The notes beneath the pieces were generated by a model. The model was not told the DNA's origin and ran no database searches. It was given only the letters and a program-made list of their open reading frames with translations. A stretch of 62,196 bases of DNA, filler included, from Deltaproteobacteria bacterium (GTDB lineage: Bacteria; JAEEML01), in NCBI GenBank assembly GCA_016283195.1. It is 7 parts of 7 records of this genome, joined end to end, with 100 filler letters (N's around TTAATTAATTAA, not from the genome) between each part and the next. Parts side by side here need not be neighbours in the genome. Positions count along the whole stretch, not along the records: positions 50,286 to 57,889 come from JAEEML010000094.1; 6 more parts are not named here. The stretch is one strand, 5' to 3'. The position numbers and the translations under genes were made by a program. This document shows positions 1-62,196 of this stretch, one piece after another (positions within the stretch are counted from its first letter, which is position 1; the number at the start of each line of letters is the position of its first letter).

Positions 1-1261
1 TATCGCGCAGCACCTGACCCAGCGAATAAAGCATACCGGAACTCATGGCCGTGTGGAAAAGATCATAGGTGGTGGGCAAATCGGGGTCCTGAGGACGCAC
101 TAACGCCTCGTAACCATATATATTGCCCTCTTTGGCGACAACAATCGGTTGATAAAGCATGGTAAAAGAGCGCTCCTTAATTGAACGCTCAAGGGCTTGT
201 AACTTTTTAAGATATTGATTTTTATCGCGAATATCATGGCTTCCCATAAGCAGCGATTTTTCAAAGGGGATAATCTGGTTTTTACCGTTGCTTTGCGCCA
301 CACCGAGAGCATGCTCGGCCGTCTCTTGCAACTGGGCCATGGTTTTGGCATCGGCCGGAAAGATACTGATTCCCATACTGAGTGTGGGGCTTAAATCCGG
401 CCACTGCTCTTTGGCGGCACTGTTAAACCAACCTTTAATGGTATCGGCCATATAAAGAGCTTTTAGCTTGTTCGTTTCGGGCAATAAAATAGCAAAATCA
501 TCACCGGAAGTACGGGAAGCAACCACTGAGGGGTTAGTGGCTTTATCCAAAAGCTCGGTGCTGGAAAGGCCGCTCGCAATAAGGCGCAAAAGCTCGTTGC
601 CGGCCGGATGGCCTTTTAAGGTGTTAAATTGCTTAAAATTATCCACATCAAGCAAAATAAGGGCCAGTTCGCTGCCGTTTTGCCCAGAGCGCGTCACCTC
701 TTCGCCAAGGCGCTTAATAAAGTAATCATGGTTATTAAGACCGGTTAAAATATCTTTGGTAGCCAGAGCCTCAAGCTGGCGATTTTTATCCAAAAGCTGA
801 GCGGTTAGCTGTTTTAAGCGCTCATTCTTCTGCTGCAAATCGGCCATTAAAAGGCGCTCTCTACGCCTTAAAGTAAGGTTTTCGCAAATGCGGCGCAGGC
901 GTTCGATAAGGGCGGCGGCATTGTCATAAGGCTTTAAAATATAGTCGGAAACATTAAGGCGCAAAGCTTCGATAAGCGATGATATAGTAGCATCGCTGGT
1001 GGTCATTACAATGCTACAATCATGCTCGGCGGCCAATACCCATTGCACAAAGGAGAGGCCGCTGCCGTCACTTAAAGTAATATCGGCAAAGAGTAAATCG
1101 CAAGGCGACTCCGACCAACGAGCAATAGCTTGAGCAATCGTGGAGCAACTGGCCACCTGAAAACCGATATTTTTTAACAAGTTTGTAATAACGGTGGTGG
1201 AAGTTTGCGATGAATCGACTACTAGAGCTTTTAAGCCTTCACCAAAACGTTCCTCTGTCAT
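1..1261 (-). CDS. Response regulator with REC-GGDEF-EAL domains (c-di-GMP enzyme), 3'-truncated at window edge
   Basis: Not in the ORF track; translated by hand from ATG at 1261 (GAGG upstream): MTEERFGEGLKALVVDSSQ...DLLFADITL...YILKPY (REC); KDILTGLNNH...LILLDVDNFKQFN...GHPAGNELL...SRTSGDDFAILLP (GGDEF fold, SGDDF signature); MLYQPIV...GYEALVRP (EAL). Confidence 0.9.
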   Translation of the reverse strand, partial: MTEERFGEGLKALVVDSSQTSTTVITNLLKNIGFQVASCSTIAQAIARWSESPCDLLFADITLSDGSGLSFVQWVLAAEHDCSIVMTTSDATISSLIEALRLNVSDYILKPYDNAAALIERLRRICENLTLRRRERLLMADLQQKNERLKQLTAQLLDKNRQLEALATKDILTGLNNHDYFIKRLGEEVTRSGQNGSELALILLDVDNFKQFNTLKGHPAGNELLRLIASGLSSTELLDKATNPSVVASRTSGDDFAILLPETNKLKALYMADTIKGWFNSAAKEQWPDLSPTLSMGISIFPADAKTMAQLQETAEHALGVAQSNGKNQIIPFEKSLLMGSHDIRDKNQYLKKLQALERSIKERSFTMLYQPIVVAKEGNIYGYEALVRPQDPDLPTTYDLFHTAMSSGMLYSLGQVLRD

Positions 1262-1271
1262 AGCTGCCTCA

Positions 1272-2441
1272 TTACTTATTAATTTGCCACAAATACATTT
1301 GGCGCGGAGTGCTCAAATAGTGGCCAAGTTGCTTCAAATATTCCGGAGAAAAAGACATTTGCATCTGAGCATCACTAAGACTCATAAAGCTAAAGGGCCG
1401 CTTATAAGTAACAATAAGCGCTTCACTTAGACCAAGCTCGCGCAAAAGGTCAGCTTTTACTTCATCGAGATAGGCTATTTCATCAATAAGCCCAACTTCT
1501 TTAGCCTGAGCCGCGGTTAAAATACGTCCGTCGGCAAACTTTTTCACCTCTTCGACCTTAAGATGACGCCCATCGGCCACCAGTTTAACAAAGCGCTCAT
1601 AGCTATCCATAACAAATTGTTGCAAAATGGCCTTTTCTTCCGGGGTCATTTCGCGGCTGGGGGAAAGAATATCCTTCATGGCGCCGGATTTTATGGAAAG
1701 AGCTTTAACACCCACTTTGTCCAAAAGCTGCTCCACATTATAAGTGTGCATAATAACACCGATACTGCCGGTGGTAGTTGTGGGATAGGCATATATTTTA
1801 CTGGCGTGCACAGACATATATACGCCGCCAGAAGCACAAAGGTCACCCATTAAAATATAGAGCGGTTTTTCGCGCACAAATTTGGTTACCGCATGGTGAA
1901 TTTTATCGGAGGCCGTCACTTCGCCGCCCGGGGAATTTACTTCTAAAATAGCGCCTTTTATATTTTTATCTTTTAGAGCTTGTTCCAGCATTTCCGCTAC
2001 TTGGCGGTCGCGGATGGAGGAGCCGTACTCTTGCGCGGAAGAAGAGATAACGCCCTCTAACGGCAGGTAGAGTATTTTGTCTTTGCCGCTGCCTTCGATG
2101 GTTTTTTCCATATATGTAGGACCTGCCGAGCCGGAAAGCGAATTACCGCCGGCCACAGCTAGAGCCAGAATGAAATTTAGTCCCAGGGAACCTAAGAGCC
2201 CTAAAACCGCCACAATAAGAATAATCCAGAGCCAGGTATTGCTGCTTTTCTTGGCCGGCGCCTTGGTGGGCGCTTTGGGCGGCAGCTTATTTTTTGGCTC
2301 CTGGGGCGCTGAAGCCGGAGCCGAGACTTTTGGCGGCTCTTTTAGCTGCGCTGCAGGCTGAGGCTGCGAAACAGGAGCTACGGTGGCGGCCTCTTCAGCC
2401 GGCACGCCGTTATCAGGAGGGGAAATCTGGTTGTCACTCAT
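1272..2441 (-). CDS. sppA: Signal peptide peptidase SppA (S49)
   Basis: TM anchor, VNSPGGEV, CASGGVY, TTGSIGVI, KSGAMKD, DGRILTA motifs. Confidence 0.93.
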   Translation of the reverse strand: MSDNQISPPDNGVPAEEAATVAPVSQPQPAAQLKEPPKVSAPASAPQEPKNKLPPKAPTKAPAKKSSNTWLWIILIVAVLGLLGSLGLNFILALAVAGGNSLSGSAGPTYMEKTIEGSGKDKILYLPLEGVISSSAQEYGSSIRDRQVAEMLEQALKDKNIKGAILEVNSPGGEVTASDKIHHAVTKFVREKPLYILMGDLCASGGVYMSVHASKIYAYPTTTTGSIGVIMHTYNVEQLLDKVGVKALSIKSGAMKDILSPSREMTPEEKAILQQFVMDSYERFVKLVADGRHLKVEEVKKFADGRILTAAQAKEVGLIDEIAYLDEVKADLLRELGLSEALIVTYKRPFSFMSLSDAQMQMSFSPEYLKQLGHYLSTPRQMYLWQINK

Positions 2442-2444
2442 AAG

Positions 2445-2930
2445 TTATACCTCAATATTGCGCACTTTTAAGAGCGTGCGCGAACGGTTAATCCATTGAT
2501 GATAAACAGCTCTGTTTTGGCCGGTGACAATAGCCATTTTAAGGTCTTCTATGCCACTCTCTTCCTGGCCGGAAGCCAATTTACACTCCCCGCGGTAAGT
2601 GTAGCTGATGGCATCGTTGATATTGGTGGAAAGAGCCATATCAAAAGCTGTTATAGCCTCGGGATATTTTTTGAGTGCCTGGCTGGCTGCACCGGCCGCT
2701 CGCCAGTATTTGCTGACAAAGGGTTTATAAACAGTCAGCATGGAAAAAATGTGCAAAGCCGGCTGATACTTGCCGTAATTATAGAGATAATTACCCAGCA
2801 TAAAAACAACTTGTATTTCGGAATCATTAAGCTCCATGAGCTCGGCTAAAGTAATATCACCGCGTAAAAAACTGTTGGCCAGGTGCTCCACCAAGCGGCC
2901 AAATGTCTCCATTACACTATCTTTTCCCAT
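2445..2930 (-). CDS. TPR protein resembling CesD/SycD/LcrH type III secretion chaperones
   Basis: 161 aa; TLAELMEL followed by three TPR-like helical pairs (GNYLYNYGKYQPALHIFSMLTVYKP...YWRAAGAASQALKKYPEAITAF...YTYRGECKLASG). Confidence 0.65.
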   Translation of the reverse strand: MGKDSVMETFGRLVEHLANSFLRGDITLAELMELNDSEIQVVFMLGNYLYNYGKYQPALHIFSMLTVYKPFVSKYWRAAGAASQALKKYPEAITAFDMALSTNINDAISYTYRGECKLASGQEESGIEDLKMAIVTGQNRAVYHQWINRSRTLLKVRNIEV

Positions 2931-3261
2931 AGTTTCCCTTTCTTTTCAGCCCTTCCGCAAGAAAGAGCCATAAGTTTGACCTCACCGGCGAGACCTTAAA
3001 CTGCTAGTACTCTAGGAAAATCATTGGAGATAGCAAGAGAAAAATGCGCCATAAAACATATAACCACGCTTTTGTCGTCTTTAAATACTCGTCCGAAATA
3101 AGGCCAACACTTAAAATTCCAACTATTCAATATCTTAAAAAAATATTTCCATCTTTTTAGTTGACTCAAAAAAAAAAATAAAATAGACCACTTAATGTTA
3201 GATTGTGTCAAAATATCTAACATAAGCGTGCTAAAACCTTAAACAGGCTGAGGAGGACAGA

Positions 3262-3774
3262 ATGAGGCAGGCAGCTTTACTAATGGGTGTCTTACTCTTA
3301 CCGCTTTTGGTAAGTGGTTGTTCCAACAAACAGGAGCAGAATGTTCCACGCACCAGAGGAATTGGCGAGGAATGTGACGACACCAGTAACCTCTGTGTGG
3401 ACGGGCTATATTGCGACAACGGCAAATGCCGCGAAATGTGCGACGAAAATGCCCCCTGTGGCAAAGGCGAAAAATGCATTGATAATCGCTGTTTACCTTG
3501 GAGAAACAACGAACCTGGCGACAATACCGATGGGCCTGGTGACAATACCGATGGGCCTGGTGATAATACTGATGGACCAGGCGACAACACCGATGAGCCG
3601 GGTTTTACCGGCAAAATAGTTATGCCTCAAGGTGGCACGCTCACCAATGTGGCCGGCAGGGCCAAAACCAGCGATGGCAAGTATGAAGTCCATATTTTGG
3701 GCGGCGGTATGTCCGGTGGCTCAAAAGGCAGTAATGACAGTCAAATTCAAGTCAACGAAGGCTCTTGGAAATAG
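3262..3774 (+). CDS. Cys-rich lipoprotein with PGDNTDG repeats
   Basis: RBS GAGGAGG, lipobox VSGC, two small Cys-rich modules, low-complexity linker. Confidence 0.8.
   Translation: MRQAALLMGVLLLPLLVSGCSNKQEQNVPRTRGIGEECDDTSNLCVDGLYCDNGKCREMCDENAPCGKGEKCIDNRCLPWRNNEPGDNTDGPGDNTDGPGDNTDGPGDNTDEPGFTGKIVMPQGGTLTNVAGRAKTSDGKYEVHILGGGMSGGSKGSNDSQIQVNEGSWK
3514..3600 (+). repeat. In-frame 21-bp tandem repeat (PGDNTDG x4)
   Basis: cctggcgacaataccgatggg-like unit repeated about 4 times with synonymous changes. Confidence 0.9.
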
Positions 3775-3793
3775 AGCTTAAAAGGAGAAAACT

Positions 3794-5242
3794 ATGAGAG
3801 TAGGCAAATTGTTAACCGGAATTACTTCCCTGGGGCTCTTGCTAGGCTCAAGCTCGGCTTTTGCTGCTGTGCCCATGAGCTTCACCCACCACGGTATCCT
3901 CTATGAGGATGGCCAGCCGGCAAGTGGCACCAAAGCCATTACCGCTACTATTTACAATGGCGCTGGTGACATTATTGCTCAAATAACCAAGCCTGTGGTT
4001 CTGGAAAACGGCTTTTACAACTTCACCATCGAAAATATTGACGAAGCCAAAGTTATTGCCGCCGAAGGCAGCATGGAACTTGGTATTCAAGTTGATACAG
4101 CCGATGAAATGACCCCAAGAATTGCCATCAGTTCCGTGCCTTTTGCCATTCAAGCCAGCTTTGCCGATGTAGCTGATGCTTTGCAATGTAATGATTGCAT
4201 CGATGAAAATCATCTAAGCGATGGTGCTGTTAATGTGAACAAACTCTCCTCCGACCTCCAAAGTAAATTAAACTCCTTCGCCACCAATGAAAGTGTAAGC
4301 GGCATTAAATATGCTCTTTCGGATTCTGCTGGTGGTTCTGCACTTAAAGCTGTAGCCGATGGTGAAGGCAAGAATATTGCCAGCACTTACGCCAAACAAA
4401 ATGGCAATTACAGTGGTATGACTGTTGGTAATGCTACCAGCGCCGCAAGCGCCACCAAGGCTACTCAAGACAGCGATGGCAATGTTATCAAAGATACTTA
4501 CGCCAAACAAAATGGCAATTATAGCAGCTTGTCGGTTGGTTATGCCACAAGCGCCGGTAGCGCAAGTAGCGCTGACCAAGCTACCAAAGATAGCGCCGGA
4601 AATACCATTTCCAGCACTTATGCTAAAACCAGCGGTACTTATGGCAACTTGTATGCCGGCAGAGCCACTAACGATGGTAGCGGCAACAATATTGCCAATA
4701 CTTATGTGAAAAAAACTAATATTAAATGTGAAGCCTATAAACAAGGTGCTATCGTACCTATTTATGAGGCCGTCGTAAAAATAAATTGTGGTGCATCTGA
4801 CCAAGTTTATTGCAATACTCCCAACTGGTGTACCTGTAGGGGCTTGAGTTTCGAGATAGCAAATGAAGTGCCGGGCGGGAGTATGAGTGCCGGTAATGTT
4901 AAGTTTGAGACACAATCCGTAACAGGCGGTGCCAAAGGCGGTATAATTGATCTTTCAATTAAAGAGAGTGTGCTCGGAACACCGCTTAATGTTAGAGCCG
5001 AATCATGGTGGCCGTTGCACCAAGGCTATAGTGTTCCAGCAGGCACTGCTGATGGTTATACCAAATATACCATTAGTTTCTATGCCATGGGGCAATCAGA
5101 TCCTACTACAGCATTGAATCCTTTACATTTCCCAAGTCCCCTTGTTACTAGTTCTACAACGTATAGTAACCAAATGGCACCAGGTAAACCAGGTGCCTTT
5201 TTCTCCGTTATTGTCTATGGTATTCCGGCCGGCTGTCAATGA
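3794..5242 (+). CDS. Secreted fibre/adhesin-like protein with phage-tail-fibre-like stalk repeats (paralog of 20498..22780)
   Basis: Signal peptide; N-domain VPMSFTHHGIL...PRIAISSVPFAIQA; four AT/AVxDxxGNxIxxTYAK repeats; C-terminal head ending VIVYGIP. Confidence 0.7.
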   Translation: MRVGKLLTGITSLGLLLGSSSAFAAVPMSFTHHGILYEDGQPASGTKAITATIYNGAGDIIAQITKPVVLENGFYNFTIENIDEAKVIAAEGSMELGIQVDTADEMTPRIAISSVPFAIQASFADVADALQCNDCIDENHLSDGAVNVNKLSSDLQSKLNSFATNESVSGIKYALSDSAGGSALKAVADGEGKNIASTYAKQNGNYSGMTVGNATSAASATKATQDSDGNVIKDTYAKQNGNYSSLSVGYATSAGSASSADQATKDSAGNTISSTYAKTSGTYGNLYAGRATNDGSGNNIANTYVKKTNIKCEAYKQGAIVPIYEAVVKINCGASDQVYCNTPNWCTCRGLSFEIANEVPGGSMSAGNVKFETQSVTGGAKGGIIDLSIKESVLGTPLNVRAESWWPLHQGYSVPAGTADGYTKYTISFYAMGQSDPTTALNPLHFPSPLVTSSTTYSNQMAPGKPGAFFSVIVYGIPAGCQ

Positions 5243-5437
5243 ATCTAGTCTTTCTTTAAGCTCCTGCGCCCTTTTCTAATCTAAAAACTTTGCCCACCTT
5301 GTAGCCATATTCACTCACACAATAAGCTCTGTGATATTATTAAAAACCATCTTATATAGTTACAACCCTGCCCCGCTTGTGCTATCATTCCTCGCCGGGA
5401 ATGCGGAAGATTTCCCCAGAAAAAAGTTGGAACCAAA

Positions 5438-6547
5438 ATGAGTAATACCAAAATAACCGTCACCTCACCGCTTCTGCCGCCGCTCGAAGAATTCACTCCC
5501 TATTTGCAAAAAATTTGGGAAAGTAAATGGATAACCAATAACGGGCACTTTCATCGCGAGCTGGAAAAAGCTCTGGCCGAATATTTGGGCGTGCCTTATA
5601 TCAGCCTTTTTACCAATGGCACTCTGCCGCTGATAACAGCTCTACAAGCTCTCAATATTAAAGGAGAAGTCATCACAACTCCCTATAGTTTTGTGGCCAC
5701 GACTCACGCTATTTGGTGGAATGGCCTAACTCCGGTATTTGTCGATGTGGATCAAAAAAGCGGCAACATGGATCCGGCTAAAATAGAGGCCGCCATCAGC
5801 GAAAGAACCACTGCTATCATGCCGGTGCATGTCTATGGCCGTCCCTGTGATACCGCAGCTATTGACGCTATTGCCAAGAAGCGTGGTCTAAAAGTCATCT
5901 ATGATGCCGCTCACGCCTTTGGGGTAACACTTAATGGCCGGAGCTTGCTTTTAGAGGGCGATATCAGCACTTTAAGTTTTCACGCCACCAAAACATACAA
6001 TACCATCGAGGGCGGCGCCCTTGTCTGCCACGATGAAAAGATGAAAAAACAAATAGATTATCTCAAAAATTTCGGTTTTGCCGATGAGGTGACGGTGGTT
6101 GGCCCCGGTATCAATTCCAAAATGGACGAGGTGCGGGCGGCTTACGGGTTGCTCTCTTTAAAATATATTGATGAAGCCATTAAAAAACGCCAAAAAATCG
6201 CTTATCGCTACCGCGCTGAACTCGCCGGTATTAAGGGCCTTAGCTACTTTGAAGACCTGCCGGGCGTAAGGCATAATTATTCGTATTTTCCTATATTTAT
6301 TGATGAACCAGCCTATGGTCTCTCGCGCGACGAGCTCTATAACAAGCTAAAAGAAAAGAATATTTTCGGCCGCCGCTATTTTTACCCTTTAATTTCCAAA
6401 TTCGACCCATATTCTGCCTTGCCTTCGGCCGCGCCGGCCAATTTGCCGGTAGCCGAAAAGCTGGCCGCCGAGGTGCTCTGCCTGCCCATCCATCACGAGC
6501 TCACAGAAAGCGATCAAGAGAGAATTATTGCTCTTATTCGGGGGTAA
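5438..6547 (+). CDS. DegT/DnrJ/EryC1/StrS PLP-dependent sugar aminotransferase (VioA-like)
   Basis: TPYSFVATTHA, PVHVYG, IYDAAHAFG, SFHATKTYNTIEGG. Confidence 0.93.
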   Translation: MSNTKITVTSPLLPPLEEFTPYLQKIWESKWITNNGHFHRELEKALAEYLGVPYISLFTNGTLPLITALQALNIKGEVITTPYSFVATTHAIWWNGLTPVFVDVDQKSGNMDPAKIEAAISERTTAIMPVHVYGRPCDTAAIDAIAKKRGLKVIYDAAHAFGVTLNGRSLLLEGDISTLSFHATKTYNTIEGGALVCHDEKMKKQIDYLKNFGFADEVTVVGPGINSKMDEVRAAYGLLSLKYIDEAIKKRQKIAYRYRAELAGIKGLSYFEDLPGVRHNYSYFPIFIDEPAYGLSRDELYNKLKEKNIFGRRYFYPLISKFDPYSALPSAAPANLPVAEKLAAEVLCLPIHHELTESDQERIIALIRG

Positions 6548-6551
6548 TCAG

Positions 6552-7769
6552 GTGAAAAGGCTCTTATTTCTCTCTTGGTTTTTTCCACCGCAAGCAACCA
6601 TCGGAGCCGTAAGAACCGGCAACATGGCGAAGGAGCTTTTAGCGCAGGGGTGGGAAATAACGGTCCTTACTTTAAACCCGGAGCATCTGATAAAAAAGAG
6701 CCCTGTAGCACCGCTCCGGCATGAGCATTTAAAATATAATTTTATAGAAACGCCCAACGACCCAAGTCAGCAAAATTTTTTAGAAATTAATGCTTTTTTG
6801 CAAAAACACGGCGGCTTTACCGCTCTTATGCGTAAAGCTCTTTACTCCTTTGGCCTCCATGAAAGCGGCATTTTTTTGGCTATTTTAAAAGCGGCGGCTA
6901 CTTATCAAAAGGGCGATTTTGACCTTATTTTGGCCTCCGGCTCGCCATTTTGCCAATTCTGGGCCGCCCAGATCCTTAGCCAAAAAATCGCCTGCCCTTA
7001 TGTTCTCGATTACCGCGACCCCTGGAGCCAAAATATTCTTTTACCGCCGGCTGTCCGTCTCTTCCGCCCGCTGGAAAAGGCCCTGCGCCGTAAGAGCGCC
7101 TTAACTTTATGTGTCTCGCCCGGTGAAAAAGCGCTCCTTAGCGCTTTGGGCGGCCGCACGGAAGTACTAAGTAACGGCTACGAAAAAATTCCGGAATTTA
7201 AAGACTTATCTTCCCATAAAAGCGCCGATATTGTCTATACCGGCCGCCTCTATTTGCCGGATAGAGATGTTTTGCCGCTGCTCATGGCCCTGAAAAAGGT
7301 CAAAGAAGCGCAAAAAGCGGCGCCGACTTTTGCTTATTACGGCCCGGATAGCCGCTATGTAGCGGAAAAAGCCGCCAAACTTGCTATCAGCGATTTGGTC
7401 TTTTGCTCTCCGCCGGTGCCGCGTATTGAGGCCATAAAAGCGCAAAAAGCCGCTGCTATGGTCCTGGTAGTTACCGGCATCAGCCCGGCCGGCTCGCCAT
7501 ATACCGATGCTATTGTAACCGGCAAAATTTTTGAACCTATAGCCCTGAAAAAGCCCATTTTGCTCATTGCGCCCAAAAGCAACGATGCTGTGAAAATTCT
7601 TAAAGAAATCGGCGGCGGCGTCCACTTTGACGGCAGCCAGATAGATGAAATGGCCGCTTTTTTGACCGCCGGTAACTTTAGCGCTCATTATAACAAAAAG
7701 CGCCTTAATTACAGCTGGCCGCACTTGGGCCGGCGCCTGAACTCTCTTTTAACGGGCGCCCTTTCATGA
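6552..7769 (+). CDS. Glycosyltransferase (GT4-like)
   Basis: FFPP..GAVR, DYRDPW, NGYE, YTGRLY, GKIFE; GTG start just after the aminotransferase stop. Confidence 0.85.
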   Translation: MKRLLFLSWFFPPQATIGAVRTGNMAKELLAQGWEITVLTLNPEHLIKKSPVAPLRHEHLKYNFIETPNDPSQQNFLEINAFLQKHGGFTALMRKALYSFGLHESGIFLAILKAAATYQKGDFDLILASGSPFCQFWAAQILSQKIACPYVLDYRDPWSQNILLPPAVRLFRPLEKALRRKSALTLCVSPGEKALLSALGGRTEVLSNGYEKIPEFKDLSSHKSADIVYTGRLYLPDRDVLPLLMALKKVKEAQKAAPTFAYYGPDSRYVAEKAAKLAISDLVFCSPPVPRIEAIKAQKAAAMVLVVTGISPAGSPYTDAIVTGKIFEPIALKKPILLIAPKSNDAVKILKEIGGGVHFDGSQIDEMAAFLTAGNFSAHYNKKRLNYSWPHLGRRLNSLLTGALS

Positions 7770-9208
7770 ATCTCCGCGCGGCCGGTTTAAAAGGGCTTTT
7801 TTGGCAGGCTCTGGGGCGCTACTCCGGCACAGCCGTTATTTTTGTAACAGGCATTATACTGGCCCGCCTGCTTGAGCCCAAAGATTACGGCCTTATCGGC
7901 ATGTTAAATATCTTTTTAGCTATCAGCAATTCCTTTATTGACAGCGGTTTTAACGCGGCGCTCATTCAAAAAAAAGAGGCGACGGAAGAAGATTTTTCCA
8001 CTGTATTTTTCTTTAATTTGACTATTGCCGTACTCCTTTACCTCCTGCTCTATTTTTTGGCTCCTTTCATCGCCGCTTTTTACCGGGCACCGCTTTTGAC
8101 CGAAATAACACGCGTTGTGGCTTTTTCCTTAATTATTAATGGCTTATACATTGTTCAGCGCACTGTTTTAACCAAAAAAGTAGATTTTAAAACCCAGACC
8201 AAAATCACTATCCCGGCAGTAGTTTTTGCCGGCCTTACCGCTATTATCCTGGCTTATCTGGGCTTTGGCCCCTGGGCACTTGTAGCCAATATTTTGCTCT
8301 CCGCTCTCTATACTTGCCTGGCTATGTGGCACTATTGCCGCTGGGAACCCCAATTATGCTTTAACAAAAAATCTTTCAGTGAACTCTTCCATTTTGGCGG
8401 CAAAGTTTTAGCCAGTGGACTTTTAACCAATATTTACAACAACTTACATTCATTAATAATCGGCAGAGTCTTTAGCCCGACCGAGCTTGGGCACTTTACC
8501 AAAGCCAACTCCTTTGCCACCTTGCCATCGTATAATTTATCGGTGGCCATAAGTAGCGTAACATTGCCTATTTACAGCAAATTACAAGATGACGATGCGG
8601 CTCTTAAAGCCGAAGCCCTGCACTATCTCTCTTACAGCACCTTTTTCATCTTCCCCATGATGCTGGGCCTCGCCGCTGTGGCCAAGCCGCTCATTATATT
8701 GCTTTTAACCCAAAAATGGCTACCGGCCGCCAAGCTGCTCACTATTTTGGCTTTCGGCTATATGTGGCACCATATCCAAACAATAGACCAAAATGTCATG
8801 CTGGCCAAGGGGCGCTCGGATGCCACCTTCATCATGGAGCTCATTAGGCGCGGAATAGGCATTATTTTGCTCTTTGCCGCTCTCCCCTTTGGCATCCCGG
8901 CTATGTGCTGTTCCTTTGCCGTTTCTTACTTTGCCGCCTTTATCCTGGGCCTTATCTTTGCCCAAAAAACAGTAAACTTTTCTATAAAAGAGCGGCTTAG
9001 GGTTATCGGGCCGATTTTTTTAAATGCCTTCATCATGTTTTTGGCAGTAAGCGGAGTCGAAATGCTCATAAATTCAAATATTTTAAAACTAATTGCCGGC
9101 ATAGTAAGCGGTATTATTATTTATAGCGCTCTCTCTTTTATTTTAACACCTAAGCTAGCCCACAGCACTTGGGCTTTTCTCACTAAAAAGAGGCCAAAAA
9201 ATGGTTAA
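7766..9208 (+). CDS. wzx: Polysaccharide flippase (Wzx/WzxC-like)
   Basis: ILARLLEPKDYGLIGM...DSGFNAALIQKK; many TM helices. Confidence 0.88.
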   Translation: MNLRAAGLKGLFWQALGRYSGTAVIFVTGIILARLLEPKDYGLIGMLNIFLAISNSFIDSGFNAALIQKKEATEEDFSTVFFFNLTIAVLLYLLLYFLAPFIAAFYRAPLLTEITRVVAFSLIINGLYIVQRTVLTKKVDFKTQTKITIPAVVFAGLTAIILAYLGFGPWALVANILLSALYTCLAMWHYCRWEPQLCFNKKSFSELFHFGGKVLASGLLTNIYNNLHSLIIGRVFSPTELGHFTKANSFATLPSYNLSVAISSVTLPIYSKLQDDDAALKAEALHYLSYSTFFIFPMMLGLAAVAKPLIILLLTQKWLPAAKLLTILAFGYMWHHIQTIDQNVMLAKGRSDATFIMELIRRGIGIILLFAALPFGIPAMCCSFAVSYFAAFILGLIFAQKTVNFSIKERLRVIGPIFLNAFIMFLAVSGVEMLINSNILKLIAGIVSGIIIYSALSFILTPKLAHSTWAFLTKKRPKNG

Positions 9209-10250
9209 AATCGTAACTGTCATCGGCGCCCGCCCGCAATTCATCAAAGCGGCGGTACTTTCCCGGCTCATGCACCTTGAGCCTTATTCCGCTGATTTTA
9301 AAGAGTTTATCATCCACACCGGCCAACATTATGATCAAAATATGTCAGCCGTTTTTTTTGAGGAAATGGCCATCCCGGCACCACAGATAAACCTGGGCAT
9401 CGGCGGCAAAAGTCACGGCGCCATGACCGGTGAAATGCTCATCGCCATAGAAAAAATACTTATGGATATTAAGCCCGACCTCGTTCTGGTTTACGGCGAT
9501 ACCGATTCCACCTTAGCCGGCGCCCTGGCTGCCGGTAAATTGCTCATTCCCATAGCTCATGTGGAAGCCGGGCTTAGAAGCCATGTCATGGCCATGCCGG
9601 AGGAGCAAAACCGCATTCTTACCGACCACTTAGCCTCTTGGCTTTTGGCCCCAACCGCTACCGCCGCCGAAAACTTGGCTAAAGAGAATGTGCACGGCCG
9701 GATTCACATAACGGGCGATATTATGTACGATGCTCATCTTTTTTACCGCCCAAGAGCCCAAATGCCGCCCTGTGCCCGGGAAGAACCTTATTTTCTGGCA
9801 ACGGTCCACCGGGCAGAAAATACTGATAATAAAGCAAATTTAGAAAATATTTTTGCCGGCCTTAGCCAGATTAAAGAGCGCGTTATTTTGCCACTCCACC
9901 CAAGAACGCGCCAAAAGTGCCAAACTTTCGGCCTTAATATACCGCCGAATATCAAAGTGCTGGAGCCGGTGGGCTATTTGGAGATGCTCGGCCTGGAATT
10001 AAATGCAAAGGCCATTATTACCGATTCCGGCGGCGTGCAAAAAGAAGCTTATTTTTGCCAAAAGCCTTGCATAACTTTGCGAAGCGAAACCGAATGGGTG
10101 GAAACAGTAACCAGCGGCTGGAATACTTTAGCCGCTACTAACGGCGAAGCCATTGCCGAGGCGGCAAAGAATCTTAAAATACCCCAAAATTATCCGCCGC
10201 TTTACGGCGATGGACACTGCGGGGAAAAAATATTGAAAATACTCGGTTGA
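9201..10250 (+). CDS. wecB: UDP-N-acetylglucosamine 2-epimerase (non-hydrolysing)
   Basis: GARPQFIK, HTGQHYD, VYGDTDST, HVEAGLRS, TDSGGVQKEA. Confidence 0.95.
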   Translation: MVKIVTVIGARPQFIKAAVLSRLMHLEPYSADFKEFIIHTGQHYDQNMSAVFFEEMAIPAPQINLGIGGKSHGAMTGEMLIAIEKILMDIKPDLVLVYGDTDSTLAGALAAGKLLIPIAHVEAGLRSHVMAMPEEQNRILTDHLASWLLAPTATAAENLAKENVHGRIHITGDIMYDAHLFYRPRAQMPPCAREEPYFLATVHRAENTDNKANLENIFAGLSQIKERVILPLHPRTRQKCQTFGLNIPPNIKVLEPVGYLEMLGLELNAKAIITDSGGVQKEAYFCQKPCITLRSETEWVETVTSGWNTLAATNGEAIAEAAKNLKIPQNYPPLYGDGHCGEKILKILG

Positions 10251-10253
10251 CTT

Positions 10254-11165
10254 TTACCTATTTTCCATGAGCCAAATCATCAGTTGCTTTTGGGCATGGA
10301 GGCGGTTTTCCGCTTCGTCAAAAATTTCCGGGTGGGATTCAATAACACTGGCAGCTATCTCTTCACCGCGGTGAGCCGGCAGGCAGTGCAGCACTTTTAC
10401 CCCGGATTTGGCCACTTTCAAAAGCTCTTCATCAACAATAAAACCTTTGAAATCCTGGGCTCTTTTAGCTTTTTCCGCCTCCTGGCCCATGCTGGCCCAA
10501 ACATCGGTGGTCACCACATCGGCCTCTTTGGCTGCCTCTTTGGGGCTATGCACAATATTGATTTGCTTATTGCCACGTGCTCTGGCCCGTGCCAAAATAG
10601 CGGCATCAGGCTCATAGCCCTCTGGCACAGCCAAGGTAAGCTTAAAGCCCAAGTGGCCGGCAGATTCAATCCAGGAATTGGCCATATTATTGCCATCGCC
10701 AATCCAGGCTACAGCCATAGTGGCCAAATCAAGGCCATGCTCTTTAAGTGTCATAAGGTCTGCCAGAAGCTGGCAAGGATGCACCAAATCGGTGAGGCCG
10801 TTAATAATGGGCACACCGGCATATTTAGCATATTTTTCCACTACTTCCTGGCCAAAAGTGCGCACCATTATCATATCGCAATAGCGGCCCATTACCCGCG
10901 CGGTGTCTTCTGTGGGCTCACCGCGGGCAATCTGCGAACCGGAGGAGGTTACCACCACAGCCTGGCCGCCAAGATGATAAATGCCCGTTTCAAAGCTCAC
11001 TCTGGTGCGCGTAGATGACTTTTCAAAAACAAGAGCCACCACTTTGTCTTTGAGAGTTTTAGGGTCCTGCCCGGCCCGGTGTGCTTTTTTCAGAGCTATG
11101 GCATTATCCAAAAGAGCTTTTAGTTCATCTGTCGTTACATCTTCAAAAGAAAGTAAGTGCTTCAT
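10254..11165 (-). CDS. argF: Ornithine carbamoyltransferase
   Basis: STRTRVSFE, HPCQ, GDGNN, DVWASMG, HCLPAHRG. Confidence 0.96.
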   Translation of the reverse strand: MKHLLSFEDVTTDELKALLDNAIALKKAHRAGQDPKTLKDKVVALVFEKSSTRTRVSFETGIYHLGGQAVVVTSSGSQIARGEPTEDTARVMGRYCDMIMVRTFGQEVVEKYAKYAGVPIINGLTDLVHPCQLLADLMTLKEHGLDLATMAVAWIGDGNNMANSWIESAGHLGFKLTLAVPEGYEPDAAILARARARGNKQINIVHSPKEAAKEADVVTTDVWASMGQEAEKAKRAQDFKGFIVDEELLKVAKSGVKVLHCLPAHRGEEIAASVIESHPEIFDEAENRLHAQKQLMIWLMENR

Positions 11166-11271
11166 GGTTTCTCCTCATACCCATCCAGAAAATTAAGTGC
11201 CATGCCCACCGGCCGGCGGGCGAAGTATAGCAACAGAAGAGCACCGGAGGCAGATCTCAATCATCATTTAA

Positions 11272-11371
11272 NNNNNNNNNNNNNNNNNNNNNNNNNNNNN
11301 NNNNNNNNNNNNNNNTTAATTAATTAANNNNNNNNNNNNNNNNNNNNNNNNNNNNNNNNNNNNNNNNNNNN
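11272..11371. other. Artificial contig spacer
   Basis: N-run + TTAATTAATTAA (stops in all frames) + N-run. Confidence 0.98.
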
Positions 11372-11761
11372 AAGCCTTAGGGCATAGTCGTTAACCGGAG
11401 CTTTGGGGAGAGTATAGCAAGCCTCATATCCGGAGAGCAGATTGTCCATTAAATTGCCGAGGCCCTCCGGTGTAGCCGATTTTTTGTAACTAAAATCAAA
11501 GCGAAAAACCGGGTATTTTATCCACTCCTTCTCCAGTTTTTCTATGGCAAGCCCGCTAAAAAGCTCTTTTTGCCCTTTGAAATAGGCTTCAAGTGTGGAG
11601 ATTAAAAGGCTTTTTCCAAAGCGGCGCGGGCGGGAGAGAAAATAGACTTTGCCCTCTGTCACCAGCTTATAAATAAGGGCTGTTTTATCAATATAAATAG
11701 CTTCGCGCCGGCGAATATCTTCAAATGTCTGCATACCGATGGGGAACATACGCTTACTCAT
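11372..11761 (-). CDS. AAA-ATPase_like family protein (usually fused to a PD-(D/E)XK nuclease), N-terminal part only
   Basis: MSKRMFPIGMQTFEDIR...YIDKT...YFLSRPRRFGKSLL; RBS GGAGG; runs into the gap. Confidence 0.88.
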
Positions 11762-11882
11762 GGCTTCCTCCCTGCGGCGCAGTGTAGCAGGTTTTAGCGG
11801 CTGGTGGAAGGGGGTGGAAAATCCGGTTTTATAGCGCACCGCAAAGCGCTAACAGATTAGCGCCCTGCCAAGGCTACTATTG

Positions 11883-13148
11883 CTATTTGACCTCTTGCAA
11901 AACATCTTTATAAATATGGGATAAATGGTCATCATCAAGAGATTTCACCACCGGGGCGAGTTTATCGAGCTCGGCTTTGCCGCCAAGAGCGGCAATACCC
12001 CTTATAACCTGCCCTTTGCCCAAAAAGTTCATTTGACGATCTTGCAACATATCGGTCATAACAGCTAAAAACTCATCTACTTTAAACCAGGTAGCCTCTG
12101 CTTTCCATTTATCAAACTGACCGTGATCATTAGCTACTTGCTTAAAAACATAAGTAGCCTCCCAAGCCGGAAGGAGGTTGCTGCGCGGCTTTTTTTGAAA
12201 ATAAGCCATAGTGGCTCTATAGGCAGCCTCGCTATGATGCTCATGCGCCGGATAATCTAGCCACATAGTAGCGAGTCCGCGCATACATTCATCATGGAGG
12301 GACATTTTTTGCGGATTGTTTAATATAGCCACGATAGGTTCAATAAGCTCTTCGTTATATAGTTTACCGGCACCGACACAGGCACTTTCCGCCACTTTGG
12401 GATCGCTGTCGTTCATCAGAGCAATAATGGCCTCTTTAGCACCGGCTACTTTATTCGAACCGGCATTGGTTAAAGCATTAACTACCTGCTGGCGAATAAA
12501 AACATTCTCGTGTTTGGCCATATTTATCAAAAAAGCGCCTATTTCTGCATCTTTATTGCCATCAGCGGCCAAGCCGGCTACCAATTTTTTGAGAGCATAA
12601 GGTTCTTCTTCGCTTTTAATCGCCTCCTTTATCAAAGTAAGGTCCGGAGTGCCAGAGGAAAGCAACTCATGGAAGGCGGCATAAGCTCTACCGCGCACAA
12701 TAGGCGAAGTGTTTTTTACAAGTCGCGGCAAAGTAGCGGTAAATGGCGGTAAATTAGCGCCGTCTTTGCGCAAAAGTCTAATGGCCCTGGCAGCAATATT
12801 GCTATTTCTATCAACCGAGAAGGTCTCATCATCTATTTTGGCACAAGCCATGGCTTCCATAATTGCGGCATATTCATTGGGGGTAACATTAGCCGGATCT
12901 TTTACTGTGGCCCGCAAAGATTCCGCAGTAACAGTTTTACAATCCACGGTTTGCGGCGGATCGAGTTCCGACTGCGGAGCCTGAACTAAAGCTTTGTCGG
13001 AGAGCGCATCGCTGCCCTTATCAGAAGCCGGAGCCGAGGTCTTTTCCTCATTAGATGCTACCGTATTTTCGGCCTGTTGTTGCTTGTTGCAGTTAGCTAT
13101 TGTTACAGCTATGGCGGCGCAGAAAAACGGAACAAACATTTTTTTCAT
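11883..13148 (-). CDS. HEAT-repeat lipoprotein
   Basis: Lipoprotein-like signal (IANC); LMNDSDPKVAESA-type HEAT repeats. Confidence 0.7.
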   Translation of the reverse strand: MKKMFVPFFCAAIAVTIANCNKQQQAENTVASNEEKTSAPASDKGSDALSDKALVQAPQSELDPPQTVDCKTVTAESLRATVKDPANVTPNEYAAIMEAMACAKIDDETFSVDRNSNIAARAIRLLRKDGANLPPFTATLPRLVKNTSPIVRGRAYAAFHELLSSGTPDLTLIKEAIKSEEEPYALKKLVAGLAADGNKDAEIGAFLINMAKHENVFIRQQVVNALTNAGSNKVAGAKEAIIALMNDSDPKVAESACVGAGKLYNEELIEPIVAILNNPQKMSLHDECMRGLATMWLDYPAHEHHSEAAYRATMAYFQKKPRSNLLPAWEATYVFKQVANDHGQFDKWKAEATWFKVDEFLAVMTDMLQDRQMNFLGKGQVIRGIAALGGKAELDKLAPVVKSLDDDHLSHIYKDVLQEVK

Positions 13149-13337
13149 AAATCTCTCCTCTACAAGTGGCGTACCACTTAAAACGATGACAAAATCTAGT
13201 GATGCCCAGAGTATCTGTCAATGGGATTATATTCTAAAATGGCGCCTGATTTTGCGCTATTCCCTTGCGACCGGGCTCTATCTCGGCTATAAGAGCGCCA
13301 GTGGAAATAGCTTCCACAATATAAGCAGGAGTTTCTT

Positions 13338-14822
13338 ATGAGTGAGCGCAAAAGCGGTATTTTAATGCACATCAGTTCTCTGCCTTCTATTTACCCCATC
13401 GGCGATTTTGGCCCGGCGGCCCGCCGTTTTGCTGATTTTTTACAAAAAGCGGGGCAAAAAATCTGGCAGGTTCTGCCGCTCACCGCTACCGACCCCGGGC
13501 GCGGCAACAGCCCCTATAGCAGCATTTCGGCTTTTGCCATAAACCCGCTCTTTATCAGCCCGGAAATTTTAGCCGCTGACGGCCTCATCACCCAAGAAGA
13601 GCTCTCTATTTATGCCACCAGCGAAAAAGGCACTGTTAATTACGACCAGGCTATTTCCGGCAAAGATCAGCTTTTACGCCTAGCTAGCCGACGCTTTGCC
13701 CAAAAAGCGGATTTGATGGAAAAACTAGCCGCTTTTGAAGAAGAAGAGAGCTACTGGCTTAGCGATATGGCTATTTATACCGTCATCCGCCAGGTGCTCA
13801 AAATTTACGAATGGCCCAAATGGCCGGAAGAATTAAAACTGCGCACCAATTTGGCCACCTTCGCCAAAGAGCACGAAGAAGAAATTTTGCACCAAAAGAT
13901 TTGCCAATATTTTGCTTACAGCCAGTGGAAAGATCTTTTAAATTATTGCCATGAAAAAGGCCTCGAAGTTTTGGGCGATATTCCCATTTATGTAGATCAC
14001 GATAGCTCCGATGTCTGGAGCCACCCCGAGCTCTTTAAGCTGGACAGCGAATACAAAGTGGCCGCCGCCGCCGGCGTGCCGCCCGATTATTTCAGCGCCA
14101 CCGGCCAGCTCTGGGGTAATCCTTGCTATAATTGGCCCAAAATTGCCGAAACCGGCTTTGACTGGTGGGTGCGGCGGCTAGAGCACAACCAGGCCATGTT
14201 TGATTATATCCGCATCGACCACTTTAGGGGCCTTGCCGCCTATTGGGAGGTGCCAGCCGGCGAAAAAACAGCCATCAACGGTAAATGGGTGCCCGGCCCC
14301 GGCGCGGCTCTCTTTAGAGCGGCCGAAGAACGCCTGGGCAAATTAAATATTGTGGCCGAGGATTTAGGCACCATCACCCCTGATGTCATCAGCCTCATCA
14401 ATGAGCTGGGCTTCCCCGGCATGAAGGTTTTGCAATTTGCCTTCTCTGACCCCCAAAACCTCTACATGCCGCATAATTTTGAAAGAAATACCGTGGTTTA
14501 TACCGGCACCCACGACAACAACACCACCGTGGGCTGGTACAAAACCGACGCCAGTGACAAAGAGCGCGGCTATCTCGCCGCTTATACCGGCAAAAAGATC
14601 ACCAGCGACAATGTGGCCTGGGAGCTTTTGCGCCTGGCCGAAGCTTCTGTAGCCAATACTGCCATTATCGCCATGCAGGATGCCCTCTCGCTCGATGGCT
14701 GGGCCCGCATGAACACTCCTGGTGTGGCCGCCAATAACTTTGCCTGGCGCATGGTAGAAAACCAGCTCAGCGATAAACTGGCCACCGAGCTTTTAACCCT
14801 TACGCAGCTCTTTAACCGGTAA
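13338..14822 (+). CDS. malQ: 4-alpha-glucanotransferase (amylomaltase, GH77)
   Basis: GILMHISSLP, GVPPDYFSATGQLWGNP, RIDHFRG, AEDLG, YTGTHDN. Confidence 0.96.
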   Translation: MSERKSGILMHISSLPSIYPIGDFGPAARRFADFLQKAGQKIWQVLPLTATDPGRGNSPYSSISAFAINPLFISPEILAADGLITQEELSIYATSEKGTVNYDQAISGKDQLLRLASRRFAQKADLMEKLAAFEEEESYWLSDMAIYTVIRQVLKIYEWPKWPEELKLRTNLATFAKEHEEEILHQKICQYFAYSQWKDLLNYCHEKGLEVLGDIPIYVDHDSSDVWSHPELFKLDSEYKVAAAAGVPPDYFSATGQLWGNPCYNWPKIAETGFDWWVRRLEHNQAMFDYIRIDHFRGLAAYWEVPAGEKTAINGKWVPGPGAALFRAAEERLGKLNIVAEDLGTITPDVISLINELGFPGMKVLQFAFSDPQNLYMPHNFERNTVVYTGTHDNNTTVGWYKTDASDKERGYLAAYTGKKITSDNVAWELLRLAEASVANTAIIAMQDALSLDGWARMNTPGVAANNFAWRMVENQLSDKLATELLTLTQLFNR

Positions 14823-14830
14823 ACCCCGCC

Positions 14831-15382
14831 ATGGCCCAAGTCTTTAACCTCTTTATTCACCCCGCCGATGAAGCCGCTTTTTTGGGGCAATTTGCCAAAT
14901 ATGAGCTCTCTTTGTACCCGGAATATGTGCCGCCGGATTGGGCGCCGCCCCTAGTAAATGCCGAAGCCATTGCCACTATGAATAGCCAGGAGAGCGCTTG
15001 GTACCTAGCGGCAGAAAAGATGGATGAAATCACCGCCTACCCTATTAAACGCGGCCCATATAAAGGTTTTCTTAAGATAGAAGAGGTGCCCTCGCCGGTT
15101 TTTTATTATGAACGCTCTTTTATCAACGACAAAAACGAGCTCGTGGCCGGCAAACTCTGGGTGGAGCTGGAAGGCATCGACGGCCTGGCCCAAGGGCGCC
15201 CCAAGCCCTACGGCCTAAAAGTCATCTATAACGAGCTGAATAACTGGATAAATAAGACTTATCGCCGCTCTATCCCCAAAGGCGCCTGGATTAGCCCCAA
15301 GGCCGCCGCCAAATGGAAGGCCGGAGAACTCACCTTGCGCCTTGCTGGCCACCATGCCGGCACAGTCAGCGTGTGGAAATAA
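14831..15382 (+). CDS. Hypothetical protein
   Basis: 183-aa ORF 8 bp after malQ, same strand, host-like codon usage. Confidence 0.75.
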   Translation: MAQVFNLFIHPADEAAFLGQFAKYELSLYPEYVPPDWAPPLVNAEAIATMNSQESAWYLAAEKMDEITAYPIKRGPYKGFLKIEEVPSPVFYYERSFINDKNELVAGKLWVELEGIDGLAQGRPKPYGLKVIYNELNNWINKTYRRSIPKGAWISPKAAAKWKAGELTLRLAGHHAGTVSVWK

Positions 15383-15422
15383 TCTCTTTTTTGCTTGGTT
15401 TATTTAAGCAGCGGGAAGTGAA

Positions 15423-15499
15423 TGGTCGGGGTGGCAAGATTCGAACTTGTGACCTCTTCGTCCCGAACGAAGCGCTCTACCAGGCTGAGCTACACCCCG
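15423..15499 (-). tRNA. tRNA-Pro (anticodon CGG)
   Basis: Reverse complement CGGGGTGTAGCTCAGCCTGGTAGAGCGCTTCGTTCGGGACGAAGAGGTCACAAGTTCGAATCTTGCCACCCCGACCA folds as a cloverleaf, with encoded CCA. Confidence 0.96.
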
Positions 15500-15661
15500 G
15501 ACGCTCGCTTAGATACGAAAATTAACGGCCAAAGTCAATAACAAAAAATAAATTTTCTTAAGAAAAATACGAATTGCCCCTTAACACTGGACAATCTAAA
15601 GGACTTTTGATAACAAAAGCCCGCTATATGAGCGCATGGCGCCTGAGGAGTTTCCGTAAAA

Positions 15662-16460
15662 ATGTTAGAAATAGTCAGCAAAGGTTTTAGAACAGCCAAA
15701 AATCTCATCACCGGCCAAACAGAGCTCACCGAGAGTAATATCGACGCCGCTTTAAAGGAGATTCGCCTCTCTCTCTTGGAAGCCGATGTCGATTTGGCGG
15801 TGGTTAAGTCCTTCTTGAATCGCGTTAAAGAACGAGCCATCGGCGAGATTGTGCCCAAAGAGCTGAAGAGCGAAAAGCGTCGCCTAAAAGTTTCTCCCGG
15901 CGACCATTTTACCGCCATTTGCCAAGACGAGCTGGAAAAGCTCATGGGCGAAGGGCAAACTATCGGTCAGCCGATAACTTTCCGCCGCCCCTTAACCACC
16001 ATTATGATGGTTGGTCTCCAGGGTGCCGGTAAAACCACCACCTGCGGCAAGCTGGCCAGCTATTTAAAAGCGCAAAAACGCAAAGTAATGCTGGTCGCCG
16101 GCGATGTTTACCGCCCCGCCGCTTATGAACAGCTCAAAGTTTTGGGCAATTCCCTGAATATCCCCGTCTTTCATAAAGAGGGGCTCATGCCGCCAGATTT
16201 GGTGCGCGCCGCTCTCTATGCCGCCCGCGAACGCCGCGTTGATGTGCTGATTCTAGATACTGCCGGCCGCCTCTCCATTGATGAGCCCTTGATGAAAGAG
16301 CTGGAGGATGTCAAAGCTATCATGAAGCCGGACAACATCTTCCTGGTGGTGGATGCTATGTCGGGCCGCGATGCCGTAAATACAGCGGCGGAATTTAACC
16401 GGCGCCTCGACATCACCGGCTTTATTATGACCAAGCTGGACGGCGATGCCCGTGGTGGTA
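15662..16460 (+). CDS. ffh: Signal recognition particle protein, 3'-truncated by gap
   Basis: LLEADV, GLQGAGKTT, DVYRPAA, DTAGRL, TKLDGDARGG. Confidence 0.95.
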
Positions 16461-16560
16461 NNNNNNNNNNNNNNNNNNNNNNNNNNNNNNNNNNNNNNNN
16501 NNNNTTAATTAATTAANNNNNNNNNNNNNNNNNNNNNNNNNNNNNNNNNNNNNNNNNNNN
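16461..16560. other. Artificial contig spacer
   Basis: Same N/TTAATTAATTAA/N linker. Confidence 0.98.
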
Positions 16561-19500
16561 AGCACAATATTTTTGCAATAATTGGAACCAAAAATACCAA
16601 AGCGTGAGATGTGCATTATATAATTAGACTGCCTGACATTTGAGAGCAGGAGATTAACCACACCCACCGGCTGACTGTCATAAGTCCCCGCCTGGTTGGT
16701 TTGAGGGCCATAGGCTTTGTGGGCAGTAAGAATGGTATTCCGGATAACAATATTGGCTGCCGCTTCCATGATGAGGAAACCGCGATAAGGAGAACCGCTG
16801 TCGCCTTCGCCGCTAATATAGTGCTCAAGACCATCAACTATAACATTCGACCTTAGGATATATATGCCACGGTTATATTCTTCCCTTGAATCAACCCGGT
16901 TGGCTATGGTGGTGAATTTACCACCGTATATATAGAGAATTTCGCTATCGACCGGGAAAGCATGCAAGGTGGTTATAGTGTTATAATCCCAAATAATCGG
17001 CGAAGATGCGGCTACGTTACCTAGCGCGTCAACCAGAATATATTCGTGCTGTATGTCACCTGTATTGGCATTGTTACCAGTACGAATATATTGGCGATTA
17101 TTGGCATTATAAGGCACCAAGACGGCCGGCCATGGCAAGTTGACATCGACATGCGTTTGGCCGCGGCTTAGGGTGGTTAAAGTGGGAGCTGCCCCCTGAT
17201 TGGTATTTACGCCGTTATCTATGAGCACCCGGGCCGGAATAGTTGATGCAACAATAAAGACGTAATTATTTTTGGCATCAAGGCCGATATTGGAATCATC
17301 AATAATAAAGTTGGCGCCGCTCCAGTTAGTATTGGTAGCAATAATGGCGCTTTGGGTTACATCGCTGATATAGTAAGTGGCGCCGGGAGTAGCACTTACA
17401 CAGCGGCCTATACTGTTGGCGTAGGCATGGGTCGCCACAATAGCCGGGAGGTCATTAACCTGACCGTTACCCAGAGCGCCAAATTGCTCATAAGTAATGC
17501 AGGGCAAATCTACTTTTGTGGCACAATTTGGCCCGCTCCAGCCGGGCTCACAAACGCAATAACCCTGGCCGTAATAGCCATCAAAACAGGTGCCGTGCTG
17601 GCCGCAATTGGGGCAGGCTATACAATTTTGGCCAAAGTAACCTTGGGCACACTGGGTGCAATTTTCGCCGCTAAAGCCGGTGTCGCACTGGCAAGTGCCG
17701 TTACCGTTTTTGCCATCGCGGCAGGTGCCGTGGTTGCAATTGGGGCAGGGGTCACAATTTGGACCATAATGATTATCGGCACAGGCATTGCAAGTTGTGC
17801 CGGACCAATTAGCTAAGCAAGTGCAGCCGCCAAAGCCGTTTAAGCCCTCATGGCAGGTGCCGTGATAGCAAGTGGGGCATTTTTGACAATTTGGCCCATA
17901 ATAACCGCTGGCGCAATTTGTACATTGCAAACCGTCCCAGCCGGTATCGCATGTACAATCACCATGGCCTGATGGGCCGTCATTGCAGGAACCGTGGTTA
18001 CAATTCTGGCAAAGCTGGCAACTGGCACCGTAATAATTTTCGGCGCAGGTATTGCAACGAGTGCCGCTCCAGCCTGGGTCACACATACAGGTGCCGTTGC
18101 CCCAAATATTGTCACGGCAAGTACCGTGCTGGCCGCAATCCGGGCACTTTTCACAATTTGGGCCAAAGTAGCCATCGGCACAATTGTCGCAAAGATCGCT
18201 GGCAAAGCCTTCCTGACAGACACATTCGCCGCTGGCATAGATGCCGGAGAGCGGGCTGCCATGCTCGCCGCAATCGGGCACCGGGTCGCAATTTAGGCCA
18301 AAGTGGCCGGGGGCACAATCGTCACAAAATTCGCCGCCAAAGCCGGGCAAACAATTGCACTGGCCGCTGCCCATGGGGCCATCATCGCAGGAGCCGTTTA
18401 CACAAGGCTGACATCTTTCGCAATTCTCGCCAAAATAGCCGGGAGCGCAAGTGTCGCAATTTTCGCCGCTAAAGCCGAGAGCGCAGCGGCACTCGCCGTT
18501 ATTATCAAGGCCGCTATTGCAAGTGCCGTGCTCGCCGCAATCCGGGCAGGGGTCACAATTGGGCCCAAAGTGGCCGTCTAAGCACTCATTGCAGAGTTCT
18601 CCGCCAAATCCTTCCTGGCAGGTGCACCCGCCACTACCGGAAATTCCGCTATTGCAAGTGCCGTGCTCGCCGCAATCCGGGCAGGGGTCACAATTTTCGC
18701 CAAAGAAGTCGCTGTTACAATCAGCGCAGGTCGGGCCGGTAAAGCCGCTATTACATAGGCACTCGCCGCTGCCTGATAGGCCGTCTTGGCAAAGGCCGTG
18801 AGCGCCGCAAATGGGGCAGGCTTCACAATTTGGGCCAAAGTAGCCGGGAGCACAGGTATCACAAGCCGGGCCGGCAAAGCCGCTATCGCAAGCACAGGTG
18901 CCATTGCCGGAGATGGTATCTTGGCAGTGGCCATGCTCACCGCAATCCGGGCAAAGTTCACAATCCGGCCCAAAGCGGCCGCTTTCGCACTCGGCGCAAT
19001 CGGGAGCGGCAAATCCTACGGCGCATTCATTGCATAAAGCGCCGCTAAAGCCTTTATTGCAAACACAAGCGCCGTCACCGGCAATAGTGTCGCGGCAGTG
19101 GCTATGCGGGCCGCAAGCCGGGCATTTCTCACAATTCGGCCCGAAATGGCCGGGAGCGCAGCTGTTGCAATAAGTGCCGGCAAAGCCGCTATTGCAAGCG
19201 CAGGTGCCATTGCCGGAGATGGTCTCCTGGCAGTGGCCATGCTCGCCGCAAGCCGGGCATTTTTCGCAATTTTCGCCGAAGTGGCCGGCGGCGCATTCAT
19301 TACATAAAGCGCCGCTAAAGCCGGGCAAACAATTGCAAGTGCCGTCGTTATTTTTGCCGTCATTACAAGAGGCGTGCGGGCCGCAATTTGGGCATTTTTC
19401 GCAATTTTCGCCAAAATAGCCCTTGGCACAATCGGTGCAAAATTCGCCGGCAAAGCCTTCTTGGCAAAGACAGTTGCCACTACTATAGAGCCCCTCTATG

Positions 19501-20468
19501 GCTGAGCCGTGCGGGCCGCAATCCGGCACTGGGTCGCAATTTGGCCCAAAGTGGCCTTTGGCACATTCATCGCAAAGATCGCCGCCAAAACCGGGCAGGC
19601 AATCACACTTGCCGCTGCCAGAGAGGCTATCAACGCAGGCGCCATTTAAACAGGCCGGGCATTTTTCGCAATTTTCGCCAAAATAGCCTGGAGCGCAGGT
19701 ATCACAAGCCTGGCCGGTAAAGCCCTCGTTGCAAGTACATTTCCCATCGTTATTAAGGCCGGCATTACAAGTGCCGTGCGGGCCGCAATCCGGGCACTCG
19801 GCGCAACTTGGGCCAAAGTGACCGGCGGCGCATTGTTTGCAAGTTGGGCCGCCAAAGCCGGGCTCACATATACAGTTGCCGTCATTATCGGGGCCGGTGT
19901 TACAAGTGCCGTGAATGCCGCAATTGGGGCAGGGCAGGCAATTTTGGCCGTAGTAACCGGCGGTGCACTCATTGCAATCTTCGCCGGTGAAGCCGGTATT
20001 GCAAGCACATTCACCGTCGCCGGAAGCGCCGTCGTTGCAAGTGCTGTGGGGGTTACATTGTTTGCACGGCTGACAATTAGATCCATAATAACCTTTGGCA
20101 CATTCGTCGCAGTGCTCGCCTTTCCAGCCTAAAGCACAAAAACATGAGCCGTTGTTATAGAGCCCATCGAGACAAAAACCATGTGGGCCGCAATCGGGGC
20201 AAGGGTCACAATTAGGGCCGAAAAAGCCTTTTTGACATTCATCGCACGAAGAATTGAAATTGGCATTCGGGCACTCTTTGGGGGGCGTTACATCAGTAAC
20301 GCTGTCATCGCTCATAGCATCGCTGGCACTATCACTGGATGTGTCATCGTTGCCGCGATTTACCGGCGGTTTTGTTTCCTGAACCGGTTCCAGTGGCTGG
20401 CTACAAGCGCCTAAGCTCTGACCAATTGCCCAAAGCCCCAGGAGCATATATGATATGTGTTTTTTCAC
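16561..20468 (-). CDS. Large lipoprotein with about 20 laminin/EGF-like Cys repeats and a C-terminal beta-helix (pectate-lyase-3-like) domain; 3'-truncated
   Basis: Lipobox LGAC; repeated CxxCxxGxFGxNCxxCPxCGxHGxCxxGxxGxGxCxCxxGFxG; ITYEQFGALGNGQVNDLPAI beta-helix cap. Confidence 0.85.
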
Positions 20469-20497
20469 CTTTGCACCTCACGTTGAAGCAGCCCTAG

Positions 20498-22780
20498 TTA
20501 TTGAAGATTCATCGGATATGGTATGCCGTATACAATTATATTAATATAAGTATCCCAGTCTGGATGATTACCCCAATTTTCCTGGGTGAGAGGGCCGGGA
20601 TCACGTTTATATAATATGTTTTTTGATAAATCTATTACCCATGAAGTAAGCAGTATTTGCGACCCGACAGCATAGGCCTGATAAGTATGCCCAGGCCAGG
20701 TGCCGGTCACAATGGCAGTGGTTGGAGTCCCTACAGTTTGGGGAACATTAATATAATAGACACCGGGCTCTGTTCTTTGAACAGTTAAGCCTCCCATAAG
20801 AGCAGTGAAACTTAAACTGGCATCACTACAATCCCAATTGGTGTGACCGCTTACCGCGGCGGCTATATTGCAATGAACCCTTATTGTGCCAAAAGCTATA
20901 GCCCCGTAAAGTCCTTTGTTCCAAGCCCATGCCGGCAGAGTATCGGGAGTAACAGCCGAGATAATTTGTGTTTGAATATCCGGGTGCAAATCAGCATAAA
21001 GTATGGTGCCGTCCGTAATATGAGCATTGCTAATAACGTTAGCGGAATTTGGCAAAGAATTTTGAATGCGTGAGCTAATCTCACTATGTAAATCACGCCA
21101 TAGAATTGAGCCATCCTTGATTTTATAGCTGTCAACAGTATTATCGGCAATACCTAAAGCCTCGCCGCCTATAGTGCTTGAAGCCGCATATTTAGTGCTG
21201 TTTAAAAGAGCGTTATCGGCTTTATTGAGTGAAGCTTGCACCGAGCTATGCAACTTGGATTTTTGAATACCGGCACTGGCGCTGATATCTTCATCCAAAA
21301 TAGATCCGTTTTTAATTTTGGTGGTATCAACGGAATCGGGGGCCAATTTGCTCATGGAAACAGCTTGGTTGATAATATCGGCAGCACTTATACAACCATT
21401 GGGATTTTGGCATTCGAGATCGGTTGCCGGGCCGCCGGGCGCAGTGGAGGCGGCATAATTGAAATTGCCGGTTAAAGCATTATCGGCTCTCGCCAAAGAA
21501 GCTTGCACGGAGCTGTCGAGTTTAGACCTTTTAATGCCGGCATTTTCGGCAATATCCTCATCCATGATGGAACCGTTTTTAATATTTATGCTTTCAACGG
21601 CTTCTTCTGCTAATTTGTCGTGTGAAACAGCCATGTTAGCTATTTCGTTTTCACCAACGCAGCCGCTATTTATACAATCGAGATCGGTGGCCGGGCCGCC
21701 AGGCATGGTGGAGGCAGCATAATTGGAGTTGGCGGAAAGGGCGTTATCGGCTTTATCAAGAGAGGCTTGCACGGAGCTGTCAAGTTTTGCCCTTTGGATG
21801 GCGGCCTCGAAACTTATATCTTCATCTTTAATGGAGCCATTTTCGATATTGTCGCCGTTTACGGCATCTGAGGCCAGTTTATCATGAGAAACAGCCATGG
21901 AGGCTATTTCATTTTCACCAACACAACCGGCTGCGGCGCAATTAAGATCGGTGGCCGGGCCGCCAGGGTAATCGGCTGCGGCATAGCTTGTGGAATCCGG
22001 CAGGGCCCTATCGGCTTTATCAAGAGAAGCTTGCACGGAGCTGGCGAGTTTCGACTTTTGAATTCCGGCACTGTCGCTAATATCTGCGTCTAAAATTGAG
22101 TTATTCTTAATTTTTAAAGTATCTACCGAATCAGCCGCTAATTTATTCATAGAAACCGCGAGGTTTTCCAGATCACTGGTGCCAACACAACCGGCGGAAT
22201 TAGCGCATTTAAGGTCGCTGGCCGGGCCGCCTTTGCTGCTTGAAGCGGCATAATTAAAAGAAATCTTGCTGTCTGAGATGGAGTTATCAGCAAGCGGGCC
22301 TTCACCGATACTCTCTCCAAGGCCGTTTAACTTGGATTTAATAGTGCTATCAAGTTGATTTTCGGTAACGCAGCCTGCGCATTGCAAATCTTCGGCACTG
22401 CCGGCATGGTCGGCGTAAGAAGCCATAATGGAAAAAGGCGTTGAATTTATAGGTATTCTGGGGCTCAGTTCCACATCGCCTATGGTGATAGCGAGTTCTA
22501 AACGGCCGGCGGCTATCACCTGCTCTTCGTCAATACCGTCAATGGTGAAGTTATAATAACCGTCTTCCACCGCAATATCTTTGGTGACTTCTTTAATAAC
22601 TTCGCCCATGCCATTGTAAATCTTGGCAGTTATTGAATAATTACCGTTAGCTAGTGCTCCGTCCTCGCGGATAATACCGTGATGAGTAAAACTCATGGGC
22701 ACCATAGCCAGCGCCGCAGCACTATCTCCCAGTAAGAGTCCCAAAGTAAGAAGGCAGCTCAAGAAAGTTTTGCAATGCAT
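20498..22780 (-). CDS. Secreted fibre/adhesin-like protein with ~88-aa stalk repeats (paralog of 3794..5242)
   Basis: Signal peptide; VPMSFTHHGII...PRIPINSTPFSIMA; repeats YAAS..PGGPATDLxC...KLxSSVQASLxKADNAL; ends IIVYGIP. Confidence 0.72.
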   Translation of the reverse strand: MHCKTFLSCLLTLGLLLGDSAAALAMVPMSFTHHGIIREDGALANGNYSITAKIYNGMGEVIKEVTKDIAVEDGYYNFTIDGIDEEQVIAAGRLELAITIGDVELSPRIPINSTPFSIMASYADHAGSAEDLQCAGCVTENQLDSTIKSKLNGLGESIGEGPLADNSISDSKISFNYAASSSKGGPASDLKCANSAGCVGTSDLENLAVSMNKLAADSVDTLKIKNNSILDADISDSAGIQKSKLASSVQASLDKADRALPDSTSYAAADYPGGPATDLNCAAAGCVGENEIASMAVSHDKLASDAVNGDNIENGSIKDEDISFEAAIQRAKLDSSVQASLDKADNALSANSNYAASTMPGGPATDLDCINSGCVGENEIANMAVSHDKLAEEAVESINIKNGSIMDEDIAENAGIKRSKLDSSVQASLARADNALTGNFNYAASTAPGGPATDLECQNPNGCISAADIINQAVSMSKLAPDSVDTTKIKNGSILDEDISASAGIQKSKLHSSVQASLNKADNALLNSTKYAASSTIGGEALGIADNTVDSYKIKDGSILWRDLHSEISSRIQNSLPNSANVISNAHITDGTILYADLHPDIQTQIISAVTPDTLPAWAWNKGLYGAIAFGTIRVHCNIAAAVSGHTNWDCSDASLSFTALMGGLTVQRTEPGVYYINVPQTVGTPTTAIVTGTWPGHTYQAYAVGSQILLTSWVIDLSKNILYKRDPGPLTQENWGNHPDWDTYINIIVYGIPYPMNLQ
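21190..22256 (-). repeat. Four tandem in-frame ~265-bp repeats in the fibre gene
   Basis: YAA motif recurs near 22255, 21988, 21724, 21460 and 21192. Confidence 0.85.
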
Positions 22781-22913
22781 ATTATTTCTCCCACTAAGTT
22801 CATATCGAAAGCCGATATACCGGATTCCATATTACCAGCTTTTTTAACTACATTAACACTAGTAAGTTGCAAAAAATTGTACAAATATTTAGAAAGATGG
22901 CGGAGGTTTTACG

Positions 22914-24617
22914 ATGAAACTACAAAAAATACTTATTTTACCCTTGATGTTAACAGCTTGCACACCACATGGCGGCTCTGCACCGCAGGCGGGAGAGGAG
23001 CAAAATAAAAAAATGAGTACAGCAGCCCAGGAAGATCCGGCGGCAAAATTTGTCAAAGATTTTTCCGCTACTTGGCAGCCGCTTTTTAAAGAGGCCAATC
23101 TCGGTTGGTGGGAAGCCAACACCACCGGCAGCGATGCGGCCTTTAAACGCGAAGAGGAGGCCGAAAATGCCCTTGATGCCCTCTATGCCGATGCGGAGAA
23201 TTTTAAAAAAATCTCCATGTGGCGGCAAAAGGTGACCGACCCGGAACTAAAGCGCTCTTTGGAAGTTATTTACCGCTATGCGCTCCCAAAACAGATTTCT
23301 GCGGAAAAACTAGCTGAAATGACTACTCTTTCAGCCAAAAGTAACCAGGCTTTTAATACCCACAGGAGCCCGGTAAACGGCAAAGAGCTCACCGAAAATG
23401 AAGTGCGGGCCATTTTGAGCACTTCCACCAGTAGTGCCGAAGTCAAAGCCGCCTGGGAAGGGTACCACCTGGTGGGCGAAAAGGTGGCCGGCGATTTAAA
23501 GAAGCTGGTGCTGCTTAGAAACGAGGCGGCCAAGGCGGCAGGATATGATAATTATTATCAAATGTCGCTGGCTGCTATGGAGATTGATGAAGCAGAGCTT
23601 TTTAAACTCTTGGATGAGTTGGCTCTCCTCACCGATGAGCCCTTTGCCCGCCTTAAAGGTGAAATTGATAAAGCGCTCGCTAAGAAATTCGGCATAACTC
23701 CGGAAGAGCTCATGCCCTGGCATCATCAGGATCTCTTTTTCCAAGAGGTGCCGGAAGTTTCCGGCCCCAGCCTTGATGAAGTGTATAAAAACGCCGATCT
23801 CCTTAAAATTGTTCCTGAATATTATAAGAGCATCGGCCTGGAAACAGCCGCTATTTTAGAAAAGAGCAGCCTTTTTGAAGCTCCCGGCAAAAGCCCGCAC
23901 GCTTTTATGGTTGATATAGATAGAGAAGGCGATGTGCGCATTTTAACCAATTTGAAAAATAGCGCATACTGGGCCGATACGCTGCTGCATGAGCTGGGCC
24001 ACGGCGTCTATCAGGTGAATATTTCTCATGATTTACCAATTATTTTGCGCGAGGCGGCTCATGAGTGCATTACAGAAGGGGTGGCCATGATGTTTGGCTC
24101 GCTCTCTAAAGATGAATGCTTTTTGCGCCGGGCCCTTGGTGCGGATGATGCCGATCTCATTGCCGCTGCCAAAAAGTCGCACGCCATGGAAGAGCTCATC
24201 TTTAGCCGCTGGGCTCAGGTGATGATTCGCTTTGAAAAGGAGCTCTATGAAAAGCCGGAGAGCGATCTTAATGCCCGCTGGTGGGAGCTCAAAAAGCGCT
24301 ATCAGCTGATAAATACCCCGGAAGGGCGCGATAAGCCCGATTACGCCGCCAAGATGCACTTTATCGGCGCGCCGGTTTATTATCAAAATTATCTTTATGG
24401 CCACCTTTTTGCCGCCCAGCTTTTGGAATATTTGCGTAGTAGCAACAAGTTAGCCAGTGACGAAGGCTGCTTTTATGGCCACAAAGAGGTGGGCGATCAG
24501 CTCAAAAAAGAGCTTTTTGCCCCCGGCATGAGCTTGCCTTGGCCGCTTCTAGTAGAAAAGGTGACCGGCGCGCCGCTCTCGGCTAAGGCTTTTGCCAAAG
24601 AGATTGAAGGAATCTGA
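22914..24617 (+). CDS. M2/M3-type zinc metallopeptidase lipoprotein (peptidyl-dipeptidase A-like)
   Basis: Lipobox LTAC; HELGH plus downstream TEGVA glutamate; DYAAKMHF..PVYYQNY. Confidence 0.88.
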   Translation: MKLQKILILPLMLTACTPHGGSAPQAGEEQNKKMSTAAQEDPAAKFVKDFSATWQPLFKEANLGWWEANTTGSDAAFKREEEAENALDALYADAENFKKISMWRQKVTDPELKRSLEVIYRYALPKQISAEKLAEMTTLSAKSNQAFNTHRSPVNGKELTENEVRAILSTSTSSAEVKAAWEGYHLVGEKVAGDLKKLVLLRNEAAKAAGYDNYYQMSLAAMEIDEAELFKLLDELALLTDEPFARLKGEIDKALAKKFGITPEELMPWHHQDLFFQEVPEVSGPSLDEVYKNADLLKIVPEYYKSIGLETAAILEKSSLFEAPGKSPHAFMVDIDREGDVRILTNLKNSAYWADTLLHELGHGVYQVNISHDLPIILREAAHECITEGVAMMFGSLSKDECFLRRALGADDADLIAAAKKSHAMEELIFSRWAQVMIRFEKELYEKPESDLNARWWELKKRYQLINTPEGRDKPDYAAKMHFIGAPVYYQNYLYGHLFAAQLLEYLRSSNKLASDEGCFYGHKEVGDQLKKELFAPGMSLPWPLLVEKVTGAPLSAKAFAKEIEGI

Positions 24618-24703
24618 GTCACTCCTTCTTCTTCTCTGTTTTGAACAAATCATGTTTTTTCTTTTTGGGAAAACCTTTGCTCACGGTGCGGCCACTTTTT
24701 TAC

Positions 24704-24975
24704 TGCAGTGCCCGTTTCTGCTCGTTACTAGTTCTTTATTTTATTCTGTTTTTTGTGGGGAAGAAACCTCCGCTAATTTCGAAGCGCTCAGGTTTCTTCC
24801 CCACGCCCCTTCTTCCGCCGCACGACCAAGGGACACCCTTGGAACCCGGGAGTTCAATAAAAATGGCTTTGTTTATGCCATGTTACAAAATCATTCTCTG
24901 CTTATTTGTCTTAAAAGCCAGAGGCCACACTTGAGAACAGGTATGAGTAGCCTGCCTCTGGCTTAGCCGGGGCTG
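24704..24975 (+). repeat. Dispersed structured repeat, copy A
   Basis: Aligns by eye with reverse-strand copies at 45764-46040, 47788-48155 and 61590-61955 (cgaagcgct, cacgaccaagggacacccttggaacccg, catgttacaaaat, ttaaaagccagaggccacacttgaga). Confidence 0.9.
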
Positions 24976-25030
24976 GCCGCCCCGGTTAAGCGGACCCCTC
25001 CTCATCAAGTAGTGGAAATCATTAAAAATC

Positions 25031-25055
25031 GCCCCTCCCCGATGCAGGGAGGGGC
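25031..25055. terminator. GC-rich hairpin 3' of the DUF499 gene (possible terminator)
   Basis: gcccctccc-cgatgca-gggaggggc; a TTTTT run follows on the minus strand. Confidence 0.55.
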
Positions 25056-25064
25056 TCCAATTCA

Positions 25065-25093
25065 CTCGTCTCTACTTTCAAGGGGACAGTTCA
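25065..25093. mobile_element. Isolated IS3-family-like terminal inverted repeat
   Basis: tctactttcaaggggacagttca is nearly identical to tctactttgaagggtacagttca at 57562-57584; TGAACTG...AGA-type end. Confidence 0.55.
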
Positions 25094-28000
25094 TTACTTC
25101 TTGAAGCCGAAATCTTCAACTTTAAGGGTGCGGCAATTTTCGGAAACAGTGCGCACTGTGGTGTGGGGGAAGCCATCCGGGGCATAGGCATTTACTTCAA
25201 AGGAGAGCTCCACTTCACAATTATCCACTGCCGAGAGGTGGGGAATAATCTCGGTGAGGTAATTTTGTAATTCGCGGTTGGCTCTTATGTTGTCGAGCGT
25301 TACCCGCATATAAAATTTGCGGTCCGGCGCCGGCTCTTGGGCTGCCTCTGCGGGAGCTTTTACGGCCGGGGCCGGTGCGGCGGCCGGGGCGGCAGCTATA
25401 TAGGTGCTGTTATTCACATTTTCGGCGCTTTTTACTATTTCGCGCTCTTTCTTTTGGCGCTCTTCCTCTTTAATGGCCTGAGCTATTTTAACCAGGTAAT
25501 CGCTGGGATAAATATCAATAATTTCCTTGCCGTGCCTAAGTGCTGTATAGCCGCTAGCGGTAACATCAGAAGCAATGGCAAAGGTATCGGCCGCCACACC
25601 GGCTCTAATAGTGCTTTCCAAAACGGCAAAACTGGCCAGGCGTGGCAGGTAACAGTAAGTGGAAAGATAATCCCAAAGCTTTTTGAGCTGAATATGGTCA
25701 CTATCCTGCCAGAGCAGATTATCCAGCTCCATTTTGAGCAAAACTGGTGCCCATTTGGTAATAAGTTGATCGTTTTGCGTAAGTTTTGAGAGCGCTTTGG
25801 CCACTATCGGGGCATTGCCCGCCAGGCGCTCGCTATCCCAGATAATCGTCTTTATATCGGCGCTGTTATCAATGCGTGGCACCAAAAGCCAGCAATAGGC
25901 TTCCTTTAAGCGGCTTTCCACCGCTTCACTGCATCTTAGAATATTGGACTCGGTTTCCAGATTTTGGCTGGCATCGAGGTTGAGGCTGGTTTTATCCCGG
26001 AGAATGGACTCCCAGGCCAAAAGCTCTTTCACTGCCCGTATGAGCCCTTCATCCACGAGCTTTTTATCCGCAGCAATAAAGAGCAGCATATTTCTATAAG
26101 TGCGCGGGGTAAGCCCACGTTTATTAAGTATTTCTTCGGCTTTTTGCAACGCTTTTGAGTCGTTTGCGCCGGCCATAAAATTATCAGTCGGTTTCAAAAT
26201 AACCAGGCGGGCGGTCTGTTCGTCGGCCACATCGGCCGAAGAGGCGGGGCAGGCGTGCAAAGCGGCAAGTGGCCCCTCTTTATGCAATTTGCGCAGCCTT
26301 TTTTCTATTTCTTCTTCGGCTTCGGCTTGTTTTACCTGGGCAGCCCGGTCGTTGGCTGTTTTGCGCAGGGTCGGGCGAGTGTCGTACCAATAGCGCGTGC
26401 CCTCTTGATTGGAGTAAAGATAAGTGAGAGAACAACGCAGCGTATTAAGCGCGTCGTTGAATTCCGCTATATTTTCACCAGGTTGCACAACACCAAGGCG
26501 AATGTGCGCCGCTTCTATGCCGCGGATATTTTGGCCGCGGGCGGTGGGAGCGCTACCCAGTAAAATGGTGCGGGCCACGCGGCGGGCGGCCATTCTTTGT
26601 CCATGACGTTTGCCGTCCAGACTATAGGGGGAGGAGCGTTTGCCATCCACTTCGGAATCGATAATGGCATTCCAGGTTTCTGGCAGATAACGCACCAATT
26701 CTTCTTTTACCAGCGGGATATTAAGCGGCAAAGAGCCGGGCATAATCATGGCTCCGGCGTCGCCGGCCATCCATAGTTCGTGGATAACGGCGGCCATCAG
26801 GCGCAAAACGCCGCGGGTGCGCTGAAAATGTTCCAAAGTGGCCCATTCTTCATAGAGGCGGTCAAAAATCTCCGGGTGAATGGGGTAGCAGGAGATGAGG
26901 CGTTTTTTATAATCCAGTTCGCGGCAGTCAATGGGAAAATCGCTCTGATTTTCTTTATACATGCGGCTAAAGGCGCTGCAAACCGCTTCGCGCTCCTCCT
27001 CTTTTTGGCAATCGAGAAAGAGGCGGCGGCGCACAATTTCAAAGCCTTCGCTGGCGGCCACCGGTTTCCATATAGATTCTTTGCGCCCAAAGGTGTGCTC
27101 AATGGCTTCCAGGGCTTTTTGCCCGGCTTCGCCGCCGATTTCCACTGCCGATTCGGGAATGGAAGCCACTACCATGCTGTTCTTGCTGGCACTGGCCGCT
27201 TCGGTTATCTCCTGAATAAAGGTGATAAAATTATCAAAAGATCCGGCCGGCAGGCCGCTTATACCATAGATTTTGCGGGCATAAGCCACCAGTTCGTCCA
27301 GCAGAATGAGGCAGGGGCCGCAGGCATCAAAGAGGTTTTTGAGTGCTTCGCTACCGGGCGAGACGCCCTTTTTATCGGCCTCTTTTACATAATCGTAAAG
27401 GGCGGGCTTACCGGCGGCCTGGGCGAGTTGGGCGGCCATTTCGCCCCAAATAGTGTTAATGGTAATACCCGGCATATTAGCCGGCCTTTTGGCGCGCGAA
27501 GGGTCAAGCGCGGTGCCCACCAGCACCGCCACGCGGACAGAGGGCAATTCGCTTATCCCAGCTTCATCCAGAAGCGCTTTTAAATTGGGTATTTTATCCG
27601 GCGCCACCGTAGCTCTTGCCAGGTGGTAAAGCGCCAAAAGGCTATGGGTTTTGCCGCCGCCGAAAGCGGTTTTGAGCTGCAAAACCGGCTCGCCATTTTC
27701 TTCTTTAAAGCGCCTTATTGCCTGTAATAAAAGGCCTTTCATGCCGGCGGTGATGTAGGTGCGGGCAAAAAATTCCACCGGGTCTTTGTATTCTATAGCG
27801 CCTTCGCCGCGCACCACCTGAGCGAGGTCAGCCGCAAATTCGGCATTTAAATAGCGGCCCTCGGCCACATCGGGGTGCGGCTCGATAACTGTGCACCAGC
27901 TGGGCAGGTTAAGCCCTTTGAAAGTGAGCGGCGCTATATCTTCCTTTGGCGCGGCGGGAGCGGGAGCCGGCACTTTGGCGCCGGCAAGAGACCCTTCACT

Positions 28001-28444
28001 ATTGCCGTAACGCAGCTCGCGCAGAAGAGCGCGGATTTCTTCGGCGGCCGGCAGTTCGCTAATGCCGCTCAAAAGGCGGGCCATGGTGTCGAGATGGCGC
28101 TCGGCATCTTCTTTGGGCATATCTTGAGTGCCCTTATGGGCCACCGTGTTGCGCGCGCCCATGAGCTCTTTGGCCCAGTTGCGGCAATCGGGCGCCAAAA
28201 GGCGGCGGAAGAGGCGGCCCCATTCGCGGTCAAAAAGGCGCAGGCAATTAGGCACATCGAGTGCGGCGGTTAGCTCCTCATTGCTTCCCTCGGTCGGCAA
28301 ATCGCGGCTATGGTCCAAATCATCCAAAAGCTCTTTCCACCAGGCCTCCTTATATTCGCGCTTCATTTCAGTGGCGATATATTCGGCCATTTTGTGGTGA
28401 AGGATACGAAAAGCCTTTTGCACATATTCAATATTTTCTGCCAT
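25094..28444 (-). CDS. Swt1-like HEPN + DUF499 AAA+ ATPase
   Basis: N-terminal RNTVAH (RxxxxH); PHPDV..G...EFAADL; LKTAFGGGKTHSLLALYH; LLDELVAY; YPIHPE; FQRTRGVLRL. Confidence 0.9.
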   Translation of the reverse strand: MAENIEYVQKAFRILHHKMAEYIATEMKREYKEAWWKELLDDLDHSRDLPTEGSNEELTAALDVPNCLRLFDREWGRLFRRLLAPDCRNWAKELMGARNTVAHKGTQDMPKEDAERHLDTMARLLSGISELPAAEEIRALLRELRYGNSEGSLAGAKVPAPAPAAPKEDIAPLTFKGLNLPSWCTVIEPHPDVAEGRYLNAEFAADLAQVVRGEGAIEYKDPVEFFARTYITAGMKGLLLQAIRRFKEENGEPVLQLKTAFGGGKTHSLLALYHLARATVAPDKIPNLKALLDEAGISELPSVRVAVLVGTALDPSRAKRPANMPGITINTIWGEMAAQLAQAAGKPALYDYVKEADKKGVSPGSEALKNLFDACGPCLILLDELVAYARKIYGISGLPAGSFDNFITFIQEITEAASASKNSMVVASIPESAVEIGGEAGQKALEAIEHTFGRKESIWKPVAASEGFEIVRRRLFLDCQKEEEREAVCSAFSRMYKENQSDFPIDCRELDYKKRLISCYPIHPEIFDRLYEEWATLEHFQRTRGVLRLMAAVIHELWMAGDAGAMIMPGSLPLNIPLVKEELVRYLPETWNAIIDSEVDGKRSSPYSLDGKRHGQRMAARRVARTILLGSAPTARGQNIRGIEAAHIRLGVVQPGENIAEFNDALNTLRCSLTYLYSNQEGTRYWYDTRPTLRKTANDRAAQVKQAEAEEEIEKRLRKLHKEGPLAALHACPASSADVADEQTARLVILKPTDNFMAGANDSKALQKAEEILNKRGLTPRTYRNMLLFIAADKKLVDEGLIRAVKELLAWESILRDKTSLNLDASQNLETESNILRCSEAVESRLKEAYCWLLVPRIDNSADIKTIIWDSERLAGNAPIVAKALSKLTQNDQLITKWAPVLLKMELDNLLWQDSDHIQLKKLWDYLSTYCYLPRLASFAVLESTIRAGVAADTFAIASDVTASGYTALRHGKEIIDIYPSDYLVKIAQAIKEEERQKKEREIVKSAENVNNSTYIAAAPAAAPAPAVKAPAEAAQEPAPDRKFYMRVTLDNIRANRELQNYLTEIIPHLSAVDNCEVELSFEVNAYAPDGFPHTTVRTVSENCRTLKVEDFGFKK

Positions 28445-28510
28445 TTAGCTCACCCACTCAGCACTTTGTATTCTATAGAAAGCGTTTACAGTTTTCTTGA
28501 ACATCCGATT

Positions 28511-28585
28511 AACTTACTTAAAACTTACTTAAAACTTACTTAAAACTTACTTAAAACTTACTTAAAACTTACTTAAAACTTACTT
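28511..28585. repeat. 11-bp tandem repeat AACTTACTTAA x ~6.8
   Basis: Perfect tandem copies that overlap the stop codon of 28580..30256. Confidence 0.97.
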
Positions 28586-30256
28586 TCTCAAAAACCATGT
28601 CACAGCACTAGTTTTCCCGCATGAGTCAATAGTTTTATCGTTAGTTTTCATTATTTGCAATAAATTTGATAACTTTCGTTTTTTTTGAGCGCTGGTCTTT
28701 ACTCCAGGAAGAAGGTCTTCTACTACACTATATATCTCTTTCATGGTCGCTTTCCCGGCTTTTTCCAGATACTTAATGATAAAGAGTTTGCATTTTTCAT
28801 CACCCATTCCACTGTTCTTTATATAATCCTTGGTGTCCCCAACAGCATTAGCAATACTATATGCCACAAATATATTGGGATATCGCCCTTCAACAAGTCC
28901 AGCTTTTTTGAGACGTACATAGTCCTCACGCAAAATGGCTTCCTTCTTCTGAATCTTGTCTAATAGGAATACTGTTTGAATGTCCAATTTGCGGTAAACA
29001 TTTAGTAATTGTGTATAATTACTATCAAGTATCTTTCCATACACAGTCACTTTTACACGATTTGGTTCGGATAAATCATAGCTTGGTAATGGGAAATAGC
29101 GCTCACGTTGTATATTGAACATGGTAGGAATCCCAATGGCATTTGAGTCAATCATATACAGATTGACCATGGCATTACAAAGGAATGCGTTGCGGTAATA
29201 TGGTGGCTTGTAACCTGGTTCTAAAGCCCGTTCAATGGTCTCAGGAATAAAATGTCCTTCATTTATAAATACCAGGCAATTTTCAAACTCTTCCAGGTTG
29301 ATTTTACCCCTTAGTGTATAATCCTGATGAGCGATGCAATTATGCAGAAGCTCTTTGATTAGATTAGGATTATACATATCAACTTCATCGGGAAATAGTG
29401 TTTGCTGCCCGGCAATATAGCGGTATTTTACATTGCGAATATGTTTAAATACCTCATCAACAGCCAGGAGAAACGGAGTATCAAAGTGCTCATAGGTTTT
29501 AATCCGACCATCGGAATTATAGAGCGACCATGTAATACGAGGTATAAAACCGTCAAAATAATTTTTGGCGTATTCACCGCCAAGCAAAATCAAGGCTGTG
29601 CGAGTAATCTTGCCATCAAGTAAAATACCGGCTTTGTTTAAAAGAGAAATATCATCAAGACCACTCAAGTATGCCGAATCTTTACCACGGTTGCTTTCGT
29701 GCTTAATAAATAGCTCCCTAGCGCGCCTAACAGCCAGCGGATCAAGAACATCAAAATTGGCCTCAGCAACTATTTCCTTCGACCAATCGTAGCCAATTTG
29801 ATGACGTATTTCGTCCATTTTATTAAGTGGCAATGGTTCCAAAGAGTCACCGACACGGGAATAAGCCATATCGTTCCAAGTGGTTGGGATACCAGGTACA
29901 GCTGGCGGAATTTGGAACATAATAACCCGTTTGCCTGATACAGTTAACGTATATATTTCGAGGAATGTTAGCGCCTGGTTGGTTTTGTCTTTGATTTCTT
30001 TTTTCAAACTATGCAGTGACTTCTCATCATTTCTAAAGTTTGAGCCAACAATACTCATGTTATTATCTACGCCAAATATTAACCATGCCTCTTGTTTCTT
30101 ATGTAGATTGGCTTCATTACTTAGAGCTGAGAAATACTGGCCAATATCATTAAAATGGTAATTATTTCTCGCTTCTTTTACTTCGATAACCTCGTTTTCC
30201 GGATGCTTAAGCAAGCTACTGAGTACAGCATTCAGTTCAGATGGATTATAAATCAT
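28580..30256 (-). CDS. AlbA_2 (Schlafen-like) + HATPase_c_4 (RecG C-terminal-like) + wHTH protein
   Basis: ENEVIEVKEA...YFSALSNEAN..AWLIFGVDN; ELLHNCIAHQDY; YRNAFLCNAMVNLYMID; AT-rich. Confidence 0.88.
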   Translation of the reverse strand: MIYNPSELNAVLSSLLKHPENEVIEVKEARNNYHFNDIGQYFSALSNEANLHKKQEAWLIFGVDNNMSIVGSNFRNDEKSLHSLKKEIKDKTNQALTFLEIYTLTVSGKRVIMFQIPPAVPGIPTTWNDMAYSRVGDSLEPLPLNKMDEIRHQIGYDWSKEIVAEANFDVLDPLAVRRARELFIKHESNRGKDSAYLSGLDDISLLNKAGILLDGKITRTALILLGGEYAKNYFDGFIPRITWSLYNSDGRIKTYEHFDTPFLLAVDEVFKHIRNVKYRYIAGQQTLFPDEVDMYNPNLIKELLHNCIAHQDYTLRGKINLEEFENCLVFINEGHFIPETIERALEPGYKPPYYRNAFLCNAMVNLYMIDSNAIGIPTMFNIQRERYFPLPSYDLSEPNRVKVTVYGKILDSNYTQLLNVYRKLDIQTVFLLDKIQKKEAILREDYVRLKKAGLVEGRYPNIFVAYSIANAVGDTKDYIKNSGMGDEKCKLFIIKYLEKAGKATMKEIYSVVEDLLPGVKTSAQKKRKLSNLLQIMKTNDKTIDSCGKTSAVTWFLRK

Positions 30257-30271
30257 GGCTCTCGTTTTCCC

Positions 30272-33007
30272 TTACTCCAAAAAGCTCATCTGCTCCGGCC
30301 GCCCCATTTTGAGCTCGGCCGCCCGGGCCTGGATATCTGGCCAGGAAACCACCAAAGCATTGTAAGCATAGGCCTCTTGGGTCCACTTTTTGCGCTCGGC
30401 GATGGTATAGAGGCGATAAGCCAAATCCTTGGCCAGTTCGCCGGTGGTGCTGCCAGGCATAGCGGCCAGCGCTCTGGCCGTGCCATCTATGCCCCCTTTT
30501 TCCATCTTATAGGTGAGCCCCTGGCAAAGGAGCCAGAGGCTTTCTTCCGGGCGCAATTTTTCGGGCAATTCGCTGCGCTCTTTAAGGCGCACCAGCCCGT
30601 TTTTGGCCTCGATTATCCCCAGCTTGTCCATGGTGGCCACGGCCGTATTTTTGGCAGTGGCCAGGGTGTTGGCATCGCCAAATTTCATATCATTAAAGGC
30701 CACTTGGGCATAAAGCTCAACACAAAAACGGCTGATATTGTCCAGTTCGCTATCCTGCTCGTTAAAGTAAAGATCCACCTCCTGATTTATCACTTTTAGG
30801 GCGCTCCGCACATTCATGGGGGTGCCGTCGGCTTCCAAAACTCCGCTATACTTAGAATAAATGCCCATGCCCGGGCCAATGGCACTTTGGGCCAAATCCA
30901 CAGGGGCGATGTTGCTGTTTTTGAGTTTAGAGAGAGCCGGGCGCAGCTCGCGGCGCAGTTCGTTGACAAAGTTGCGGCGCGTGCAGATGGGGGCAGTAGG
31001 CGAGCGCTTGCGGCAGACCAGGACGATGGAGGAGGCGAGAGCATTAGTGCCATTCCCGATCGTTCTACCCGGTTTTTCTGTACGCATGGGCCAAGTACCA
31101 GTAATAGTAAAACCAGCACTTATAATAGCTGTTAGCATTGTTTCCCAACCAGAAGAAGCAGTGCCATTAATTACCTCATCGTTCTGCTTATAAGCATAAT
31201 AAATGGTTACCGGAATATCTTCTCTGGCATATTTATAAAGCTGTTTGCAAGTAGCTAACATGCCGTTTTCAAAGAAGGTTTTGGCTTTTTCTGTACTGCC
31301 GTCATGCCTATAAGGAGTGGCTATTAATTCTTCGGCTTTGGGCACCAGCATTGTTTTAAATAGCTCTGGGTAAATTTTATTTAAACTACGTCTTAGCCAA
31401 ACATAGAAATAATCTGATAAATCAGCATAACCAATATTGTCATAGTAAGGCGGATCGGTAGAAATTATAATATTTCTTAAATTACAATTACTTTGAGCAT
31501 CATATTGAATAGCTATTCCATTTGAAGTTGTTGGCAAAAGCCCAATACATTCAGTAACCCATTCAAGCATATTATCAAAACACCCAGACGAATTAGAAAA
31601 TGGGTTACCTTCGGCATAATCCCAAACCATAGGAATAGCCTGGCGGCCAAAAGTATTTCTTATTCCATCGCGTGGAGGATTCCACGAACAAATTGCTGAA
31701 TGATAATCAGCCATTTTATCAACCAAGAACCCCAAATACACCCCCACCGCCTGCCCATATTCCTGGGCATCCGCCCGCCCAAGGGCCTTAGCATCTTCTG
31801 CGGCCTGCTCCTGGGCAGCGGCCACTAGGTCGCTAAAGGTGGTGAGGGCGGTGAGCTGGCGGTTGGTGAATAAATCCGCATAATTAGCCATTCCAAAAGC
31901 GGGCGGACTAAACCAGCGCGGATTTTCCGGCATTGGTCCATCTGGATATTCCTTGGGTTTATCAACCTTAGCTGCCGCCAGTTGCTCGCTATCAGGCGAC
32001 AAATAAACACGCCCGCGTTTTCCTTCGGCCACCACCGCCATAAGCTGGCTGCCGATTTTGTGAGCTTTTCCTGCGTTTTTTACATATTCATCAAGAGTTA
32101 CTTCACCGCAACAAGGACACTTAAAAGCCGCTCCGCGACTCTGTTTAAATGATTCATATTCTTTGGGACAAATTCCGCTTTGCACTTCAAAACGCACTTG
32201 TTTTTTATCGGGAATGGGTTTTACCCAAGCTTCGTTTCCTTTTTTTTTCGATAAGATAAATGAGCTGGCCAGTGGCATCTCGCAGCCGCAGGCCGGGTTG
32301 GGGCATTTCACCGTGCGGGCCCAAATCCAGGCAATAACTGTGGCTTCCCCGCCGCCCTGGCTGGCCGGCAATTTTACCTTGGGGTAAAGGTGGCCAATTT
32401 GCTCAAAAGCCTTTTTTTTCATCCGCTCGCCATAATAGCGCACATCTTCGGCGAGGCCGGCGGCGCCCGGATAGCCGCTCTCATTAAAGTCGAGCTTGCG
32501 CCTGGCCTCCGGATTTACCGGGGCCAAAGAGGCAAAGCGCGGCGGAATTTCAATCATGGCTTTATTTATCATCACCGCCACCGGGTTTAAATCGTGAGCA
32601 TGAGCCGTAAGCCCCAGGCGCTGCGCCTCCAGCGGAATGGCGCCGCCGCCGGCAAAGGGGTCTAAGAGGGCCGGGATATCACCGCCAAGAGATTTTTCTA
32701 TCTCGGCTTTAGCTGCATTTAACACCTTGTCATTATTGGAATTTTCCCATTCAACCAGCTCTTCCAGTATTTTAAAGAGGCGATCTCTTTCAGCATTTTG
32801 CTCTTCTTCGCTCTTAAAGAGCTCCGGGTGGGCAGAAGGGTCATCCACCAGGGAGGCCCAAATCACTGCCCGGGCTGCTGCCAATGGGCGCCGGGCCCAC
32901 CAGAGATGGAGTGTTGAGGGGTGACCGTGGCGGATGGACTTTTCCCGCGCCGCTTCGGCATTTATCTTTTCCAGTGGCAGGGCCACCTCGATGAGTTTTT
33001 TAGCCAT
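30272..33007 (-). CDS. DUF1156 adenine-specific DNA methyltransferase
   Basis: KKLIEVALPL...HLWWARRPLAAAR; LDPFAGGGAIPLEA (SAM binding); STDPPYYDN (catalytic); CxxC zinc ribbons. Confidence 0.93.
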   Translation of the reverse strand: MAKKLIEVALPLEKINAEAAREKSIRHGHPSTLHLWWARRPLAAARAVIWASLVDDPSAHPELFKSEEEQNAERDRLFKILEELVEWENSNNDKVLNAAKAEIEKSLGGDIPALLDPFAGGGAIPLEAQRLGLTAHAHDLNPVAVMINKAMIEIPPRFASLAPVNPEARRKLDFNESGYPGAAGLAEDVRYYGERMKKKAFEQIGHLYPKVKLPASQGGGEATVIAWIWARTVKCPNPACGCEMPLASSFILSKKKGNEAWVKPIPDKKQVRFEVQSGICPKEYESFKQSRGAAFKCPCCGEVTLDEYVKNAGKAHKIGSQLMAVVAEGKRGRVYLSPDSEQLAAAKVDKPKEYPDGPMPENPRWFSPPAFGMANYADLFTNRQLTALTTFSDLVAAAQEQAAEDAKALGRADAQEYGQAVGVYLGFLVDKMADYHSAICSWNPPRDGIRNTFGRQAIPMVWDYAEGNPFSNSSGCFDNMLEWVTECIGLLPTTSNGIAIQYDAQSNCNLRNIIISTDPPYYDNIGYADLSDYFYVWLRRSLNKIYPELFKTMLVPKAEELIATPYRHDGSTEKAKTFFENGMLATCKQLYKYAREDIPVTIYYAYKQNDEVINGTASSGWETMLTAIISAGFTITGTWPMRTEKPGRTIGNGTNALASSIVLVCRKRSPTAPICTRRNFVNELRRELRPALSKLKNSNIAPVDLAQSAIGPGMGIYSKYSGVLEADGTPMNVRSALKVINQEVDLYFNEQDSELDNISRFCVELYAQVAFNDMKFGDANTLATAKNTAVATMDKLGIIEAKNGLVRLKERSELPEKLRPEESLWLLCQGLTYKMEKGGIDGTARALAAMPGSTTGELAKDLAYRLYTIAERKKWTQEAYAYNALVVSWPDIQARAAELKMGRPEQMSFLE

Positions 33008-33147
33008 GATGTCGCTTCCTCTCAGAGAATAGCTCTAAGCAGCGGCAATATATAAGCTCCAAGCTATTTCGACAAGGGTGTTCAATAAGTCGTTGTCGGG
33101 CAGAAACAAAGAGTTTATAATCACTTGCCATTTTGGGAGGTAGCGGC

Positions 33148-34218
33148 ATGATAAACAGCCTCACAGTAAAAAACTTCCGCGGAATTAAGCAGTTAGAGTT
33201 ACCGGAGTTGGCACCGTTCACCCTTCTTACCGGGCGTAACAACGTTGGAAAAAGTTCTATCCTGGAAGCCATTTTCCTTTTTATCGGGCACACCGATGTT
33301 GAAATATTCAGCAAACTAAATCTTTTTCGCGGCATAGGGACCTTCATGCATCCTTCAGCGATATGGGATCCGCTATTTTATGGCCTGGATTCCGATAGTA
33401 TGCTGGAAATTGCCATGTCTTTCGATGAAAAACAATCTAGCCTTAGCTATGAAAGAGACGACAATTACATTCCGGCCGATAAAAACCCCGCTATACAAAA
33501 CGCTTATAGCCAATTTTCAGCCGGAACCAGATCAACATACACCCTTAAATTCAATTTTAAAAACGGCGCTGATTACACAGAAGAAGGCGCTTTTTCCATT
33601 AACGATACCGGCTTTTTGCGCAATATAGTGACCAACCGCCCCAATAATCAAATCCGCTATTTACCAGGTACCCATTTTATTAATTGGAATACTATGCAGG
33701 ATCCTTTTATAGTCAATGCCATTGGCAGCTTGGAATTAAAAGGGCAAAAGCCGGATATTGTTAAAGCCTTGCAAATTATTGAACCCAATCTTAGCGATAT
33801 TATTACTATTTCCAATCAAGGCCATGTGCAGCTTTATGCCAAAATTTCCAGCCAGATTTTGCCTTTAAAATTGGCAGGTTATGGCTTAAATCGCTTGCTG
33901 CTCTTCATTTTGGCTATTCTTAACACTCCAAACTCTGTTGTTTTGATTGATGAGTTTGGGGCCGGAATACACTATAGTTCTTTGCCCAAATGCTGGCAGG
34001 TGGCTCTGGCTGTTGCCCGGGAAAACAACTGCCAAATTATTGCCACCACTCATAGTTATGAATGTCTGCAAAGCGCTTTGGCCGGCATTGAGGCGGCCAA
34101 CTTGCAAGATGATTTCTGTCTTTACCGTATCGAGCGCCAAAATGAAGAAAACCGCGCTTTTCGTTATAACGGCGAATTAGCTCGTTTTGCTGTCGATTCC
34201 AATATGGAGGTGCGCTAA
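33148..34218 (+). CDS. AAA_15/AAA_21 ABC-type ATPase
   Basis: RBS GGAGG; VKNFRGI, GRNNVGKSSILEA, LIDEFGAGIH, QIIATTHS. Confidence 0.9.
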   Translation: MINSLTVKNFRGIKQLELPELAPFTLLTGRNNVGKSSILEAIFLFIGHTDVEIFSKLNLFRGIGTFMHPSAIWDPLFYGLDSDSMLEIAMSFDEKQSSLSYERDDNYIPADKNPAIQNAYSQFSAGTRSTYTLKFNFKNGADYTEEGAFSINDTGFLRNIVTNRPNNQIRYLPGTHFINWNTMQDPFIVNAIGSLELKGQKPDIVKALQIIEPNLSDIITISNQGHVQLYAKISSQILPLKLAGYGLNRLLLFILAILNTPNSVVLIDEFGAGIHYSSLPKCWQVALAVARENNCQIIATTHSYECLQSALAGIEAANLQDDFCLYRIERQNEENRAFRYNGELARFAVDSNMEVR

Positions 34219-34886
34219 TGGCGCCGGTTAAGCAGGAGATACACGCTGGTATGCAGCATCTGCTGCTTTGTGAAGGATTGGATGCCCAAAATTTTTTAAT
34301 CTACTACCTTAATAGTTCTGTTTTTTCGTCATACAGCGCTTTGCAACAAACTGTCCAGGTGGTGGATTTTGGCGGCATCAGGCAACTTTCCACGGCAATC
34401 AATGCCTGGAAAAACATGGAAGGATTTGAAAACATTAAATCTCTACTGGTTATCCGCGATGCCGAAGCAAGTGCTACCGATGCCGCGCAAAGTGTGAAGG
34501 ATGCTTTTAAAAAGGCCGCTCTCCCGCCGCCTGATGGTCCTAATTCCCTCTTTAAAGGCTCTGCCATATCCACAGGATTTACCCTCTTCCCTTCTTGCGA
34601 TAAGCTCCCGCAAAATGGCACACTGGAAGACTTATGTCTTAATATTCTTCAAGAAAAAGAAAGCAGGATATTAGAAGAAATAGAAGTCTTTATGAATAAG
34701 CTTGGGCAGGAAAAACTGAGAGAATTTCCTCACAGATTTAAAACTAAATTGCACACATATTTTTCCCTCACCGATAAGTATGTCTCATTAAAAATCGGTG
34801 AAGCGGCCAAGGCCGGAGCTTTTGATTGGACCTCGCCAAAACTTAATTCGCTGCGTGATTTTTTAATAAGCATAGTGCAGGATTAA
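34218..34886 (+). CDS. DUF3226-like (TOPRIM/OLD-like) partner of the ABC ATPase
   Basis: Translationally coupled (TAATG); LLLCEGLD, LVIRDAE, GTLEDLC, GAFDW. Confidence 0.75.
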   Translation: MAPVKQEIHAGMQHLLLCEGLDAQNFLIYYLNSSVFSSYSALQQTVQVVDFGGIRQLSTAINAWKNMEGFENIKSLLVIRDAEASATDAAQSVKDAFKKAALPPPDGPNSLFKGSAISTGFTLFPSCDKLPQNGTLEDLCLNILQEKESRILEEIEVFMNKLGQEKLREFPHRFKTKLHTYFSLTDKYVSLKIGEAAKAGAFDWTSPKLNSLRDFLISIVQD

Positions 34887-34891
34887 TAGCC

Positions 34892-37800
34892 TCATTCTTT
34901 ATAAACCACCTCGGCGTTAGCCATCAAAACAGCAATATCATAATTTACGCTGGTGGCGGCAAACTCCGGCGCGGTTTTAAAAGGCTTTTTTAAATAGGTG
35001 GTTCTGCTTTTATCGCCCTCCACTTCCACAATAGCCAAAATAAAGTCTTTACCTTTGTTTAAAGCGCAGGAAATTTCATTTTTCGTTACTGTCACCGTAC
35101 TGGCTCCTTTTATCCGGCTCTTCACTTCTATAAAACGCAGACTCGCCCCGTCATCTTCTCGTAATTCTTGGGGAATTTCCGATTCTATATCATAGCCCAC
35201 CTTTTCGCCGCTCACATCTTTGGGGCTAAAGCCCAGGCGGCGCTCAATATCCATAACCGCTTTCATGCCGGCATATTCCACCGCTTGCCTGTCTCCCAGG
35301 CTAAAGGTATCTGGCGCACTTTTAGGCATAAGTTCCGCCAAAAGACCTTTGGGAATTACCAGCGAACCGCCGATAATGCGCGGCGGCAAAGTGCTTATTC
35401 GCCGTTCGGCAGCTATTTCATTAAGGCGGGCATTAAGCCGATTTTGCAATTCATCGGCCCGCCGTGCGGCATTGGCGGCCGTGAGGCGCTGATTACCTTT
35501 GCCCTCTGCCTCTTGCTTTTGAAGCTCGCCGGCTCTATAGTCCCAATATCGTATTTCCATCTCCAGGCGCTCTTTTACCGCTTTTTCTATTTTATCCAGC
35601 ATTTTTAGCTTATGCGCTTTTACCCGGGCATAATGGGCCGGCATAATTTGGGTAACGGCATAAGTCTCGGCCCGTTCTTCCACCCCGTGCGCAAGCCACT
35701 CCTGCTTTTTTATATAAGCATATACCGGCTCTTTTTCTTCTTCTTTTAGCGCCCGATAATCCAGATAAGGCGCATAGCCGCCACTTACGGCTGTGCCGTC
35801 TTTTTTTAATTCCGCAAAGTGCATATTTTTAGAAATAACGCGCTTCGGGCCGCTCGGTAAAGAAAGGCCGTCCTGAATGGTATCTTCAATATAAAAGAGG
35901 AGGCGCTCCTCCAGGCCAAAATCGTTTTCGTCCACAAAAACGGTGCCTTGCTTTAAAAGCGCGCCATAGCGCTCCAGGAGTACGGCGCTGGTCGCCTCCA
36001 AAAGCGGATGGCCGGGGCAGATAAATTCGGCCGGCACCCGGCCGGGAATATTCAGCTTATCCTTTTCAAAGGCAATACGCTCATATCTTTTAGTTATCGT
36101 TTTTCCGAAACCTGTTATTTTATCGCTATTTATAATAGCAGCCGGCACCGAGGTAATTTCATAGCGGCCGTCTTCGCGCTGATGAATGCTCCCGCCCAGC
36201 TTTTGCAAAGCGGCCCTAAAATAGGCCTCTATAAAATAGGGCTGCAACTTGTGGGCTTCAATGCGCTCCATCTCGGCGCGGATAGCCTGCACTTTGGAGA
36301 GATCCATCGTGTCTTCGGTGAGCGCGTTTTCGGCAATAAGCGCGCTAAACTTTTCTTTGCTCATCGAGCTATCCACTACTTGCTGGAGGCGCTCGCGCAC
36401 CTTGGGGTCATTGCCGTAGCGAATGGCCTCAATCAAGAGTTCTTTCAGCGGGCGATTATCAAACTTTATATTGCCCAGGATATCAAAGACTTTGCCGCCA
36501 AGAGCATTTCTCTCCTCTTCCAGCTTTTCTAAAAGTCTTTTAAAAACCATGCCTTCCCGCGTTTCCGGCGACACCAGATTCCACAGGTGGCACACCTCAG
36601 TTTGGCCGATGCGGTGAATGCGCCCAAAGCGCTGTTCCAGGCGGTTGGGATTCCAGGGCAGGTCATAATTAATCATGAGGTGGGCCCGTTGCAGGTTGAT
36701 ACCCTCACCGGCAGCATCGGTGGCAATTAAAATACGCACCTCTTTATCCTGTTTAAAACGCTCTTCCACCCGGTGCCGTTCTTCCCGCAGCATGCTGCCG
36801 TGAATGGCCACCACTGCCTCCTCGCGGCCGAAAAGGGTGCGTATTTTGGTGGCAAGATAATTTAGCGTATCTCTATGCTCGGTAAAAATAATGAGTTTTT
36901 CACGCTGACCGTCGGGGTCAAACATATATTTTTCGTCCTGGAGCAGGCGCGAAAGCTCTTCCCACTTGCGATCCTCACCGCTAAAGCGCACTTCTTGGGC
37001 CAGCTTTTCCAGCTTTTTCAGCCTGGCTATTTCCGCTTCCATTTCCTGAATGCTAGCGGCCGCCGAAGCTTTTACAGCTATATTTTCCTGCGCCTCTTCC
37101 AGCTCTTCCGGGGTAAAATCTTCTTCGTCGTAATCATCATCCAGGTAATCATCAGGAAGAGCGCGCGCGGGCTGATATTCTTCAACCGCCCGGCCCAGCT
37201 TTTCTTCTTTAAGGCGACTTTCCAAGCGTTCGCGCCGCCTCTTAAGCGACTCATAAATAGCTTCCGGCGAAGAGGCCAGGCGCCTTTGCAAAATGGTTAA
37301 AGCAAAACCAACGGTAGTTTTCCGCCCTTTTGAGAGTTTATCGGCGCGGTCAAACTCGTGGCGCACATATTCTGTAACTTCGCGGTATAGCTCGGCTTCC
37401 CCAGGCGATAAATCATAATTCACCGTGTAGGCCCGGCGCTCCGGAAAGAGCGGGCGGCCATCGAATTTTAAGAGATCTTCTTTTACCAGGCGGCGCATAA
37501 TATCGGAAACATCCATCTTCTGCGCGCTGGAACGCTTTACCCCTTCAAAGCGATCGGGATCAATAAGGGATAAAAAGAGCTGAAAATCCGCCTCCTTACC
37601 ATTGTGTGGTGTGGCTGTTAAGAGCAAAAAATGGCGGGTGATATTGGAAAGCATTTTTCCCAGCAAAAAGCGCTTGGTATATTTTACCTCATCGCCGCTT
37701 ATGCTGGCGGCCATCTTGTGGGCTTCATCCACCACAATTAGGTCCCATTCCGTCTCTTTTAATTTTTGCTGCAAATTTTCGTTCCTGGCCAGTTTATCCA

Positions 37801-38419
37801 GGCGGGCAATGCAAAAATTTATTTCACTAAAGGCGTTTCCGCTCACCGCCGCCTCTAGGCGGTCATTAGTAAGTATTTCAAATTTAAGATGAAATTTATT
37901 AAACATCTCATCTTGCCACTGTTCGGAAAGGCTGCCCGGCGAAACAATAAGACAGCGCTTTAAATCGCCGCGCACAATAAGTTCTTTGAGCAAGAGGCCG
38001 GTCATAATCGTTTTACCGGCGCCGGGATCATCGGCCAGAATATAGCGCAGTGGCAGGCGCGGCAGCATTTCCTGATAAACGGCGGAAATCTGGTGCGGCA
38101 GCGGCTCCACCGAGGAGGTATGCACCGCTAGATAAGGGTCAAAAAGATGAGCTAATTTAATACGATAGGCCTCGGAAACCAGGCGCATAATATCGCCGTC
38201 GGCACTAAAAGACCAAGGCAAATTATCCTTTTCCAGGGTGAGGCCGGCTTCATGCTCGCGATAGAGCATTTGATTACCCAGTTCGCCCAAGTTGTCTTTA
38301 TAAGTAACTTCGAGCGCCGCATCGCCAAAGCGCTTAATAGACAATATTTCGGCAATATTATCACCGTTTAAAAGGCCTTTTACTCTGCTGCCGACAGTTA
38401 ATTCTTCCAAACGGGCCAT
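34892..38419 (-). CDS. SNF2-family helicase with C-terminal DUF3883 nuclease
   Basis: LADDPGAGKTI, VDEAHK, LTATPHNG, ATDAAGEGINLQ, QRFGRIHRIGQ; GYDIES...RFIEVK; RBS GGAGGA before MARLEEL. Confidence 0.93.
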   Translation of the reverse strand: MARLEELTVGSRVKGLLNGDNIAEILSIKRFGDAALEVTYKDNLGELGNQMLYREHEAGLTLEKDNLPWSFSADGDIMRLVSEAYRIKLAHLFDPYLAVHTSSVEPLPHQISAVYQEMLPRLPLRYILADDPGAGKTIMTGLLLKELIVRGDLKRCLIVSPGSLSEQWQDEMFNKFHLKFEILTNDRLEAAVSGNAFSEINFCIARLDKLARNENLQQKLKETEWDLIVVDEAHKMAASISGDEVKYTKRFLLGKMLSNITRHFLLLTATPHNGKEADFQLFLSLIDPDRFEGVKRSSAQKMDVSDIMRRLVKEDLLKFDGRPLFPERRAYTVNYDLSPGEAELYREVTEYVRHEFDRADKLSKGRKTTVGFALTILQRRLASSPEAIYESLKRRRERLESRLKEEKLGRAVEEYQPARALPDDYLDDDYDEEDFTPEELEEAQENIAVKASAAASIQEMEAEIARLKKLEKLAQEVRFSGEDRKWEELSRLLQDEKYMFDPDGQREKLIIFTEHRDTLNYLATKIRTLFGREEAVVAIHGSMLREERHRVEERFKQDKEVRILIATDAAGEGINLQRAHLMINYDLPWNPNRLEQRFGRIHRIGQTEVCHLWNLVSPETREGMVFKRLLEKLEEERNALGGKVFDILGNIKFDNRPLKELLIEAIRYGNDPKVRERLQQVVDSSMSKEKFSALIAENALTEDTMDLSKVQAIRAEMERIEAHKLQPYFIEAYFRAALQKLGGSIHQREDGRYEITSVPAAIINSDKITGFGKTITKRYERIAFEKDKLNIPGRVPAEFICPGHPLLEATSAVLLERYGALLKQGTVFVDENDFGLEERLLFYIEDTIQDGLSLPSGPKRVISKNMHFAELKKDGTAVSGGYAPYLDYRALKEEEKEPVYAYIKKQEWLAHGVEERAETYAVTQIMPAHYARVKAHKLKMLDKIEKAVKERLEMEIRYWDYRAGELQKQEAEGKGNQRLTAANAARRADELQNRLNARLNEIAAERRISTLPPRIIGGSLVIPKGLLAELMPKSAPDTFSLGDRQAVEYAGMKAVMDIERRLGFSPKDVSGEKVGYDIESEIPQELREDDGASLRFIEVKSRIKGASTVTVTKNEISCALNKGKDFILAIVEVEGDKSRTTYLKKPFKTAPEFAATSVNYDIAVLMANAEVVYKE

Positions 38420-38565
38420 CTTATCCTCCGCACCCTGCCAAAAGCCCCGCCATGCTAGCACAGGCCGGGCCATTCTTAAAGTGGGAGCTTATAATTTGGT
38501 TAAAAGGGATATTTTGTTAAATTATAGGGCTCTAAGCCCCGCTGCAGGTGACCTGGTGAGCAAAC

Positions 38566-38640
38566 GAAAGTAGCGGAGGTTTCCCCCAAAAAAAGAAAAA
38601 ACAGAATAAAATCAAAGAAAGATTCGTAAGAAACGGGCCC
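38566..38640 (-). repeat. Partial copy of the dispersed repeat
   Basis: gaaagtagcggaggtttccccc...aaacagaataaaat...agaaacgggc matches the reverse complement of ~24710-24781. Confidence 0.75.
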
Positions 38641-38736
38641 ACGCCCTTCGGCAAGAAGTCAAGTTGAGAGGGAAAAATTGAAAACCGGCTTTTCTCTCCG
38701 CTTGGGAGATAGTGATTATTCAATAATATCGCCTGA

Positions 38737-39222
38737 TTGTCGGGGGTGAGGTCAGAGGTAGAGAGCCAAAAAGTTTTAACCGACGGCCTAGGCCTCCATT
38801 TTCTGGAGCTCACAAAATTAAAAGATTGTGTTAACATGGATAAAGAGCTGCGAGAGTGGCTTAATTTCTTCCATCATGGGCATGAGGAGGATTACATGGT
38901 TAGCGGAGCAAGTGCGGCAGTCGTTAAAGCCAATAACTGGTTCGCAAATTTTAAGGATGATGATTATATGTCCAGCCAGGCGTTTTTACGGGCCAAGAAC
39001 TTACGTGACCAAGCGGCTATTCGCAAGGCCGCCTTGGAAGATGGTCGTGAGGAAGGCCGAGCAGAAGGGCGAGCAGAAGGCCGAGCAGAAGGCCGAGCAG
39101 AAGGCCGAGCAGAAGGGCGAGCAGAAGAAAAAGTGCTTTTGGCCAAAAAATTCATGGCTCTCGGCCACAGTAAAGAAGAAGCCGCGAAATTTGCGGAAAT
39201 TGATGTGAAATTGCTTGATTAG
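38737..39222 (+). pseudogene. Rpn/YhgA-like (PD-(D/E)XK nuclease family transposase-like) C-terminal fragment with an intact internal small ORF at 38896..39222
   Basis: LHFLELTK...LREWLNFF, RDQ..., (RAEG)n and helical tail; N-terminal nuclease absent; in-frame GAGGAGG-5nt-ATG at 38896. Confidence 0.75.
39052..39128 (+). repeat. 12-bp in-frame repeat (EGRA x ~6)
   Basis: gaaggccgagca / gaagggcgagca units. Confidence 0.9.
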
Positions 39223-39278
39223 TCAGTAATAATTGCCCAGCAAGCCGAATCCGGGCGGGATGCCGGGGAGATGGCCCT

Positions 39279-39826
39279 TTACTGCCCTAAAGTGAGCATC
39301 CGCTGGAACTCATCGGGATTGGTGGCCGCCAGTTTGGCCACCTCAAGCGAAATTTGTTTTTGCCTATAGAGAATGAGCACATGGTCGTCAAAAGTCTGCA
39401 TACCGTAGAGCTCGCGGCCTTGGTGGATATGCTGCGGCAATTCCGCTAGTTTTTCCGGATTTCTGATGCACTCCTGAATAGAGCGGGTGGAGCGCAAAAT
39501 TTCCACCGCCGGCACGCGGCTCTTGCCGTCGATATGCGGCAAAAGGCGCAGAGAAACAATAGCTTTTAAACTCTCGGCCAAACGCAGCCGGGCCGATTCA
39601 TGGTCGCCGGTGGGAAAGAGGCCGATAAAGCGTTGCACGGTGCGGATGGTATCCGGTGTGTGAATGGCGCTGATGACCAGGTGGCCGGTCTCCGCCCCTT
39701 TCAGGCAAATATCGGCTGTTTCGGCATCGCGGATTTCGCCCAGCATGATGACATCGGGATCCTGGCGCATAGCCGAAACAATGGCTTGGCGGTAACTCGC
39801 CGTATCGGAACCCACTTCGCGCTGGA
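39279..39826 (-). CDS. pilT: Type IV pilus retraction ATPase PilT-family, 5'-truncated
   Basis: QREVGSD, AMRQDPDVIMLGEIRD, AETGHLV, GMQTFD. Confidence 0.85.
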
Positions 39827-39926
39827 NNNNNNNNNNNNNNNNNNNNNNNNNNNNNNNNNNNNNNNNNNNNTTAATTAATTAANNNNNNNNNNNNNNNNNN
39901 NNNNNNNNNNNNNNNNNNNNNNNNNN
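39827..39926. other. Artificial contig spacer
   Basis: Same linker. Confidence 0.98.
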
Positions 39927-40233
39927 CGGCGGAAGAAGGGGTGTGGGGAAAAGTGGAGATTTTCGCCTCGAGTACCCTACACTGGAATTTGACATTTTCA
40001 CGATAGCCTTTCTGTACGCTGCGTGAAAGACTAATCTCTTTATCACCCAGCCCCCTTCCTCCTCTGGAGAGAAGAAACTTTAGTGCCGTTTATTTCCCTG
40101 CCTCTGGATGAAAAAAGGCCCCACATTTGCGATCTTCCCGCCCGCCTATTTTTCTTTGCAAGCAGTCGCATTTTTTATAAAATACCGCCGGCCCGGTAAG
40201 TGGGCCCATTTGCCATCTTGGAGTAACAACAAA

Positions 40234-40842
40234 ATGAAATATTCTCTCATGCACCCTTGCGCCTGGCTATTTATGGCCATTTGTCTCTTCTTCAGCCTGC
40301 CCGCCTGTGCCACCCGCACTCCCACCGACAAACGGCCCGAAGCGGCGGTTAAAGGCGAGACCAAGGTACTGGTGGCCTATATGACCTGGTCCGGCCATTT
40401 GCGCACTCTGGCCGAATGGGTAGCCGATGAAAGCAAAGGCGAGCTTTTTCGCATTCTCACGGTGAACCCTTATCCCGAAAGTTATACAGAAGCCATTATG
40501 CGCTCCAAAGAAGAGCTGAATAACAACACCCTGCCGGAGCTGGCAACGCATATCCCTCCGGAAATTATGGCCAAATATAACACCATATATATTGGCTTTC
40601 CCATTTGGTGGTACGATGTGCCCATGCCGGTGCGCACTTTTGCCAAAGAATATGATTTTGCCGGTAAAAAGATTATTCCCTTCTTTTCGCACCAGGGAAC
40701 TTCCGACGGCGGCCAAAGCGCTAAAACACTCAAAGCCATCTTTCCCAAATCAGAGGTGGTTAGCGATATGTTATCGATTCGCGGCACCAAGGCCAAGGAT
40801 TCAGAAGCCGCAGTGCGGGCGTGGGTGAAAAAGCAGAAGTAA
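40234..40842 (+). CDS. Flavodoxin-like (Flavodoxin_4) lipoprotein
   Basis: LPAC lipobox; VLVAYMTWSGH, IYIGFPIWWY, FAGKKIIPFFSH. Confidence 0.85.
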   Translation: MKYSLMHPCAWLFMAICLFFSLPACATRTPTDKRPEAAVKGETKVLVAYMTWSGHLRTLAEWVADESKGELFRILTVNPYPESYTEAIMRSKEELNNNTLPELATHIPPEIMAKYNTIYIGFPIWWYDVPMPVRTFAKEYDFAGKKIIPFFSHQGTSDGGQSAKTLKAIFPKSEVVSDMLSIRGTKAKDSEAAVRAWVKKQK

Positions 40843-40941
40843 AGGTGCCCTAACCCATTTTCCCTCTGATCCGCGCGCACCTTTTCCAAATTAAGAATGG
40901 CATTTTCTACTAAGCAAAACCGGTAAAATTACCAGAAACGC

Positions 40942-41190
40942 TTAATAGAAGAGCTTTTTTATTGAGCGGTTTTGGTGGCTAAACTCGGCTGCTTCTTCTT
41001 TGCTATGGCCAAGAGCCATGAATTTTTTAGCTAGGTCCAGAGCTTTTTTTAAACTGCCTTCGGTCCAGTTTTTATGGGCAACGGCATCAAAGCTCGATTT
41101 TATATCCATTTCCGCCATTTCCTGCTGAAATTGTCTGATCCAGCGCACGCGATCGCCGCTTATATAAGAAAGTGCTGCTTCGGCTGCCAT
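40942..41190 (-). CDS. Stand-alone Rpn C-terminal (RpnS-like) module
   Basis: Strong RBS GAGGAGGG; shares LAKKFMALGHSKEEAA with 38737..39222. Confidence 0.6.
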   Translation of the reverse strand: MAAEAALSYISGDRVRWIRQFQQEMAEMDIKSSFDAVAHKNWTEGSLKKALDLAKKFMALGHSKEEAAEFSHQNRSIKKLFY

Positions 41191-41497
41191 AATGCCCTCC
41201 TCTTTTTGCCCTCACCCCCACAATTATTGAGAATTATTACAAATTCCCCTCTAAATTTGTGAAAAAGGAGAAGGGGGCCGCGTGCGGCAGGGTGAGGGAG
41301 TAAGTGATGGTAATTTGGTAATATTGCTAAGTTTCTTGCGTGAAGCCATTGAGTCCAAAAACACGGCAAATATTTTAGCACACCTAGGGCATGGCGGCCA
41401 AAAGGGAAGATAGTAGAAATTGGTAAAACTTAATGGGCTTTTTGGGTACCTGCCTGCCGTGCCCCTAAATTATATAGTTCAAATTTCGCTTCTGGCT

Positions 41498-41625
41498 TTT
41501 CTCCTGGGAGGAAAACCGCCGCTCACGGCTTCGCCTGCCGCTCTTGTTTTTCCTCCCAGGCACCTACCTTTTCTCCGGCTCCGACTCAAGGGAATGCGTT
41601 CCCTTAAGAATCCTCGCAGGGGACC
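41498..41625 (+). repeat. Divergent relative of the dispersed structured repeat
   Basis: Same order of stems: cctgggaggaaaac...gtttttcctcccagg, then aagggaa-tgcg-ttccctt. Confidence 0.5.
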
Positions 41626-41751
41626 CGTTTTCCATGCACTGGGTAAAAAGCCTGCTTTGCCGTTAGACCGGCAAGTATGGCATGGGGAGCGGCGCAACTT
41701 GGGGCAAATTGGCGCCCGCCGCAGGCGGATGGTTGCAGATTTTCGGCAAAC

Positions 41752-42243
41752 TCAATTTGCCGGTAGCTTTTTTATTTCCTTAATATTTTCCAAAAACAAA
41801 TCAAAATCGCTCTTTAAATTAGCCAGCTCGTTAGCGCGAAAAATCTCATATTCTTTTTCGGCTTTTTGCATGGTAAAGCCCTTTTGGATATATTCGTGCA
41901 AGCGGAGAGTGGCCCAGCGCCGGAAGCGCACAGCAACCTCGGACTGAACACGGTAGCCAATGGCAATGATTACATCAAGGTTGTAATGATCTAATTCGCG
42001 CCTGACCTGACGTTTTCCCTCTTGCTGAACTATAAAGAATTTCTTTACAGTTGCCTCACGTGGGAGCTCATTATCGTTGTAAATATTTTCAATATGCTGC
42101 CCTATATTCTGGCGGGTAGTATTATAAATTTCAGCCAGCTGAACAGCTGTCACCCATACATTTTCATCGGCAAAACGCACGAAAACATTAGTCTTTCCAT
42201 TTTCATCGCTATAAAGCAGTATCTGATTTTTATCGTCTTTCAT
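41752..42243 (-). pseudogene. RhuM-family (virulence RhuM) protein with a large in-frame internal deletion
   Basis: ENVWVT..QLAEIY, YNLDVIIAIGYRVQS..AVRFRRWAT..L.EYIQKGF jumps directly to the C-terminal KAEKEYEIFR...SDFD. Confidence 0.8.
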
Positions 42244-42435
42244 CTGCCCTTCCTTTACGACCAGTGCCGCAGGCGCAACTCTAGCACGCCTGACCATTTT
42301 TGACGATAAAAACCTGGGCAGGAGCCCCGGCTAAGCCAGAGCTCAGTGAGCAAGTAATCGTCATTTTCTCCTTGCCTGCCATTTTGGGCCATGTTATCAT
42401 TAGCGCTGTTTTTATTGGCCTTTTAGGGGTATATA

Positions 42436-42505
42436 TGTTCTGTTCTGTTCTGTTCTGTTCTGTTCTGTTCTGTTCTGTTCTGTTCTGTTCTGTTCTGTTC
42501 TGTTC
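42436..42505. repeat. (TGTTC)14 pentanucleotide microsatellite
   Basis: 14 perfect copies, intergenic. Confidence 0.98.
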
Positions 42506-42629
42506 AGTCGCTTTATTTAAGTGTAGCACATATCTAAAATTTTATCAAGACAAAATTTGCAGTTTTCTCAATAATTTTGCATATTTTTTGCATCATTACG
42601 GTATTTTTTGCTCACCTAGGAGGTTTATC

Positions 42630-42779
42630 ATGGGCAATTTTGTAAAAATCTATCTCTTTATTTCTGCTCTTTCTCTCTGTGCTTGCGGCGGCCATCAATT
42701 GCGCGTTAAAGCCGCGGCCGAAGCTAGCAGCTATGCCACCGCTGCCCTGCCGCTCATTTACCATTTAAGTCAGCAATAA
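42630..42779 (+). pseudogene. Truncated lipoprotein gene start
   Basis: AGGAGG RBS, MGNFVKIYLFISALSLCACGG signal peptide, then runs into the 3' end of the convergent fragment. Confidence 0.55.
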
Positions 42780-43240
42780 TTTCCCAATAGCCACCTTTTT
42801 TGGGGCCAATATGTTGAATAATGTTTTTATCCTTGAGCCGCTTTATTTGCCACTCTACCCCTTTTTCGCTGATGGAGAGTTTTCTTGCGAGTTCTGCAGT
42901 GGAATTCCGGGGATTTTGCCTTAGTAAATCGAGAATTTTTTGCTTCGTCTTCTCGTTTTCTACCCTAGTTTCCTCGTTTTCTACCCTAGTTTCCTCGTTT
43001 TCTACCCTAGTTTCTTCGTTTTCTACCCTAGTTTCCTCGTTTTCTACCCTAGTTTCTTCGTTTTCTACCCTAGTTTCTTCGTTTTCTACCCTAGTTTCTT
43101 CTTGGCGAGCCGAAATATTGGCTAGGGTATTTAGTAAAACTGTTGTTTTAAAAACATCACCTTCTTCTAAAAGTGGTTCTGTAGCGGAATAGATTTTCGT
43201 GAATTTATAAAGATTTCTCACTCCGGAGCCAAGGGTATCA
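42754..43240 (-). pseudogene. C-terminal fragment of an AlbA/RecG-C-like wHTH regulator
   Basis: DTLGSGVRNLYKF...EEGDVFKTTV, repeat linker, KILDLLRQNP...ELARKLSISEKGVEWQIKRLK...GPKKGGYWEI; N-terminus missing. Confidence 0.8.
42955..43101 (-). repeat. 21-bp in-frame tandem repeat (EETRVEN x7)
   Basis: gttttctaccctagtttc(c/t)tc units. Confidence 0.96.
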
Positions 43241-43284
43241 TAGTCCGGAGTTCCATTATACCTGGGTGGGGGTGGAGTGAAATA

Positions 43285-45405
43285 TTAGATTTCAAATAAC
43301 CCCAGCGATTTCAAATACTCATATGTTCCGTTATAAAATTCGGGAAGTCTTGTCGGATCCTCTGGGAAACCTTCTGGTGTCTTATTAAAATTACCTTCAG
43401 GAACGCAAATGATTAAGCCTTGGCGCGCACGCGTAAGCAAGACGCGATAGGCATTGAGCATATACTTTTGGGCCTCTTCGTTCCTTTCAGGATTCCATTT
43501 ATCCTTGCCATTAAATTTGTAGTACGCCCATTTCCCGTTTTCGCACCTCATATCTGCATCCCACAGGACGCAGGCAAAATCGAGTTCCAGGCCCTGTACC
43601 TGAATTTCTGTCGCTGCATCTTCAAGATAATTTGATGATCGAATGTCTGTTTTGTCTTCGAGAAACCAATGAATTGCATTTTCGTCACCTTGGGCAAGAA
43701 CATTCACGGCCAACGGCTTAAATCGTGCCGCAACTTTTGTTACAAGAATGCCAGTATGCTCGTTTCCCCTAGCTTTTTTTCTGAGCCATTGCCGAGCTAC
43801 ATCCATGTCGCGCGTAAGAATGATTGGGTAATTTCTTTTCCTTATTTCATGACACAAATTTGCAGCATCCGCATTGAACGCTAAAATCGAATGGACGAAA
43901 TTGGAAAGTGTCTCCGCGCGAAAAGAGCGCAGGCTGACTGCCAAATGCAACTTATCAGAAAAATTGACATTTTGGTTAAATTTTAAATATTCAGTAACCT
44001 TTCCTTCCGCATATTCCGGCTCGGTAAGCTTGTCAGAAATATACACATGCCAATGCTTGAACTTGTCATTCAAGGCGTTAATCCATTCAGAAATTCCCGC
44101 TTCTCCGGTATTGATTTCTTGGCCACCTCCAACCAGGCAGACTATTACAGCCCAGTCTTCTCTCTGGTCCAGTGACCAAATCAAAAATTCGGCCTCTGAC
44201 ATCGGAAAGTTGGGCACTTTAAGCTTGTTGCCGTAAGTACCACCGCGCTTGAGATAGTCGGCAATACGTTTCTTTGTCCAACTACGTTGCGCTTCGTCAA
44301 AAATAGCAATGTGTTCGACTTCGCCGTAACCAGTTCCATCTTGTTTAATAGCTTTAGTCGGATCAATTTCAAGAACTCCGTTTTCTACAGGATTCTTAAT
44401 CTTGGCAAGCATATTGTCACGATAGTTGTGGATGACTTGAATAAATTCACTCACTTCACGCTGAGAATCGGTCAGCTTTTTCTTTTCTCCTTTTTCCTTG
44501 CATTTACGCCAGTTGTCTCGCGCCAAGGCTTCCTTTAAAACAGCAACCAACGGGCCATTGCCCGAAAGATAGACTGCGCCGTTTTCCTTGTCCCTTACAC
44601 CATCTTTGTAGGTTTGCTTTACAGCAATATCAAGACCAACAAGTGTTTTCCCGGCACCTGGCACACCAGTTACAAAGCAAATACTCTTGGTCTTTTCTCT
44701 TTTGCTCGTTTCTATAACATTAAGGATATAATCAATCGTTTGGTCGGTTGAAACCTTGTCCGCTTCGTGGCGGGTAATATCTTCAACAGAATGATTTTCG
44801 TATAATGTCCGCGCGGCTTCGATAATCGTCGGAGTTGGAGAATAGGGGCTTATGAGCCAATCTTTAATAATTCCTGCGTTGGTTGGAGCTCCCGCATGTT
44901 CCAAAACTTTTTCCAGGAGCTTTTGAAAGCCCCTATTTTCCGTGACAAGCGGATTGTAAATACCATCATCATAAGCGGAAGGCTTCAATTCCATCGAAGA
45001 TAAATTATGCTCGGTCGGGATAAGTATGGGAACAATCTTTTTGTCGTGGCTGAACAAATGAAAATTTTTGAGGTCTAGAGCATAGTCCATCACTTGTTCA
45101 ACATCAGCTTGCAAGGCATCTTTCTGCCCAACTTTAAATTCGAGACAAAATATTATACCGCGAAGAAGTAAGACTACATCTATTCTTTTGCCAAGGCGTG
45201 GAATATTGTATTCGAAAATGATTTGTGCGTTTTCATTTTTCCAGGGTTTCAGCACGTTCTGAAGAAATGATATTTCGCCATTCCAAGCGTCTTTTGTTGT
45301 GGTCAAAATTTCGCCATGATAATTATCGCACAGTTGACTTAAAATAGTCTTATGCTCTGTTTTCAAAAAATTATTAAATGAGTCCGAGTATAAACACCTT
45401 ATCAT
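43285..45405 (-). CDS. DUF2075 (Schlafen group-3-like) nuclease-helicase
   Basis: FEYNIPRLGKRIDVVL..LEFKVG (nuclease-like); GVPGAGKT, IFDEAQR, QGLELD, NAYRVLLTRARQG; start placed at MIRCLYS. Confidence 0.88.
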   Translation of the reverse strand: MIRCLYSDSFNNFLKTEHKTILSQLCDNYHGEILTTTKDAWNGEISFLQNVLKPWKNENAQIIFEYNIPRLGKRIDVVLLLRGIIFCLEFKVGQKDALQADVEQVMDYALDLKNFHLFSHDKKIVPILIPTEHNLSSMELKPSAYDDGIYNPLVTENRGFQKLLEKVLEHAGAPTNAGIIKDWLISPYSPTPTIIEAARTLYENHSVEDITRHEADKVSTDQTIDYILNVIETSKREKTKSICFVTGVPGAGKTLVGLDIAVKQTYKDGVRDKENGAVYLSGNGPLVAVLKEALARDNWRKCKEKGEKKKLTDSQREVSEFIQVIHNYRDNMLAKIKNPVENGVLEIDPTKAIKQDGTGYGEVEHIAIFDEAQRSWTKKRIADYLKRGGTYGNKLKVPNFPMSEAEFLIWSLDQREDWAVIVCLVGGGQEINTGEAGISEWINALNDKFKHWHVYISDKLTEPEYAEGKVTEYLKFNQNVNFSDKLHLAVSLRSFRAETLSNFVHSILAFNADAANLCHEIRKRNYPIILTRDMDVARQWLRKKARGNEHTGILVTKVAARFKPLAVNVLAQGDENAIHWFLEDKTDIRSSNYLEDAATEIQVQGLELDFACVLWDADMRCENGKWAYYKFNGKDKWNPERNEEAQKYMLNAYRVLLTRARQGLIICVPEGNFNKTPEGFPEDPTRLPEFYNGTYEYLKSLGLFEI

Positions 45406-45763
45406 ATGGCTGTACCTAATTATGGTATTCCCTAATATCCAAGCTGGGTTGCAAATTTCCTCTACCCTAGTAGCCTGCACTCTCAGCTATGTCTAGGGTC
45501 ACTACTTGAAAACAGCATAACCGCCTCCGCTAACTTTTTACCTGCTACAAAGGTTGGAAACAAGCACAATCTTATACTGCATAAGCGGCAAAGTAAGATT
45601 GATTACTGAGCCCTCCTTTGCGTGATGATAATAGGGCAGACTATCAAAATACGATAGCGGGAAGAAAAAAGTTAAAAAAATCATCCATACTTACCCACCG
45701 AGCCCCGGGAGCGCAGGGGCAGAGCCCTTACGAATCCACAACCCGCCCACTATTCTGCCTACC

Positions 45764-46040
45764 GAGCCCCGGCTAAGCCAGAGGCAGCCTTTCCATACCC
45801 GGTCTCAAGTATGGCCTCTGGCTTTTAAGGCAAACCAGAAGAGTATGATTTTGTAACATGCCATAAATAAAGCCATTTTTATAGAATACTCGGGTTCCAA
45901 GGGTGTCCCTTGGTCGTGCAAAGGAAGAGGGGATCGGGGAGGAAACATAGCGCTTCGAAAGTAGCGTGGTTCCTCCCCGAAAAAGAAAAAGAAGAAGAAA
46001 AACAAGTTAAAAAGTCGAGCAAAAACGGGCATTGCAGTTA
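45764..46040 (-). repeat. Dispersed structured repeat, copy B
   Basis: Reverse complement aligns along copy A, including the A-type flank (gagcaaaaacgggcattgcagt). Confidence 0.9.
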
Positions 46041-46256
46041 AGAAAAGAGAAGAAGAGAACACAAAACACAATCACCTCCTTCCCCGCCCTATCAGGCCGC
46101 TAATTCACTCAATCCGCCCACTCCAAATGCTCCCCACCACCTTTTAGGATCCTTCGCTATTTGTTAAAATGGCGAGGGAAATTTTCAATAATTACCACAG
46201 ATTGAGATGGTGAGGGAATGAAGCCAGAGGCCACCTACGCCGCGCCGCAAATTGTT

Positions 46257-46283
46257 TTTGAGGTCACAAATTGTGACCTCAAA
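46257..46283. repeat. Perfect 13-1-13 palindrome TTTGAGGTCACAA-A-TTGTGACCTCAAA
   Basis: Read directly from the sequence. Confidence 0.9.
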
Positions 46284-46589
46284 TGTTTGAATTCCATTTT
46301 TGCCCTCTATCACCACCTCATGCCTAGCAAATCTATCTGTCAAAAATACTTATAAATACATAGACATATAAGATGGAGCACAATATAGCTTCAACAAAAC
46401 GCAGAGTTAGATATAGGCAAAAAGCGAACAAAACGCAAGGTTAGGAAGGGGCGAAAAACGCACAAAACGCAGAGTATGGCCCTGCCCTACCCCCACCAGA
46501 TGCCATGAGAGCTAATATTAAAGGCCGTGCAGGTATTTTACCAGCGAATGGCAGACAAGCCGGTGTCAAGGAAGAAGAAGGCAATTCCC

Positions 46590-47013
46590 TTATAGCTCCC
46601 CCATAAAAATCACATTCACTTCGCTTATCTGCTTTAACTGCACATCATTAGTAAAAAATTCCGTGCAAGCACATTTTATACTGGCAGCCAGTTGCAAAGC
46701 ATCACCAAGTTTTAGGGCTTTATATTTGGCTCGTAAACGCGCCGCCTGATCTGCAACTGCGCTATCAATCTGCTTACTCGTAAAATGAAGCCGCCGCATA
46801 AGATTCCAATAAGTTTCTATTACCGTATTGTTTGCTTCTCTATATGGTTTTACCAGAAATTCGGCATCAGTAATGGCCGAAGTATAAAACTCCGCCTGCT
46901 CATCCAGGCCTTTTACAATATAATCAAGTACTTTTTGGGCAAATGGTTCACGATTTTCCAATAGATATATAAAATATAAAACTGTTGGTATCAAAGAAAA
47001 GGCGCTTATTCAT
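46590..47013 (-). pseudogene. vapC: PIN-domain VapC toxin frameshifted by a 7-bp duplication
   Basis: ATG at 47013 gives MNKRLFFDTNSFI; removing one TTTTATA copy (46968-46981) restores DTNSFIYLLE...EFLVKP...LGDALQLAAS...FFTND. Confidence 0.88.
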
Positions 47014-47245
47014 TATATTCACTGCGTAGTTTTCGCTGATACTCCAGAATATTCTCATCTTGCCAGCAAGTGCTGACTCCCATAAACGATTTTACCAGCG
47101 CCAGATTTTCTTCGTGCGAACGTTTTTGATTTTGCTGTTTCTCAATTGCAAGAGAAGTATTCAGAGCACTTAATAGTGCGCGCTGGGCTTCATAAGGCAG
47201 AGAAATTACTGCTTTTGTCAAATCTGCCAAAGCTACTTCAGCCAT
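47006..47245 (-). CDS. Putative antitoxin of the PIN toxin
   Basis: RBS GGAGGTG; 79 aa; overlaps the vapC start; ends W..ENILEYQRKLRSEY. Confidence 0.75.
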   Translation of the reverse strand: MAEVALADLTKAVISLPYEAQRALLSALNTSLAIEKQQNQKRSHEENLALVKSFMGVSTCWQDENILEYQRKLRSEYNE

Positions 47246-47321
47246 CAAATCACCTCCAACTTTGGCATTATACAGTACTTTCCGGCAAAAATCACTCCCA
47301 AACACTAGTACGGCCGCTCCC

Positions 47322-47502
47322 CTACCCGGCCATGCCTAGGGCGGTGAGGAGCTGGTGAATCTCCTCCAAAGAGAGGTCTAAAGCGGCGCCCACTTGCAGC
47401 AAATAGCCGAAATCCACAAGGACGTCGGCACTTATGGCCGCCGCCGGAATCACCACCAAAGGCGCAAGAGCCACGGCCAGTTCGGCTAAAGAGGCGAGTG
47501 GC
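47322..47502 (-). CDS. 3' end of an unidentified gene
   Basis: Open frame from contig end ...ADVLVDFGYLLQVGAALDLSLEEIHQLLTALGMAG*. Confidence 0.4.
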
Positions 47503-47602
47503 NNNNNNNNNNNNNNNNNNNNNNNNNNNNNNNNNNNNNNNNNNNNTTAATTAATTAANNNNNNNNNNNNNNNNNNNNNNNNNNNNNNNNNNNNNNNNNN
47601 NN
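47503..47602. other. Artificial contig spacer
   Basis: Same linker. Confidence 0.98.
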
Positions 47603-47787
47603 TCCTTGTAATGCGGTAATTCCTTTTACCGCTGTTTAACATCGGTAATATCACAGGTAAATCCACGAGACTTACACAGTGAGGTCACTACATATTGTCT
47701 CCATTTTTACAAATAGAGAGGGCTCATCTATTTGAATTTACATTCTTTCTATAAATAACTACCGAGTCCGAGCCCGGGCCGGGGCGG

Positions 47788-48155
47788 CAGCCCCGGCTAA
47801 GCCTGAGGCGACTACTCAGATCCGGTCTCAAGTGTGGCCTCTGGCTTTTAAGACAAAGCAGAAGAGATATATTTCGTAACATGCCATAAATAAAGTTTTT
47901 TTTATTGAATAGCCGGGGTCCAGTGGTGCCCCCTGGTCGTGCAAAGGAGGAGGGGTTCGGGGAGGAACAATAGCGCTTCGAAAGTAGCGTGGGTCCTCCC
48001 CGAAAAAGAAAAAAAGCCATAAATTCTAATATGAGCCAGACACAAAAAATCAGCGCGAGGCACCCAAAGCCCTGATTTTAAAATTAATTTTTCTAATAAA
48101 AATAATGAGTTAATTTTTCGTTTGGGAGAAAACGGCGAAAACAGGAAAAAAACTA
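47788..48155 (-). repeat. Dispersed structured repeat, copy C (long form)
   Basis: Core as in A/B plus a ~150-bp flank shared with copy D (ttctaatatgagccagacac...ccctgattttaaaatt...aataatgagttaatttt). Confidence 0.9.
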
Positions 48156-49382
48156 TCAGGCATTAAAAATGAGGTGGGCAAAAACTTTGGCATCACCCAA
48201 AATGTTGGAAAGAATGGCATATTCATTGGGGCCGTGCATAGTTTCGTCCTGTTTGCACCACACGACGGCATTAAAGCCCTCTTTGCGGATATGGGCCGCG
48301 ACAGTGCCGCCGCCGATGCCCTGGGCAATGGGTTTTACTCCATAAACATCGCTAATAGCTTTGCAAATGCCCTTAACCACCGGGGCATCGGCCGGAGTGG
48401 GCGGGGCGGCATCGGAGCGCTGCACCACCTCTATCTCGCAGGAAACGCCGCTCTCTTTGGCTACTTTTTGAGCAATTTCATTAGCCCTAGCAATTACATC
48501 ATCGAGTTTGTATTCCGGCATGACGCGGCAATCCACATAAAAGACATCTTCGCCGGGAATAGTGTTGACATTGGGCACATTGGCCTCTTTTTTCGTGGGC
48601 TCAAAGGTGGAGTGCGGCGGATCAAAGAGGCTGTTTTGGGCCGGAAAGATTTTGTAAAGTTCATCAAGAGCCACGGCAATGCGCGCGCCGCCCTTAAAGG
48701 CATTAGCGCCTTTATGGGGCATGGAAGCGTGGCACTGCACCCCGCGGGTGATGACTTTAAGCCACAAAATGCTCATTTCGGCCACTTCCACCTGGGTGCC
48801 GTCGGCAGTGCCGCCATCGGGCACCACAATGTAATCATCTTTGCCAAAAGGTGGGTTCTTCATAATTTCGCCGATACCGAGCTCGTTACCCGTCTCCTCG
48901 TCGGCTACCATTAGGAGCTTGATATCAACAGGCGGAACTATCCCTTCATCAATAAAAGCGCGGGCCGCCAGTACGGAAGCTGAGAGCCCCTGCTGATCGT
49001 CTTCCACTCCGCGGCCATAGATTTTATCGCCATCGACGCACACTTTCCAAGGGTCGCTATCCCATTTAGCGAGGTCACCTGGCGGCACCACATCCATGTG
49101 CGCCATGAGCCACACCGCTTTACTATGGTCTTTGCCGGGGATGGTGGCGATAAGGTTGGGGCGATAACCGCAGGAGACTGTGGGATCTTTAGAATTTACT
49201 TCTTTAATATCGCCAATGCCGTGTTTTTTGAGATATTCTTTAATAAATTCAGCTTTTTTCTGCTCGCCGTCGCCGCCTGATTTGGGGCTCATAGCGATGA
49301 TAGCGGTAAGCGAAGTTTCCAAATCAATAAGCTCCTCGCGGTAGCTGTCGATGCGGGAAAATAGTTTTTTTAATTCGGTCAT
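48156..49382 (-). CDS. M20 family metallohydrolase (ArgE/DapE-like)
   Basis: AHMDVVPPG, GRGVEDDQQG, DEETG, HASMP, GIGGGT, HGPNE. Confidence 0.92.
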   Translation of the reverse strand: MTELKKLFSRIDSYREELIDLETSLTAIIAMSPKSGGDGEQKKAEFIKEYLKKHGIGDIKEVNSKDPTVSCGYRPNLIATIPGKDHSKAVWLMAHMDVVPPGDLAKWDSDPWKVCVDGDKIYGRGVEDDQQGLSASVLAARAFIDEGIVPPVDIKLLMVADEETGNELGIGEIMKNPPFGKDDYIVVPDGGTADGTQVEVAEMSILWLKVITRGVQCHASMPHKGANAFKGGARIAVALDELYKIFPAQNSLFDPPHSTFEPTKKEANVPNVNTIPGEDVFYVDCRVMPEYKLDDVIARANEIAQKVAKESGVSCEIEVVQRSDAAPPTPADAPVVKGICKAISDVYGVKPIAQGIGGGTVAAHIRKEGFNAVVWCKQDETMHGPNEYAILSNILGDAKVFAHLIFNA

Positions 49383-49452
49383 TTTTTACCTCCTTGTTAG
49401 ACACGGTTAACGGCCGGCTGTTTTATAGCAGATTGCAGGTTATTCTTCAATA

Positions 49453-50004
49453 TCAGGCTAAAAGCGCCGCAATATCTTTTTCTATTGCCGCAGCATTTAT
49501 AACAGGCTCATAGCGAGCTACCACTTCGCCCTCTTTGGATACTAAAAACTTGCTGAAATTCCAGCGGATATCATTTGTGCCACCGGTACCGCTAAGCTTT
49601 TCGAGCATGAGCATGGTGGCTTTGTCCTTTAGCCCTTTGGGGCTGACATAAGGCTTTTGCTCTTTCAAAAAAGTAAAAAGCGGCGCGGCCTCCGGGCCAT
49701 TGACAGCAATTTTTTTAAATCTTTCAAACTTGGTATTGTATTTTAAAGTACAAAAAGTGTGAATTTCTTCATCGCTGCCTGGCGCCTGCTCCTTAAATTG
49801 GTTGCAGGGAAAATCGAGTATTTCAAAACCGCGCTCATGGTATTTTTCATAAAGCTCTTCCAGATCCTTATATTGCGGCGTAAAACCGCAACCGGTGGCC
49901 GTATTAACAATGAGCAGCACTTTGCCTTTGAAAGTAGCGAGAGAAACCGGGTTACCCCGGCGATCCAGTACAGTAATATCATATAAAGATGGCATATTTT
50001 TCAT
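49453..50004 (-). CDS. Glutathione peroxidase
   Basis: GKVLLIVNTATGCGFTPQY, FPCNQF, WNFSKFLV. Confidence 0.94.
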   Translation of the reverse strand: MKNMPSLYDITVLDRRGNPVSLATFKGKVLLIVNTATGCGFTPQYKDLEELYEKYHERGFEILDFPCNQFKEQAPGSDEEIHTFCTLKYNTKFERFKKIAVNGPEAAPLFTFLKEQKPYVSPKGLKDKATMLMLEKLSGTGGTNDIRWNFSKFLVSKEGEVVARYEPVINAAAIEKDIAALLA

Positions 50005-50185
50005 CTCCGGGCCGGGGAATTCCGGCTTAGGCCACAGCATAGAAAATTATTTCGGTGCGGTAAATAACTTTAACTTTCGAAAAGCAAAAATTTTCATTAA
50101 TTAAACCTAAAGCGGCTCAAGATGTGCTATCATCGGCCGGCGCCTTGAAAAAATGTGCACTAAAACGGCGCCCCAAGGACTTAGA

Positions 50186-50285
50186 NNNNNNNNNNNNNNN
50201 NNNNNNNNNNNNNNNNNNNNNNNNNNNNNTTAATTAATTAANNNNNNNNNNNNNNNNNNNNNNNNNNNNNNNNNNNNNNNNNNNN
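50186..50285. other. Artificial contig spacer
   Basis: Same linker. Confidence 0.98.
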
Positions 50286-50313
50286 AAAGGTTCGACTCCT
50301 TTATCCCCAGCCA
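50286..50313 (+). tRNA. 3' fragment of a tRNA (probably tRNA-Gln), cut by the contig start
   Basis: aaagGTTCGActccttt-atccccaGCCA is a T-arm plus acceptor 3' strand; anticodon not visible. Confidence 0.65.
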
Positions 50314-50321
50314 ATATGCTT

Positions 50322-50396
50322 GGCCCCATCGTCTAATGGTTAGGACGTCGGCCTCTCACGCCGATAATAGGGGTTCGAATCCCCTTGGGGTCACCA
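50322..50396 (+). tRNA. tRNA-Glu (anticodon CTC)
   Basis: GGCCCCATCGTCTAATGGTTAGGACGTCGGCCTCTCACGCCGATAATAGGGGTTCGAATCCCCTTGGGGTCACCA cloverleaf. Confidence 0.95.
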
Positions 50397-50446
50397 ACCA
50401 AAAGATAAATCCCGGTAATTCGCATTACAATGAACTAGAGGTGAAG

Positions 50447-51628
50447 GTGAGTAGCGAGTTTTTGCCGGCGATTGTTATTCCCACTTACAATAATGTCTCT
50501 ACCATAGCGCAAATAATAAACGGCGCTCTTCAGTATAATATCCCCGTAATTGTTGTTAACGATGGCTCGACAGATGGCACTGCTGAGGCCATAGAAGCTA
50601 TTGAAAATCCGCTGCTTGAAATTATAAAACACCCCAAAAATCTGGGCAAAGGCGAGGCCTTAAAGAGCGCTTTTAAGCACTGTCTGGAAAAAGGCTACAC
50701 CACCGCTATCACCATTGATGCCGACGGCCAGCACGATCCGGCACAAATAGCCCCTTTTTTGGCTGAGGCGGCTAAAGATCCGCAAAAACTTATTATTGGA
50801 AAACGCGACCTCAGCGGCCCGGGCAAACGGCCTAAAAAAAGCCGCCTTTTGCGCGCCCATTCCAATTTTTGGGTTTATATGGAAACCGGCCAGTGGCTTA
50901 GCGATACCCAAACCGGCTTTAGAGCCTACCCCGTAAAAGAAATATGCGCTATCAACCTGCCAACCGGTAAATACGATTTTGAAATTGAAGTGCTGGTTAA
51001 GTTTTTGTGGCGCGGCGGTAAAACGGCCACTGTGCCGGTGACGGCTACTTACGGCGCCGGTTCTTCTTCCCACTTTCGCCCCTTTTATGATTTTATGTTG
51101 GTAGCTCATTGCAATGCTGGCCTCTTCTTTCAGCGCTTTTTTCTGCCCCCGGCTATTTTGGGCCCAATGCACAGCAAAGGTGTTTTAAAAGGCGGCTATA
51201 TAAGGCGCTTTTTTGGAGCCATAAGGGAAATTGCCGCTGCCGATTTTTCCAGCCCGTGGCGTTTTGCTCTGGCCATCGGCTTGGGCGTTTTTTGCGGTAT
51301 TATTCCGGCCTGGGGCCTGCAAATGGTTATAGCTTACACGCTGGCTCGCCTTTTAAAACTCTCACGGCCGCTCACTCTTTTAGCCAGCAATATTTCTATT
51401 CCGCCGATGATTCCCTTTTTACTCTATGGCAGCCTACTCAGTGGGCGTTTTCTTTTGAATAAAGAGCTCACTTTCGGAATAAATATAAGTAATATAACTC
51501 TTGATTACGTTTGGAATTTTACTAAAGAATACCTAGTTGGCAGTTTGGCTTTTGCTTTACTCATGGGGCTTACGGCATTTATTATTGCTTTTGTTGCGGC
51601 TATGATTTTTCATCCGAGAAAGTTATGA
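50447..51628 (+). CDS. GT2 glycosyltransferase fused to DUF2062
   Basis: IVIPTYNN, VNDGSTDGT, NLGKGEAL, DADGQH, DTQTGFRAYP; C-terminal ALAIGLGVFCGIIPAWG..ASNISIPP; upstream ORF extension overlaps tRNA so GTG start chosen. Confidence 0.88.
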   Translation: MSSEFLPAIVIPTYNNVSTIAQIINGALQYNIPVIVVNDGSTDGTAEAIEAIENPLLEIIKHPKNLGKGEALKSAFKHCLEKGYTTAITIDADGQHDPAQIAPFLAEAAKDPQKLIIGKRDLSGPGKRPKKSRLLRAHSNFWVYMETGQWLSDTQTGFRAYPVKEICAINLPTGKYDFEIEVLVKFLWRGGKTATVPVTATYGAGSSSHFRPFYDFMLVAHCNAGLFFQRFFLPPAILGPMHSKGVLKGGYIRRFFGAIREIAAADFSSPWRFALAIGLGVFCGIIPAWGLQMVIAYTLARLLKLSRPLTLLASNISIPPMIPFLLYGSLLSGRFLLNKELTFGINISNITLDYVWNFTKEYLVGSLAFALLMGLTAFIIAFVAAMIFHPRKL

Positions 51629-51636
51629 GGTAATTT

Positions 51637-52368
51637 ATGGCAGATGTTAAACAAGTGGCTTTGGTAACCGGTGCCAGTCGCGGGATTGGCCGGGCTATAG
51701 CTATTAAACTGGCCCAAGTCGGTTTTCATGTTATTGTGAATTACAAAAGTAACCGCGAGGCGGCCGAAGAGGTTTTGCTGACCATCCAAAATGCCGGCGG
51801 CAGTGGGGAACTGGCTCAGTTTGATGTGGCAGAGGGACCGGCTACTTCAGCCGCGGTGGAAGAGCTTTTAACAAAGCATGAAAGTATTGATGTTTTGGTG
51901 AATAATGCCGGCATTTGTCGCGATATGCTCTTACTGTGGATGAAAGAAGAGGACTGGCTCTCGGTGTTGAATACCAATCTAATAAGCTTTTTTTATGTTA
52001 CTAAGCCGATTCTTAGAACCATGCTAAAAAAACGCTATGGCCGCATTATTAATATGTCTTCCGTTTCCGGGCAAATGGGCAGTCCCGGGCAGGTTAATTA
52101 CTCGGCGGCCAAAGCCGGGCTTATCGGCGCCACTATGGCTCTCGCCAAAGAAATGGGTAAAAAAGGTATTACCGTGAACGCTATTGCCCCCGGTTTTGTG
52201 GAAACCGATATGTTAAACGGTCTTAAGCTGGATGATGCTATTAAAAGGATTCCTCTCCAGCGCTGCGGTAAGCCGGAAGAAGTGGCGGAACTCGCGGCTT
52301 TTTTAGCTAGCGAAAAAGCCGCATATATTACCGGGCAGGTCATTGGCATAAATGGCGGAATGTTTTGA
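51637..52368 (+). CDS. fabG: 3-oxoacyl-ACP reductase
   Basis: TGASRGIG, NNAGI, NYSAAKAG, NAIAPGFV. Confidence 0.92.
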   Translation: MADVKQVALVTGASRGIGRAIAIKLAQVGFHVIVNYKSNREAAEEVLLTIQNAGGSGELAQFDVAEGPATSAAVEELLTKHESIDVLVNNAGICRDMLLLWMKEEDWLSVLNTNLISFFYVTKPILRTMLKKRYGRIINMSSVSGQMGSPGQVNYSAAKAGLIGATMALAKEMGKKGITVNAIAPGFVETDMLNGLKLDDAIKRIPLQRCGKPEEVAELAAFLASEKAAYITGQVIGINGGMF

Positions 52369-52382
52369 ACTTTGGAGATAAT

Positions 52383-53633
52383 ATGAACTTGCGGATTCCG
52401 GTTATTACCGGCATGGGTATTTATTCTTGCCTCGGCATGGGTCTTGATGAGGTTACTAGGTCGCTAAAAGAAGGGCGCTCAGGCATTGTCTTTTCCAAAG
52501 AGCGTAAAGAACTCGGTTTTCGTTCGGCGCTTACCGCCGCTTTGCCGCCGCTTGATCCGGCAGCCACCGGTTTAAAGCGCAAAGCCTTAAAAACTATGGA
52601 CGAACCGGCTTTATACGCCTATATGGCGGCTAAAGAGGCCATTGCCGATGCCGGGCTAAAGCCGGAAGACCTGGCCTCTTTGCGCTCAGGCGTGGTTTTT
52701 GGCAACGACAGCACGGTAAAAGCTTCGGCCCGGGCCGTGGAGACACTTAAAGAATATAAAGATACCAAATACATCGGCAGCGGCAATATTGTGCAGGCCA
52801 TGAATTCCACTGTTTCTATGAACTTGGCTGCTCTTTTGGGCACTAACGGAGCAGATTGGACCATAAGTGCCGCTTGTGCCAGCAGTTCTCATGCTTTGGG
52901 CCAGGCGCTGATGCTCATCCGCGCCGGTTACCAAGATATAGTGATTACCGGCGGTGCTCAGGAAGTAAATTGGGAGAGTATGGCCAGTTTTGATGCTCTC
53001 CAGGCCTTTTCGGCGCGGGAAAGTGAGCCGCAGGCTGCCTCCCGCCCCTTTGACAAAGAGCGCGACGGCCTGGTGCCCAGCGGCGGCGGGGCTGCTCTTA
53101 TTATAGAAGAGCTGGAGCATGCCAAAAAGCGCGGGGCGCCCATTTACGGAGTTTTGGTCGGTTATGGCTTTTCCGCGGCCATTGGCGAAAATATCAACCA
53201 AAGCAATAGTGAACAAATAAAAAATGCCATAACATTAGCCATGCAGGATGCTGGCCTGGTAACTAGCCAGATTGATTACATAAATGCTCATGCTACCTCT
53301 ACGCCGGTGGGCGATGCCATAGAGTGCCGGGCCATTGCCGAGCTCTTTGGCGAACGTGTGCCGGTTTCCTCCACCAAAGCCATGACCGGCCATGAGTGCT
53401 GGATGGCCGGAGCCAGTGAAGCTATTTATACCACTCTTATGGCTATGAACGACTTCATTGCCCCGAATATCAATTTTAAAGCTCTTGATGATAATTTGCC
53501 CAAAATCAATGTGGTAAATACTACCGAGCAAAAGCATATAAATATTGCTCTTTCCAACTCTTTTGGTTTTGGCGGCACCAACGGAGTATTAGTTTTTGAT
53601 TATTCAAAGAGTGAGCGGCGCGTGCATGGATAA
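52383..53633 (+). CDS. Beta-ketoacyl-ACP synthase (FabB/FabF-like)
   Basis: SAACASSSH, NAHATSTPVGD, GHECWMAG, NSFGFGGTN. Confidence 0.92.
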   Translation: MNLRIPVITGMGIYSCLGMGLDEVTRSLKEGRSGIVFSKERKELGFRSALTAALPPLDPAATGLKRKALKTMDEPALYAYMAAKEAIADAGLKPEDLASLRSGVVFGNDSTVKASARAVETLKEYKDTKYIGSGNIVQAMNSTVSMNLAALLGTNGADWTISAACASSSHALGQALMLIRAGYQDIVITGGAQEVNWESMASFDALQAFSARESEPQAASRPFDKERDGLVPSGGGAALIIEELEHAKKRGAPIYGVLVGYGFSAAIGENINQSNSEQIKNAITLAMQDAGLVTSQIDYINAHATSTPVGDAIECRAIAELFGERVPVSSTKAMTGHECWMAGASEAIYTTLMAMNDFIAPNINFKALDDNLPKINVVNTTEQKHINIALSNSFGFGGTNGVLVFDYSKSERRVHG

Positions 53634-54063
53634 TAATTTTTCTATCCCCGCGCTTATTCCGCAGCGGCCGCCTTTTTTATTTATTGAGCGCATAGAAGAG
53701 CTTATGCCGCAAAATGATTGGGCCGTAACCAGTGCACTTTGGCCGGAAAACTCTTTGGCCAGGGGGGAAGACGGCGAAATTAAAGAACCTTTTATCATTG
53801 AAGCGCTGGCGCAAACGGCGGCTCTTTTAGTGGGCGCTAAAAATGAAGCCGGCGGTGAGCCGCCTATCGGCTATTTGGCCGCTGCCGGCGATTTTCACTT
53901 TTTAGCGCCGCTGCCTAAAAATGAGCGCCTTTTTTTTAAAGTAAAAACCGTGCGCGAACTGGGCGCTTTTTTGGTTGTTGCTGCCACTTGTGAAGCGTTA
54001 GGTAGCGCTCTTGCCGGCGGTGAGCTCACCTTTTATCTGGACAAAAATAATGACAACTCTTAA
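53626..54063 (+). CDS. Hot-dog fold 3-hydroxyacyl-ACP dehydratase-like protein
   Basis: LIPQRPPFLFIE, IEALAQTAA, IGYL. Confidence 0.8.
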   Translation: MDNNFSIPALIPQRPPFLFIERIEELMPQNDWAVTSALWPENSLARGEDGEIKEPFIIEALAQTAALLVGAKNEAGGEPPIGYLAAAGDFHFLAPLPKNERLFFKVKTVRELGAFLVVAATCEALGSALAGGELTFYLDKNNDNS

Positions 54064-55171
54064 ATTTTTTCCGGTAAAAATAGCATCTTATGAGGCCATT
54101 ACGGCACTCGGTGATACAGCCGGCGGCTCGTTTTCGGCTTTTATGGCCGGCGAGAGCGGCCTTAAGTATGAGGAATCATCACCTTATCCGCTAGCTAAAA
54201 GTGCCTTTACCAGCGGAAAAGATAGAGCTTATGAAATGGCCTTAAAAGTGGCCAAAGAAGCTCTTAAACCCCTTCCGGAAAGTGAGCTTAATAAAACCGC
54301 GCTCCTGCTATCCACTGCCAAGGGTGAGGCTCTTTTGCTTGAAGAGGCTATAACTAACGGCGTAGCCGATAAAGATATTTTCCCCTCCGAGCTTACAGCC
54401 AAATTGCAAAAAGCGCTTAAGCTTAATCCTTTAACTTATACTGTTTCCAACGCCTGTGCTTCCGGTCTTATTACCCTGGCTCAGGGAATGCGCCTTATTC
54501 AGGACGGCGATTTTGACCATGTTTTGGTGGTCGGCGCCGATTTAGCCTCCGATTTTGTGGTTTCCGGCTTTGGGGCTCTGCATGCGCTTTCCGCTGATTT
54601 TACCCGCCCTTACGATAAAGAGCGCTGCGGTCTTAACTTAGGTGAGGGGGCGGCGGCTATTCTGCTCACGGCCAGTGATAATCTCCCGGCCCAGGGCTTT
54701 TTGAGCGGCTTTGGTATAAGCAACGATGCCAACCATATCACCGGCCCCAGCCGTACCGGCGACGGCCTCGCAATGGCTATGGAAAAAGCCCTAAAAATGG
54801 CTGAACTCACGCCGGAAAAAATAGACCTTTTAAATGGCCATGGCACCGGAACTCGTTACAATGACGGCATGGAACTTTTGGCCGTAAATACCGTATTTCC
54901 CCAAAAATGCCCGCCACTTATTTCCTTAAAAGGCTATATTGGCCACACTCTGGGCGCCGCCGGTGTTATTGAGACAGCGCTACTTTTAGAGGCGCTTAGA
55001 CTTAAACAATACCCCGCTTCCAAAGGCTTTTCCTCCGGTGAATTGCCGCCGCAGGTGAATATCCCTAAAGAGCCTGTTTATAATGCCAAATTGGATCGCA
55101 TTTTAGCTATGAAAGCCGGCTTTGGCGGCATCAACGCGGCGCTTGTTATAGAGAGCGCTAAGGTGCGCTAA
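54050..55171 (+). CDS. Second beta-ketoacyl synthase
   Basis: SNACASG, LNLGEGAA, NDANHITGPSR, HGTGTRYND, GHTLGAAG, GFGGIN. Confidence 0.88.
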   Translation: MTTLKFFPVKIASYEAITALGDTAGGSFSAFMAGESGLKYEESSPYPLAKSAFTSGKDRAYEMALKVAKEALKPLPESELNKTALLLSTAKGEALLLEEAITNGVADKDIFPSELTAKLQKALKLNPLTYTVSNACASGLITLAQGMRLIQDGDFDHVLVVGADLASDFVVSGFGALHALSADFTRPYDKERCGLNLGEGAAAILLTASDNLPAQGFLSGFGISNDANHITGPSRTGDGLAMAMEKALKMAELTPEKIDLLNGHGTGTRYNDGMELLAVNTVFPQKCPPLISLKGYIGHTLGAAGVIETALLLEALRLKQYPASKGFSSGELPPQVNIPKEPVYNAKLDRILAMKAGFGGINAALVIESAKVR

Positions 55172-55199
55172 ATCTTTATTAGATACCGGCGGCGCTTGA

Positions 55200-55958
55200 T
55201 TATTTACTGCCAAAAAGAGCGGCAAATTCTTCTATTGAATCATCTTCGCGCTCTAATGGAATAAAGGGTTTTTGGCCGTTTTTGCGCAAGAGCACATAAA
55301 AAGCGCCGGGGCCGCCGTCTTTGGGGAGAGCTGTGCAGTAGGCCATGACTATTTTACCCATGGATCCGGAGCTCACCCAGCCGGGGAAGGAGCTCCTTAA
55401 AACCGGGATTTTATCAGGCGAACCCAGGCCGCGGCCAGTGATAATGAGCACACAGCGCTCACCGTTTTGGCGGCATTGAATCAAAAAGCGTTTTAATTTT
55501 TTCTTGGCTTCTTCGGCGGTGAGGCCGTGGAGGTCCAAATAGACAGAGTGGGGAAATTCGCCGTTTCTAAGAGCTGATAGCGTTTTTTCGTCAACGCCGG
55601 AAATATGGCCCGATTGATACTCGTCACTATTTTCAAAATAAAAGGGCACATCACCGCTTATAAGTTCTGAAAGCTCGGCCATCACATCGGCATCGTCATT
55701 AACAAATGCCGGATCTAAAACACTTTTGGCCGCGGCGGAAACGCGCCTTGGCCCCTCTTTTAATTTGCGCACCCCGGTATTGGCTGCGGCCCAGAGCTCC
55801 GCGTCGCTTTCTTCTTTGGGCGGCGGTGGTGGCGGGGCGGCCGTTTTTTGAACTTTAACGTTTTTGAGTGCTTCGTTCTTTTTGACAATTTCGGCTATGC
55901 CATCAAAAAGAGCGCTATTAAAAGGGCGATTTTTCTTGGAAATTTTAATTTTAGCCAT
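55200..55958 (-). CDS. Smr/MutS2 domain protein
   Basis: LDLHGLT, VLIITGRG, DGGPGAFYVLLR. Confidence 0.9.
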   Translation of the reverse strand: MAKIKISKKNRPFNSALFDGIAEIVKKNEALKNVKVQKTAAPPPPPPKEESDAELWAAANTGVRKLKEGPRRVSAAAKSVLDPAFVNDDADVMAELSELISGDVPFYFENSDEYQSGHISGVDEKTLSALRNGEFPHSVYLDLHGLTAEEAKKKLKRFLIQCRQNGERCVLIITGRGLGSPDKIPVLRSSFPGWVSSGSMGKIVMAYCTALPKDGGPGAFYVLLRKNGQKPFIPLEREDDSIEEFAALFGSK

Positions 55959-55972
55959 TTTGCGGAGAGAGA

Positions 55973-56434
55973 TTAGCCTTTAGCTTGCCCTAAAACGCGG
56001 GAATAGACACCTTCTTGTAAACGCTGGAAGCGGCCTAAAAGGTCACACATGGCGCTCTCTTTGGAGAGAGAGGCCAGAATTTGGCCCCGACGATCGGCCG
56101 ATATACCGCTCATTGGGTCGTTTTTTACCGCATCGGCAATAAAGCGCCCGATTTTGGCTGTGCCTTTGGTGAGAGCGCCGCGCACAGTAATATGGTGCAG
56201 CTTTGGCCCTTCAAATTCGTTGACTTGCGGTGTGGCCGGAGCTTCAACGCGGAGAGAATCCGAAGAAGTTTTGGGAGCCAAAAGGCCATCGGCGGCATTG
56301 GTGGCCATGGGGGCAATCATAATATTGGTTTCGGCTTTGCCTTTGGTTAAGGCATATTCTTCGGCTGTGGAACCAAATTCGGAAATATTCACCGGCATAT
56401 TGGTAAAGCGTTGATAGCTAATCATATTATCCAT
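55973..56434 (-). CDS. Hypothetical protein
   Basis: RBS AAGGAG; 153 aa; co-oriented between the PilZ and Smr genes. Confidence 0.7.
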   Translation of the reverse strand: MDNMISYQRFTNMPVNISEFGSTAEEYALTKGKAETNIMIAPMATNAADGLLAPKTSSDSLRVEAPATPQVNEFEGPKLHHITVRGALTKGTAKIGRFIADAVKNDPMSGISADRRGQILASLSKESAMCDLLGRFQRLQEGVYSRVLGQAKG

Positions 56435-56506
56435 GACAAACTCCTTTGCCGCCCTAAGCAGAAATGCCGGCAGCTAAAACTAATACACAACATAGGCTTT
56501 TAGTGG

Positions 56507-56863
56507 TTATTTTTCCACCGTAGCCAGATATTCGGCCAGACGCCGCTGCTCGCTGGGCTCAAGAGGCATAAAAGAGACACCGATACCGGCCGGTTCGCTT
56601 TCGCCTGTACCCCGCACCCAAGCTACTTTACCTACTACTTTAATGGGGCCATCGCTCAGGCCGGCATCAATGGACATATATAAAACAGTTCCCACAGGCA
56701 GCGGCCTGTCGGTGCGTAAAAAAAGACCGCCGTTACTCAAATTGGTGACTTCGTCCTGGCGTAAGCTATAGATGCTCTCGTGCGAAGCGGTAACGTGGAC
56801 TTCCTGTCGTTCTTCGCTGCGTACCTTGTGCCTGTCTTCCATGAGAACCATTTTGCCCTCCAC
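56507..56863 (-). CDS. PilZ domain protein (TIGR02266-like)
   Basis: RSEER, NLSNGGLFL, GKVAWVR, GIGVSF. Confidence 0.88.
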   Translation of the reverse strand: MEGKMVLMEDRHKVRSEERQEVHVTASHESIYSLRQDEVTNLSNGGLFLRTDRPLPVGTVLYMSIDAGLSDGPIKVVGKVAWVRGTGESEPAGIGVSFMPLEPSEQRRLAEYLATVEK

Positions 56864-56957
56864 ATCGTTAGATATATAAGCTTTTATGCCCTCTTGGTAA
56901 AGAGAAAGGTTGCACTTTTTGCCGGGGTGTTTAGCTTAAAAAAGCTGGAGGGAGGTT

Positions 56958-57386
56958 ATGGAACTCAGCACATTTAGCCGCTTTGGTGATTTTATTAAGG
57001 CTCTCAGAGAATCGCAGGAACTTAGCCAGCGCGCTATGGCTAAAGTTTTGGAAGTTTCTCCCGGCTATGTCGGCCAGTGGGAGGCTGGAGTTTCCAAGCC
57101 CTCGGAGGCGGTTGTAAGGCGCATTTGCCTGAAATTCAGAGTGGCCGATGAAGCGGCTTTGCAGCGCCTGGCTTTTGCCGAGACGGCGCCGGAGCATATC
57201 AAAGCCGCGCTTTTGCCAACTTGCCAAAAAGAATCGGCTAGGCAACCGCTTTTAAGTGAGGCGGAGGCTCTTCTGATAGAACGTCTGCATTTGCTGCCGC
57301 CTGATTTGCGCTGCGCCGTAACGCGAAAGCTCAATTCCATCTTAAAAAGCCAGCTGGAGCAGCTTGCTGGCAGTAATCGCCTTTGA
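56958..57386 (+). CDS. XRE-family HTH transcriptional regulator
   Basis: RBS GGAGG; IKALRESQELSQRAMAKVLEVSPGYVGQWEAGVSKPS. Confidence 0.88.
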   Translation: MELSTFSRFGDFIKALRESQELSQRAMAKVLEVSPGYVGQWEAGVSKPSEAVVRRICLKFRVADEAALQRLAFAETAPEHIKAALLPTCQKESARQPLLSEAEALLIERLHLLPPDLRCAVTRKLNSILKSQLEQLAGSNRL

Positions 57387-57435
57387 AGGCTGGTTGTATT
57401 TTATCCCTCACTATCGCAAGTAGTGAAAATTATTG

Positions 57436-57616
57436 TGAACTGTGCCCCATGTTTAATAATCTTTTGTGAGCGTTTTCCAAGCAGCTCTCTCGAGTCTACT
57501 ATCAAGGAATGGCCGCACTTTTAATTGTCTACTTTTAAGGGATGCCCCCTCAGGGGTTGTGTCTACTTTGAAGGGTACAGTTCATTAGACTGTCCAAAAT
57601 TTAACTGGTATTAACA
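57436..57616. mobile_element. Cluster of IS3-family-like terminal sequences without transposase
   Basis: Four head-to-tail 32-35-bp units, each GTC(T/C)A...CA, plus an opposite-facing TGAACTGTGCCCC at 57436. Confidence 0.55.
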
Positions 57617-57747
57617 GGGCGGGGGCCAATAATTCCCAATGGTTGTGGAATGATGGAACTAAAGAGGAATTTCTTGGGAATAATTGCCCCACTTTAGCGG
57701 TTAAGAGGCTGCAAACGGCCGAGAGCCGGAAATTATGGAGGAAAATA

Positions 57748-57889
57748 ATGTCTATTCCACTGGAAGAGCTTGATAACAAAGTAGCAGAAAAGAGCCGCTT
57801 TATTCATACTGTCTTGGATGAGATGTCCAAAGTGGTGGTGGGCCAGCGCGAGCTTTTGGAACGGCTTATTTTAGGCCTTATTGCCGATG
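57748..57889 (+). CDS. MoxR-family AAA ATPase, N-terminal fragment
   Basis: RBS GGAGG; EMSKVVVGQRELLERLILGLIAD; runs into the gap. Confidence 0.8.
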
Positions 57890-57989
57890 NNNNNNNNNNN
57901 NNNNNNNNNNNNNNNNNNNNNNNNNNNNNNNNNTTAATTAATTAANNNNNNNNNNNNNNNNNNNNNNNNNNNNNNNNNNNNNNNNNNNN
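57890..57989. other. Artificial contig spacer
   Basis: Same linker. Confidence 0.98.
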
Positions 57990-60900
57990 AACGGCGGCGA
58001 TAACGGTAATACTGCCCTTAAAGGAGATATTAATCTCAAGCTGGCTTTAAGTTCCGGTGAGAAGTTACAATATCTTTGGGTGACTGCTGCCAAAGAGGGC
58101 AGCAAAGATGGCCAGGAAGTGGTTGCTACTTTGGCTTGCCCCAAAATTGCCGATTGCTCAGGGTTAAAAGAGACAGAAGACGGTTATGATGTATCTCTGC
58201 CGCTTGGTGAAGCTGCCGCTGATGAGGTCAGGGTAACAGTGACTGCGCTCACAGCCAGTGATACCGCCAATTCTCACGACGAAGTCACGAGAGGGCAGGG
58301 GCTCTATCTCTTTAGCGGTGAGGTGGAAAAATGCACTCCTGGCACCTCCTGCCGTGTAGAAGCAAAACGCGGCGAAGTGGCTACCGTAAATGCCAATTTT
58401 GTCTTTGCGCTAAAGGATAATGAAGCCGGCGGTAGCGGCAAAAAAGCCGATATTACTGGCAGGGATGCGCAAACAGATAGGCCTAAAGAGGAAGATAGCC
58501 CGGTTAATGGCAGCGCAGATAGAGACAACTACTTTATCGTAACTCTGGCTCCGGCTGTAGGTGCTCCGCTCTCCGAGGTCGCTTTTGCTATGGGGCAGCG
58601 CTCTGAAGGTGCTGGCCTCTACTGGAAAGGCTCGCTGCCTAAAGACCTTATCATGTTGGTAAAATTGCAGTCTGGTGGCCAGCAGGTGGCGGCTATGCGC
58701 CTTAATCAAGATGATGCCTGCACTGAACTTTTGATTTACCCGGATGAAAATAGCGGCGATCTTAAAGCCGAAGCGCAAAAACTCGGAAAAGAAAATTTTA
58801 AAGCAGCTTGCGCTGTTCCTGTGGGCGCCTTGGCCTCTTTTACCCGCTGCGGCGATGAGGCGTGCGTCAGTGATTCCTGCGGTGCTTTAGTAGAGCTGGC
58901 GGATATAGAATTACCCAACGATGCCTTTAGTGATGGCCTTAAAATTTCTCTGGACTCGTTTGCTGATGATGCCGAATTACAAAAACTTACTAACTTTCGC
59001 GGCCTGCCCAAGTGGAGCATTAGCGGTGCGCTTATGAATAAGGAGACCGCTGTACAGTGTCCGTATTATATTAGAATTAAACCGGAAGTTGGTGTGCCAT
59101 ACAATTTGTTGCCGAGCCTCACTGGAGTTCCCAGGCAGGTTTTAGCCCATGATGGCGCTATTTATGTCCTAAGTGACAATTTTATAGAAGAAGCCGGAGA
59201 TAGCGATAGTGATCCTACACATAATAGCGTTGAGCTGAATGTGCTAAAAGTTACCCCGGCAACCGGCGGTTATCAAAGTGAAAAAATATATTCGGTAAAT
59301 ATTGATGTCGGAGTGGCCGATAGCAATTTGCAACCAAGTATTAATGATATTTTTGATTACCAAGTTTTTACTAAGTTGGTGGTAATTGATGGTAAACTGG
59401 CGCTCTCTTATGGCCGCTGCGATGAAAGTGCCCAAAGTGGTAATGACCAAATTTATGGCTGTTCATATATATCGTTGGCCGGTGAAAGTTGTGGAAAGCA
59501 GTTAACAAAAGATATTCTTCATTCCCCCCAATATGGCAGTGGCGGTTATATCGCCGGTAATTTTGAGCTGGCCGGAATATCTATTGAGACCAATAACGGC
59601 GTGATAGAGAAAAAAGCTGTAGCTCAGATTATGGTGCTTGTCGGTTCAAGCTCCGAGGCCCTCGCTATTACCGTGACCGATGAAGATGATACAGTACTTT
59701 ATGAAGCTGATTTTCAGAATAATTATGAGAATGTAGTGTATGATGATATAACTATTAACAATATGGTTGTGGCCGAAGCCGATAAAAATATGATTAGGTA
59801 TGTAGGTCTTGTGAATGAGTATGGTATTTACAGTATAGATTATACCACTGACGATCTTTCAGAGTTAGAAATGCCGGTTCTCTACTATAACACACCGTCA
59901 ACTACTTATTTTGACAAAGTTATTTTTGGCCCAAGTGATAGAGTTTATGCCATAAAATTTGAAGAAAACATGATTTATAGCTCCAAGGAGAGCATCTGGA
60001 ATCCCGCACCTGTAGTGGAGGTAGATTATAATGGGGATCAGAGCACAGATTATTTGCTGCCAATGGAGCCTTTAGTAAAAGTGCCAGGTGTCTCGGCTAT
60101 GGATATTATGAATAATACTCTTTATGTGGCTACCAGCGATCCCAAAGGAAGTACGCTTTATGCTGTGGATATTAATAGCAAGCAAATCACCAAAGCTCTG
60201 AGCTTAGCGCAAAATGAGGCGGCACTTGGTTACCCGACAGCTCTTCTTTACCAAAATGGCGATCTTTTGGTGGCCGATTCCGCTTTGGGGCAAATAAGAG
60301 TGGTGGATATGGCCGCCGGTAGCGAAAAAGCGCCCATCGGCGTTTATGACGGCGCCTCTTTGGGGGCTTCCAAAGTGAGCAATGCTTCTAAACATAATTT
60401 GGGCAAAATCACGGAATTAAAGCCATCGGCAAACGGTTTTTATATGGCCACCAATTTGGGTAAAGCACATGTACATTATGAATTTGACGGCGACACAAGT
60501 TTGATGGAACTTCCTCTGGCTGGGATATATGAATATGTAAAAGCTAATGATGAATTAACTCTAAAAGCGGGTAAAATTAATGTCTCTAATGTTGAAGAAT
60601 ACTCTATGAGCGAGCAAGAAGCAGAGATAAACTTATTAGATAAAGGTCTTCTTTTGGATAGATTTGCCAGTAGCGATAACAGATATTCGCAAGTTTCCTG
60701 TTACCGCAGGGCCGGTAACAATGGCCCTGATTGTCAGGTTCAATCAGGGCTTTTTTCCGAGCAAGAATCGGATATGGCTTACCCAGTTAGCTTTGCCACT
60801 TTTAATAACGGGATTATTGTCGATGCCGCTTATTGGACAGGGGAATATTTGGAATTTAATGGATATTATGCTTCAACTAGCGGTATTTATTATGGAACAC

Positions 60901-61484
60901 TTGGCGAGGCCGGCTGGAACACAACTTTTAGAGCCAGTGTCACTATGGAAGACGGAGCAACAGAAGTAATAATAGCTTCCAGAAATGGGAATAGTGTGGG
61001 CTGCGCTATACCGGAATATAGCGAAAGCACAGGAGATACTATTGATTTTAATCATTATTCTCTGGAAAAAATTGTTTTAAACGATGTTGTAAATGAAAAA
61101 CCAGCGAAATATGGTGTTTCTTACAGGGAAGGTAGTGATTTTGTTTATATGGGCAATGATTCTTGGGCTTATATAACGGCTCTGGCAGCCGATAGCGCCG
61201 GTAGAGCGCTTTATGTGGCTGTCAGTTATTATGATTATAATCAGAGCTATAATAAGCAATTTGGCAAAATTATTAAGATTTCTTTTAAAGATGAAAATGG
61301 CAAAGTGCCTCTTTGCGATCCGGAATCCCAAAGAATGCCGCAAGCTGAAGAGGTGGCCAATATACCTTCCAATATCGAAAATCTGGCCTACATCCCCGCC
61401 GAAAATGGCCGCCCGGCCGATCAGCTCTGCTATAGCATAGCGAGCAGTACCAAGCGCGTTGAGTGCGTAGTTATTAGTGAGTAA
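57990..61484 (+). CDS. Large acidic, Cys-containing surface protein with beta-propeller-like blades; 5'-truncated
   Basis: Frame open from contig start; NHL-like PTALLYQNGDLLVADSALGQIRVV, ITALAADSAGRALYVA. Confidence 0.75.
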   Translation, partial: NGGDNGNTALKGDINLKLALSSGEKLQYLWVTAAKEGSKDGQEVVATLACPKIADCSGLKETEDGYDVSLPLGEAAADEVRVTVTALTASDTANSHDEVTRGQGLYLFSGEVEKCTPGTSCRVEAKRGEVATVNANFVFALKDNEAGGSGKKADITGRDAQTDRPKEEDSPVNGSADRDNYFIVTLAPAVGAPLSEVAFAMGQRSEGAGLYWKGSLPKDLIMLVKLQSGGQQVAAMRLNQDDACTELLIYPDENSGDLKAEAQKLGKENFKAACAVPVGALASFTRCGDEACVSDSCGALVELADIELPNDAFSDGLKISLDSFADDAELQKLTNFRGLPKWSISGALMNKETAVQCPYYIRIKPEVGVPYNLLPSLTGVPRQVLAHDGAIYVLSDNFIEEAGDSDSDPTHNSVELNVLKVTPATGGYQSEKIYSVNIDVGVADSNLQPSINDIFDYQVFTKLVVIDGKLALSYGRCDESAQSGNDQIYGCSYISLAGESCGKQLTKDILHSPQYGSGGYIAGNFELAGISIETNNGVIEKKAVAQIMVLVGSSSEALAITVTDEDDTVLYEADFQNNYENVVYDDITINNMVVAEADKNMIRYVGLVNEYGIYSIDYTTDDLSELEMPVLYYNTPSTTYFDKVIFGPSDRVYAIKFEENMIYSSKESIWNPAPVVEVDYNGDQSTDYLLPMEPLVKVPGVSAMDIMNNTLYVATSDPKGSTLYAVDINSKQITKALSLAQNEAALGYPTALLYQNGDLLVADSALGQIRVVDMAAGSEKAPIGVYDGASLGASKVSNASKHNLGKITELKPSANGFYMATNLGKAHVHYEFDGDTSLMELPLAGIYEYVKANDELTLKAGKINVSNVEEYSMSEQEAEINLLDKGLLLDRFASSDNRYSQVSCYRRAGNNGPDCQVQSGLFSEQESDMAYPVSFATFNNGIIVDAAYWTGEYLEFNGYYASTSGIYYGTLGEAGWNTTFRASVTMEDGATEVIIASRNGNSVGCAIPEYSESTGDTIDFNHYSLEKIVLNDVVNEKPAKYGVSYREGSDFVYMGNDSWAYITALAADSAGRALYVAVSYYDYNQSYNKQFGKIIKISFKDENGKVPLCDPESQRMPQAEEVANIPSNIENLAYIPAENGRPADQLCYSIASSTKRVECVVISE

Positions 61485-61589
61485 CCAATTTCAGAGCCTT
61501 TAAAGAGCGCCAGCTTTAAGCCCTTCCCCCGAAAGCGGTAACCACCTATTTTCTCTAGCCTTTTTTGCGATTTTGTTCATCGAAAATTT

Positions 61590-61955
61590 GCTTTAGATAG
61601 TCTATGAAGGCGGCTATCCATACCAGGTCTCAAGTGTGGCCTCTGACTTTTAAGACAAAACAAAAGAGCTATATTTTGTAACATGCCATAAATAAAGTTA
61701 TTTTTATTGAATGGCCGGGGTCCAGGGGGGGCCTGGTCGTGCAAAGGAGGATGGGGTCGGGGAGGAACAATAGCGCTTCGAAAGTAGCGTGGTTCCTCCC
61801 CGAAAAAGAAAAAAGACATGAATTTCTAATATGAGCCAGACACCAAAAATCCGCACGGACCCCAAAACCCTGATTTTAAAAATTGATTTTATCTAATACA
61901 AATAATGAGTTAATTTTTTTGATATGGGGTAAGTGGCGCAAACAGGGACTGTTTT
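61590..61955 (-). repeat. Dispersed structured repeat, copy D (long form)
   Basis: Colinear with copy C over about 360 bp. Confidence 0.9.
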
Positions 61956-62196
61956 TTAGGCTGCTTCTTTAGCGGCTTCTTCGTCAACCGCTTTAACGAC
62001 TACGCAGGTGATATTGTCGCTGCCGCCGCGCGAGTTGGCGAGGGCCACCATCATTTCAGGCACTTGCTTAAGTTCGCTGTAGGCGAGAGCCCGGCCCATT
62101 TCCAGATCATCGGCATAATTGGCGAGGCCGTCGGAACACATGAGGAATTTATCATCAGCTTCCAGAGGCAGAGCAAAAGTATCAACTGCCACATCT
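61956..62196 (-). CDS. PP2C-family Ser/Thr phosphatase, C-terminal part
   Basis: FLMCSDGL, ALANSRGGSDNITCVVV. Confidence 0.9.
   Translation of the reverse strand, partial: DVAVDTFALPLEADDKFLMCSDGLANYADDLEMGRALAYSELKQVPEMMVALANSRGGSDNITCVVVKAVDEEAAKEAA

Follow-up and report, generated by a model that had tools for sequence, protein, structure and literature searches.

The block of four repeated units studied here is carried by contig C137, between a gene for an XRE-family protein and the start of an ATPase gene, in a window (the whole stretch of DNA that was analysed) of 62,196 nucleotides, filler included. The units end at positions 57517, 57552, 57584 and 57616 of the window and have a common orientation and layout, with the starts of their inner motifs separated by 33, 34 and 31 nt. 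The position, orientation and layout given to them in the initial annotation are borne out, and the units are present again in an independent run, X1. The X1 contig spans 57199-57590 with 4 differences, which lie in the 207 nt upstream, and none in the 185 nt of the block (57406-57590), so the four-unit stretch is not an assembly artefact. In another run, X5, the stretch 57585-57618 is present with two differences in a different context. The features of the locus are collected in Table 1.

Table 1. Features of the locus between the XRE gene and the ATPase gene (positions in the window)
Feature	Position	Strand	Evidence or remark
XRE-family HTH gene	56958..57386	+	Pfam HTH_3/HTH_31; neighbour only, outside the element
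5' half of host hairpin repeat, truncated at the start of the IS tip	57405..57435	+	Profile hit 57405-57447, E 4e-7
Internally deleted IS3-family remnant, 149 bp, without transposase	57436..57584	-	Runs from the right-end tip (57436) to the left end (57584)
Right-end tip, inner core lost	57436..57451	+	14/16 nt to own right end on C6
Unit 1, third left-end core, +67 nt from the terminal core	57492..57509	-	5.0 bits
Unit 2, second left-end core, +34 nt	57525..57542	-	16.8 bits, top 7 genome positions
Unit 3, the real terminal inverted repeat (tip at 57584; length about 41 nt)	57544..57584	-	Profile rank 3
Unit 4 plus its 5 inner nt, an end from another small inverted-repeat family	57585..57616	-	27/32 to C34
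Second copy of host hairpin repeat, inverted, cut	57619..57648	-	Profile hit E 0.005
AAA+ ATPase gene start, truncated by scaffold gap	57748..57889	+	98% identity to C73 over 221 nt

The entire ATPase frame (329 aa) is found on contig C73, and the protein is probably of the MoxR type, judged from its motifs and its first annotation. C73 represents another allele of the locus. Over 515 nt around the XRE gene it shows 86% identity; an unrelated spacer of about 105 nt replaces about 280 nt in it, and the whole array block is absent. The XRE proteins of the two alleles are 94% identical, with no difference in residues 20-87. A metagenome scan for the locus returned only these two alleles (L187 and L188). 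Within the assembly, 83 contig pairs have at least 400 nt in common. Because many of these overlaps lie at contig ends and show 80-92% identity, they point to an assembly that is a mixture of strains or of recombined alleles.

A loose pattern tailored to the units gave 44 matches in the genome (3.2 Mb), 4 of them inside a 125-bp stretch; shuffled sequences gave 90-117, so that single matches of this pattern mean little. The promoter scan of the locus yielded 3 sites against 0.9 expected, a count that is not interpretable. A CRISPR-like array was ruled out, there being no repeats between the units. Elsewhere in the window, positions 50336-55171 hold a cluster with a glycosyltransferase-like frame, a reductase and two ketoacyl synthases, forming a fatty-acid or polyketide-type operon (Pfam check over 54011-55171 only), and a 1,134-aa frame with no Pfam match starts at a scaffold gap (58080-61484, plus strand).

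Comparison of units 1-3 with IS3-family ends

A whole-end profile was made from 28 of the 32 ends of 16 public IS3 elements, none of them from this genome, after four unanchored ends had been dropped. Over 6,431,788 genome positions unit 3 ranks 3, unit 2 ranks 429 (11.5 bits) and unit 1 ranks 5,997 (5.7 bits), with unit 4 lower still; by these ranks unit 3 is the only one that looks like a complete end. Unit 3 is identical at 24 of 27 nt to the left end of an intact annotated IS3 element of S. aureus, which confirms the earlier recognition of IS3-family ends without a transposase at this place. The same profile exposed ends of the same family on contigs C6, C38, C142, C68, C65 and C124. Unit 3 agrees with the C65 end at 33 of 41 positions, and the similarity extends about 41 nt inward from the tip.

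A second profile covered the core alone and was derived from 26 left and 19 right public IS ends, 45 in all. By this profile units 3 and 2 each have a core that scores among the best 7 of the 6.4 million positions in the genome, and the score of the unit 1 core is reached by 5 in 10,000 positions and lies below the 7-bit threshold applied to relatives. Compared with one another, the cores of units 1-3 agree at 15, 13 and 13 of 18 positions, unit 1 having 13/18 to each of the other two. The statement that the units differ too much to be a slipped repeat needs correction for units 1-3, whose cores are alike; their spacers have nothing in common.

The arrangement of the three cores is that of a left end in L195, the nearest public relative, from viral contigs, whose left end matches unit 3 at 21 of 26 nt. 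L195 has cores at 0, +33 and +66, with a weak one at +114; those of the locus stand at 0, +34 and +67, and the two ends align core to core. The interior of the array aligns best to the left-end interiors of L197, L195 and L201 (z 3.8, 3.2 and 2.7). Its alignment to the element's own right end has z 2.6, and with the majority of left ends there is no signal. Since the assembly contains no intact left end of the family, the match is to relatives and not to the parent. Comparison has shown, at the level of sequence, that units 1-3 together make up a single left end, that of an IS3-family element.

The block had been taken for a stack of ends from four distinct IS elements, which would mean that four IS3-type elements were nested and lost their bodies, leaving four tips head to tail. 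Nesting does hold for the junction of units 3 and 4, and IS150-type copies are frequently located in hairpins. We searched 185,579 genomes for tips with an inner motif 4-9 nt beyond them, a pattern that forced this layout; of the 28 loci obtained, about 20 were real IS ends by eye and about 7 (L103, L104, L106, L110, L119, L122 and L123) had a whole second IS3-type end. As a reading of units 1-3 the stack is nevertheless very unlikely. The CA that closes unit 2 falls within the 41-nt inverted repeat of unit 3 and so is not a tip. A chance TG at tip distance precedes 8 of the 22 inner repeats of relatives, so the CA with which units 1 and 2 close can be explained without a separate element. Both units are weak as whole ends, and in plasmids neither matched an annotated IS3 end. 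Each unit is thus not the tip of an element of its own; units 1-3 reproduce the triple-core left end of a single one. An early estimate of the stacking layout (17 matches in 400 genomes, 12 in the control) had too low a denominator. The proposal that IS150-type elements prefer targets immediately inside the ends of other IS3 elements was rejected, and nothing points to stacking as a general mechanism, since none of 93 distinct unbiased flanks, among the matches listed, shows the layout.

Among the loci of the junction scan, L103, L104, L106, L110 and L122 are true head-to-tail pairs of IS3-type ends. So are L119 and L123, from one Oscillospiraceae genome, in which the same two ends are present at two sites with different gaps.

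Other searches with the units were made in plasmids and viral contigs. Plasmid matches for units 1, 2 and 4 were at chance level, and among eight plasmid loci inspected (L006-L013) one, L013, lay at an annotated IS3 gene end. Exact unit patterns gave no match in viral contigs apart from 3 unrelated ones, and a three-unit tandem pattern gave 58 loci there, by eye simple repeats and none of them an array of IS ends.

It is also very unlikely that a single end, left over once the element had decayed, gave rise to all three copies on the spot by slippage or unequal recombination, the copies then diverging. The likeness of the cores (13-15/18) would agree with it, and L104 shows that an end can be doubled exactly in tandem; but the spacers have nothing in common, the cores alone being kept, and the spacing and number of the cores are those of intact relatives.

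The 149-bp remnant, unit 4 and the host hairpin repeat

The element to which units 3, 2 and 1 belong has a second tip, missed in the initial annotation, which is oriented oppositely to the units. It matches well over 16 nt only: over the whole repeat the agreement is 18/26, and the core scores -6.3 bits. The 3 nt next to one tip and those next to the other are not quite the same, one position being different, and they do not make an exact target duplication, which in the IS3 family measures 3-4 bp. The rank of unit 3, its match to the S. aureus element and the 14/16 match of the right tip place the ends in the IS3 family; the 149 bp between the tips hold no OrfA/OrfB DDE transposase. The locus is a remnant of an IS3 member and no autonomous member.

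MITEs and internally deleted IS remnants are short sequences with two tips and no transposase. The 149-bp piece resembles MITEs in these respects and differs from them in being single copy in the genome, where MITEs have several copies with two intact ends, and in having lost its right core. As a single copy whose right end has no core, it is probably immobile and a remnant rather than a MITE.

Unit 4 has a different origin. Together with 5 inner nt it agrees at 27/32 positions with C34, at 25/32 with C166 and at only 10/32 with unit 3. Its family is made up of paired-end elements of about 146-226 bp on C34, C166 and C32, without transposase; searches for a transposase linked to the family found none, and unit 4 scores low on the IS3-end profile. 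Small paired-end elements or end fragments of the family are seen on C34, C166, C32, C178 and C58.

The whole block is flanked on both sides by cut copies of a host hairpin repeat, which was identified with a profile made from 12 other copies and occurs at 102 places on 59 contigs. Pieces of this repeat also adjoin five of the six other ends of the IS family in this genome (C6, C38, C142 by eye, C65 and C124; not C68). The targeting of palindromic repeats is known in the IS3 family for IS1397 and ISKpn1, as given in the accessible part of PMC1525189, and the element of the locus is like them in its insertion into host palindromic repeats. In genome G009 the targeting of hairpins is visible but weak, with a mean arm of 9.0 against 7.1 by a crude measure.

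The host hairpin repeat is also present in the window at 25000-25057, 38694-38751, 41209-41278, 46148-46216, about 47600-48100 and 61480-61960. It is often one component of a composite element, also intergenic and about 300 bp long, of which there are 15-20 copies that are 72-95% identical. One isolated end of the IS family to which the remnant belongs (25068-25093, plus strand, C124) stands right behind a host hairpin repeat without a transposase.

The most coherent history of the block would be that an IS3-family element inserted at a spot already holding the host hairpin repeat and the unit 4 end. The insertion point would lie 5 nt inside the core of that end, unit 4 presumably being the older of the two, and the transposase genes and the inner right end would then have been deleted, the right tip alone remaining. 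The view of the locus as an insertion hot spot was right, and at least two elements contributed to it. The stretch 57436-57584 probably represents what is left of a single IS3-family insertion sequence, with units 3, 2 and 1 as its triple-core left end.

It had also been proposed that the block is a maintained array, and it would then be kept by selection as a decoy that titrates transposases or as a record of past invaders. Three cores have been retained, the excess of differences upstream of the block in the X1 contig has a chance of about 0.08 by hand calculation, and the IS911 transposase can pair directly repeated ends (PMC1636345, in its accessible part). But the C73 allele lacks the block as a whole, no gain or loss of single units was seen, a genome-wide search gave no second array, and stacking is absent from the unbiased flanks mentioned above. 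The block shows no folded RNA (z -0.01) and no match in Rfam, and its layout is fully explained by descent. Such a function is therefore highly improbable, and the remnant is most likely inert, strain-variable debris. The alternative that the repeats form an operator array of the upstream XRE protein is scarcely credible: they adjoin the XRE gene and precede the ATPase operon, but they lie downstream of XRE, the best genome matches to their motif are IS ends, and the C73 allele, with its identical HTH region, has no such repeats.

Left ends in the parent family and its relatives

On contigs C6 and C38 an IS3 transposase tail is followed by the right end of the family. The tail, of 104 aa, matches the NCBIfam IS3 model (E 1.7e-24), and as a query it identified 75 loci in viral contigs, with L195 and L196 as sisters at 69-72% identity. 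The OrfB of L195 is above the NCBIfam IS3 cut-off (266 bits), with no IS21 model listed.

We examined 47 of these loci. Once low-scoring ends and near-duplicates had been removed, the set comprised 26 left and 19 right ends. Extra cores have been identified in 13 of the 26 left ends (22 copies against 1.2 expected from shuffles) and in one of the 19 right ends (3 copies against 0.4). Most inner cores have offsets close to 32, 64 or 94; further offsets are 41, 76-77 and 108-114. The offsets keep to a 10.5-bp phase (R 0.60, nominal p 4e-4, the relatives not being independent). Many of the relatives start with TA, and the ends at the locus start with TG.

In a tree of 35 transposases the element of this genome, which fills 27% of the columns, is sister to L195 and L196 with support 96, and further values for this grouping are 92/89. 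The clade of 15 rows that includes it (support 91) has extra cores in 13 of its 14 public rows, with L196 judged by eye and L215 below the threshold. In a wider clade of 18 rows one of the three further rows has them, and outside it they occur in 1 of 16 scored rows, L072 having been left out of the scoring. Six loci were added later: of the two closest, L278 has a repeat at +35 and L277 none, and the four more distant ones have none. As 71 distinct ordinary IS150-type ends, among the matches listed, have no inner core near +32, the inner repeats are specific to the clade.

Relatives outside the repeat clade were inspected by eye (L228, L229, L230, L233, L279, L280 and L281, as well as L292, L293, L306, L326 and L376). 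Their left end has an inverted inner copy instead, and some of the loci are only a 50-60 nt hairpin of two ends. A second IS3-family element in this genome, on C82 (L005, 758-2122), has a stop within its transposase frame and is truncated by the contig end. It lies 59 nt from a host repeat and has a matching solitary end on C102; no relatives of its transposase were found in viral contigs.

The closest named kin of the family are elements of the IS150 subgroup, and ISBce14 falls in the wider group. ISSau2, a member of that subgroup, and the locus are alike in their TG...CA ends and in having the same core, and their repeats, of 42 bp and about 41 bp, are both long and imperfect (accessible part of PMC5771124). 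The IS1447 group, set beside the family by its description, is perhaps also among the closest kin. The IS1447/IS120 group is likewise a Firmicutes-rich branch of IS3 with long, poorly matched repeats, and TA termini and slippage at an A run are among its marks; IS1447 starts with TA, as do many of the relatives, whereas the ends at the locus start with TG, and the accessible description of the group mentions no inner direct repeats (PMC6211511).

Multi-core ends and their possible role

Described IS150-type members have one bipartite repeat per end, according to the accessible parts of PMC7780238 and PMC2909936, whereas the locus has three cores in a deleted element. In the ends of IS21, Mu and Tn7, and putatively here, several direct copies of a transposase-binding site are present per end (PMC10122671, in its accessible part), and by analogy the left end of the family probably works like these multi-repeat ends. 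In IS21 the repeats are found at both ends, 23 bp apart, and an ATPase partner is needed (same source), whereas in the family studied here they are nearly restricted to the left end, about 32 bp apart, and the transposase is of the IS3 type. The left ends do have the direct repeats of a core seen in IS21; there is no IS21-family transposase, and the family is no member of IS21.

A literature search, the scope of which took in neither ISfinder nor most subscription papers, found no description of multi-core left ends in the IS3 family. IS1221, an IS3-family element of mycoplasma, is reportedly endowed with inner direct repeats, and for this reason an earlier description of such ends is quite possible. 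The locus is an ordinary remnant, and the feature of note is the asymmetric, phased multi-repeat left end of the clade.

In IS3 elements the N-terminal HTH of the transposase binds the subterminal part of the repeat, as stated in the accessible text of PMC7780238 and PMC2909936. By comparison with its living relatives, the left end consists of the terminal inverted repeat (unit 3) and two inner direct copies of the putative transposase-binding core (units 2 and 1), about three helical turns apart. On the analogy of established IS3 biology, the extra cores most likely bind additional OrfA/OrfAB subunits. These would either repress the transposase promoter or build a larger complex at the left end; both are proposed because the extra cores, which in intact relatives fill the stretch from the tip to the start codon, reach that codon and occur almost only on the left. 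It is tentatively suggested that a branch of IS3 may have evolved asymmetric ends with 1-3 extra putative transposase-binding cores, in a phase of about 32 bp on one face of the helix, up to the start of the transposase.

The locus shows how one multi-core end may be misread as a stack of captured ends, and knowledge of these repeats helps the annotation of similar sequences in gut genomes. As the model of IS3 transposition assumes one bipartite repeat per end, a clade with phased repeats on the left only is a natural test system. Such a clade could reveal how extra sites set the asymmetry of the ends or limit the expression of the transposase.
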